A stretch of DNA of 64,000 bases from Leptogorgia sarmentosa (Eukaryota), in NCBI GenBank assembly GCA_964658305.1, contig OZ210884.1, positions 2,542,001 through 2,606,000 on the forward strand. The letters are read 5' to 3'. Position 1 is the first letter of the stretch, and the number at the start of each line of letters is the position of its first letter. The notes beneath the pieces are model-generated. The model searched no databases. It was not told the origin of the DNA and saw only the letters and a program-made list of their open reading frames with translations. Shown piece by piece: positions 1 through 64,000 of this stretch. Made by a program: the position numbers and the translations under genes.

Positions 1-1729
1 AGATTCCTTTGAAACAACGGGCTACCCATCATCATGCCCTTGCTCGTATTTTTATCACAGGTTTACGAAATTTTCGCTGCACATTGCTCTTGGCATGGTG
101 AATACGCATGGTAAATTTGGTGGCGACACCTTTCAAAATGGAAGCCACAGATGCAATCAAGTCCCTTCACCTGGTATTGTATATTTGCTATTGCTCCTGT
201 TGAGATTCCTTTGAAACAACGGGCTACCCATCATCATGCCCTTGCTCGTATTTTTATCACAGGTTTACGAAATTTTCGCTGCACATTGCTCTTGGCATGG
301 TGAATACGCATGGTAAATTTGGTGGCGACACCATTCAAAATGGAAGCCACAGAAGCAATCAAGTCCCTTCACCTGGTATGGTATATTTGCTATTGCTCCT
401 GTTGAGATTCCTTTGAAACAACGGGCTACCCTACATCATGCCCTTGCTCGTATTTTTATCACAGGTTTACAAAAGTTTCGCTGCACATTGCTCTTGGCAT
501 GATGAATACGCATGGTAAATTTGGTGGCGACACCATTCAAAATAGAAGCCACAGAAGCAATCAAGTCCCTTCACCTGGTATGGTATATTTGCTATTGCTA
601 CTGTTGAGATTCCTTTGAAACAACGGGCTACCCATCGTCATGCCCTTGCTCGTATTTTTATCACACGTTTACGAAAGTTTCGCTGCACATTGCTCTTGGC
701 ATGGTGAATACGCATGGTAAATTTGGTGGCGACACCATTCAAAATGGAAGCCACAGAAGCAATCAAGTCCCTTCACCTGGTATGGTATATTTGCTATTGC
801 TCCTGTTGAGATTCCTTTGAAACAACGGGCTACCCATCATCATGCCCTTGCTCGTATTTTTACCACAGGTTTACGAAATTTTCGCTGGATATTGCTCTTG
901 GCATGGTGAATACGCATAGTAAATTTGGTGGCGACACCATTTAAAATGGAAGCCACATGAGCAATCAAGTCCCTTCACCTGGTATGGTATATTTGCTATT
1001 GCTATTGCTCCTGTTCAGATTCCTTTGAAACAACGGGCTACCCATCATCATGCCCTTGCTCGTATTTTTATCACAGGTTTACGAAATTTTCGCTGCGCAT
1101 TGCTCTTGGCATGGTGAATACGCATGGTAAATTTGGTGGCGACACCATTCAAAATGGAAGCCACAGAAGCAATCAAGTCCCTTCACCTGGTATGGTATAT
1201 TTGCTATTGCTATTGCTCCTGTTGAGATTCCTTTGAAACAACGGGCTACCCATCATCATGCCATTGCTCGTATTTGTATCACAGGTTTACGAAATTTTCG
1301 CTGCACATTGCTCTTGGCATGCTGAATACGCATGGTAAATTTGGTGGCGACACCATTCAAAATGGAAGCCACAGAAGCAATCAAGTCCCTTCACCTGGTA
1401 TGGTATATTTGATATTGCTCCTGTTGAGATTCTTTTGAAACAACGGGCAACCCATCATCATGCCCTTGCTCGTATTTTTATCACAGGTTTACGAAATTTT
1501 CGCTGCACATTGCTCTTGGCATGGTGAATACGCATGGTAAATTTGGTGGCGACACCATTCAAAATAGAAGCCACACAAGCAATCAAGTCCCTTCACCTGG
1601 TATAGTATATTTGCTATTGCTATTGCTCCTGTTGAGATTCCTTTGAAACAACGGGCTACCCATCATCATGCCCTTGCTCGTATTTTTATCACAGGTTTAC
1701 GAAATTTTCGCTGCACATTGCTCTTGGCA

Positions 1730-4330
1730 TGGTGAATTGGCATGGTAAATTTGGTGGCGACACCATTCAAAATGGAAGCCATGGAAGCAATCAAGTCCCT
1801 TCACCTGGTATGGTATATTTGCTATTGCTATTGCTCCTGTTGAGATTCCTTTGAAACAACGGGCTACCCATCATCATGCCCTTGCTCGTATTTTTATCAC
1901 AGGTTTACGAAATTTTCGCTGCACATTGCTCTTGAATATCGTGAATACGCATGGTAAATTTGGTGGCGACATTATTCAAAATGGAAGCCACAGAAGCAAT
2001 CAAGTCCCTTCACCTGGTATGGTATATTTGCGATTGCTATTGCTCCTGTTGAGATTCCTTTGAAACAACGGGCTACCCATCATCATGCCCTTGCTCATAT
2101 TTTTATCACAGGTTTTCAAAATTTTCGCTGCACATTGCTCTTGGCATGGTGAATACGCATGGTAAATTTGGTGGCGACACCATTCAAAATGGAAGCCACA
2201 GAAGCAATCAAGTCCCTTCACCTGGTATGGTATATTTGCTATTGCTATTGCTCCTGTTGAGATTCCTTTGAAACAACGGGCTACCCATCATCATGCCCTT
2301 GCTCGTATTTTTATCACAGGTTTACGAAATTTTCGCTGCACATTGCTCTTGGCATGGTGAATACGCATGGTAAATTTGGTGGCGACACCATTCAAAATGG
2401 AAGCCACAGAAGCAATCAAGTCCCTTCACCTGGTATGGTATATTTGCTATTGCTATTGCTCCTGTTGAGATTCCTTTGAAACAACGGGCTACCCATCATC
2501 ATGCCCTTGCTCGTATTTTTATCACAGGTTTACGAAATTTTCGCTGCACATTGCTCTTGGCATGGTGAATTGGCATGGTAAATTTGGTGGCGACACCATT
2601 CAAAATGGAAGCCACGGAAGCAATCAAGTCCCTTCACCTGGTATGGTATATTTGCTATTGCTATTGCTCCTGTTGAGATTCCTTTGAAACAACGGGCTAC
2701 CCATCATCATGCCCTTGCTCGTATTTTTATCACAGGTTTACGAAATTTTCGCTGCACATTGCTCTTGAATATCGTGAATACGCATGGTAAATTTGGTGGC
2801 GACATTATTCAAAATGGAAGCCACAGAAGCAATCAAGTCCCTTCACCTGGTATGGTATATTTGCGATTGCTATTGCTCCTGTTGAGATTCCTTTGAAACA
2901 ACGGGCTACCCATCATCATGCCCTTGCTCATATTTTTATCACAGGTTTTCAAAATTTTCGCTGCACATTGCTCTTGGCATGGTGAATACGCATGGTAAAT
3001 TTGGTGGCGACACCATTCAAAATGGAAGCCACAGAAGCAATCAAGTCCCTTCACCTGGTATGGTATATTTGCTATTGCTATTGCTCCTGTTGAGATTCCT
3101 TTGAAACAACGGGCTACCCATCATCATGCCCTTGCTCGTATTTTTATCACAGGTTTACGAAATTTTCGCTGCACATTGCTCTTGGCATGGTGAATACGCA
3201 TGGTAAATTTGGTGGCGACACCATTCAAAATGGAAGCCACAGAAGCAATCAAGTCCCTTCACCTGGTATGGTATATTTGCTATTGCTATTGCTCCTGTTG
3301 AGATTCCTTTGAAACAACGGGCTACCCATCATCATGCCCTTGCTCGTATTTTTATCACAGGTTTACGAAATTTTCGCTGCACATTGCTCTTGGCATGGTG
3401 AATACGCATGGTAAATTTGGTGGCGACACCATTCAAAATGGAAGCCACAGAAGCAATCAAGTCCCTTCACCTGGTATGGTATATTTGCTATTGCTCCTGT
3501 TGAGATTCCTTTGAAACAACGGGCTACCCATCATCATGCCCTTGCTCGTATTTTTACCACAGGTTTACCAAATTTTCGCTGGATATTGCTCTTAGCATGG
3601 TGAATACGCATGGTAAATTTGGTGGCGACACCATTCAAAATGGAAGCAGCAGAAGCAATCAAGTCCCTTCACCTGGTATGGTATATTTGCTATTGCTATT
3701 GCTCCTGTTGAGATTCCTTTGAAACAACGGGCTACCCATCATCATGCCCTTGCTCGTATTTTTATCACAGGTTTACGAAATTTTCGCTGCACATTGCTCT
3801 TGGCATGGTGAATTGGCATGGTAAATTTGGTGGCGACACCATTCAAAATGGAAGCCACGGAAGCAATCAAGTCCCTTCACCTGGTATGGTATATTTGCTA
3901 TTGCTATTGCTCCTGTTGAGATTCCTTTGAAACAACGGGCTACCCATCATCATGCCCTTGCTCGTATTTTTATCACAGGTTTACGAAATTTTCGCTGCAC
4001 ATTGCTCTTGAATATCGTGAATACGCATGGTAAATTTGGTGGCGACATTATTCAAAATGGAAGCCACAGAAGCAATCAAGTCCCTTCACCTGGTATGGTA
4101 TATTTGCGATTGCTATTGCTCCTGTTGAGATTCCTTTGAAACAACGGGCTACCCATCATCATGCCCTTGCTCATATTTTTATCACAGGTTTTCAAAATTT
4201 TCGCTGCACATTGCTCTTGGCATGGTGAATACGCATGGTAAATTTGGTGGCGACACCATTCAAAATGGAAGCCACAGAAGCAATCAAGTCCCTTCACCTG
4301 GTATGGTATATTTGCTATTGCTATTGCTCC
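1730..4330. repeat. Local 4-monomer (833-bp) higher-order repeat, three copies
   Basis: The same run of private variants (GAATTGGCATGG, CTCTTGAATATCGTG, GACATTATT, TTTGCGATT, GCTCATATT, TTTTCAAAATT) recurs with ORF-track starts at 1851, 2684 (+833) and 3927 (+1243, two extra monomers). Confidence 0.9.
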
Positions 4331-7300
4331 TGTTGAGATTCCTTTGAAACAACGGGCTACCCATCATCATGCCCTTGCTCGTATTTTTATCACAGGTTTA
4401 CGAAATTTTCGCTGCACATTGCTCTTGGCAAGGTGAATACGCATGGTAAATTTGGTGGCGACACCATTCAAAATGGAAGCCACAGAAGCAATCAAGTCCC
4501 TTCACCTGGTATGGTATATTTGCTATTGCTATTGCTCCTGTTGAGATTCCTTTGAAACAACGGGCTACCCATCATCATGCCCTTGCTCGTATTTTTATCA
4601 CAGGTTTACGAAATTTTCGCTGCACATTGCTCTTGGCATGGTGAATACGCATGGTAAATTTGGTGGCGACACCATTCAAAATGGAAGCCACAGAAGCAAT
4701 CAAGTCCCTTCACCTGGTATGGTATATTTGCTATTGCTCCTGTTGAGATTCCTTTGAAACAACGGGCTACCCATCATCATGCCCTTGCTCGTATTTTTAC
4801 CACTGGTTTACCAAATTTTCGCTGGATATTGCTCTTGGCATGGTGAATACGCATAGTAAATTTGGTGGCGACATCATTCAAAATGGAAGCCACAGAAGCA
4901 ATCAAGTCCCTTCACCTGGTATGGTATATTTGCTATTGCTCCTGTTGAGATTCCTTTGAAACAACGGGCTACCCATCATCATGCCCTTGCTCGTATTTTT
5001 ATCACAGGTTTACGAAATTTTCGCTGCACATTGCCCTTGGCATGCTGAATACGCATGGTAAATTTGGTGGCGACACCATTCAAAATGGAAGCCACAGGAG
5101 CAATCAAGTCCCTTCACCTGGTATGGTATATTTGCTATTGCTATTGCTCCTGTTGAGATTCCTTTGAAACAACGGGCTACCCATCATCATGCCCTTGCTC
5201 GTATTTTTATCACAGGTTTACGAAATTTTCGCTGCACATTGCTCTTGGCATGGTGAATACGCATGGTAAATTTGGTGGCGACACCATTCAAAATGGAAGC
5301 CACACAAGCAATCAAGTCCCTTCACCTGGTATGGTATATTTGCTATTGCTATTGCTCCTGTTGAGATTCCTTTGAAACAACGGGCTACCCATCATCATGC
5401 CCTTGCTCGTATTTTTATCACAGGTTTACGAAATTTTCGCTGCACATTGCTCTTGGCATGCTGAATACGCATGGTAAATTTGGTGGCGACACCATTCAAA
5501 ATGGAAGCCACAGGAGCAATCAAGTCCCTTCACCTGGTATGGTATATTTGCTATTGCTATTGCTCCTGTTGAGATTCCTTTGAAACAACGGGCTACCCAT
5601 CATCATGCCCTTGCTCGTATTTTTATCACAGGTTTACGAAATTTTCGCTGCACATTGCTCTTGGCATGGTGAATACGCATGGTAAATTTGGTGGCGACAC
5701 CATTCAAAATGGAAGCCACACAAGCAATCAAGTCCCTTCACCTGGTATGGTATATTTGCTATTGCTCCTGTTGAGATTCCTTTGAAACAACGGGCTACCC
5801 ATCATCATACCCTTGCTCGTATTTTTATCACAGGTTTAGGAAATTTTCGCTGCACATTGCTCTTGGCATGGTGAATACGCATGGTAAATTTGGTGGTGAC
5901 ACCATTCAAAATGGAAGCCACAGAAGCAATCAAGTCCCTTCACCTGGTATGGTATATTTGCTATTGCTATTGCTCCTGTTGAGATTCCTTTGAAACAACG
6001 GGCTACCCTTCATCATGCCCTTGCTCGTATTTTTATCACAGGTTTACGAAATTTTCGCTGCACATTGCTCTTGGCATGGTGAATACGCATGGTAAATTTG
6101 GTGGCGACACCATTCAAAATGGAAGCCACAGAAGCAATCAAGTCCCTTCACCTGGTATGGTATATTTGCTATTGCTATTGCTCCTGTTGAGATTCCTTTG
6201 AAACAACGGGCTACTCATCATCATGCCCTTGCTCGTATTTTTATCACAGGTTTACGAAATTTTCGCTGCACATTGCTCTTGGCATGGTGAATACGCATGG
6301 TAAATTTGGTGGTGACAACATTCAAAATGGAAGCCACAGAAGCAATCAAGTCCCTTCACCTGGTATGGTATATTTGCTATTGGTCCTGTTGAGATTCCTT
6401 TGAAACAACGGGCTACCCATCATCATGCCCTTGCTCGTATTTTTATCACAGGTTTACGAAATTTTCGCTGCACATTGCTCTTGGCATGATGAATACGCAT
6501 GGTAAATTTGGTGGCGACACCATTCAAAATGGAAGCCACAGAAGCAATCAAGTCACTTCGCCTGGTATGGTATATTTGCTATTGCTATTGCTCCTGTTGA
6601 GATTCCTTTGAAACAACGGGCTACCCATCATCATGCCCTTGCTCGTATTTTTATCACAGGTTTACGAAATTTTCGCTGCACATTGCTCTTGGCATGGTGA
6701 ATACGCATGGTAAATTTGGTGGCGACACCTTTCAAAATGGAAGCCACAGATGCAATCAAGTCCCTTCACCTGGTATGGTATATTTGCTATTGCTCCTGTT
6801 GAGATTCCTTTGAAACAACGGGCTACCCATCATCATGCCCTTGCTCGTATTTTTATCACAGGTTTACGAAATTTTCGCTGCACATTGCTCTTGGCATGGT
6901 GAATACGCATGGTAAATTTGGTGGCGACACCATTCAAAATGGAAGCCACAGAAGCAATCAAGTCCCTTCACCTGGTATGGTATATTTGCTATTGCTACTG
7001 TTGAGATTCCTTTGAAACAACGGGCTACCCATCGTCATGCCCTTGCTCGTATTTTTATCACACGTTTACGAAATTTTCGCTGCACATTGCTCTCGGCATG
7101 GTGAATACGCATGGTCAATTTGGTGGCGACACCATTCAAAATGGAAGCCACAGAAGCAATCAAGTCCCTTCACCTGGTATGGTATATTTGCTATTGCTCC
7201 TGTTGAGATTCCTTTGAAACAACGGGCTACCCATCATCATGCCCTTGCTCGTATTTTTATCACAGGTTTACAAAAGTTTCACTGCACATTGCTCTTGGCA

Positions 7301-10300
7301 TGATGAATACGCATGGTAAATTTGGTGGCGACACCATTCAAAATGGAAGCCACAGAAGCAATCAAGTCCCTTCACCTGGTATGGTATATTTGCTATTGCT
7401 CCTGTTGAGATTCCTTTGAAACAACGGGCTACCCATCATCATGCCCTTGCTCGTATTTTTATCACAGGTTTACAAAAGTTTCGCTGCACATTGCTCTTGG
7501 CATGATGAATACGCATGGTAAATTTGGTGGCGACACCATTCAAAATGGAAGCCACAGAAGCAATCAAGTCCCTTCACCTGGTATGGTATATTCGCTATTG
7601 CTACTGTTGAGATTCCTTTGAAACAACGGGCTACCCATCGTCATGCCCTTGCTCGTATTTTTATCACACGTTTACGAAAGTTTCGCTGCACATTGCTCTT
7701 GGCATGGTGAATACGCATGGTAAATTTGGTGGCGACACCATTCAAAATGGAAGCCACATAAGCAATCAAGTCCCTTCACCTGGTATGGTATATTTGCTAT
7801 TGCTATTGCTCCTGTTGAGATTCCTTTGAAACAACGGGCTACCCATCATCATGCCCTTGCTCGTATTTTTATGACAGGTTTACGAAATTTTCGCTGCACA
7901 TTGCTCTCTGCATGGTGAATACGCATGGTAAATTTGGTGGCGACACCATTCAAAATGGAAGCCACTGAAGCAATCAAGTCCCTTCGCCTGGTATGGTATA
8001 TTTGCTATTGCTATTGCTCCTGTTGAGATTCCTTTGAAACAACGGGCTACCCATTATCATGCCCTGGCTCGTATTTTTATCACAGGTTTACGAAATTTTC
8101 GCTGGACATTGCTCTTGGCATGGCGAATAGGCATGGTAAATTTGGTGGCGACACCATTCAAAATGGAAGCCACAGAAGCAATCAAGTCCCTTCACCTGGT
8201 ATGGTATATTTGCTATTGCTCCTGTTGAGATTCCTTTGAAACAACGGGCTACCCATCATCATGCCCTTGCTCGTATTTTTATCACAGGTTTAGGAAATTT
8301 TCGCTGCACATTGCTCTTGGCATGGTGAATACGCATGGTAAATTTGGTGGTGACACCATTCAAAATGGAAGCCACAGAAGCAATCAAGTCCCTTCACCTG
8401 GTATGGTATATTTGCTATTGCTATTGCTCCTGTTGAGATTCCTTTGAAACAACGGGCTACTCATCATCATGCCCTTGCTCGTATTTTTATCACAGGTTTA
8501 CGAAATTTTCGCTGCACATTGCTCTTGGCATGGTGAATACGCATGGTAAATTTGGTGGTGACAACATTCAAAATGGAAGCCACAGAAGCAATCAAGTCCC
8601 GTCACCTGGTATGGTATATTTGCTATTGGTCCTGTTGAGATTCCTTTGAAACAACGGGCTACCCATCATCATGCCCTTGCTCGTATTTTTATCACAGGTT
8701 TACGAAATTTTCGCTGCACATTGCTCTTGGCATGATGAATAGGCATGGTAAATTTGGTGGCGACACCATTCAAAATGGAAGCCACAGAAGCAATCAAGTC
8801 ACTTCGCCTGGTATGGTATATTTGCTATTGCTATTGCTCCTGTTGAGATTCCTTTGAAACAACGGGCTACCCATCATCATGCCCTTGCTCGTATTTTTAT
8901 CGCAGGTTTACGAAATTTTCACTGCACATTGCTCTTGGCATGGTGAATACGCATGATAAATTTGGTGGCGACACCATTCAAAATGGAAGCCACAGAAGCA
9001 ATCATGTCCCTTCACCAGGTATGGTATATTTGCTATTGCTATTGCTCCTGTTGAGATTCCTTTGAAACAACGGGCTACCCATCACCATGCCCTTGCTCGT
9101 TTTTTATCACAGGTTTATGAAATTTTTGCTGCACATTGCTCTTGGCATGGTGAATACGCATGGTAAATTTGGTGGCGACACCTTTTAAAATGGAAGCCAC
9201 AGATGCAATCAAGTCCCTTCACCTGGTATGGTATATTTGCTATTGCTCCTGTTGAGATTCCTTTGAAACAACGGGCTACCCATCATCATGCCCTTGCTCG
9301 TATTTTTATCACAGGTTTACGAAATTTTCGCTGCACATTGCTCTCGGCATGGTGAATACGCATGGTCAATTTGGTGGCGACACCATTCAAAATGGAAGCC
9401 ACAGAAGCAATCAAGTCCCTTCACCTGGTATGGTATATTTGCTATTGCTCCTGTTGAGATTCCTTTTAAACAACGGGCTACCCATCATCATGCCCTTGCT
9501 CGTATTTTTATCACAGGTTTACAAAAGTTTCGCTGCACATTGCTCTTGGCATGATGAATACGCATGGTAAATTTGGTGGCGACACCATTCAAAATGGAAG
9601 CCACAGAAGCAATCAAGTCCCTTCACCTGGTATGGTATATTTGCTATTGCTACTGTTGAGATTCCTTTGAAACAACGGGCTACCCATCGTCATGCCCTTG
9701 CTCGTATTTTTATCACACGTTTACGAAAGTTTCGCTGCACATTGCTCTTGGCATGGTGAATACGCATGGTAAATTTGGTGGCGACACCATTCAAAATGGA
9801 AGCCACAGAAGCAATCAAGTCTTTTCAACTGGTATGCTATATTTGCTATTGCTATTGCTCCTGTTGAAATTCCTTTGAAACAACGGGCTACCCATTATCA
9901 TGCCCTTGCTCGTATTTTTATCACAGGTTTACGAAATTTTCGCTGCACATTGCACTTGGCATGGTGAATACGCATGGTAAATTTGGTGGCGACACCATTC
10001 AAAATGGAAGCCACATAAGCAATCAAGTCCCTTCACCTGGTATGGTATATTTGCTATTGCTATTGCTCCTGTTGAGATTCCTTTGAAACAACGGGCTACC
10101 CATCATCATGCCCTTGCTCGTATTTTTATGACAGGTTTACGAAATTTTCGCTGCACATTGCTCTCTGCATGGTGAATACGCATGGTAAATTTGGTGGCGA
10201 CACCATTCAAAATGGAAGCCACAGAAGCAATCAAGTCTTTTCAACTGGTATGCTATATTTGCTATTGCTATTGCTCCTGTTGAAATTCCTTTGAAACAAC

Positions 10301-13300
10301 GGGCTACCCATTATCATGCCCTTGCTCGTATTTTTATCACAGGTTTACGAAATTTTCGCTGCACATTGCACTTGGCATGGTGAATACGCATGGTAAATTT
10401 GGTGGCGACACCATTCAAAATGGAAGCCACATAAGCAATCAAGTCCCTTCACCTGGTATGGTATATTTGCTATTGCTATTGCTCCTGTTGAGATTCCTTT
10501 GAAACAACGGGCTACCCATCATCATGCCCTTGCTCGTATTTTTATGACAGGTTTACGAAATTTTCGCTGCACATTGCTCTCTGCATGGTGAATACGCATG
10601 GTAAATTTGGTGGCGACACCATTCAAAATGGAAGCCACTGAAGCAATCAAGTCCCTTCGCCTGGTATGGTATATTTGCTATTGCTATTGCTCCTGTTGAG
10701 ATTCCTTTGAAACAACGGGCTACCCATTATCATGCCCTGGCTCGTATTTTTATCACAGGTTTACGAAATTTTCGCTGGACATTGCTCTTGGCATGGCGAA
10801 TACGCATGGTAAATTTGGTGGCGACACCATTCAAAATGGAAGCCACAGAAGCAATCAAGTCCCTTCACCTGGTATGGTATATTTGGTATTGCTATTGCTC
10901 CTGTTGAGATTCCTTTGAAACAACGGGCTACACATCATCATGCCCTTGCTCGTATTTTTATCACAGGTTTACGAAATTTTCGCTGCACATTGCTCTTGGC
11001 ATGGTGAATACGCATGGTAAATTTGGTGGCGACACCATTCAAAATGGAAGCCACAGAAGCAATCAAGTCCCTTCAGCTGGTATGGTATATTTGCTATTGC
11101 TATTGCTCCTATTGAGATTCCTTTGAAACAACGGGCTACCCATCATCATGCCCTTGCTCGTATTTTTATCACAGGTTTACGAAATTTTCGCTGCACATTG
11201 CTCTTGGCATGGTGAATACGCATGGTAAATTTGGTAGCGACACCATTCAAAATGGAAGCCACAGAAGCAATCAAGTCCCTTCAGCTGGTATGGTATATTT
11301 GCTATTGCTATTGCTCCTGTTGAGATTCCTTTGAAACAACGGGCTACCCATCATCATGCCCTTGCTCGTATTTTTATCACAGGTTTACGAAATTTTCGCT
11401 GCACATTGCTCTTGGCATGGTGAATACGCATGGTAAATTTGGTAGCGACACCATTCAAAATGGAAGCCACAGAAGCAATCAAGTTCCTTTACCTGGTATG
11501 GTATATTTGCTATCGCTATTGCTCCTGTTGAGATTCCTTTGAAACAACGGGCTACCCATCATCATGCCCTTGCTCGTATTTTTATCACAGGTTTACGACA
11601 TTTTCGCTGCACATTCCTCTTTGCATGGTGAATACGCATGGTAAATTTGGTGGCGACACCATTCAAAATGGAAGCCACAGAAGCAATCAAGTCCCTTCAC
11701 CTGTTATGGTATATTTACTATTGCTATTGCTCCTGTTGAGATTCCTTTGAAACAACGGGCTACCCATCGTCATGCCCTTGCTCGTATTTTTATCACGCGT
11801 TTACGAAATTTTCGCTGCACATTGCTCTCGGCATGGTGAATACGCATGGTCAATTTGGTGGCGACACCATTCAAAATGGAAGCCACAGAAGCAATCAAGT
11901 CCCTTCACCTGGTATGGTATATTTGCTATTGCTCCTGTTGAGATTCCTTTGAAACAACGGGCTACCCATCATCATGCCCTTGCTCGTATTTTTATCACAG
12001 GTTTACAAAAGTTTCGCTGCACATTGCTCTTGGCATGATGAATACGCATGGTAAATTTGGTGGCGACACCATTCAAAATGGAAGCCACAGAAGCAATCAA
12101 GTCCCTTCACCTGGTATGGTATATTTGCTATTGCTACTGTTGAGATTCCTTTGAAACAACGGGCTACCCATCGTCATGCCCTTGCTCGTATTTTTATCAC
12201 ACGTTTACGAAAGTTTCGCTGCACATTGCTCTTGGCATGGTGAATACGCATGGTAAATTTGGTGGCGACACCATTCAAAATGGAAGCCACAGAAGCAATC
12301 AAGTCTTTTCAACTGGTATGGTATATTTGCTATTGCTATTGCTCCTGTTGAAATTCCTTTGAAACAACGGGCTACCCATTATCATGCCCTTGCTCGTATT
12401 TTTATCACAGGTTTACGAAATTTTCGCTGCACATTGCACTTGGCATGGTGAATACGCATGGTAAATTTGGTGGCGACACCATTCAAAATGGAAGCCACAT
12501 AAGCAATCAAGTCCCTTCACCTGGTATGGTATATTTGCTATTGCTATTGCTCCTGTTGAGATTCCTTTGAAACAACGGGCTACCCATCATCATGCCCTTG
12601 CTCGTATTTTTATGACAGGTTTACGAAATTTTCGCTGCACATTGCTCTCTGCATGGTGAATACGCATGGTAAATTTGGTGGCGACACCATTCAAAATGGA
12701 AGCCACTGAAGCAATCAAGTCCCTTCGCCTGGTATGGTATATTTGCTATTGCTATTGCTCCTATTGAGATTCCTTTGAAACAACGGGCTACCCATTATCA
12801 TGCCCTGGCTCGTATTTTTATTACAGGTTTACGAAATTTTCGCTGGACATTGCTCTTGGCATGGCGAATAGGCATGGTAAATTTGGTGGCGACACCATTC
12901 AAAATGGAAGCCACAGAAGCAATCAAGTCCCTTCACCTGGTATGGTATATTTGCTATTGCTCCTGTTGAGATTCCTTTGAAACAACGGGCTACCCATCAC
13001 CATGCCCTTGCTCGTATTTTTATCACAGGTTTAGGAAATTTTCGCTGCAGATTGCTCTCTGCATGGTGAATACGCATGGTAAATTTGGTGGCGACACCAT
13101 TCAAAATGGAAGCCACTGAAGCAATCAAGTCCCTTCGCCTGGTATGGTATATTTGCTATTGCTATTGCTCCTGTTGAGATTCCTTTGAAACAACGGGCTA
13201 CCCATTATCATGCCCTGGCTCGTATTTTTATCACAGGTTTACGAAATTTTTGCTGGACATTGCTCTTGGCATGGTGAATACGCATGGTAAATTTGGTGGC

Positions 13301-14829
13301 GACACCTTTCAAAATGGAAGCCACAGATGCAATCAAGTCCCTTCACCTGGTATGGTATATTTGCTATTGCTCCTGTTGAGATTCCTTTGAAACAACGGGC
13401 TACCCATCATCATGCCCTTGCTCGTATTTTTATCACAGGTTTACGAAATTTTCGCTGAACATTGCTCTTGGCATGGTGAATACGCATGGTAAATTTGGTG
13501 GCGACACCATTCAAAATGGAAGCCACAGAAGCAATCAAGTCCCTTCACCTGGTATGGTATATTTGCTATTGCTACTGTTGAGATTCCTTTGAAACAACGG
13601 GCTACCCATCGTCATGCCCTTGCTCGTATTTTTATCACACGTTTACGAAAGTTTCGCTGCACATTGCTCTTGGCATGCTGAATACGCATGGTAAATTTGG
13701 TGGCGACACCATTCAAAATGGAAGCCACAGAAGCAATCAAGTCTTTTCAACTGGTATGGTATATTTGCTATTGCTATTGCTCCTGTTGAAATTCCTTTGA
13801 AACAACGGGCTACCCATTATCATGCCCTTGCTCGTATTTTTATCACAGGTTTACGAAATTTTCGCTACACATTGCACTTGGCATGGTGAATACGCATGGT
13901 AAATTTGGTGGCGACACCATTCAAAATGGAAGCCACATAAGCAATCAAGTCCCTTCACCTGGTATGGTATATTTGCTATTGCTATTGCTCCTGTTGAGAT
14001 TCCTTTGAAACAACGGGCTACCCATGATCATGCCCTTGCTCGTATTTTTATGACAGGTTTACGAAATTTTCGCTGCACATTGCTCTCTGCATGGTGAATA
14101 CGCATGGTAAATTTGGTGGCGACACCATTCAAAATGGAAGCCACTGAAGCAATCAAGTCCCTTCGCCTGGTATGGTATATTTGCTATTGCTATTGCTCCT
14201 GTTGAGATTCCTTTGAAACAACGGGCTACCCATTATCATGCCCTGGCTCGTATTTTTATCACAGGTTTACGAAATTTTCGCTGGACATTGCTCTTGGCAT
14301 GGCGAATACGCATGGTAAATTTGGTGGCGACACCATTCAAAATGGAAGCCACAGAAGCAATCAAGTCCCTTCACCTGGTATGGTATATTTGCTATTGCTC
14401 CTGTTGAGATTCCTTTGAAACAACGGGCTACCCATCATCATGCCCTTGCTCGTATTTTTATCACAGGTTTAGGAAATTTTCGCTGCAGATTGCTCTCTGC
14501 ATGGTGAATACGCATGGTAAATTTGGTGGCGACACCATTCAAAATGGAAGCCACTGAAGCAATCAAGTCCCTTCGCCTGGTATGGTATATTTGCTATTGC
14601 TATTGCTCCTGTTGAGATTCCTTTGAAACAACGGGCTACCCATTATCATGCCCATGCTCGTATTTTTATCACAGGTTTACGAAATTTTCGCTGGACATTG
14701 CTCTTGGCATGGCGAATACGCATGGTAAATTTGGTGGCGACACCATTCAAAATGGAAGCCACAGAAGCAATCAAGTCCCTTCACCTGGTATGGTATATTT
14801 GCTATTGCTCCTGTTGAGATTCCTTTGAA

Positions 14830-17800
14830 ACAACGGGCTACCCATCATCATGCCCTTGCTCGTATTTTTATCACAGGTTTAGGAAATTTTCGCTGCACAT
14901 TGCTCTTGGCATGGTGAATACGCATGGTAAATTTGGTGGTGACACCATTCAAAATGGAAGCCACAGAAGCAATCAAGTCCCTTCACTTGGTATGGTATAT
15001 TTGCTATTGCTCCTGTTGAGATTCCTTTGAAACAACGGGCTACCCATCATCATGCCCTTGCTCGTATTTTTATCACAGGTTTAGGAAATTTTCGCTGCAC
15101 ATTGCTCTTGGCATGGTGAATACGCATGGTAAATTTGGTGGTGACACCATTCAAAATGGAAGCCACAGAAGCAATCAAGTCACTTCGCCTGGTATGGTAT
15201 ATTTGCTATTGCTATTGCTCCTGTTGAGATTCCTTTGAAACAACGGGCTACCCATCATCATGCCCTTGCTCGTATTTTTATCACAGGTTTACGAAATTTT
15301 CGCTGCACATTGCTCTTGGCATGGTGAATACGCATGGTAAATTTGGTGGCGACACCTTTCAAAATGGAAGCCACAGATGCAATCAAGTCCCTTCACCTGG
15401 TATGGTATATTTGCTATTGCTCCTGTTGAGATTCCTTTGAAACAACGGGCTACCCATCATCATGCCCTAGCTCGTATTTTTATCACAGGTTTACGAAATT
15501 TTCGCTGCACATTGCTCTTGGCATGGTGAATACGCATGGTAAATTTGGTGGCGACACCATTCAAAATGGAAGCCACAGAAGCAATCAAGTCCCGTCACCT
15601 GGTATGGTATATTTGCTATTGGTCCTGTTGAGATTCCTTTGAAACAACGGGCTACCCATCATCATGCCCTTGCTCGTATTTTTATCACAGGTTTACAAAA
15701 GTTTCGCTGCACATTGCTCTCGGCATGGTGAATACGCATGGTAAATTTGGTGGCGACACCATTCAAAATGGAAGCCACAGAAGCAATCAAGTCTTTTCAA
15801 CTGGTATGCTATATTTGCTATTGCTATTGCTCCTGTTGAAATTCCTTTGAAACAACGGGCTACCCATTATCATGCCCTTGCTCGTATTTTTATCACAGGT
15901 TTACGAAATTTTCGCTGCACATTGCACTTGGCATGGTGAATACGCATGGTAAATTTGGTGGCGACACCATTCAAAATGGAAGCCACATAAGCAATCAAGT
16001 CCCTTCAGCTGGTATGGTATATTTGCTATTGCTATTGCTCCTATTGAGATTCCTTTGAAACAACGGGCTACCCATCATCATGCCCTTGCTCGTATTTTTA
16101 TCACAGGTTTACGAAATTTTCGCTGCACATTGCTCTTGGCATGGTGAATACGCATGGTAAATTTGGTAGCGACACCATTCAAAATGGAAGCCACAGAAGC
16201 AATCAAGTCCCTTCAGCTGGTATGGTATATTTGCTATTGCTATTGCTCCTGTTGAGATTCCTTTGAAACAACGGGCTACCCATCATCATGCCCTTGCTCG
16301 TATTTTCATCACAGGTTTACGAAATTTTCGCTGCACATTGCTCTTGGCATGGTGAATACGCATGGTAAATTTGGTAGCGACACCATTCAAAATGGAAGCC
16401 ACAGAAGCAATCAAGTTCCTTTACCTGGTATGGTATATTTGCTATCGCTATTGCTCCTGTTGAGATTCCTTTGAAACAACGGGCTACCCATCATCATGCC
16501 CTTGCTCGTATTTTTATCACAGGTTTACGACATTTTCGCTGCACATTCCTCTTGGCATGGTGAATACGCATGGTAAATGTGGTGGCGACACCATTCAAAA
16601 TGGAAGCCACAGAAGCAATCAAGTCCCTTCACCTGTTATGGTATATTTACTATTGCTATTGCTCCTGTTGAGATTCCTTTGAAACAACGGGCTACCCATC
16701 ATCATGCCCTTGCTCGTATTTTTATCACAGGTTTACGAAATTTTCGCTGCACATTGCTCTTGGCATGGTGAATACGCATGGTAAATTTGGTAGCGACACC
16801 ATTCAAAATGGAAGCCACAGAAGCAATCAAGTCCCTTTACCTGGTATGGTATATTTGCTATCGCTATTGCTCCTGTTGAGATTCCTTTGAAACAACGGGC
16901 TACCCATCATCATGCCCTTGCTCGTATTTTTATCACAGGTTTACGACATTTTCGCTGCACATTCCTCTTGGCATGGTGAATACGCATGGTAAATTTGGTG
17001 GCGACACCATTCAAAATGGAAGCCACAGAAGCAATCAAGTCCCTTCACCTGGTATGGTATATTTGCTATCGCTATTGCTCCTGTTGAGATTCCTTTGAAA
17101 CAACGGGCTACCCATCATCATGCCCTTGCTCGTATTTTTATCACAGGTTTACGAAATTTTCGCTGCACATTGCTCTTGGCATGGTGAATACGCATGGTAA
17201 ATTTGGTGGTGACAACATTCAAAATGGAAGCCACAGAAGCAATCAAGTCCCTTCACCTGGTATGGTATATTTGCTATTGCTCCTGTTGAGATTCCTTTGA
17301 AACAACGGGCTACCCATCATCATGCCCTTGCTCGTATTTTTATCACAGGTTTACGAAATTTTCGCTGCACATTGCTCTTGGCATGATGAATACGCATGGT
17401 AAATTTGTTGGCGACACCATTCAAAATGGAAGCCACAGAAGCAATCAAGTCCCTTCGCCTGGTATGGTATATTTGCTATTGCTATTGCTCCTGTTGAGAT
17501 TCCTTTGAAACAACGGGCTACCCATCATCATGCCCTTGCTCGTATTTTTAACACAGGTTTACGAAATGTTCGCTGCACATTGCTCTTGGCATGGTGAATA
17601 CGCATGGTAAATTTGGTGGCGACACCATTCAAAATGGAAGCCACAGAAGCAATCAAGTCCCTTCACCTGGTATGGTATATATGCTATTGCTCCTGTTGAG
17701 ATTCCTTTGAAACAACGGGCTACCCATCATCATGCCCTTGCTCGTATTTTTATCACAGGTTTACAAAAGTTTCGCTGCACATTGCTCTTGGCATGATGAA

Positions 17801-20800
17801 TACGCATGGTAAATTTGGTGGCGACACCATTCAAAATGGAAGCCACAGAAGCAATCAAGTCTTTTCAACTGGTATGGTATATTTGCTATTGCTATTGCTC
17901 CTATTGAGATTCCTTTGAAACAACGGGCTACCCATCATCATGCCCTTGCTCGTATTTTTATCACAGGTTTACGAAATTTTCGCTGCACATTGCTCTTGGC
18001 ATGGTGAATACGCATGGTAAATTTGGTGGCGACACCATTCAAAATGGAAGCCACAGAAGCAATCAAGTCCCTTCACCTGGTATGGTATATTTGCTATTGC
18101 TATTGCTCCTGTTGAGATTCCTCTGAAACAACGGGCTACCCATCATCATGCCCTTGCTCGTATTTTTATCACAGGTTTTCGAAATTTTCACTGCACATTG
18201 CTCTTGGCATGGTGAATACGCATGGTAAATTTGGTGGCGACACCATTCAAAATGGAAGCCACAGAAGCAATCAAGTCCCTTCACCTGGTATGGTATATTT
18301 GCTATTGCTATTGCTCCTGTTGAGATTCCTTTGAAACAACGGGCTACCCATCATCATGCCCTTGCTCGTATTTTTATCACAGGTTTACGAAATTTTCGCT
18401 GCACATTGCTCTTAGCATGGTGAATACGCATGGTAAATTTGGTAGCGACACCATTCAAAATGGAAGCCACAGAAGCAATCAAGTCCCTTCAGCTGGTATG
18501 GTATATTTGCTATTGCTATTGCTCCTGTTGAGATTCCTTTGAAACAACGGGCTACCCATCATCATGCCCTTGCTCGTATTTTTATCACAGGTTTACGAAA
18601 TTTTCGCTGCACATTGCTCTTGGCATGGTGAATACGCATGGTAAATTTGGTAGCGACACCATTCAAAATGGAAGCCACAGAAGCAATCAAGTCCCTTCAC
18701 CTGTTATGGTATATTTACTATTGCTATTGCTCCTGTTGAGATTCCTTTGAAACAACGGGCTACCCATCATCATGCCCTTGCTCGTATTTTTATTACAGGT
18801 TTACGAAATTTTCGCTGCACATTGCTCTCTCTCTGCATGGTGAATACGCATGGTAAATTTGGTGGCGACACCATTCAAAATGGAAGCCACAGAAGCAATC
18901 AAGTCCCTTCACCTGTTATGGTATATTTACTATTGCTATTGCTCCTGTTGAGATTCCTTTGAAACAACGGGCTACCCATCATCATGCCCTTGCTCGTATT
19001 TTTATCACAGGTTTACGAAATTTTCGCTGCACATTGCTCTTGGAATGGTGAATACGCATGGTAAATTTGGTGGCGACACCATTTAAAATAGAAGCCACAG
19101 AAGCAATCAAGTCCCTTCAGCTGGTATGGTATATTTGCTATTGCTATTGCTCCTGTTGAGATTCCTTTGAAACAACGGGCTACCCATCATCATGCCCTTG
19201 CTCGTATTTTTATGACAGGTTTATGAAATTTTCGCTGCACATTGCTCTTGGCATGGTGAATACGCATGGTAAATTTGGTGGCGACACCATTCAAAATGGA
19301 AGCCACTGAAGCAATCAAGTCCCTTCGCCTGGTATGGTATATTTGCTATTGGTATTGCTCCTGTTGAGATTCCTTTGAAACAACGGGCTACCCATTATCA
19401 TGCCCTTGCTCGTATTTTTATCACAGGTTTACGAAATTTTCGCTGCACATTGCTCTTGGCATGGTGAATACGCATGGTAAATTTGGTGGTGACAACTTTC
19501 AAAATGGAAGCCACAGAAGCAATCAAGTCCCTTCACCTGGTATGGTATATTTGCTATTGCTCCTGTTGAGATTCCTTTGAAACAACGGGCTACCCATCAT
19601 CATGCCCTTGCTCGAATTTTTATCACAGATTTACGAAATTTTCGCTGCACATTGCTCTTGGCATGATGAATACGCATGGTAAATTTGGTGGCGACACCAT
19701 TCAAAATGGAAGCCACAGAAGCAATCAAGTCTCTTCGCCTGGTATGGTATATTTGCTATTGCTATTGCTCCTGTTGAGATTCCTTTGAAACAACGGGCTA
19801 CCCATCATCATGCCCTTGCTCGTATTTTTATCACAGGTTTACGAAATGTTCGCTGCACATTGCTCTTGGCATGGTGAATACGCATGGTAAATTTGGTGGC
19901 GACACCATTCAAAATGGAAGCCACTGAAGCAATCAAGTCCCTTCGCCTGGTATGGTATATTTGCTATTGCTATTGCTCCTGTTGAGATTCCTTTGAAACA
20001 ACGGGCTACCCATTATCATGCCCTTGCTCGTATTTTTATCACAGGTTTACGAAATTTTCCCTGCACATTGCACTTGGCATGGTGAATACGCATGGTAAAT
20101 TTGGTGGCGACACCATTCAAAATGGAAGCCACTGAAGCAATCAAGTCCCTTCACCTGGTATGGTATATTTGCTATTGCTATTGCTCCTGTTGAGATTCCT
20201 TTGAAACAACGGGCTACCCATTATCATGCCCTTGCTCGTATTTTTATCACAGGTTTACGAAATTTTCGCTGCACATTGCTCTTGGCATGGTGAATACGCA
20301 TGGTCAATTTGGTGGCGACACCAATCAAAATGGAAGCCACAGAAGCAATCAAGTCCCTTCACCTGGTATGGTATATTTGCTATTGCTCCTGTTGAGATTC
20401 CTTTGAAACAACGGGCTACCCATCATCATGCCCTTGCTCGTATTTTTATCACAGGTTTAAGAAATTTTCGCTGCACATTGCTCTCTGCATGGTGAATACG
20501 CATGGTAAATTTGTTGCCGACACCATTCAAAATGGAAGCCACTGAAGCAATCAAGTCCCTTCGCCTGGTATGGTATATTTGCTATTGCTATTGCTCCTGT
20601 TGAGATTCCTTTGAAACAACGGGCTACCCATTATCATGCCCTTGCTCGTATTTTTATCACAGGTTTACGAAATTTTCGCTGCACATTGCTCTTGGCATGG
20701 TGAATACGCATGGTAAATTTGGTGGCGACACCATTCAAAATGGAAGCCACAGAAGCAATCAAGTCCCTTCACCTGGTATGGTATATTTGCTATTGCTATT

Positions 20801-23800
20801 GCTCCTGTTGAGATTCCTTTGAAACGACGGGCTACCCATCATCATGCCCTTGCTCGTATTTTTATCACAGGTTTACGAAATTTTCGCTGCACATTGCTCT
20901 TGGCATGGTGAATACGCATGGTAAATTTGGTGGCGACGCCATTTAAAATAGAAGCCACAGAAGCAATCAAGTCCCTTCAGCTGGTATGGTATATTTGCTA
21001 TTGCTATTGCTCCTGTTGAGATTCCTTTGAAACAACGAGCTACCCATCATCATGCCCTTGCTCGTATTTTTATCACAGGTTTACGAAATTTTCGCTGCAC
21101 ATTGCTCTTGGCATGGTGAATACGCATGGTAAATTTGGTGGCGACACCATTTAAAATAGAAGCCACAGAAGCAATCAAGTCCCTTCACCTGGTATGGTAT
21201 ATTTGCTATTGCTATTGCTCCTGTTGAGATTCCTTTGAAACAACGGGCTACCCATCATCATGCCCTTGCTCGTATTTTTATCGCAGGTTTACGACATTTT
21301 CGCTGCGCATTGCTCGTGGCATGGTGAATACGCATGGTAAATTTGGTGGTGACACCATTCAAAATGGAAGCCACAGAAGCAATCAAGTCCCTTCACCTGG
21401 TATGGTATATTTGCTATTGCTATTGCTCCTGTTGAGATTCCTTTGAAACAACGGGCTACCCATCATCCTGCCCTTGCTCGTATTTTTATCACAGGTTTAC
21501 GAAATTTTCGCTGCACATTGCTCTTGGAATGGTGAATACGCATGGTAAATTTTGGGGCGACACCATTCAAAATGGAAGCCACACAAGCAATCAAGTCCCT
21601 TCACCTGGTATGGTATATTTGCTATTGCTATTGCTCCTGTTGAGATTCCTTTGAAACAACGGGCTACCCATCATCATGCCCTTGCTCGTATTTTTATCAC
21701 AGGTTTACGAAATTTTCGCTGCACATTGCTCTTGGCATGGTGAATACGCATGGTAAATTTGGTAGCGACACCATTCAAAATGGAAGCCACAGAAGCAATC
21801 AAGTCCCTTTACCTGTTATGGTATATTTACTATTGCTATTGCTCCTGTTGAGATTCCTTTGAAACAACGGGCTACCCATCATCATGCCCTTGCTCGTATT
21901 TTTATCACAGGTTTACGAAATTTTCGCTGCACATTGCTCTTGGCATGGTGAATACGCATGGTAAATTTGGTGGCGACACCATTTAAAATAGAAGCCACAG
22001 AAGCAATGAAGTCCCTTCACCTGGTATGGTATATTTGCTATTGCTATTGCTCCTGTTGAGATTCCTTTGAAACAACGGGCTACGCATCATCATGCCCTTG
22101 CTCGTATTTTTATCACAGGTTTAGGAAATTTTCGCTGCACATTGCTCTTGGCATGGTGAATACGCATGGTAAATTTGGTGGTGACACCATTCAAAATGGA
22201 AGCCACAGAAGCAATCAAGTCCCTTCACTTGGTATGGTATATTTGCTATTGCTCCTGTTGAGATTCCTTTGAAACAACGGGCTACCCATCATCATGCCCT
22301 TGCTCGTATTTTTATCACAGGTTTAGGAAATTTTCGCTGCACATTGCTCTTGGCATGGTGAATACGCATGGTAAATTTGGTGGTGACACCATTCAAAATG
22401 GAAGCCACAGAAGCAATCAAGTCACTTCGCCTGGTATGGTATATTTGCTATTGCTATTGCTCCTGTTGAGATTCCTTTGAAACAACGGGCTACCCATCAT
22501 CATGCCCTTGCTCGTATTTTTATCACAGGTTTACGAAATTTTCGCTGCACATTGCTCTTGGCATGGTGAATACGCATGGTAAATTTGGTGGCGACACCTT
22601 TCAAAATGGAAGCCACAGATGCAATCAAGTCCCTTCACCTGGTATGGTATATTTGCTATTGCTCCTGTTGAGATTCCTTTGAAACAACGGGCTACCCATC
22701 ATCATGCCCTTGCTCGTATTTTTATCACAGGTTTACGAAATTTTCGCTGCACATTGCTCTTGGCATGGTGAATACGCATGGTAAATTTGGTGGCGACACC
22801 ATTCAAAATGGAAGCCACAGAAGCAATCAAGTCCCGTCACCTGGTATGGTATATTTGCTATTGGTCCTGTTGAGATTCCTTTGAAACAACGGGCTACCCA
22901 TCATCATGCCCTTGCTCGTATTTTTATCACAGGTTTACAAAAGTTTCGCTGCACATTGCTCTTGGCATGATGAATACGCATGGTAAATTTGGTGGCGACA
23001 CCATTCAAAATGGAAGCCACAGAAGCAATCAACTCCCTTCACCTGGTATGGTATATTTGCTATTGCTACTGTTGAGATTCCTTTGAAACAACGGGCTACC
23101 CATCGTCATGCCCTTGCTCGTATTTTTATCACACGTTTACGAAAGTTTCGCTGCACATTGCTCTCGGCATGGTGAATACGCATGGTAAATTTGGTGGCGA
23201 CACCATTCAAAATGGAAGCCACAGAAGCAATCAAGTCTTTTCAACTGGTATGCTATATTTGCTATTGCTATTGCTCCTGTTGAAATTCCTTTGAAACAAC
23301 GGGCTACCCATTATCATGCCCTTGCTCGTATTTTTATCACAGGTTTACGAAATTTTCGCTGCACATTGCACTTGGCATGGTGAATACGCATGGTAAATTT
23401 GGTGGCGACACCATTCAAAATGGAAGCCACATAAGCAATCAAGTCCCTTCAGCTGGTATGGTATATTTGCTATTGCTATTGCTCCTATTGAGATTCCTTT
23501 GAAACAACGGGCTACCCATCATCATGCCCTTGCTCGTATTTTTATCACAGGTTTACGAAATTTTCGCTGCACATTGCTCTTGGCATGGTGAATACGCATG
23601 GTAAATTTGGTAGCGACACCATTCAAAATGGAAGCCACAGAAGCAATCAAGTCCCTTCAGCTGGTATGGTATATTTGCTATTGCTATTGCTCCTGTTGAG
23701 ATTCCTTTGAAACAACGGGCTACCCATCATCATGCCCTTGCTCGTATTTTCATCACAGGTTTACGAAATTTTCGCTGCACATTGCTCTTGGCATGGTGAA

Positions 23801-26800
23801 TACGCATGGTAAATTTGGTAGCGACACCATTCAAAATGGAAGCCACAGAAGCAATCAAGTTCCTTTACCTGGTATGGTATATTTGCTATCGCTATTGCTC
23901 CTGTTGAGATTCCTTTGAAACAACGGGCTACCCATCATCATGCCCTTGCTCGTATTTTTATCACAGGTTTACGACATTTTCGCTGCACATTCCTCTTGGC
24001 ATGGTGAATACGCATGGTAAATGTGGTGGCGACACCATTCAAAATGGAAGCCACAGAAGCAATCAAGTCCCTTCACCTGTTATGGTATATTTACTATTGC
24101 TATTGCTCCTGTTGAGATTCCTTTGAAACAACGGGCTACCCATCATCATGCCCTTGCTCGTATTTTTATCACAGGTTTACGAAATTTTCGCTGCACATTG
24201 CTCTTGGCATGGTGAATACGCATGGTAAATTTGGTAGCGACACCATTCAAAATGGAAGCCACAGAAGCAATCAAGTCCCTTTACCTGGTATGGTATATTT
24301 GCTATCGCTATTGCTCCTGTTGAGATTCCTTTGAAACAACGGGCTACCCATCATCATGCCCTTGCTCGTATTTTTATCACAGGTTTACGACATTTTCGCT
24401 GCACATTCCTCTTGGCATGGTGAATACGCATGGTAAATTTGGTGGCGACACCATTCAAAATGGAAGCCACAGAAGCAATCAAGTCCCTTCACCTGGTATG
24501 GTATATTTGCTATCGCTATTGCTCCTGTTGAGATTCCTTTGAAACAACGGGCTACCCATCATCATGCCCTTGCTCGTATTTTTATCACAGGTTTACGAAA
24601 TTTTCGCTGCACATTGCTCTTGGCATGGTGAATACGCATGGTAAATTTGGTGGTGACAACATTCAAAATGGAAGCCACAGAAGCAATCAAGTCCCTTCAC
24701 CTGGTATGGTATATTTGCTATTGCTCCTGTTGAGATTCCTTTGAAACAACGGGCTACCCATCATCATGCCCTTGCTCGTATTTTTATCACAGGTTTACGA
24801 AATTTTCGCTGCACATTGCTCTTGGCATGATGAATACGCATGGTAAATTTGTTGGCGACACCATTCAAAATGGAAGCCACAGAAGCAATCAAGTCCCTTC
24901 GCCTGGTATGGTATATTTGCTATTGCTATTGCTCCTGTTGAGATTCCTTTGAAACAACGGGTTACCCATCATCATGCCCTTGCTCGTATTTTTAACACAG
25001 GTTTACGAAATGTTCGCTGCACATTGCTCTTGGCATGGTGAATACGCATGGTAAATTTGGTGGCGACACCATTCAAAATGGAAGCCACAGAAGCAATCAA
25101 GTCCCTTCACCTGGTATGGTATATATGCTATTGCTCCTGTTGAGATTCCTTTGAAACAACGGGCTACCCATCATCATGCCCTTGCTCGTATTTTTATCAC
25201 AGGTTTACAAAAGTTTCGCTGCACATTGCTCTTGGCATGATGAATACGCATGGTAAATTTGGTGGCGACACCATTCAAAATGGAAGCCACAGAAGCAATC
25301 AAGTCTTTTCAACTGGTATGGTATATTTGCTATTGCTATTGCTCCTATTGAGATTCCTTTGAAACAACGGGCTACCCATCATCATGCCCTTGCTCGTATT
25401 TTTATCACAGGTTTACGAAATTTTCGCTGCACATTGCTCTTGGCATGATGAATACGCATGGTAAATTTGTTGGCGACACCATTCAAAATGGAAGCCACAG
25501 AAGCAATCAAGTCCCTTCGCCTGGTATGGTATATTTGCTATTGCTATTGCTCCTGTTGAGATTCCTTTGAAACAACGGGTTACCCATCATCATGCCCTTG
25601 CTCGTATTTTTAACACAGGTTTACGAAATGTTCGCTGCACATTGCTCTTGGCATGGTGAATACGCATGGTAAATTTGGTGGCGACACCATTCAAAATGGA
25701 AGCCACAGAAGCAATCAAGTCCCTTCACCTGGTATGGTATATATGCTATTGCTCCTGTTGAGATTCCTTTGAAACAACGGGCTACCCATCATCATGCCCT
25801 TGCTCGTATTTTTATCACAGGTTTACAAAAGTTTCGCTGCACATTGCTCTTGGCATGATGAATACGCATGGTAAATTTGGTGGCGACACCATTCAAAATG
25901 GAAGCCACAGAAGCAATCAAGTCTTTTCAACTGGTATGGTATATTTGCTATTGCTATTGCTCCTATTGAGATTCCTTTGAAACAACGGGCTACCCATCAT
26001 CATGCCCTTGCTCGTATTTTTATCACAGGTTTACGAAATTTTCGCTGCACATTGCTCTTGGCATGGTGAATACGCATGGTAAATTTGGTGGCGACACCAT
26101 TCAAAATGGAAGCCACAGAAGCAATCAAGTCCCTTCACCTGGTATGGTATATTTGCTATTGCTATTGCTCCTGTTGAGATTCCTCTGAAACAACGGGCTA
26201 CCCATCATCATGCCCTTGCTCGTATTTTTATCACAGGTTTTCGAAATTTTCACTGCACATTGCTCTTGGCATGGTGAATACGCATGGTAAATTTGGTGGC
26301 GACACCATTCAAAATGGAAGCCACAGAAGCAATCAAGTCCCTTCACCTGGTATGGTATATTTGCTATTGCTATTGCTCCTGTTGAGATTCCTTTGAAACA
26401 ACGGGCTACCCATCATCATGCCCTTGCTCGTATTTTTATCACAGGTTTACGAAATTTTCGCTGCACATTGCTCTTAGCATGGTGAATACGCATGGTAAAT
26501 TTGGTAGCGACACCATTCAAAATGGAAGCCACAGAAGCAATCAAGTCCCTTCAGCTGGTATGGTATATTTGCTATTGCTATTGCTCCTGTTGAGATTCCT
26601 TTGAAACAACGGGCTACCCATCATCATGCCCTTGCTCGTATTTTTATCACAGGTTTACGAAATTTTCGCTGCACATTGCTCTTGGCATGGTGAATACGCA
26701 TGGTAAATTTGGTAGCGACACCATTCAAAATGGAAGCCACAGAAGCAATCAAGTCCCTTCACCTGTTATGGTATATTTACTATTGCTATTGCTCCTGTTG

Positions 26801-29800
26801 AGATTCCTTTGAAACAACGGGCTACCCATCATCATGCCCTTGCTCGTATTTTTATTACAGGTTTACGAAATTTTCGCTGCACATTGCTCTCTCTCTGCAT
26901 GGTGAATACGCATGGTAAATTTGGTGGCGACACCATTCAAAATGGAAGCCACAGAAGCAATCAAGTCCCTTCACCTGTTATGGTATATTTACTATTGCTA
27001 TTGCTCCTGTTGAGATTCCTTTGAAACAACGGGCTACCCATCATCATGCCCTTGCTCGTATTTTTATCACAGGTTTACGAAATTTTCGCTGCACATTGCT
27101 CTTGGAATGGTGAATACGCATGGTAAATTTGGTGGCGACACCATTTAAAATAGAAGCCACAGAAGCAATCAAGTCCCTTCAGCTGGTATGGTATATTTGC
27201 TATTGCTATTGCTCCTGTTGAGATTCCTTTGAAACAACGGGCTACCCATCATCATGCCCTTGCTCGTATTTTTATGACAGGTTTACGAAATTTTCGCTGC
27301 ACATTGCTCTTGGCATGGTGAATACGCATGGTAAATTTGGTGGCGACACCATTCAAAATGGAAGCCACTGAAGCAATCAAGTCCCTTCGCCTGGTATGGT
27401 ATATTTGCTATTGCTATTGCTCCTGTTGAGATTCCTTTGAAACAACGGGCTACCCATTATCATGCCCTTGCTCGTATTTTTATCACAGGTTTACGAAATT
27501 TTCGCTGCACATTGCTCTTGGCATGGTGAATACGCATGGTGAATTTGGTGGTGACAACTTTCAAAATGGAAGCCACAGAAGCAATCAAGTCCCTTCACCT
27601 GGTATGGTATATTTGCTATTGCTCCTGTTGAGATTCCTTTGAAACAACGGGCTACCCATCATCATGCCCTTGCTCGAATTTTTATCACAGATTTACGAAA
27701 TTTTCGCTGCACATTGCTCTTGGCATGATGAATACGCATGGTAAATTTGGTGGCGACACCATTCAAAATGGAAGCCACAGAAGCAATCAAGTCTCTTCGC
27801 CTGGTATGGTATATTTGCTATTGCTATTGCTCCTGTTGAGATTCCTTTGAAACAACGGGCTACCCATCATCATGCCCTTGCTCGTATTTTTATCACAGGT
27901 TTACGAAATGTTCGCTGCACATTGCTCTTGGCATGGTGAATACGCATGGTAAATTTGGTGGCGACACCATTCAAAATGGAAGCCACTGAAGCAATCAAGT
28001 CCCTTCGCCTGGTATGGTATATTTGCTATTGCTATTGCTCCTGTTGAGATTCCTTTGAAACAACGGGCTACCCATTATCATGCCCTTGCTCGTATTTTTA
28101 TCACAGGTTTACGAAATTTTCCCTGCACATTGCACTTGGCATGGTGAATACGCATGGTAAATTTGGTGGCGACACCATTCAAAATGGAAGCCACTGAAGC
28201 AATCAAGTCCCTTCACCTGGTATGGTATATTTGCTATTGCTATTGCTCCTGTTGAGATTCCTTTGAAACAACGGGCTACCCATTATCATGCCCTTGCTCG
28301 TATTTTTATCACAGGTTTACGAAATTTTCGCTGCACATTGCTCTTGGCATGGTGAATACGCATGGTCAATTTGGTGGCGACACCAATCAAAATGGAAGCC
28401 ACAGAAGCAATCAAGTCCCTTCACCTGGTATGGTATATTTGCTATTGCTCCTGTTGAGATTCCTTTGAAACAACGGGCTACCCATCATCATGCCCTTGCT
28501 CGTATTTTTATCACAGGTTTAAGAAATTTTCGCTGCACATTGCTCTCTGCATGGTGAATACGCATGGTAAATTTGTTGCCGACACCATTCAAAATGGAAG
28601 CCACTGAAGCAATCAAGTCCCTTCGCCTGGTATGGTATATTTGCTATTGCTATTGCTCCTGTTGAGATTCCTTTGAAACAACGGGCTACCCATTATCATG
28701 CCCTTGCTCGTATTTTTATCACAGGTTTACGAAATTTTCGCTGCACATTGCTCTTGGCATGGTGAATACGCATGGTAAATTTGGTGGCGACACCATTCAA
28801 AATGGAAGCCACAGAAGCAATCAAGTCCCTTCACCTGGTATGGTATATTTGCTATTGCTATTGCTCCTGTTGAGATTCCTTTGAAACGACGGGCTACCCA
28901 TCATCATGCCCTTGCTCGTATTTTTATCACAGGTTTACGAAATTTTCGCTGCACATTGCTCTTGGCATGGTGAATACGCATGGTAAATTTGGTGGCGACA
29001 CCATTTAAAATAGAAGCCACAGAAGCAATCAAGTCCCTTCAGCTGGTATGGTATATTTGCTATTGCTATTGCTCCTGTTGAGATTCCTTTGAAACAACGA
29101 GCTACCCATCATCATGCCCTTGCTCGTATTTTTATCACAGGTTTACGAAATTTTCGCTGCACATTGCTCTTGGCATGGTGAATACGCATGGTAAATTTGG
29201 TGGCGACACCATTTAAAATAGAAGCCACAGAAGCAATCAAGTCCCTTCACCTGGTATGGTATATTTGCTATTGCTATTGCTCCTGTTGAGATTCCTTTGA
29301 AACAACGGGCTACCCATCATCATGCCCTTGCTCGTATTTTTATCGCAGGTTTACGACATTTTCGCTGCGCATTGCTCGTGGCATGGTGAATACGCATGGT
29401 AAATTTGGTGGTGACACCATTCAAAATGGAAGCCACAGAAGCAATCAAGTCCCTTCACCTGGTATGGTATATTTGCTATTGCTATTGCTCCTGTTGAGAT
29501 TCCTTTGAAACAACGGGCTACCCATCATCCTGCCCTTGCTCGTATTTTTATCACAGGTTTACGAAATTTTCGCTGCACATTGCTCTTGGAATGGTGAATA
29601 CGCATGGTAAATTTTGGGGCGACACCATTCAAAATGGAAGCCACACAAGCAATCAAGTCCCTTCACCTGGTATGGTATATTTGCTATTGCTATTGCTCCT
29701 GTTGAGATTCCCTTGAAACAACGGGCTACCCATCATCATGCCCTTGCTCGTATTTTTATCACAGGTTTACGAAATTTTCGCTGCACATTGCTCTTGGCAT

Positions 29801-30150
29801 GGTGAATACGCATGGTAAATTTGGTAGCGACACCATTCAAAATGGAAGCCACAGAAGCAATCAAGTCCCTTTACCTGTTATGGTATATTTACTATTGCTA
29901 TTGCTCCTGTTGAGATTCCTTTGAAACAACGGGCTACCCATCATCATGCCCTTGCTCGTATTTTTATCACAGGTTTACGAAATTTTCGCTGCACATTGCT
30001 CTTGGCATGGTGAATACGCATGGTAAATTTGGTGCGACACCATTTAAAATAGAAGCCACAGAAGCAATGAAGTCCCTTCACCTGGTATGGTATATTTGCT
30101 ATTGCTATTGCTCCTGTTGAGATTCCTTTGAAACAACGGGCTACGCATCA
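14830..30150. repeat. Large tandem duplication within the satellite (about 7.2-kb first copy, about 8.1-kb second copy)
   Basis: Marker offsets: CACTTGG 14984/22226 (7242); ORFs 16577/24021 (7444); 18063/26125, 18747/26809, 20226/28288 and 21552/29614 (all 8062); TACGCATC 22081/30142 (8061). Confidence 0.9.
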
Positions 30151-33100
30151 TCATGCCCTTGCTCGTATTTTTATCACAGGTTTACGAAATTTTCGCTGCA
30201 CATTGCTCTTGGCATGGTGAATACGCATGGTAAATTTGGTGGCGACACCATTCAAAATGGAAGCCAAAGAAGCAATCAAGTCCCTTCACCTGGTATGGTA
30301 TATTTGCTATTGCTATTGCTCCTGTTGAGATTCCTCTGAAACAACGGGCTACCCATTATCATGCCCTTGCTCGTATTTTTATCACAGGTTTTCGAAATTT
30401 TCACTGCACATTGCTCTTGGCATGGTGAATACGCATGGTAAATTTGGTGGCGACACCATTCAAAATGGAAGCCACAGAATCAATCAAGTCCCTTCAGCTG
30501 GTATGGTATATTTGCTATTGCTATTGCTCCTGTTGAGATTCCTTTGAAACAACGGGCTACCCATCATCATGCCCTTGCTCGTATTTTTATCACAGGTTTA
30601 CGAAATTTTCGCTGCACATTGCTCTTGGCATGGTGAATACGCATGGTAAATTTGGTGGCGACACCATTCAAAATGGAAGCCACAGAAGCAATCAAGTCCC
30701 TTCACCTGGTATGGTATATTTGCTATTGCTATTGCTCCTGTTGAGATTCCTCTGAAACAACGGGCTACCCATCATCATGCCCTTGCTCGTATTTTTATCA
30801 CAGGTTTTCGAAATTTTCACTGCACATTGCTCTTGGCATGGTGAATACGCATGGTAAATTTGGTGGCGACACCATTCAAAATGGAAGCCACAGAAGCAAT
30901 CAAGTCCCTTCACCTGGTATGGTATATTTGCTATTGCTATTGCTCCTGTTGAGATTCCTTTGAAACAACGGGCTACCCATCATCATGCCCTTGCTCGTAT
31001 TTTTATCACAGGTTTACGAAATTTTCGCTGCACATTGCTCTTAGCATGGTGAATACGCATGGTAAATTTGGTAGCGACACCATTCAAAATGGAAGCCACA
31101 GAAGCAATCAAGTCCCTTCAGCTGGTATGGTATATTTGCTATTGCTATTGCTCCTGTTGAGATTCCTTTGAAACAACGGGCTACCCATCATCATGCCCTT
31201 GCTCGTATTTTTATCACAGGTTTACGAAATTTTCGCTGCACATTGCTCTTGGCATGGTGAATACGCATGGTAAATTTGGTAGCGACACCATTCAAAATGG
31301 AAGCCACAGAAGCAATCAAGTCCCTTCACCTGTTATGGTATATTTACTATTGCTATTGCTCCTGTTGAGATTCCTTTGAAACAACGGGCTACCCATCATC
31401 ATGCCCTTGCTCGTATTTTTATGACAGGTTTACGAAATTTTCGCTGCACATTGCTCTCTCTCTGCATGGTGAATACGCATGGTAAATTTGGTGGCGACAC
31501 CATTCAAAATGGAAGCCACAGAAGCAATCAAGTCCCTTCACCTGTTATGGTATATTTACTATTGCTATTGCTCCTGTTGAGATTCCTTTGAAACAACGGG
31601 CTACCCATCATCATGCCCTTGCTCGTATTTTTATCACAGGTTTACGAAATTTTCGCTGCACATTGCTCTTGGAATGGTGAATACGCATGGTAAATTTGGT
31701 GGCGACACCATTTAAAATAGAAGCCACAGAAGCAATCAAGTCCCTTCAGCTGGTATGGTATATTTGCTATTGCTATTGCTCCTGTTGAGATTCCTTTGAA
31801 ACAACGGGCTACCCATCATCATGCCCTTGCTCGTATTTTTATGACAGGTTTACGAAATTTTCGCTGCACATTGCTCTTGGCATGGTGAATACGCATGGTA
31901 AATTTGGTGGCGACACCATTCAAAATGGAAGCCACTGAAGCAATCAAGTCCCTTCGCCTGGTATGGTATATTTGCTATTGCTATTGCTCCTGTTGAGATT
32001 CCTTTGAAACAACGGGCTACCCATTATCATGCCCTTGCTCGTATTTTTATCACAGGTTTACGAAATTTTCGCTGCACATTGCTCTTGGCATGGTGAATAC
32101 GCATGGTAAATTTGGTGGTGACAACTTTCAAAATGGAAGCCACAGAAGCAATCAAGTCCCTTCACCTGGTATGGTATATTTGCTATTGCTCCTGTTGAGA
32201 TTCCTTTGAAACAACGGGCTACCCATCATCATGCCCTTGCTCGAATTTTTATCACAGATTTACGAAATTTTCGCTGCACATTGCTCTTGGCATGATGAAT
32301 ACGCATGGTAAATTTGGTGGCGACACCATTCAAAATGGAAGCCACAGAAGCAATCAAGTCTCTTCGCCTGGTATGGTATATTTGCTATTGCTATTGCTCC
32401 TGTTGAGATTCCTTTGAAACAACGGGCTACCCATCATCATGCCCTTGCTCGTATTTTTATCACAGGTTTACGAAATGTTCGCTGCACATTGCTCTTGGCA
32501 TGGTGAATACGCATGGTAAATTTGGTGGCGACACCATTCAAAATGGAAGCCACTGAAGCAATCAAGTCCCTTCGCCTGGTATGGTATATTTGCTATTGCT
32601 ATTGCTCCTGTTGAGATTCCTTTGAAACAACGGGCTACCCATTATCATGCCCTTGCTCGTATTTTTATCACAGGTTTACGAAATTTTCCCTGCACATTGC
32701 ACTTGGCATGGTGAATACGCATGGTAAATTTGGTGGCGACACCATTCAAAATGGAAGCCACTGAAGCAATCAAGTCCCTTCACCTGGTATGGTATATTTG
32801 CTATTGCTATTGCTCCTGTTGAGATTCCTTTGAAACAACGGGCTACCCATTATCATGCCCTTGCTCGTATTTTTATCACAGGTTTACGAAATTTTCGCTG
32901 CACATTGCTCTTGGCATGGTGAATACGCATGGTCAATTTGGTGGCGACACCATTCAAAATGGAAGCCACAGAAGCAATCAAGTCCCTTCACCTGGTATGG
33001 TATATTTGCTATTGCTCCTGTTGAGATTCCTTTGAAACAACGGGCTACCCATCATCATGCCCTTGCTCGTATTTTTATCACAGGTTTACGAAATTTTCGC

Positions 33101-36100
33101 TGCACATTGCTCTCTGCATGGTGAATACGCATGGTAAATTTGTTGCCGACACCATTCAAAATGGAAGCCACTGAAGCAATCAAGTCCCTTCGCCTGGTAT
33201 GGTATATTTGCTATTGCTATTGCTCCTGTTGAGATTCCTTTGAAACAACGGGCTACCCATTATCATGCCCTTGCTCGTATTTTTATCACAGGTTTACGAA
33301 ATTTTCGCTGCACATTGCTCTTGGCATGGTGAATACGCATGGTAAATTTAGTGGCGACACCATTCAAAATGGAAGCCACAGAAGCAATCAAGTCCCTTCA
33401 CCTGGTATGGTATATTTGCTATTGCTATTGCTCCTGTTGAGATTCCTTTGAAACGACGGGCTACCCATCATCATGCCCTTGCTCGTATTTTTATCACAGG
33501 TTTACGAAATTTTCGCTGCACATTGCTCTTGGCATGGTGAATACGCATGGTGAATTTGGTGGCGACACCATTTAAAATAGAAGCCACAGAAGCAATCAAG
33601 TCCCTTCAGCTGGTATGGTATATTTGCTATTGCTATTGCTCCTGTTGAGATTCCTTTGAAACAACGAGCTACCCATCATCATGCCCTTGCTCGTATTTTT
33701 ATCACAGGTTTACGAAATTTTCGCTGCACATTGCTCTTGGCATGGTGAATACGCATGGTAAATTTGGTGGCGACACCATTTAAAATAGAAGCCACAGAAG
33801 CAATCAAGTCCCTTCACCTGGTATGGTATATTTGCTATTGCTATTGCTCCTGTTGAGATTCCTTTGAAACAACGGGCTACCCATCATCATGCCCTTGCTC
33901 GTATTTTTATCGCAGGTTTACGACATTTTCGCTGCGCATTGCTCGTGGCATGGTGAATACGCATGGTAAATTTGGTGGCGACACCATTCAAAATGGAAGC
34001 CACAGAAGCAATCAAGTCCCTTCAGCTGGTATGGTATATTTGCTATTGCTATTGCTCCTGTTGAGATTCCTTTGAAACAACGGGCTACCCATCATCATGC
34101 CCTTGCTCGTATTTTTATCACAGGTTTACGAAATTTTCGCTGCACATTGCTCTTGGCATGGTGAATACGCATGGTAAATTTGGTAGCGACACCATTCAAA
34201 ATGGAAGCCACAGAAGCAATCAAGTCCCTTTACCTGGTATGGTATATTTGCTATCGCTATTGCTCCTGTTGAGATTCCTTTGAAACAACAGGCTACCCAT
34301 CATCATGCCCTTGCTCGTATTTTTATCACAGGTTTACGAAAGTTTCGCTGCACATTCCTCTTGGCATGGTGAATATGCATGGTAAATTTGGTGGCGACAC
34401 CATTCAAAATGGAAGCCACAGAAGCAATCAAGTCCCTTCACCTGTTATGGTATATTTACTATTGCTATTGCTCCTGTTGAGATTCCTTTGAAACAACGGG
34501 CTACCCATCATCATGCCCTTGCTCGTATTTTTATCACAGGTTTACGAAATTTTCGCTGCACATTGCTCTTGGCATGGTGAATACGCATGGTAAATTTGGT
34601 GGCGACACCATTCAAAATGGAAGCCACAGAAGCAATCAAGTCCCTTCACCTGGTATGGTATATTTGCTATTGCTATTGCTCCTGTTGAGATTCCTTTGAA
34701 ACAACGGGCTACCCATTATCATGCCCTTGCTCGTATTTTTATCACAGGTTTACGAAATTTTCGCTGCACATTCCTCTTGGCATGGTGAATACGCATGGTA
34801 AATTTGGTGGCGACACCATTCAAAATGGAAGCCACAGAAGCAATCAAGTCCCTTCACCTGTTATGGTATATTTACTATTGCTATTGCTCCTGTTGAGATT
34901 CCTTTGAAACAACGGGCTACCCATCATCATGCCCTTGCTCGTATTTTTATCACAGGTTTACGAAATTTTCGCTGCACATTGCTCTTGGCATGGTAAATTT
35001 GGTGGCGACACCATTTAAAATAGAAGCCACAGAAGCAATCAAGTCCCTTCACCTGGTATGGTATATTTGCTATTGCTATTGCTCCTGTTGAGATTCCTTT
35101 GAAACAACGGGCTACCCATCATCATGCCATTGCTCGTATTTTTATCGCAGGTTTACGACATTTTCGCTGCGCATTGCTCGTGGCATGGTGAATACGCATG
35201 GTAAATTTGGTGGCGACACCATTCAAAATGGAAGCCACAGAAGCAATCAAGTCCCTTCACCTGGAATGGTATATTTGCTATTGCTATTGCTCCTGTTGAG
35301 ATTCCTTTGAAACAACGGGCCACCCATCATCATGCCCTTGCTCGTATTTTTATCACAGGTTTACGAAATTTCCGCTGCACATTCCTCTTGGCATGGTGAA
35401 TATGCATGGTAAATTTGGTGGCGACACTATTCAAAATGGAAGCCACAGAAGCAATCAAGTCCCTTCACCTGTTATGGTATATTTACTATTGCTATTGCTC
35501 CTGTTGAGATTCCTTTGAAACAACGGGCTACCCATCATCATGCCCTTGCTCGTATTTTTATCACAGGTTTACGAAATTTTCGCTGCACATTCGTCTTGGC
35601 ATGGTGAATACGCATGGTAAATTTGGTGGCGACACCATTCAAAATGGAAGCCACATAAGCAATCAAGTCCCTTCACCTGGTATGGTATATTTGCTATTGC
35701 TATTGCTCCTGTTGAGATTCCTTTGAAACAACGGTCTACCCATCATCATGCCCTTGCTCGTATTTTTATGACAGGTTTACGAAATTTTCGCTACACATTG
35801 CTCTCTGCATGGTGAATACGCATGGTAAATTTGGTGGCGACACCATTCAAAATGGAAGCCACTGAAGCAATCAAGTCCCTTCGCCTGGTATGGTATATTT
35901 GCTATTGCTATTGCTCCTGTTGAGATTCCTTTGAAACAACGGGCTACCCATTATCATGCCCTGGCTCGTATTTTTATCACAGGTTTACGAAATTTTCGCT
36001 GGACATTGCTCTTGGCATGGCGAATACGCATGGTAAATTTGGTGGCGACACCATTCAAAATGGAAGCCACAGAAGCAATCAAGTCCCTTCACCTGGTATG

Positions 36101-39100
36101 GTATATTTGCTATTGCTCCTGTTGAGATTCCTTTGAAACAACGGGCTACCCATCATCATGCCCTTGCTCGTATTTTTATCACAGGTTTAGGAAATTTTCG
36201 CTGCACATTGCTCTCTGCATGGTGAATACGCATGGTAAATTTGGTGGCGACACCATTCAAAATGGAAGCCACTGAAGCAATCAAGTCCCTTCGCCTGGTA
36301 TGGTATATTTGCTATTGCTATTGCTCCTGTTGAGATTCCTTTGAAACAACGGGCTACCCATTATCATGCCCTGGCTCGTATTTTTATCACAGGTTTACGA
36401 AATTTTCGCTGGACATTGCTCTTGGCATGGCGAATACGCATGGTAAATTTGGTGGCGACACCATTCAAAATGGAAGCCACAGAAGCAATCAAGTCCCTTC
36501 ACCTGGTATGGTGTATTTGCTATTGCTCCTGTTGAGATTCCTTTGAAACAACGGGCTACCCATCATCATGCCCTTGCTCGTATTTTTATCACAGGTTTAG
36601 GAAATTTTCGCTGCATATTGCTCTTGGCATGGTGAATACGCATGGTAAATTTGGTGGTGACACCATTCAAAATGGAAGCCACAGAAGCAATCAAGTCCCT
36701 TCACCTGGTATGGTATATTTGCTATTGCTATTGCTCCTGTTGAGATTCCTTTGAAACAACGGGCTACCCTTCATCATGCCCTTGCTCGTATTTTTATCAC
36801 AGGTTTACGAAATTTTCGCTGCACATTGCTCTTGGCATGGTGAATACGCATGGTAAATTTGGTGGCGACACCATTCAAAATGGAAGCCACAGAAGCAATC
36901 AAGTCACTTCGCCTGGTATGGTATATTTGCTATTGCTATTGCTCCTGTTGAGATTCCTTTGAAACAACGGGCTACCCATCATCATGCCCTTGCTCGTATT
37001 TTTATCACAGGTTTACGAAATTTTCGCTGCACATTGCTCTTGGCATGGTGAATACGCATGGTAAATTTGGTGGCGACACCTTTCAAAATGGAAGCCACAG
37101 ATGCAATCAAGTCCCTTCACCTGGTATGGTATATTTGCTATTGCTCCTGTTGAGATTCCTTTGAAACAACGGGCTACCCATCATCATGCCCTTGCTCGTA
37201 TTTTTATCACAGGTTTACGAAATTTTCGCTGCACATTGCTCTTGGCATGGTGAATACGCATGGTAAATTTGGTGGCGACACCATTCAAAATGGAAGCCAC
37301 AGAAGCAATCAAGTCCCGTCACCTGGTATGGTATATTTGCTATTGGTCCTGTTGAGATTCCTTTGAAACAACGGGCTACCCATCATCATGCCCTTGCTCG
37401 TATTTTTATCACAGGTTTACGAAATTTTCGCTGCACATTGCTCTTGGCATGATGAATACGCATGGTAAATTTGGTGGCGACACCATTCAAAATGGAAGCC
37501 ACAGAAGCAATCAAGTCCCTTCACCTGGTATGGTATATTTGCTATTGCTCCTGTTGAGATTCCTTTGAAACAACGGGCTACCCATCATCATGCCCTTGCT
37601 CGTATTTTTATCACAGGTTTACAAAAGTTTCGCTGCACATTGCTCTTGGCATGATGAATACGCATGGTAAATTTGGTGGCGACACCATTCAAAATGGAAG
37701 CCACAGAAGCAATCAAGTCCCTTCACCTGGTATGGTATATTTGCTATTGCTACTGTTGAGATTCCTTTGAAACAACGGGCTACCCATCGTCATGCCCTTG
37801 CTCGTATTTTTATCACCCGTTTACGAAAGTTTCGCTGCACATTGCTCTCGGCATGGTGAATACGCATGGTAAATTTGGTGCCGACACCATTCAAAATGGA
37901 AGCCACAGAAGCAATCAAGTCTTTTCAACTGGTATGCTATATTTGCTATTGCTATTGCTCCTGTTGAAATTCCTTTGAAACAACGGGCTACCCATTATCA
38001 TGCCCTTGCTCGTATTTTTATCACAGGTTTACGAAATTTTCGCTGCACATTGCACTTGGCATGGTGAATACGCATGGTAAATTTGGTGGCGACACCATTC
38101 AAAATGGAAGCCACATAAGCAATCAAGTCCCTTCACCTGGTATGGTATATTTGCTATTGCTATTGCTCCTGTTGAGATTCCTTTGAAACAACGGGCTACC
38201 CATCATCATGCCCTTGCTCGTATTTTTATGACAGGTTTACGAAATTTTCGCTGCACATTGCTCTCTGCATGGTGAATACGCATGGTAAATTTGGTGGCGA
38301 CACCATTCAAAATGGAAGCCACTGAAGCAATCAAGTCCCTTCGCCTGGTATGGTATATTTGCTATTGCTATTGCTCCTGTTGAGATTCCTTTGAAACAAC
38401 GGGCTACCCATTATCATGCCCTGGCTCGTATTTTTATCACAGGTTTACGAAATTTTCGCTGGACATTGCTCTTGGCATGGCGAATACGCATGGTAAATTT
38501 GGTGGCGACACCATTCAAAATGGAAGCCACAGAAGCAATCAAGTCCCTTCACCTGGTATGGTATATTTGGTATTGCTATTGCTCCTGTTGAGATTCCTTT
38601 GAAACAACGGGCTACACATCATCATGCCCTTGCTCGTATTTTTATCACAGGTTTACGAAATTTTCGCTGCACATTGCTCTTGGCATGGTGAATACGCATG
38701 GTAAATTTGGTGGCGACACCATTCAAAATGGAAGCCACAGAAGCAATCAAGTCCCTTCAGCTGGTATGGTATATTTGCTATTGCTATTGCTCCTATTGAG
38801 ATTCCTTTGAAACAACGGGCTACCCATCATCATGCCCTTGCTCGTATTTTTATCACAGGTTTACGAAATTTTCGCTGCACATTGCTCTTGGCATGGTAAA
38901 TACGCATGGTAAATTTGGTAGCGACACCATTCAAAATGGAAGCCACAGAAGCAATCAAGTTCCTTCAGCTGGTATGGTATATTTGCTATTGCTATTGCTC
39001 CTGTTGAGATTCCTTTGAAACAACGGGCTACCCATCATCATGCCCTTGCTCGTATTTTCATCACAGGTTTACGAAATTTTCGCTGCACATTGCTCTTGGC

Positions 39101-42100
39101 ATGGTGAATACGCATGGTAAATTTGGTAGCGACACCATTCAAAATGGAAGCCACAGAAGCAATCAAGTTCCTTTACCTGGTATGGTATATTTGCTATCGC
39201 TATTGCTCCTGTTGAGATTCCTTTGAAACAACGGGCTACCCATCATCATGCCCTTGCTCGTATTTTTATCACAGGTTTACGACATTTTCGCTGCACATTG
39301 CACTTGGCATGGTGAATACGCATGGTAAATTTGGTAGCGACACCATTCAAAATGGAAGCCACAGAAGCAATCAAGTCCCTTTACCTGGTATGGTATATTT
39401 GCTATCGCTATTGCTCCTGTTGAGATTCCTTTGAAACAACGGGCTACCCATCATCATGCCCTTGCTCGTATTTTTATCACAGGTTTACGACATTTTCGCT
39501 GCACATTCCTCTTGGCATGGTGAATAGGCATGGTAAATTTGGTGGCGACACCATTCAAAATGGAAGCCACAGAAGCAATCAAGTCCCTTCACCTGTTATG
39601 GTATATTTACTATTGCTATTGCTCCTGTTGAGATTCCTTTGAAACAACGGGCTACCCATCATCATGCCCTTGCTCGTATTTTTATGACAGGTTTACGAAA
39701 TTTTCGCTGCACATTGCTCTTGGCATGGTGAATACGCATGGTAAATTTGGTAGCGACACCATTCAAAATGGAAGCCACAGAAGCAATCAAGTCCCTTTAC
39801 CTGGTATGGTATATTTGCTATCGCTATTGCTCCTGTTGAGATTCCTTTGAAACAACGGGCTACCCATCATCATGCCCTTGCTCGTATTTTTATCACAGGT
39901 TTACGACATTTTCGCTGCACATTGCTCTTGGCATGGTGAATACGCATGGTAAATTTGGTGGTGACAACATTCAAAATGGAAGCCACAGAAGCAATCAAGT
40001 CCCTTCACCTGGTATGGTATATTTGCTATTGCTCCTGTTGAGATTCCTTTGAAACAACGGGCTACCCATCATCATGCCCTTGCTCGTATTTTTATCACAG
40101 GTTTACGAAATTTTCGCTGCACATTGCTCTTGGCATGATGAATACGCATGGTAAATTTGTTGGCGACACCATTCAAAATGGAAGCCACAGAAGCAATCAA
40201 GTCCCTTCGCCTGGTATGGTATATTTGCTATTGCTATTGCTCCTGTTGAGATTCCTTTGAAACAACGGGCTACCCATCATCATGCCCTTGCTCGTATTTT
40301 TATCACAGGTTTACGAAATGTTCGCTGCACATTGCTCTTGGCATGGTGAATACGCATGGTAAATTTGGTGGCGACACCATTCAAAATGGAAGCCACAGAA
40401 GCAATCAAGTCCCTTCACCTGGTATGGTATATTTGCTATTGCTCCTGTTGAGATTCCTTTGAAACAACGGGCTACCCATCATCATGCCCTTGCTCGTATT
40501 TTTATCACAGGTTTACAAAAGTTTTGCTGCACATTGCTCTTGGCATGATGAATACGCATGGTAAATTTGGTGGCGACACCATTCAAAATGGAAGCCACAG
40601 AAGCAATCAAGTCTTTTCAACTGGTATGGTATATTTGCTATTGCTATTGCTCCTATTGAGATTCCTTTGAAACAACGGGCTACCCATCACCATGCCCTTG
40701 CTCGTATTTTTATCACAGGTTTACGAAATTTTCGCTGCACATTGCTCTTGGCATGGTGAATACGCATGGTAAATTTGGTGGCGACACCATTCAAAATGGA
40801 AGCCACAGAAGCAATCAAGTCCCTTCACCTGGTATGGTATATTTGCTATTGCTATTGCTCCTGTTGAGATTCCTTTGAAACAACGGGCTACCCATCATCA
40901 TGCCCTTGCTCGTATTTTTATCACAGGTTTACGAAATTTTCGCTGCACATTGCTCTTAGCATGGTGAATACGCATGGTAAATTTGGTAGCGACACCATTC
41001 AAAATGGAAGCCACAGAAGCAATCAAGTCCCTTCAGCTGGTATGGTATATTTGCTATTGCTATTGCTCCTGTTGAGATTCCTTTGAAACAACGGGCTACC
41101 CATCATCATGCCCTTGCTCGTATTTTTATGACAGGTTTACGAAATTTTCGCTGCACATTGCTCTCTCTCTGCATGGTGAATACGCATGGTAAATTTGGTG
41201 GCGACACCATTCAAAATGGAAGCCACAGAAGCAATCAAGTCCCTTCACCTGTTATGGTATATTTACTATTGCTATTGCTCCTGTTGAGATTCCTTTGAAA
41301 CAACGGGCTACCCATCATCATGCCCTTGCTCGTATTTTTATCACAGGTTTACGAAATTTTCGCTGCACATTGCTCTTGGCATGGTGAATACGCATGGTAA
41401 ATTTGGTGGCGACACCATTTAAAATAGAAGCCGCAGAAGCAATCAAGTCCCTTCAGCTGGTATGGTATATTTGCTATTGCTATTGCTCCTGTTGAGATTC
41501 CTTTGAAACAACGGGCTACCCATCATCATGCCCTTGCTCGTATTTTTATGACAGGTTTACGAAATTTTCCCTGCACATTGCTCTTGGCATGGTGAATACG
41601 CATGGTAAATTTGGTGGCGACACCATTCAAAATGGAAGCCACTGAAGCAATCAAGTCCCTTCGCCTGGTATGGTATATTTGCTATTGCTATTGCTCCTGT
41701 TGAGATTCCTTTGAAACAACGGGCTACCCATTATCATGCCCTTGCTCGTATTTTTATCACAGGTTTACGAAATTTTCGCTGCACATTGCTCTTGGCATGG
41801 TGAATACGCATGGTAAATTTGGTGGTGACAACTTTCAAAATGGAAGCCACAGAAGCAATCAAGTCCCTTCACCTGGTATGGTATATTTGCTATTGCTCCT
41901 GTTGAGATTCCTTTGAAACAACGGGCTACCCATCATCATGCCCTTGCTCGTATTTTTATCACAGATTTACGAAATTTTCGCTGCACATTGCTCTTGGCAT
42001 GATGAATACGCATGGTAAATTTGGTGGCGACACCATTCAAAATGGAAGCCACAGAAGCAATCAAGTCCCTTCGCCTGGTATGGTATATTTGCTATTGCTA

Positions 42101-45100
42101 TTGCTCCTGTTGAGATTCCTTTGAAACAACGGGCTACCCATCATCATGCCCTTGCTCGTATTTTTATCACAGGTTTACGAAATGTTCGCTGCACATTGCT
42201 CTTGGCATGGTGAATACGCATGGTAAATTTGGTGGCGACACCATTCAAAATGGAAGCCACTGAAGCAATCAAGTCCCTTCGCCTGGTATGGTATATTTGC
42301 TATTGCTATTGCTCCTGTTGAGATTCCTTTGAAACAACGGGCTACCCATTATCATGCCCTTGCTCGTATTTTTATCACAGGTTTACGAAATTTTCCCTGC
42401 ACATTGCACTTGGCATGGTGAATACGCATGGTAAATTTGGTGGCGACACCATTCAAAATGGAAGCCACTGAAGCAATCAAGTCCCTTCACCTGGTATGGT
42501 ATATTTGCTATTGCTATTGCTCCTGTTGAGATTCCTTTGAAACAACGGGCTACCCATTATCATGCCCTTGCTCGTATTTTTATCACAGGTTTACGAAATT
42601 TTCGCTGCACATTGCTCTTGGCATGGTGAATACGCATGGTCAATTTGGTGGCGACACCATTCAAAATGGAAGCCACAGAAGCAATCAAGTCCCTTCACCT
42701 GGTATGGTATATTTGCTATTGCTCCTGTTGAGATTCCTTTGAAACAACGGGCTACCCATCATCATGCCCTTGCTCGTATTTTTATCACAGGTTTACGAAA
42801 TTTTCGCTGCACATTGCTCTCTGCATGGTGAATACGCATGGTAAATTTGGTGCCGACACCATTCAAAATGGAAGCCACTGAAGCAATCAAGTCCCTTCGC
42901 CTGGTATGGTATATTTGCTATTGCTATTGCTCCTGTTGAGATTCCTTTGAAACAACGGGCTACCCATTATCATGCCCTTGCTCGTATTTTTATCACAGGT
43001 TTACGAAATTTTCGCTGCACATTGCTCTTGGCATGGTGAATACGCATGGTAAATTTGGTGGCGACACCATTCAAAATGGAAGCCACAGAAGCAATCAAGT
43101 CCCTTCACCTGGTATGGTATATTTGCTATTGCTATTGCTCCTGTTGAGATTCCTTTGAAACAACGGGCTACCCATCATCATGCCCTTGCTCGTATTTTTA
43201 TCACAGGTTTACGAAATTTTCGCTGCACATTGCTCTTGGCATGGTGAATACGCATGGTAAATTTGGTGGCGACACCATTTAAAATAGAAGCCACAGAAGC
43301 AATCAAGTCCCTTCAGCTGGTATGGTATATTTGCTATTGCTATTGCTCCTGTTGAGATTCCTTTGAAACAACGGGCTACCCACCATCATGCCCTTGCTCG
43401 TATTTTTATCACAGGTTTACGAAATTTTCGCTGCACATTGCTCTTGGCATGGTGAATACGCATGGTAAATTTGGTGGCGACACCATTTAAAATAGAAGCC
43501 ACAGAAGCAATCAAGTCCCTTCACCTGGTATGGTATATTTGCTATTGCTATTGCTCCTGTTGAGATTCCTTTGAAACAACGGGCTACCCATGATCATGCC
43601 CTTGCTCGTATTTTTATCGCAGGTTTACGACATTTTCGCTGCGCATTGCTCGTGGCATGGTGAATACGCATGGTAAATTTGGTGGTGACACCATTCAAAA
43701 TGGAAGCCACAGAAGCAATCAAGTCCCTTCACCTGGAATGGTATATTTGCTATTGCTATTGCTCCTGTTGAGATTCCTTTGAAACAACGGGCTACCCATC
43801 ATCCTGCCCTTGCTCGTATTTTTATCACAGGTTTACGAAATTTTCGCTGCACATTGCTCTTGGAATGGTGAATACGCATGGTAAATTTGGTGGCGACACC
43901 ATTCAAAATGGAAGCCACAGAAGCAATCAAGTCCCTTCACCTGGTATGGTATATTTGCTATTGCTATTGCTCCTGTTGAGATTCCTTTGAAACAACGGGC
44001 TACCCATCATCATGCCCTTGCTCGTATTTTTATCACAGGTATACGAAATTTTCGCTGCACATTGCTCTTGGCATGGTGAATACGCATGGTAAATTTGGTA
44101 GCGACACCATTCAAAATGGAAGCCACAGAAGCAATCAAGTCCCTTTACCTGGTATGGTATATTTGCTATCACTATTGCTCCTGTTGAGATTCCTTTGAAA
44201 CAACGGGCTACCCATCATCATGCCCTTGCTCGTATTTTTATCACAGGTTTACGAAATTTTCTCTGCACATTGCTCTTGGCATGGTGAATACGCATGGTAA
44301 ATTTGGTAGCGACACCATTCAAAATGGAAGCCACAGAAGCAATCAAGTCCCTTTACCTGGTATGGTATATTTGCTATCGCTATTGCTCCTGTTGAGATTC
44401 CTTTGAAACAACGGGCTACCCATCATCATGCCCTTGCTCGTATTTTTATCACACGTTTACGAAATTTTCGCTGCACATTGCTCTTGGCATGGTGAATACG
44501 CATGGTAAATTTGGTGGCGACACCATTTAAAATAGAAGCCACAGAAGCAATCAAGTCCCTTCACCTGGTATGGTATATTTGCTATTGCTATTGCTCCTGT
44601 TGAGATTCCTTTGAAACAACGGGCTACCCATCATCATGCCCTTGCTCGTATTTTTATCGCAGGTTTACGACATTTTCGCTGCGCATTGCTCGTGGCATGG
44701 TGAATACGCATGGTAAATTTGGTGGCGACACCATTCAAAATGGAAGCCACAGAAGCAATCAAGTCCCTTCACCTGGAATGGTATATTTGCTATTGCTATT
44801 GCTCCTGTTGAGATTCCTTTGAAACAACGGGCTACCCATCATCATGCCCTTGCTCGTATTTTTATCACAGGTTTACGAAATTTTCGCTGCACATTGCTCT
44901 TGGCATGGTGAATACGCATGGTAAATTTGGTAGCGACACCATTCAAAATGGAAGCCACAGAAGCAATCAAGTCCCTTTAACTGGTATGGTATATTTGCTA
45001 TCGCTATTGCTCCTGTTGAGATTCCTTTGAAACAACGGGCTACCCATCATCATGCCCTTGCTCGTATTTTTATCACAGGTTTACGAAATTTTCGCTGCAC

Positions 45101-48100
45101 ATTCCTCTTGGCATGGCGAATACGCATGGTAAATTTGGTGGCGACACCATTCAAAATGGAAGCCACAGAAGCAATCAAGTCCCTTCACCTGTTATGGTAT
45201 ATTTACTATTGCTATTGCTCCTGTTGAGATTCCTCTGAAACAACGGGCTACCCATTATCATGCCCTTGCTCGTATTTTTATCACAGGTTTTCGAAATTTT
45301 CACTGCACATTGCTCTTGGCATGGTGAATACGCATGGTAAATTTGGTGGCGACACCATTCAAAATGGAAGCCACAGAAGCAATCAAGTCCCTTGAGCTGG
45401 TATGGTATATTTGCTATTGCTATTGCTCCTGTTGAGATTCCTTTGAAACAACGGGCTACCCATCATCATGCCCTTCCTCGTATTTTTATCACAGGTTTAC
45501 GAAATTTTCGCTGCACATTGCTCTTGGCATGGTGAATACGCATGGTAAATTTGGTAGCGACACCATTCAAAATGGAAGCCACAGAAGCAATCAAGTCCCT
45601 TTACCTGGTATGGTATATTTGCTATCGCTATTGCTCCTGTTGAGATTCCTTTGAAACAACAGGCTACCCATCATCATGCCCTTGCTCGTATTTTTATCAC
45701 AGGTTTACGAAATTTTCGCTGCACATTCCTCTTGGCATGGTGAATATGCATGGTAAATTTGGTGGCGACACCATTCAAAATGGAAGCCACAGAAGCAATC
45801 AAGTCCCTTCACCTGTTATGGTATATTTACTATTGCTATTGCTCCTGTTGAGATTCCTTTGAAACAACGGGCTACCCATCATCATGCCCTTGCTCGTATT
45901 TTTATCACAGGTTTACGAAATTTTCGCTGCACATTGCTCTTGGCATGGTCAATACGCATGGTAAATTTGGTGGCGACACCATTTAAAATAGAAGCCACAG
46001 AAGCAATCAAGTCCCTTTACCTGGTATGGTATATTTGCTATCGCTATTGCTCCTGTTGAGATTCCTTTGAAACAACAGGCTACCCATCATCATGCCCTTG
46101 CTCGTATTTTTATCACAGGTTTACGAAATTTTCGCTGCACATTCCTCTTGGCATGGTGAATATGCATGGTAAATTTGGTGGCGACACCATTCAAAATGGA
46201 AGCCACAGAAGCAATCAAGTCCCTTCACCTGTTATGGTATATTTACTATTGCTATTGCTCCTGTTGAGATTCCTTTGAAACAACGGGCTACCCATCATCA
46301 TGCCCTTGCTCGTATTTTTATCACAGGTTTACGAAATTTTCGCTGCACATTGCTCTTGGCATGGTGAATACGCATGGTAAATTTGGTGGCGACACCATTT
46401 AAAATAGAAGCCACAGAAGCAATCAAGTCCCTTCACCTGGTATGGTATATTTGCTATTGCTATTGCTCCTGTTGAGATTCCTTTGAAACAACGGGCTACG
46501 CATCATCATGCCCTTGCTCGTATTTTTATCACAGGTTTACGAAATTTTCGCTGCACATTCCTCTTCGCATGATGAATACGCATGGTAAATTTGGTGGCGA
46601 CACCGTTCAAAATGGAAGCCACAGAAGCAATCAAGTCCCTTCACCTGGTATGGTATATTTGCTATTGCTATTGCTCCTGTTGAGATTCCTCTGAAACAAC
46701 GGGCTACCCATTATCATGCCCTTTCTCGTATTTTTATCACAGGTTTTCGAAATTTTCACTGCACATTGCTCTTCGCATGGTGAATACGCATGGTAAATTT
46801 GGTGGCGACACCATTCAAAATGGAAGCCACAGAAGCAATCAAGTCCCTTCAGCTGGTATGGTATATTTGCTATTGCTATTGCTCCTGTTGAGATTCCTTT
46901 GAAACAACGGGCTACCCATCATCATGCCCTTGCTCGTATTTTTATCACAGGTTTACGAAATTTTCGCTGCACATTCCTCTTGGCATGGTGAATACGCATG
47001 GTAAATTTGGTAGCGACACCATTCAAAATGGAAGCCACAGAAGCAATCAAGTTCCTTTACCTGGTATGGTATATTTGCTATCGCTATTGCTCCTGTTGAG
47101 ATTCCTTTGAAACAACGGGCTACCCATCATCATGCCCTTGCTCGTATTTTTATCACAGGTTTACGAAATTTTCGCTGCACATTCCTCTTGGCATGGTGAA
47201 TACGCATGGTAAATTTGGTGGCGACACCATTCAAAATGGAAGCCACAGAAGCAATCAAGTCCCTTCACCTGTTATGGTATATTTACTATTGCTATTGCTC
47301 CTGTTGAGATTCCTTTGAAACAACGGGCTACCCATCATCATGCCCTTGCTCGTATTTTTATCACAGGTTTACGAAATTTTCGCTGCACATTGCTCTTGGC
47401 ATGGTAAATTTGGTGGCGACACCATTTAAAATAGAAGCCACAGAAGCAATCAAGTCCCTTCACCTGGTATGGTATATTTGCTATTGCTATTGCTCCTGTT
47501 GAGATTCCTTTGAAACAACGGGCTACCCATCATCATGCCCTTGCTCGTATTTTTATCGCAGGTTTACGACATTTTCGCTGCGCATTGCTCGTGGCATGGT
47601 GAATACGCATGGTAAATTTGGTGGCGACACCATTCAAAATGGAAGCCACAGAAGCAATCAAGTCCCTTCACCTGGAATGGTATATTTGCTATTGCTATTG
47701 CTCCTGTTGAGATTCCTTTGAAACAACGGGCCACCCATCATCATGCCCTTGCTCGTATTTTTATCACAGGTTTACGAAATTTTCGCTGCACATTCCTCTT
47801 GGCATGGTGAATATGCATGGTAAATTTGGTGGCGACACTATTCAAAATGGAAGCCACAGAAGCAATCAAGTCCCTTCACCTGTTATGGTATATTTACTAT
47901 TGCTATTGCTCCTGTTGAGATTCCTTTGAAACAACGGGCTACCCATCATCATGCCCTTGCTCGTATTTTTATCACAGGTTTACGAAATTTTCGCTGCACA
48001 TTCCTCTTGGCATGGTGAATACGCATGGTAAATTTGGTGGCGACACCATTCAAAATGGAAGCCACAGAAGCAATCAAGTCCCTTCACCTGTTATGGTATA

Positions 48101-51100
48101 TTTACTATTGCTATTGCTCCTGTTGAGATTCCTTTGAAACAACGGGCTACCCATCATCATGCCCTTGCTCGTATTTTTATCACAGGTTTACGAAATTTTC
48201 GCTGCACATTCCTCTTGGCATGGTGAATACGCATGGTAAATTTGGTGGCGACACCATTCAAAATGGAAGCCACAGAAGCAATCAAGTCCCTTCACCTGTT
48301 ATGGTATATTTACTATTGCTATTGCTCCTATTGAGATTCCTTTGAAACAACGGGCTACCCATCATCATGCCCTTGCTCGTATTTTTATCACAGGTTTACG
48401 AAATTTTCGCTGCACATTGCTCTTGGCATGGTAAATTTGGTGGCGACACCATTTAAAATAGAAGCCACAGAAGCAATCAAGTCCCTTCACCTGGTATGGT
48501 ATATTTGCTATTGCTATTGCTCCTGTTGAGATTCCTTTGAAACAACGGGCTACCCATCATCATGCCCTTGCTCGTATTTTTATCGCAGGTTTACGACATT
48601 TTCGCTGCGCATTGCTCGTGGCATGGTGAATACGCATGGTAAATTTGGTGGCGACACCATTCAAAATGGAAGCCACAGAAGCAATCAAGTCCCTTCACCT
48701 GGTATGGTATATTTGCTATTGCTATTGCTCCTGTTGAGATTCCTCTGAAACAACGGGCTACCCATTATCATGCCCTTGCTCGTATTTTTATCACAGGTTT
48801 TCGAAATTTTCACTGCACATTGCTCTTGGCATGGTGAATACGCATGGTAAATTTGGTGGCGACACCATTCAAAATGGAAGCCACAGAAGCAATCAAGTCC
48901 CTTCAGCTGGTATGGTATATTTGCTATTGCTATTGCTCCTGTTGAGATTCCTTTGAAACAACGGGCTACCCATCATCATGCCCTTGCTCGTATTTTTATC
49001 ACAGGTTTACGAAATTTTTGCTGCACATTGCTCTTGGCATGGTGAATACGCATGGTAAATTTGGTGGCGACACCATTCAAAATGGAAGCCACAGAAGCTA
49101 TCAAGTCCCTTCCCCTGGTATGGTATATTTGCTATTGCTATTGCTCCTGTTGAGATTCCTTTGAAACAACGGGCTACCCATCATCATGCCCTTGCTCGTA
49201 TTTTTATCACAGGTTGAGGAAATTTTCGCTGCACATTGCTCTTGGCATGGTGAATACGCATGGTAAATTTGGTGGCGACACCATTCAAAATAGAAGCCAC
49301 AAAAGCAATCAAGTCCCTTCACCTGGTATGGTATATTTGCTATTGCTATTGCTCCTGTTGAGATTCCTTTGAAACAACGGGCTACCCATCATCATGCCCT
49401 TGCTCGTATTTTTATCACAGGTTTACGAAATTTTCGTTGCACATTGCTCTTGGCATGGTGAATACGCATGGTAAATTTGGTGCCGACACCATTCAAAATG
49501 GAAGCCACAGAAGCAATCAAGTCCCTTCACCTGGTATGGTATATTTGCCATTGCTATTGCTCCTGTTGAGATTCCTTTGAAACAACGGGCTACCCATCAT
49601 CATGCCCTTGCTCGTATTTTTATCACAGGTTTACGAAATTTTCGCTGCACATTGCTCTTGGCATGGTGAATACGCATGGTAAATTTGGTGGCGACACCAT
49701 TCAAAATGGAAGCCACAGAAGCAATCAAGTCTCTTCACCTGGTATGGTGTATTTGCTATTGCTATTGCTCCTGTTGAGATTCCTTTGAAACAACGGGCTA
49801 CCCATCATCATGCCCTTGCTCGTATTTTTATCACAGTTTTACGAAATTTTCGCTGCACATTGCTCTTGGCATGGTGAATACGCATGGTAAATTTGGTAGC
49901 GACACCATTCAAAATGGAAGCCACAGAAGCAATCAAGTCCCTTCACCTGGTATGGTATATTTGCTATTGCTATTGCTCCTGTTGAGATTCCTTTGAAACA
50001 ACGGGCTACCCATCGTCATGCCCTTGCTCGTATTTTTATCACAGGTTTACGAAATTTTGGCTGCGCATTGCTCTTGGCATGGTGAATACGCATGGTAAAT
50101 TTGGCGGCGACACCATTAAAATGGAAGCCACAGAAGCAATCAAGTCCCTTCACCTGGAATGGTATATTTGCTATTGCTATTGCTCCTGTTGAGATTCCTT
50201 TGAAACAACGGGCTACCCGTCATCATGCCCTTGCTCGTATTTTTATCACAGGTTTACGAAATTTTTGCTGCACATTGCTCTTGGCATGGTGAATACGCAT
50301 GGTAAATTTGGTGGCGACACCATTCAAAATGGAAGCCACAGAAGCAATCAAGTCCCTTCCCCTGGTATGGTATATTTGCTATTGCTATTGCTCCTGTTGA
50401 GATTCCTTTGAAACAACGGGCTACCCATCATCATGCCCTTGCTCGTATTTTTATCACAGGTTTACGAAATTTTCGCTGCACATTGCTCTTGGCATGGTGA
50501 ATACGCATGGTAAATTTGGTGGCGACACCATTCAAAATAGAAGCCACAGAAGCAATCAAGTCCCTTCACCTGGTATGGTATATTTGCTATTGCTATTGCT
50601 CCTGTTGAGATTCCTTTGAAACAACGGGCTACCCATCATCATGCCCTTGCTCGTATTTTTATCACAGGTTTAGGAAATTTTCGCTGCACATTGCTCTTGG
50701 CATGGTGAATACGCATGGCAAATTTGGTGGCGACACCATTCAAAATGGAAGCCACAGAAGCAATCAAGTCCCTTCACCTTTTATGGTATATTTGCTATTG
50801 CTATTGCTCCTGTTGAGATTCCTTTGAAACAACGGGCTACCCATCATCATGGCCTTGCTCGTATTTTTATCACAGGTTTACGAAATTTTCGCTGCACATT
50901 GCTCTTGGCATGGTGAATACGCATGGTAAATTTGGTGCCGACACCATTCAAAATAGAAGCCACAGAAGCAATCAAGTCCCTTCACCTGGTATGGTATATT
51001 TGCTATTGCTATTGCTCCTGTTGAGATTCCTTTGAAACAACGGGCTACCCATCATCATGCCCTTGCTCGTATTTTTATCACAGGTTTACGAAATTTTCGC

Positions 51101-53184
51101 TGCACATTGCTCTTGGCATGGTGAATACGCATGGTAAATTTGGTGGCGACACCATTCAAAATAGAAGCCACAGAAGCAATCAAGTCCCTTCACCTGGTAT
51201 GGTATATTTGCTATTGCTATTGCTCCTGTTGAGATTCCTTTGAAACAACGGGCTACCCATCATCATGCCCTTGCTCGTATTTTTATCACAGGTTTACGAC
51301 ATTTTCGCTGCACATTGCTCTTGGCATGGTGAATACGCATGGTAAATTTGGTGGCGACACCATTCAAAATAGAAGCCACAGAAGCAATCAAGTCCCTTCA
51401 CCTGGTATGGTATATTTGCTATTGCTATTGCTCCTGTTGAGATTCCTTTGAAACAACGGGCTACCCATCATCATGCCCTTGCTCGTATTTTTATCACAGG
51501 TTTACGACATTTTCGCTGCACATTGCTCTTGGCATGGTGAACACGCATGGTAAATTTGGTGCCGACACCATTCAAAATGGAAGCCACAGAAGCAATCAAG
51601 TCCCTTCACCTGGTATGGTATATTTGCTATTGCTATTGCTCCTGTTGAGATTCCTTTGAAACAACGGGCTACCCATCATCATGCCCTTGCTCTTATTTTT
51701 ATCACAGTTTTACGAAATTTTCGCTGCACATTGCTCTTGGCATGGTGAATACGCATGGTAAATTTGGTGGTGACACCATTAAAAATGGAAGCCACAGAAG
51801 CAATCAAGTCCCTTCACCTGGTATGGTATATTTGCTATTGCTATTGCTCCTGTTGAGATTCCTTTGAAACAAAGGCCTACCCATCATCAAGCCCTTGCTC
51901 GTATTTTTATCACAGTTTTACGAAATTTTCGCTGCACATTGCTCTTGGCATGGTGAATACGCATGGTAAATTTGGTGGCGACACCATTCAAAATGGCAGC
52001 CACAGAAGCAATCAAGTCCCTTCACCTGGTATGGTATATTTGCTATTGCTATTGCTCCTGTTGAGATTCCTTTGAAACAACGGGCTACCCATCATCATGC
52101 CCTTGCTCGTATTTTTATCACAGGTTTAGGAAATTTTCGCTGCACATTGCTCTTGGCATGGTGAATACGCATGGCAAATTTGGTAGCGACACCATTCAAA
52201 ATGGAAGCCACAGAAGCAATCAAGTCCCTTCACCTTTTATGGTATATTTGCTATTGCTATTGCTCCTGTTGAGATTCCTTTGAAACAACGGGCTACCCAT
52301 CATCATGCCCTTGCTCGTATATTTATCACAGGTTTACGAAATTTTCGCTGCACATTGCTCTTGGCATGGTGAATACGCATGGTAAATTTGGTGGCGACAC
52401 CATTCAAAATAGAAGCCACAGAAGCAATCAAGTCCCTTCACCTGGTATGGTATATTTGCTATTGCTATTGCTCCTGTTGAGATTCCTTTGAAACAACGGG
52501 CTACCCATCATCATGCCCTTGCTCGTATTTTTATCACAGGTTTACGAAATTTTCGCTGCACATTGCTCTTGGCATGGTGAATACGCATGGTAAATTTGGT
52601 GGCGACACCATTCAAAATAGAAGCCACAGAAGCAATCAAGTCCCTTCACCTGGTATGGTATATTTGCTATTGCTATTGCTCCTGTTGAGATTCCTTTGAA
52701 ACAACGGGCTACCCATCATCATGCCCTTGCTCGTATTTTTATCACAGGTTTACGACATTTTCGCTGCACATTGCTCTTGGCATGGTGAATACGCATGGTA
52801 AATTTGGTGGTGACACCATTCAAAATAGAAGCCACAGAAGCTATCAAGTCCCTTCACCTGGTATGGTATATTTGCCATTGCTATTGCTCCTGTTGAGATT
52901 CCTTTGAAACAACGGGCTACCCATCATCATGCCCTTGCTCGTATTTTTATCACAGGTTTACGACATTTTCGCTGCACATTGCTCTTGGCATGGTGAATAC
53001 GCATGGTAAATTTGGTGCCGACACCATTCAAAATGGAAGCCACAGAAGCAATCAAGTCCCTTCACCTGGTATGGTATATTTGCTATTGCTATTGCTCCTG
53101 TTGAGATTCCTTTGAAACAACGGGCTACCCATCATCATGCCCTTGCTCTTATTTTTATCACAGTTTTACGAAATTTTCGCTGCA

Positions 53185-54963
53185 CATTTTTCACTTACTC
53201 TGAATTACTCTGAAACACTCTGAAGAACTCTGAACTACGAGCCAAAAATGGCCTAGCGATTTTTCACCTCCTCTGAATTAGTCTGAAACACTCTGAAAAA
53301 CTCTGAACTGCGAGCCAAAAACGGCCTAGCGATTTTTCACCTCCTCTGAATTTGTCTGAAACACTCTGAAGAACTCTGAACTACGAGCCAAAAACGGCCT
53401 AGCGATTTTTCACGTACCCTGAATTACTCTGAAACACTCTGAAGAACTCTGTACTACGAGCCAAAAACGGCCTAGTGATTTTTCACCTCCTCTGAATTAG
53501 TCTGAAACACTCTGAAGAACTCTGAACTACGAGCCAAAAACGGCCTAGCGATTTTTCACCTCCTCTGAATTAGTCTGAAACACTCTGAAGAACTCTGAAC
53601 TACGAGTCAAAAACGGCCTAGCGATTTTTCACGTACTCTGAATTACTCTGAAACACTCTGAAGAACTCTGAACTACTAGCCAAAAACGGCCTAGCGATTT
53701 TTCTCCTTCTCTGAATTACTCTGAAACACTCTGAAGAACTCTGAACTACGAGCCAAAAACGGCCTAGCGATTTTTCACCTCCTCTGAATTAGTCTGAAAC
53801 ACTCTGAAAAACTCTGAACTGCGAGCCAAAAACGGCCTAGCGATTTTTCACCTCGTCTGAATTTGTCTGAAACACTCTGAAGAACTCTGAACTACGAGCG
53901 AAAAAGGGCCTAGCGATTTTTCACTCACTCTCTATTACTCTGAAACACTCTGAAGAACTCTGTACCACGAGCCAAATACGGCCTAGCGGTTTTTCACGTA
54001 CTCTGAAACACTCTGAAGAAATCTGAACTACTTGCCAAAAATGGCCTAGCCATTTTTCACTTACTCTGAATTACTCTGAAACACTCTGAAGAACTCTGAA
54101 CTACGAGCCAAAAATGGCCTAGCGATTTTTCACCTCCTCTGAATTAGTCTGAAACACTCTGAAAAACTCTGAACTGCGAGCCAAAAACGGCCTAGCGATT
54201 TTTCACCTCCTCTGAATTTGTCTGAAACACCCTGAAGAACTCTGAACTACGAGCCAAAAACGGCCTAGCGATTTTTCACGTACCCTGAATTACTCTGAAA
54301 CACTCTGAAGAACTCTCAACTACTAGCCAAAAACGGCCTAGCGATTTTTCACTTACTCTCAATTATTATAAACACTCTGAAGAACTCTGAACTACGAGCC
54401 AAAAACGGCCTAGCGATTTTTCACCTCCTCTGAATTTGTCTGAAACAGTCTGAAGAACTCTGAACTACGAGCGAAAAACGGCCTAGCGATTTTTCTCCCC
54501 CTCTGAATTACTCTGAAACACTCTGAAGAACTCTGAACTACGAGCCAAAAACGGCCTAGCGATTTTTCACTTACTCTCAATCACCTGAAACACTCTGAAG
54601 AACTCTGTACCACGAGCCAAATACGGCCTAGCGGTTTTTCACGAACTCTGAAACACTCTGAAGAACTCTGAACTACTTGCCAAAAATGGCCTAGCGATTT
54701 TTCACTTACTCTGAATTACTCTGAAACACTCTGAAGAACTCTGAACTTCGAACCATAAATGGCCTAGCGATTTTTCACCTACTCTGAATTACTCTGCAAC
54801 ACTCTGAAGAACTCTGAACTACGAGCCAAAAACGGCCTAGCGATTTTTCACCTCCTCTGAATTACTCTGAAACACTCTGAAGAACTCTGAACTACGAGCC
54901 AAAAACGGCCTAACGATTTTGCACTTACTCTCAATTACCTGAAACACTCTGAAGAACTATGTA
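53185..54963 (+). repeat. 73-bp satellite, left arm (about 24 copies; orientation defined as GATTTTTCAC...CTCTGAA...GGCCTAGC)
   Basis: GATTTTTCAC at 53258 and 53331 gives a 73-bp unit with four internal 10-bp CTCTGAA(nnn) subrepeats. 63-bp variants lack one subrepeat. 53185 onward repeats at 54051 (866 bp = 11x73+63). Confidence 0.98.
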
Positions 54964-55125
54964 TGTGACGTTCGTTGATATTATGTTATACTTAAATGAA
55001 GTCGATCGCCTAGCGGTAGATAACTTCCGGCTCAAAGACGTAGCGAACACGTTGTTTTTCAAAAGGATAGAAACAGTCGAATTATTATTGTAGTAAAAGT
55101 ACTTTATATATCGTCAAAATCAGAA

Positions 55126-55217
55126 GTAAGTTTAGTAATATGTATTTGCAGTTTGTATCAGTAGTATGTATATTAGTTATAGCCTTTATTTACACGTTTT
55201 CCTTGTATTATTCTTAG
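55126..55217 (+). other. Putative 92-nt spliceosomal intron inside the LTR (alternative acceptor at 55242 gives 117 nt)
   Basis: Donor GAA|GTAAGT at 55126; AT-rich interior; pyrimidine-rich acceptor TTTTCCTTGTATTATTCTTAG| ending 55217; duplicated acceptor TATTATTTTTAG| ending 55242. Confidence 0.68.
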
Positions 55218-55252
55218 TTTTTACCGCTTGTATTATTTTTAGTTTTTGCTAA

Positions 55253-55258
55253 AATAAA
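55253..55258 (+). promoter_or_regulatory. Polyadenylation signal AATAAA in the LTR
   Basis: AATAAA about 90 bp before the LTR end, the usual position near the R/U5 boundary. Confidence 0.6.
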
Positions 55259-55344
55259 TTGGAGTGTGTTTGCACAACGCAGTGGTTAAATTCAAGCGAA
55301 CTTGACGCAGCAGCAACCTCTCGTGGTGTGTCGAGAACGCAACA

Positions 55345-55360
55345 GTAAAAATTCTGATTT
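55345..55360 (+). promoter_or_regulatory. Non-canonical primer-binding site GTAAAAATTCTGATTT (candidate self-priming site)
   Basis: Directly follows the LTR-terminal CA and lacks the TGG needed to pair with a tRNA CCA end. It is the exact reverse complement of 55117-55125 joined to 55218-55224. Confidence 0.65.
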
Positions 55361-56600
55361 CGCAGAATAAAGAAATCAAAGGTAAGCGAAAGTTTCGTAT
55401 TACACGAGTATGAGTATCAAAGGCGACAAGGACTCGTTTGAACCAAGTCAAACTATGGAGAATCAAAAGAGGATAATTACTCGGTCGAGTAAAGTCTTTC
55501 AAAACACTGTCAATGACAAAGTTGAGTTAGCTATATGCACCCGGAGCAATTTCATTACACTTATGAAGAAAGTCGAGGAATGTAACAACAACACTACTGA
55601 GAAACACATGGAGGAACTCATAAAAGTTACTAAGGAGTATGAACTCATAACTAATGAGCTTAAATGCCTGCTAGACCAGGACAAATATGGAGATTTCAGG
55701 GAGGAAGCTGATTGGCAAAAAAAGGAACAGACTATTAGCAAAGCACATAGCTTGATTAAGAATACCAAGACTGTGCAATCTGATAGACGCTCGCAGGCCC
55801 CCTCCTGGCGTTCAAGATCACACTCGCACCGCAGTCGTCGATCCTCTTCTTCAACGAGTAGCTATACTAGATTAAACGCTCTAGCAGAAGCCGCCGCAGC
55901 CAGAGAAAGCGCGGAGTACGAACGGGTGATGGCAGCAAAGGAGCATGATTGCCGTCAGCGAGAATTAGATCACGCAAAAGAAATGGCAGTATTGATCGCA
56001 GATAAAAAGGTAGCCATTGCCAATGCAAAACTGAAAGCCATCGAGGAGGCTTTGCAAGATCAGGAGCTAGGAGAGAGAGCCAGTCTTCCCGAAGTCCCAG
56101 AGGTAAGAGCCGAAGAAAGAACAGATGATTGGGTAAACTCGGTTGCTTCACAAGAAATTGTTGGTGAAAATCCCCACGTTTCCCCCCTTCCTACCACAAA
56201 TCTTGGGAATCCTATTTCAAACACAACTCCCTTTGAAAATCCCCACGTATCCCTAGGTCCCACTACAAACCTCAACGGCCCACCCCCATCAACAAGTTTT
56301 AGCTACAACCCCCATGTTTTCGATGGTCCATCTACAAATAGAGTTCCAGTGATAAGTGTAGGCAACAGCCCACTTCACATGACCAACCAAGTTCCTATCT
56401 CCCAAGCCTACCACAAGACTGCATCAGTAAACCTTAACAGTACAGTCCCACTATGGAGTGTGAACGGTCGCCCACATCAAATACCTAATGCGCAACACCC
56501 CACTCAATTCAGCCAAGTTGGAGATGCGACCGGAAGTCAACTTATAGAGTCGCTGACATCAGCCAATCAACAAGTGGTCGCTGGTTTAGCAAGGCAAAAC

Positions 56601-56963
56601 CTGCCGAAGTGTCATCCAGACATTTTTGGTGGTGATGCAACACTCTTTCATCCCTGGAAAAGAGCCTTCAAGGCTATGATCAAAGACACGTCTGTAACCT
56701 CTGAACAAGAGATTAATTATCTACGCAGTTTCACCCGTGGAGAAGTCCAGCGTGTTGTAGACAATTTCCGGAAACGCCATCAGAATGACCCCACAGCCCT
56801 TCTTCAGAACCTCTGGAAAGAACTAGAGACACGCTTCGGAAGTGCAGCTGTCATAACAAATGCCTTGCTGGAACGCCTACACAGCTTGTCGAACTTCCAA
56901 GAGAAAGACAACGCCAAACTCCAAGAGTTCGCTGACCTATGTGTGGATGTGAACAGCCAGATC
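56601..56963 (+). other. Gag core domain (DUF1759-like, BEL/Pao)
   Basis: LPKCHPDIFGGDATLFHPWKRAFKAMI...EINYLRSFTRGEVQRVV...LWKELETRFGS pattern. Confidence 0.8.
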
Positions 56964-57287
56964 TAAAATCAACCTGGATTGGCTTGTCTACACTACCCTG
57001 GAGCGATTCGCCCGATTGTCGCAAAATTACCAGCATCGATAAAAACGAAGTGGGAGAAGGAAGTCGTGAAACATGCTGAAACCCACAACGATGCATACCC
57101 AGGCTTTAGCGTTTTTACTCAAGTGGTAAAGACTCAAACAAAGATCAAGAACCATCCGAACATCCTTGCAGGCAACCTCCAGAAACTCCCTCTTGAAAGA
57201 TATAGAGAAAAACCCAGAGATCAAAGGGCTCTGCGAACGAGCTTAGATGGCGAAAGCAAGAACCCATCACAATCCGTCAAGAAGTGG

Positions 57288-57488
57288 TGCCCCTACCACA
57301 AATGTGATCGCCATGGACTAACTGAGTGCAAAGCATTCGAAACAAAAGCATTAAGCGAAAGAACGGAGTGGATACAGAAAGCAGGACTGTGTTTTCGATG
57401 CCTCAAAGAAGGACATCAAGCGAAGAAGTGCAAAGCCAAGATCAGCTGCTCCATTTGCGGACACGATCGTCACCTCGCATTGCTACAC
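57288..57488 (+). other. Three Gag zinc knuckles
   Basis: CPYHKCDRHGLTEC (Cx2Hx4Hx4C), CFRCLKEGHQAKKC (Cx2Cx4Hx4C) and CSICGHDRHLALLH (Cx2Cx4Hx4H), the triple arrangement characteristic of BEL/Pao Gag. Confidence 0.9.
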
Positions 57489-57609
57489 AAAGAAAAGGTG
57501 GGGAAAGAAAGTAAAGATGAGAATAAAGTAAACCCCGCTGATGGCGAGGAGAGTGCTTCCGAGCAGGTGACAAATAAATGTACAGCAGTATGTGGCGAAA
57601 GTAACGGTG

Positions 57610-58030
57610 GCATTTCTTGTAGTAAATTCTTGCTTGTTGACATTGTCAAACCAGACGCAACGAATGAATCCTGCCGTGTATATGCAATCATCGATGACCA
57701 GAGCAACAGTTCCCTCATCAGCAGCGAGCTAGCAGACATGCTTGGAGCAGAGGGTCCAAAGGAAAAATATTACTTATCGACATGCAGTGGTAGCAAGGAA
57801 ACTAAGTTTGGTCGAAGAGTCTCCGGATTGGTCATATGATCTGTTTCAAATGGTAGAGAAGTCCACCTGCCAACGCTTGTTGAATGTGATAACTTCCCTG
57901 ACGACAAGAGAGAGATACCCACCCCTGAAGTAGCTCAAAGGTTCCCTCATCTTCAAGAAATTGCTCGAGAGATTCCACCACTAGATGAAAGAGCAGGCGT
58001 GCATGTCCTTCTTGGCCGTGATGCACCTGA
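57610..58030 (+). other. Aspartic protease domain (Pao-type), interrupted by TGA at 57837
   Basis: VYAIIDDQSNSSLIS with the presumed catalytic Asp codon at 57693; C-terminal VLLGRD motif near 58005-58022. Confidence 0.8.
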
Positions 58031-58553
58031 GCTACTGAAATTCCGAGCATTCAAGAACGGAAAAAAGGGTGCCCTTGGGCACAAAAGCTGTTGTTGGGAT
58101 GGACTATTACCGGACAAATATGCTTAAATTTCTTGAACGGACCTGTCCACGTCGAAGCCCGAAAGACAAGCGTCATTCCAGATGGCACTGACGAAGCAGA
58201 AGTTCCTATCTCAGGAGGAGTAGATGGCTTGAAATATTACGTAGTTCCATGCCCGAATACATTGGAGATTACAGATGGCATCATAGGGAGTAACATATTT
58301 CGCTCAAGCCCGCTTGATAATGAAGTCAGTCTTTCCATTGAAGATCGGAAATTCCTTGAGATAATGGAGAAAAAGATCCACAGAAACGGCACTGGACACT
58401 GGGAAATGCCTTTACCATTTTGCCAAACAGACACTGTTCTGCCAAATAATCGCTCTCAAGCTGTCCATCGTCTCAACGGCCTGATCAAGACATTGAAGCG
58501 TAAGCCACAGATGGAGAAAGACTATTTGAAGTTTATGGAGTCAATGATAAGTA

Positions 58554-61500
58554 AGGCCATTTTTGGCAAGTAGTTCAGAGTTCTTCAGAGTGTTTCAGAG
58601 TACGTGAAAAACCGCTAGGCCGTATTTGGCTCGTGGTACAGAGTTCTTCAGAGTGTTTCAGAGTAATAGAGAGTGAGTGAAAAATCGCTAGGCCCTTTTT
58701 CGCTCGTAGTTTAGAGTTCTTCAGAGTGTTTCAGACAAATTCAGAGGAGGTGAAAAATCGCTAGGCCCTTTTTCGCTCGTAGTTTAGAGTTCTTCAGAGT
58801 GTTTCAGAGTAATTCAGGGGAGGTGAAAAATCGCTAAGCCGTTTTTGACTCGTAGTTCAGAGTTCTTCAGAGGGTTTCAGAGTAATTTAGTGGAGTAGAA
58901 AATTGGCTAGGCTGTTTTTGGCTCGAAGTACGTACAGAGTTCTTCAGAGTGTTTCAGAGTAATTGAGAGTAAGTGCAAAATCGCTAGGCCGTTTTTGGCT
59001 CGTAGTTCAGAGTTCTTCAGAGTGTTTCAGAGTAATTCAGAGGGGGAGAAAAATCGCTAGGCTGTTTTTGGCTCGTAGTACGTATACAGAGTTCTTCAGA
59101 GTGCTAATTCAGAGTAATTGAGAGTACGTGAAAATCGCTAGGCCGTTTTTGACTCGTAGTTCAGAGTTCTTCAGAGTGTTTCAGACTAATTCAGAGGAGG
59201 TGAAAAATCGCTAGGCCGTTTTTGGCTCGTAGTTCAGAGTTCTTCAGAGTGTTTATGAGTAATTGAGAGTAAGTGAAAAATCGCTAGGCCGTTTTTGGCT
59301 CGTAGTACAGAGTTCGTCAGAGTGTTTCAGAGTAATTCAGTGGAGTATAAAAATCGCTAGGCCGTTTTTGGCTCGTAGTTCAGAGTTCTTCAGAGTGTTT
59401 CAGAGTAATTCAGAGGAGGTGAAAAATCGCTAGGCCTTTTTTTGGCTCGTAGTTCACAGTTCTTCAGAGTGTTTCAGAGTAATTCAGAGGAGGTGAAAAA
59501 TCGCTAGGCCGTTTTTGGCTCGTAGTTCAGAGTTCTTCAGAGGGTTTCAGAGTAATTCAGTGGAGTAGAAAAATGGCTAGGCTGTTTTTGGCTCGAAGTA
59601 CGTACAGAGTTCTTCAGAGTGTTTCAGAGTTATTGAGAGTAAGTGCAAAATCGCTAGGCCGTTTTTGGCTCGTAGTTAAGAGTTCTTCAGAGTGTTTCAG
59701 AGTAATTCAGAGGGGAGAAAAATCGCTAGGCTGTTTTTGGCTCGTAGTTCAGAGTTCTTCAGAGGGTTTCAGAGTAATTCAGTGGAGTAGAAAAATGGCT
59801 AGGCTGTTTTTGGCTCGAAGTACGTACAGAGTTCTTCAGAGTGTTTCAGAGTAATTGAGAGTAAGTGCAAAATCGCTAGGCCGTTTTTGGCTCGTAGTTC
59901 AGAGTTCTTCAGAGTGTTTCAGAGTAATTCAGAGGGGAGAAAAATCGCTAGGCTGTTTTTGGCTCGTAGTTCAGAGTTCTTCAGAGTGTTTCAGAGTAAT
60001 TCAGAGGGGTAGAAAAATCGCTAGGCCGTTTTTGGCTCGTAGTTCAGAGTTCTTCAGAGTGTTTCAGAGTAATTCAGAGTAAGTGAAAAATCGCTAGGGC
60101 ATTTTTGGCTCGTAGTTCAGAGTTCTTCAGAGTGTTTCAGAGTAATTGAGAGTAAGTGAAAAACCGCTAGGCCGTTTTTGGCTCGTAGTTCAGAGTTCTT
60201 CAGAGTGTTTCAGAGTAATTCAGAGTACGTGAAAAATCGCTAGGCCGTTTTTGGGTCGCAGTTCAGAGTTCTTCAGAGTGTTTCAGAGTAATAGAGAGTG
60301 AGTGAAAAATCGCTAGGCCGTTTCTGGCTCGTAGTTCAGAGTTCTTCAGAGTGTTTCAGACTAATTCAAAGCAGGTGAAAAATCGCTAGGCCGTTTTTGG
60401 CTCGTAGTTCAGAGTTCTTCAGAGTATTTATGAGTAATTGAGAGTAAGTGAAAAATCGCTAGGCCGTTTTTGGCTCGTAGTTCAGAGTTCTTCAGAGCGT
60501 TTCAGAGTAATTCAGAGTAAGTGAAAAATCGCTTGGCCATTTTTGGCTAGTAGTTCAGAGTTCTTCAGAGTGTTTCAGAGTAATTCAGAGGAGGAGGAAA
60601 ATCGCTAGGCCGTTTTTGGCTCGTAGTTCAGAGTTCTTCAGAGTATTTCAGAGTAATTCAAAGGAGTTGAAAAATGGCTAGGCCGTTTTTGGCTCGTAGT
60701 TCAGAGTTCTTCAGAGTGTTTCAGAGTTATTCAGAGGAGGAGAAAAATCGCTAGACCATTTTTGGCTCGTAGTTCAGAGTTCTTCAGAGTGTTTCAGAGT
60801 AATTCAGAGGAGGTGAAAAATTGCTAGGCCATTTTTGGCTAGTAGTTCAGAGTTCTTCAGAGTGTTTCAGAGTAATTCAGAGTACGTGAAAAACCGCTAG
60901 GCCGTATTTGGCTCGTGGTACAGAGTTCTTCAGAGTGTTCCAGGTGATTGAGAGTAAGTGAAAAATCGCTAGGCAGTTTTTGGCTCGTAGTTCAGAGATC
61001 TTCAGAGTGTTTCAGAGTAATTCAGAGGAGGTGAAAAATCGCTAGCCCGTTTTTGGCTCGTAGTTCAGAGTTCTTCAGAGTGTTTCAGATTAAATCAGAG
61101 GAGGTGAAAAATCGCTAGGCCGTTTTTGGCTCGTAGTTCAGAGTTCTTCAGAGTGTTTCAGAGTATTTCAGAGTAAGTGAAAAATCGCTAGGCCTTTTTT
61201 GGCTCGTAGTACGTACAGAGTTCTTCAGAGTGTTTCAGGGTAATTCAGAGGAGGTGAAAAATTGCTAGGCCGTTTTTGGCTCGTAGTTCAGAGTTCTTCA
61301 GAGTGTTTCAGAGTAATTCAGTGGAGTAGAAAAATCGCTAGGCTGTTTTTGGCTTGTAGTACGTACAGAGTTCTTCAGAGCGTTTCAGGTAATTGAGAGT
61401 AAGTGCAAAATCGCTAGGCCGTTTTTGGCTCGTAGTTCAGAGTTCTTCAGAGTGTTTCAGAGTAATTCAGAGTAAGTGAAATATCGCTAGGCCATTTTTG

Positions 61501-64000
61501 GCTAGTAGTTCAGAGTTCTTCAGAATGTTTCAGAGTAATTCAGAGTACGTGAAAAACCGCTAGGCCGTTTTTGGCTAATAGTTCAGAGTTCTTCAGAGTG
61601 TTTCAGAGTAATTCAGAGTACGTGAAAAACCGCTAGGCTGTATTTGGCTCGTGGTACAGAGTTCTTCAGAGTGTTCCAGGTGATTGAGAGTAAGTGAAAA
61701 ATCGCTAGGCAGTTTTTGGCTCGTAGTTCAGAGATCTTCAGAGTGTTTCAGAGTAATTCAGAGGAGGTGAAAAATCGCTAGCCCGTTTTTGGCTCGTAGT
61801 TCAGAGTTCTTCAGAGTGTTTCAGATTAAATCAGAGGAGGTGAAAAATCGCTAGGCCGTTTTTGGCTCGTAGTTCAGAGTTCTTCAGAGTGTTTCAGAGT
61901 ATTTCAGAGTAAGTGAAAAATCGCTAGCCCTTTTTTGGCTCGTAGTACGTACAGAGTTCTTCAGAGTGTTTCAGGTAATTGAGAGTAAGTGAAAAATCGC
62001 TAGGCCGTTTTTGGCTCGTAGTTCAGAGTTCTTCAGAGTGTTTCAGAGTAATTCAGAATACGTAAAAACCGCTAGGCCGTTTTTGGCGCTTAGTACGTAC
62101 AGAGTTCTTCAGAGTGTTTCAGGTAATTGAGAGTAAGTGAAAAATCGCTAGGCCGTTTTTGGCTCGTTGTTCAGAGTTCTTCAGAGTGTTTCAGAGTAAT
62201 TCAGAGGAGGTGAAAAATCGCTAGCCCGTTTTTGGCTCGTAGTTCAGAGTTCTTCAGAGTGTTTCAGATTAAATCAGAGGAGGTGAAAAATCGCTAGGCC
62301 GTTTTTGGCTCGTAGTTCAGAGTTCTTCAGAGTGTTTCAGAGTATTTCAGAGTAAGTGAAAAATCGCTAGGCCTTTTTTGGCTCGTAGTACGTACAGAGT
62401 TCTTCAGAGTGTTTCAGGGTAATTCAGAGGAGGTGAAAAATTGCTAGGTCGTTTTTGGCTCGTAGTTCAGAGTTCTTCAGAGTGTTTCAGAGTAATTCAG
62501 TGGAGCAGAAAAATCGCTAGGCTGTTTTTGGCTTGTAGTACGTACAGAGTTCTTCAGAGTGTTTCAGAGTATTTCAGAGTAAGTGAAAAATCGCTAGGCC
62601 TTTTTTGGCTCGTAGTACGTACAGAGTTCTTCAGAGTGTTTCAGGTAATTGAGAGTAAGTGAAAAATCGCTAGGCCGTTTTTGGCTCGTAGTTCAGAGTT
62701 CTTCAGAGTGTTTCAGAGTAATTCAGAGTACGTAAAAACCGCTAGGCCGTTTTTCGCGCTTAGTACGTACAGAGTTCTTCAGAGTGTTTCAGGTAATTGA
62801 GAGTAAGTGAAAAATCGCTAGGCCGTTTTTGGCTCGTAGTTCAGAGTTCTTCAGAGTGTTTCAGAGTAATTCAGAGTAAGTGAAATATCGCTAGGCCATT
62901 TTTGGCTAGTAGTTCAGAGTTCTTCAGAATGTTTCAGAGTAATTCAGAGTACGTGAAAAACCGCTAGGCCGTTTTTGGCTAATAGTTCAGAGTTCTTCAG
63001 AGTGTTTCAGAGTAATTCAGAGTACGTGAAAAACCGCTAGGCCGTATTTGGCTCGTGGTACAGAGTTCTTCAGAGTGTTCCAGGTGATTGAGAGTAAGTG
63101 AAAAATCGCTAGGCAGTTTTTGGCTCGTAGTTCAGAGATCTTCAGAGTGTTTCAGAGTAATTCAGAGGAGGTGAAAAATCGCTAGCCCGTTTTTGGCTCG
63201 TAGTTCAGAGTTCTTCAGAGTGTTTCAGATTAAATCAGAGGAGGTGAAAAATCGCTAGGCCGTTTTTGGCTCGTAGTTCAGAGTTCTTCAGAGTGTTTCA
63301 GAGTATTTCAGAGTAAGTGAAAAATCGCTAGGCCTTTTTTGGCTCGTAGTACGTACAGAGTTCTTCAGAGTGTTTCAGGTAATTGAGAGTAAGTGAAAAA
63401 TCGCTAGGCCGTTTTTGGCTCGTAGTTCAGAGTTCTTCAGAGTGTTTCAGAGTAATTCAGAGTACGTAAAAACCGCTAGGCCGTTTTTCGCGCTTAGTAC
63501 GTACAGAGTTCTTCAGAGTGTTTCAGGTAATTGAGAGTAAGTGAAAAATCGCTAGGCCGTTTTTGGCTCGTTGTTCAGAGTTCTTCAGAGTGTTTCAGAG
63601 TAATTCAGAGGAGGTGAAAAATCGCTAGGCCATTTTTGGCTCGTAGTTCAGAGTTCTTCACAGTGTTTCAGAGTAATACAGAGGGGGAGAAAAATCGCTA
63701 GACCGTTTTTGGCTCGTAGTTCAGAGTTCTTCAGAGTGTTTCAGAGTATTTCAGAGTAAGTGAAAAATCGCTAGGTCTTTTTTGGCTCGTAGTACGTACA
63801 GAGTTCTTCAGAGTGTTTCAGGTAATTGAGAGTAAGTGAAAAATCGCTAGGCCGTTTTTGGCTCGTGGTTCAGAGTTCTTCAGAGTGTTTCAGAGTAATT
63901 CAGAGGGGGAGAAAAATCGCTAGGCCGTTTTTGGCTCGTAGTTCAGAGTTCTTCAGAGTGTTTCAGACTAATTCAGAGGAGGTGAAAATTCGCTAGGCCG
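58554..64000 (-). repeat. 73-bp satellite, right arm, inverted relative to the left arm (about 74 copies; runs off the window end)
   Basis: The unit GTGAAAAATCGCTAGGCCGTTTTTGGCTCGTAGTTCAGAGTTCTTCAGAGTGTTTCAGAGTAATTCAGAG... is the reverse complement of the left-arm unit. Length variants of +4 (GTACGTAC), -2 and -10 occur. Confidence 0.98.

Follow-up and report, generated by a model that had tools for sequence, protein, structure and literature searches.

A candidate splice-assembled self-primer in a marine-animal lineage of BEL/Pao-type retrotransposons

Background

What primes reverse transcription in a retrotransposon whose primer-binding site (PBS) directly adjoins the LTR end at 55344, begins with GTAAAAA and contains no TGG? 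The element that raises this question lies in a 64-kb window (the whole stretch of DNA analysed here), and an earlier note on this DNA had proposed splicing-dependent self-priming, i.e. that the PBS is complementary to an exon-exon junction within the element's own LTR. Here, we weigh this reading against its alternatives by using the window, a set of related elements and the published descriptions of LTR-retrotransposon priming.

Results

A truncated element in a satellite array

The window is made up of satellite DNA, with one unique stretch (~3.6 kb) positioned exactly where the 73-bp array flips orientation (Table 1). This unique stretch is the 5' part of an LTR retrotransposon, and with its 3' part absent (the RNase H region included), two in-frame stops, one frame break and a truncation at 58556, the window copy is a dead element. 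The flip of the array together with the missing 3' part suggests an inversion or deletion breakpoint. Because seven of the 20 listed sequencing runs hold at least half of the sampled element words, the family itself is multi-copy or recently active; a scan of viral contigs for relatives of the element returned none.

Table 1. Positions of the satellites, element parts and predicted priming features in the window
Feature	Position	Strand	Remarks
208-bp satellite	1-53188		
73-bp satellite	53186-54958 and 58553-64000		
5' LTR, 381 nt, TGT...ACA	54964..55344	+	run X4 contig at ~2x internal depth
Exon 1 end, 5' half (9 nt) of predicted self-primer, AAATCAGAA	55117..55125	+	complements PBS nt 8-16
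Predicted spliceosomal intron, 92 nt, GTAAGT donor at 55126, TAG acceptor ending 55217	55126..55217	+	from sequence signals
Exon 2 start, 3' half (7 nt) of predicted primer, TTTTTAC	55218..55224	+	complements PBS nt 1-7; predicted cut after 55224
Predicted poly(A) signal, AATAAA	55253..55258	+	35 nt past acceptor
PBS without TGG, adjoining LTR end	55345..55360	+	
Second donor-like site, AAG/GTAAGC, outside LTR	55382..55387	+	38 nt after LTR end; putative function
gag N-terminal part, DUF1759 capsid-type domain, ends at in-frame stop	55410..56966	+	PF03564, E 8.9e-09
Continuation: three Cys/His fingers and protease-type motif IIDDQSNS, in-frame stop at end	56967..57839	+	
Broken start of pol, followed by 73-bp satellite in opposite orientation	57840..58556	+	

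The nearest protein relative (P0001) is 73% identical to the product of 56967..57839 and carries PF05380 (Peptidase_A17, Pao peptidase) as well as PF03564, while another (P0026) has PF05380 followed by rve and DUF5641; the named protein relatives are mostly anthozoan, which makes an anthozoan host probable. Across 46 aligned proteins the Cys/His residues of the three fingers are invariant (in the first, a His replaces the second Cys), and a triple Cys-His box combined with a BEL/Pao-type Gag is, according to the accessible text of the Sinbad paper, a hallmark of BEL/Pao (PMC554778). The protease-type motif at 57690-57715 reads IIDDQSNS, with D, Q, S and N invariant in the same 46 proteins, and is unlike the LLDXG that this text gives for Pao-like elements. 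The assignment to BEL/Pao made in the earlier note stands as far as the proteins are concerned (DUF1759, fingers), whereas a canonical tRNA-type PBS is lacking.

The PBS complements a predicted splice junction

The LTR end at 55344 was fixed without recourse to the pairing. A 381-nt contig of run X4 lies on 54964-55345 at a depth of 37 (vs 19-23 for the internal region), and in run X6 a 6855-nt contig passes through a single collapsed LTR. When 55125 and 55218 are joined in silico, the product is a 16/16 complement to the PBS, with pairing failing at nucleotide 17, while the longest contiguous complement in the unspliced LTR is 7 nt. The acceptor TAG is preceded by 16 pyrimidines in 20 nt. On the window sequence we could thus confirm what the earlier note had reported, namely the coordinates of both halves, of the GTAAGT donor, the TAG acceptor and the PBS, and the dependence of the full complement on the 55125/55218 junction; its placement of the LTR end at 55344 agrees with the run X4 depth and the TGT...ACA termini.

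As a chance test, we used dinucleotide shuffles of the LTR (n=2000) and permitted any GT/GC..AG intron; none reached 16 nt (mean 6.1, maximum 11). When the start was shifted over 121 positions around the LTR end, scores of at least 10 were confined to offset 0 and the offsets 1-4 nested in it. In the seven runs that cover the LTR, none of the differences listed falls in 55117-55130, 55215-55226 or 55345-55359, which is a weak negative. Eight runs were compared as contigs, of which seven cover the element; none is recorded as RNA, and a 55125/55218 joint was not among the entries listed, which speaks neither for nor against splicing.

Just past the predicted cut, 55227-55243 (+) is a near-duplicate of the acceptor region that differs from the copies in the sequencing runs and possibly reflects a template switch or conversion. 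With the second TAG, at 55242, as acceptor, 14 nt match, two bases out of register. The window also has a TATA-like run at 55103-55111, which is not common to the relatives; if used, it would place the start inside the intron and so counts against the self-primer reading.

The match recurs at the LTR end of related families

A protein alignment led to 87 loci, which fell into 27 clusters at 85% identity, and two further elements (L114, L115) were taken from other genomes. We used the 14 clusters that have the junction region and the PBS on one contig and left out 13 (no LTR, or one side only). Among the latter, L046 has the acceptor and an exon-2 match of 8/8, and L087 has the acceptor, its PBS being cut after two bases. 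The last base of the L054 contig coincides with the predicted exon-1 end (L054:6563-6569, a 7/7 complement to PBS nt 8-14), and the contig of L033 begins (L033:1) exactly at the predicted cut site; these contig ends may be assembly branches or chance.

The resulting test set comprised 20 LTR-PBS pairs in 16 groups (14 clusters, L114 and the window; one to three pairs per group). A perfect match of 10-17 nt across an intron was found in 17 of the 20 pairs and 13 of the 16 groups, always starting at PBS nucleotide 1, and GT are the first bases of all 20 PBSs. The contiguous complement in the unspliced sequence is 5-9 nt in 19 pairs; the exception is L025, in which 15 nt are present ready-joined, in the same register and without a donor. 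At most 6 of 2000 shuffles reached the observed match in 17 of the 20 pairs. The match of L086 (11 nt) was reached by 43/2000 and passes only with a 697-nt intron, beyond the preset limit; neither L026 (6 nt only, with mismatches and a GC donor) nor L068 (7 nt, with a one-base bulge) is significant. In L019/L020 a change in the PBS cuts the match from 15 to 12, and just 3 exon-1 bases are perfectly paired in L034, L036, L081 and L086. The self-match of L115, a distant TGG-type element, is at most 6 nt.

Each PBS fits its own LTR (12.25 nt on average) better than other LTRs (5.4), and the summed own score of 245 compares with a maximum of 180 in 200,000 permutations, a contrast in which independence is overstated, as the families are related. 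In a blind scan of the 1.8 kb upstream of each gene, to which the LTR end was not supplied, the best match fell at the LTR end in most loci having both the junction region and the PBS. In L013 (12 nt), L081 (11) and L085 (14), the LTR end is given by two LTR copies and the PBS starts there; L081 and L085 also have matching 5-bp target-site duplications. Most other LTR ends were set by a terminal motif written after the first matches, and the two-LTR loci back several families. Two LTRs, a purine tract and 5-bp target duplications are seen among the relatives; the window has one 381-nt LTR. A 346-nt direct repeat in L012, considered as an LTR, was rejected as coding sequence.

It could be argued that the window match is a coincidence in an A/T-rich LTR, considering that the LTR strand is T-rich and that the intron was picked after the PBS was known. 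The shuffles of the window and of the other pairs, as well as the same register in distant families, leave this explanation a practically negligible probability.

Two side observations concern individual relatives. L026 and L067 have a GC-AG type donor (GCAAGT), and the junction of L026, which pairs imperfectly with its own PBS, complements that of the sister family L009 at 15/15. L085:5461-12366 (G003:C2) is a complete element with TA...AA rather than TG...CA ends, LTRs that are 99% identical and a 5-bp target duplication; it lies near the end of a 1.4-Mb contig that is filed as bacterial and has many tRNA genes, probably host DNA joined in assembly.

Both exon flanks covary with the PBS

More informative than this contrast are the compensatory changes. 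In the 14 tabulated junctions, the pair types are C:G (8), T:A (5) and A:T (1) at exon-1 position -1, A:T (12) and G:C (2) at position -2, and G:C (8), A:T (5) and T:A (1) at position -3, and three exon-2 positions show two pair types each. The exon-2 part is 5, 7, 8 or 9 nt long, with the PBS run tracking its length, and ends with AC in all 14. In the comparison that the earlier note had called for, the PBS therefore covaries with both exon flanks from one related family to the next, with the register unchanged and the LTR end as its fixed position. Two sources could produce this covariation: the helix may be under selection, or the primer may be copied directly into the PBS (in Tf1, about half of the cDNA retains a copy of the PBS at the 3' end, according to the accessible part of PMC11042837). 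With either source, a change at the last exon-1 base would not reappear in the PBS unless the spliced junction paired at that base. By eye, no conserved extension of the helix beyond the cut site was found.

The donors of 18 junction sets are GTRAGT (16), GTAGGT (1) and GCAAGT (1), and the acceptors are all YAG, following 12-16 pyrimidines in 20 nt. The introns measure 76-399 nt (697 in L086), with a median interior identity of 49%, and an A[AT]TAAA stands 26-75 nt past the acceptor in 18/18 sets. A donor-like GAG/GTAAGCCG is conserved 27-50 nt behind the LTR end in 12/18 sets (missing in 6/18), and the intron-less L025 has no second donor-like site. The role of this second donor could lie in the definition of exon 2 or in silencing the 5' poly(A) site, as the major donor of HIV-1 does in that virus.

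In L005, L009, L018, L052, L056 and L025 the paired exon-1 piece stands directly after an AG, which could hint at a start site or a micro-exon. A three-exon arrangement, considered for the AG directly before the exon-1 piece (5/13), was rejected, as no upstream donor lengthens the pairing.

An intron-less family nested among intron-bearing ones

When the TGG-type L115 is taken as the outgroup in quick trees (SH-aLRT support only, fetched loci only), L114, which bears an intron, is the first to branch off, and L025 is placed within a clade of 20 rows (support 98) whose families mostly have the intron; the root is one very long branch (L115), and the unrooted tree agrees. Since L025 is nested among intron-bearing families, holds its 15 nt joined in the same register and has no donor, the simplest reading is that it would have lost the intron precisely, through spliced RNA. 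Intron-less junctions of the 18 junction sets, sought in all loci with at most 4 mismatches in 28 nt, were not found, nor was an intron-less copy of an intron-bearing family among the loci. Judged by these comparisons, the junction-PBS feature is both real and lineage-wide.

Does the pairing require splicing?

The duplex energy is lower for the spliced than for the unspliced form in 18/18 cases (mean -18.8 vs -8.2 kcal/mol; -17.9 vs -7.6 kcal/mol in the window), and folding models give the window helix a probability of 0.99 when spliced and 0.11-0.15 when unspliced. For L114 the helix is not predicted even after splicing (0.00-0.01). These data bear on the idea that no splicing takes place and that both halves, which are after all present in the unspliced RNA, pair with the PBS while the intervening segment is looped out. 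L081, whose exon-2 helix is predicted without splicing (0.77-0.79), would fit such an arrangement. We nevertheless regard it as very unlikely, given that consensus donors and acceptors stand exactly at the break in 18/18 junction sets whose intervening segments vary in length and interior, and that in 12 of the 13 modelled cases the helix reaches a probability of no more than 0.27 without splicing.

Discussion

A primer probably assembled by the spliceosome

We consider it highly probable, on the strength of the compared sequences, that this lineage self-primes reverse transcription in a Tf1-like manner, with a primer assembled by the host spliceosome. Tf1-like priming suggests itself because the last pair of the helix falls on the base that adjoins the LTR, the position at which a primer for the minus strand has to end. 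On this reading, transcription would start upstream of 55117, the 92-nt intron would be spliced from the 5' LTR copy, and the spliced junction would fold back on the PBS over 16 bp. A cut after 55224, by analogy with the RNase H cleavage of Tf1, would provide the 3'-OH, from which minus strong-stop DNA would copy U5 and R back to 55225 and then jump to the 3' R by means of the ~50 nt that lie in the window between the predicted cut and the predicted poly(A) site. The intron would be inherited by copying from the 3' LTR, which must often remain unspliced; where the 3' copy is also spliced, an intron-less LTR such as that of L025 would result. One may speculate that the asymmetry arises from the second donor at 55382, which as an exon-defining signal would exist only behind the 5' LTR. 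As far as a comparison of DNA can speak to it, the splicing-dependent self-priming of the earlier note is supported.

Covariation shows pairing and not its function, and the junction-PBS helix might instead serve packaging, export or translation control, with another RNA acting as the primer. We hold this to be unlikely, as every one of the 17 spliced matches, and L025 too, has its helix end at the base adjoining the LTR, and no tRNA-type site is evident: only 3 of the 20 PBSs have a TGG within their first 8 nt, and the bases that follow it differ among the three and track the element's own junction.

The most concrete rival primer is the 5' half of the host tRNA-Lys(UUU), cut in the anticodon loop, the self-match then being secondary. 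Half-tRNA priming is known from some copia lineages, and half-tRNA primers are described for Osser, Bryco and Bianca in the accessible text of PMC6317226. Compared by eye with the human tRNA only (that of the host may differ), the tRNA-Lys(TTT) anticodon arm is identical to the L018 junction over 11 contiguous nt and would pair with PBS nt 4-14, and the window PBS fits 10 of these 11. On the other hand, no more than 6 nt fit in L005, L025, L052, L081, L085, L086 and L114, whose own junctions give 11-17 nt; PBS nt 1-3, always covered by the junction, are never covered by the tRNA; and tRNA-like PBSs are confined to a nested subclade. A tRNA-Lys half as the primer therefore has only a very slight probability. 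The identity in L018 may itself be a convergent back-up primer or chance. The Rfam search of 54940-55460 returned no tRNA, snRNA or ribozyme (the lone match, rli45, scored 22 against a cut-off of 60 bits), and a host small RNA that matches the PBS better than the junction, which the earlier note had named as a competing source, did not turn up among those compared (Rfam; human tRNA-Lys).

Splicing might also supply the primer at its first step: the freed first exon would pair with PBS nt 8-16, and its own 3'-OH at 55125 would make an RNase H cut unnecessary. Spliceosomal 3'-end formation is familiar from the telomerase RNA of fission yeast, and exon 1 alone reaches -9.2 kcal/mol in the window. 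Such a course is extremely unlikely in our view: it offers no account of the exon-2 match or of the way in which the length of that match covaries, exon 1 gives only 3-4 perfect pairs in five LTR-PBS pairs, and L025 keeps the match without a donor.

Significance

Splicing normally takes retroelement RNA out of the replicating pool. If the proposed mechanism is true, splicing would here be required to make the primer, the tRNA priming stated for Belpaoviridae would be overturned for a part of the family, and self-priming would extend to a third LTR superfamily. Hosts and elements would gain a control point over transposition through splicing state, tissue and stress, the element would be freed from the tRNA supply and from targeting by tRNA fragments, and an explanation would be at hand for elements in which pipelines find no PBS. 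It would also raise the question of how one RNA splices the intron in one LTR copy and retains an identical intron in the other. The predictions are base-precise and cheap to test on natural RNA.

Comparison with known systems

The searched literature, whose coverage left out most subscription journals and Repbase reports, yielded no description of a splice-built primer in LTR retrotransposons. Canonical introns inside LTRs are reported from maize, where they are spliced in long reads and their significance is called unclear in the available text (bioRxiv 10.64898/2026.05.08.723830); they average 1303 bp, as opposed to the predicted 92 nt in the window, belong mostly to non-coding LTR transcripts and are not linked to priming in the available text; the term PBS is absent from the main text.

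Belpaoviridae are described as primed by tRNA-Arg or tRNA-Gly, whose 3' end pairs with an 18-nt PBS, and their replication as poorly understood (PMC8742986). With this family (BEL/Pao, Semotivirus) the window element shares the DUF1759 gag and the three Cys/His fingers, while its lineage lacks a tRNA-Arg or tRNA-Gly site. BEL/Pao elements have a pol in which the integrase comes last, LTRs of 0.2-1.2 kb around their genes and a polypurine tract ahead of the 3' LTR; of these traits the truncated window copy shows a single LTR of 381 nt, and Peptidase_A17 is seen in its nearest relative. Because its PBS is not of the kind given in the ICTV profile, we file it as BEL/Pao-type by proteins and not as a canonical member. 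The main text of a large BEL/Pao survey is silent on primer, PBS, tRNA and intron (PMC3118150), and the accessible text of the Sinbad paper makes no mention of a PBS or tRNA (PMC554778).

In Tf1, according to the accessible text of the sources, the first 11 bases pair with the PBS and cleavage by RNase H separates base 11 from base 12 (PMC7175516, PMC4600332); self-priming is described for the Tf1/sushi group and predicted for the plant elements Tcn1 and TAR, likewise in the accessible text (PMC6317226, PMC4600332, PMC3601003). The window element is like Tf1/Tf2/Tj1 and Tf1/sushi in using no tRNA in the proposed scheme, in having a PBS that adjoins the LTR and is complementary to its own LTR-derived RNA, and in needing a cut to free the 3' end of the primer. 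The adjoining PBS that marks this group pairs over at least 11 nt with element RNA; in the window the pairing is 16 nt after in-silico splicing, at offset 0. Nevertheless, Tf1/sushi elements have Ty3/gypsy (chromovirus-related) proteins where the window element has BEL/Pao-type domains, and their PBS complement is contiguous in the LTR, whereas that of the window (7 nt when contiguous) is spread across an intron and only L025 has it contiguous (15 nt). The window element would consequently work like Tf1 in its self-priming without being a member of the Tf1/sushi group. We think it likely that a broad marine-animal BEL/Pao lineage has a primer that exists only after two LTR pieces are spliced, keeps its intron by splicing the 5' and not the 3' LTR copy, and has its reverse transcription gated by splicing, which would make it a third mode of starting reverse transcription, next to tRNA priming and contiguous self-priming.
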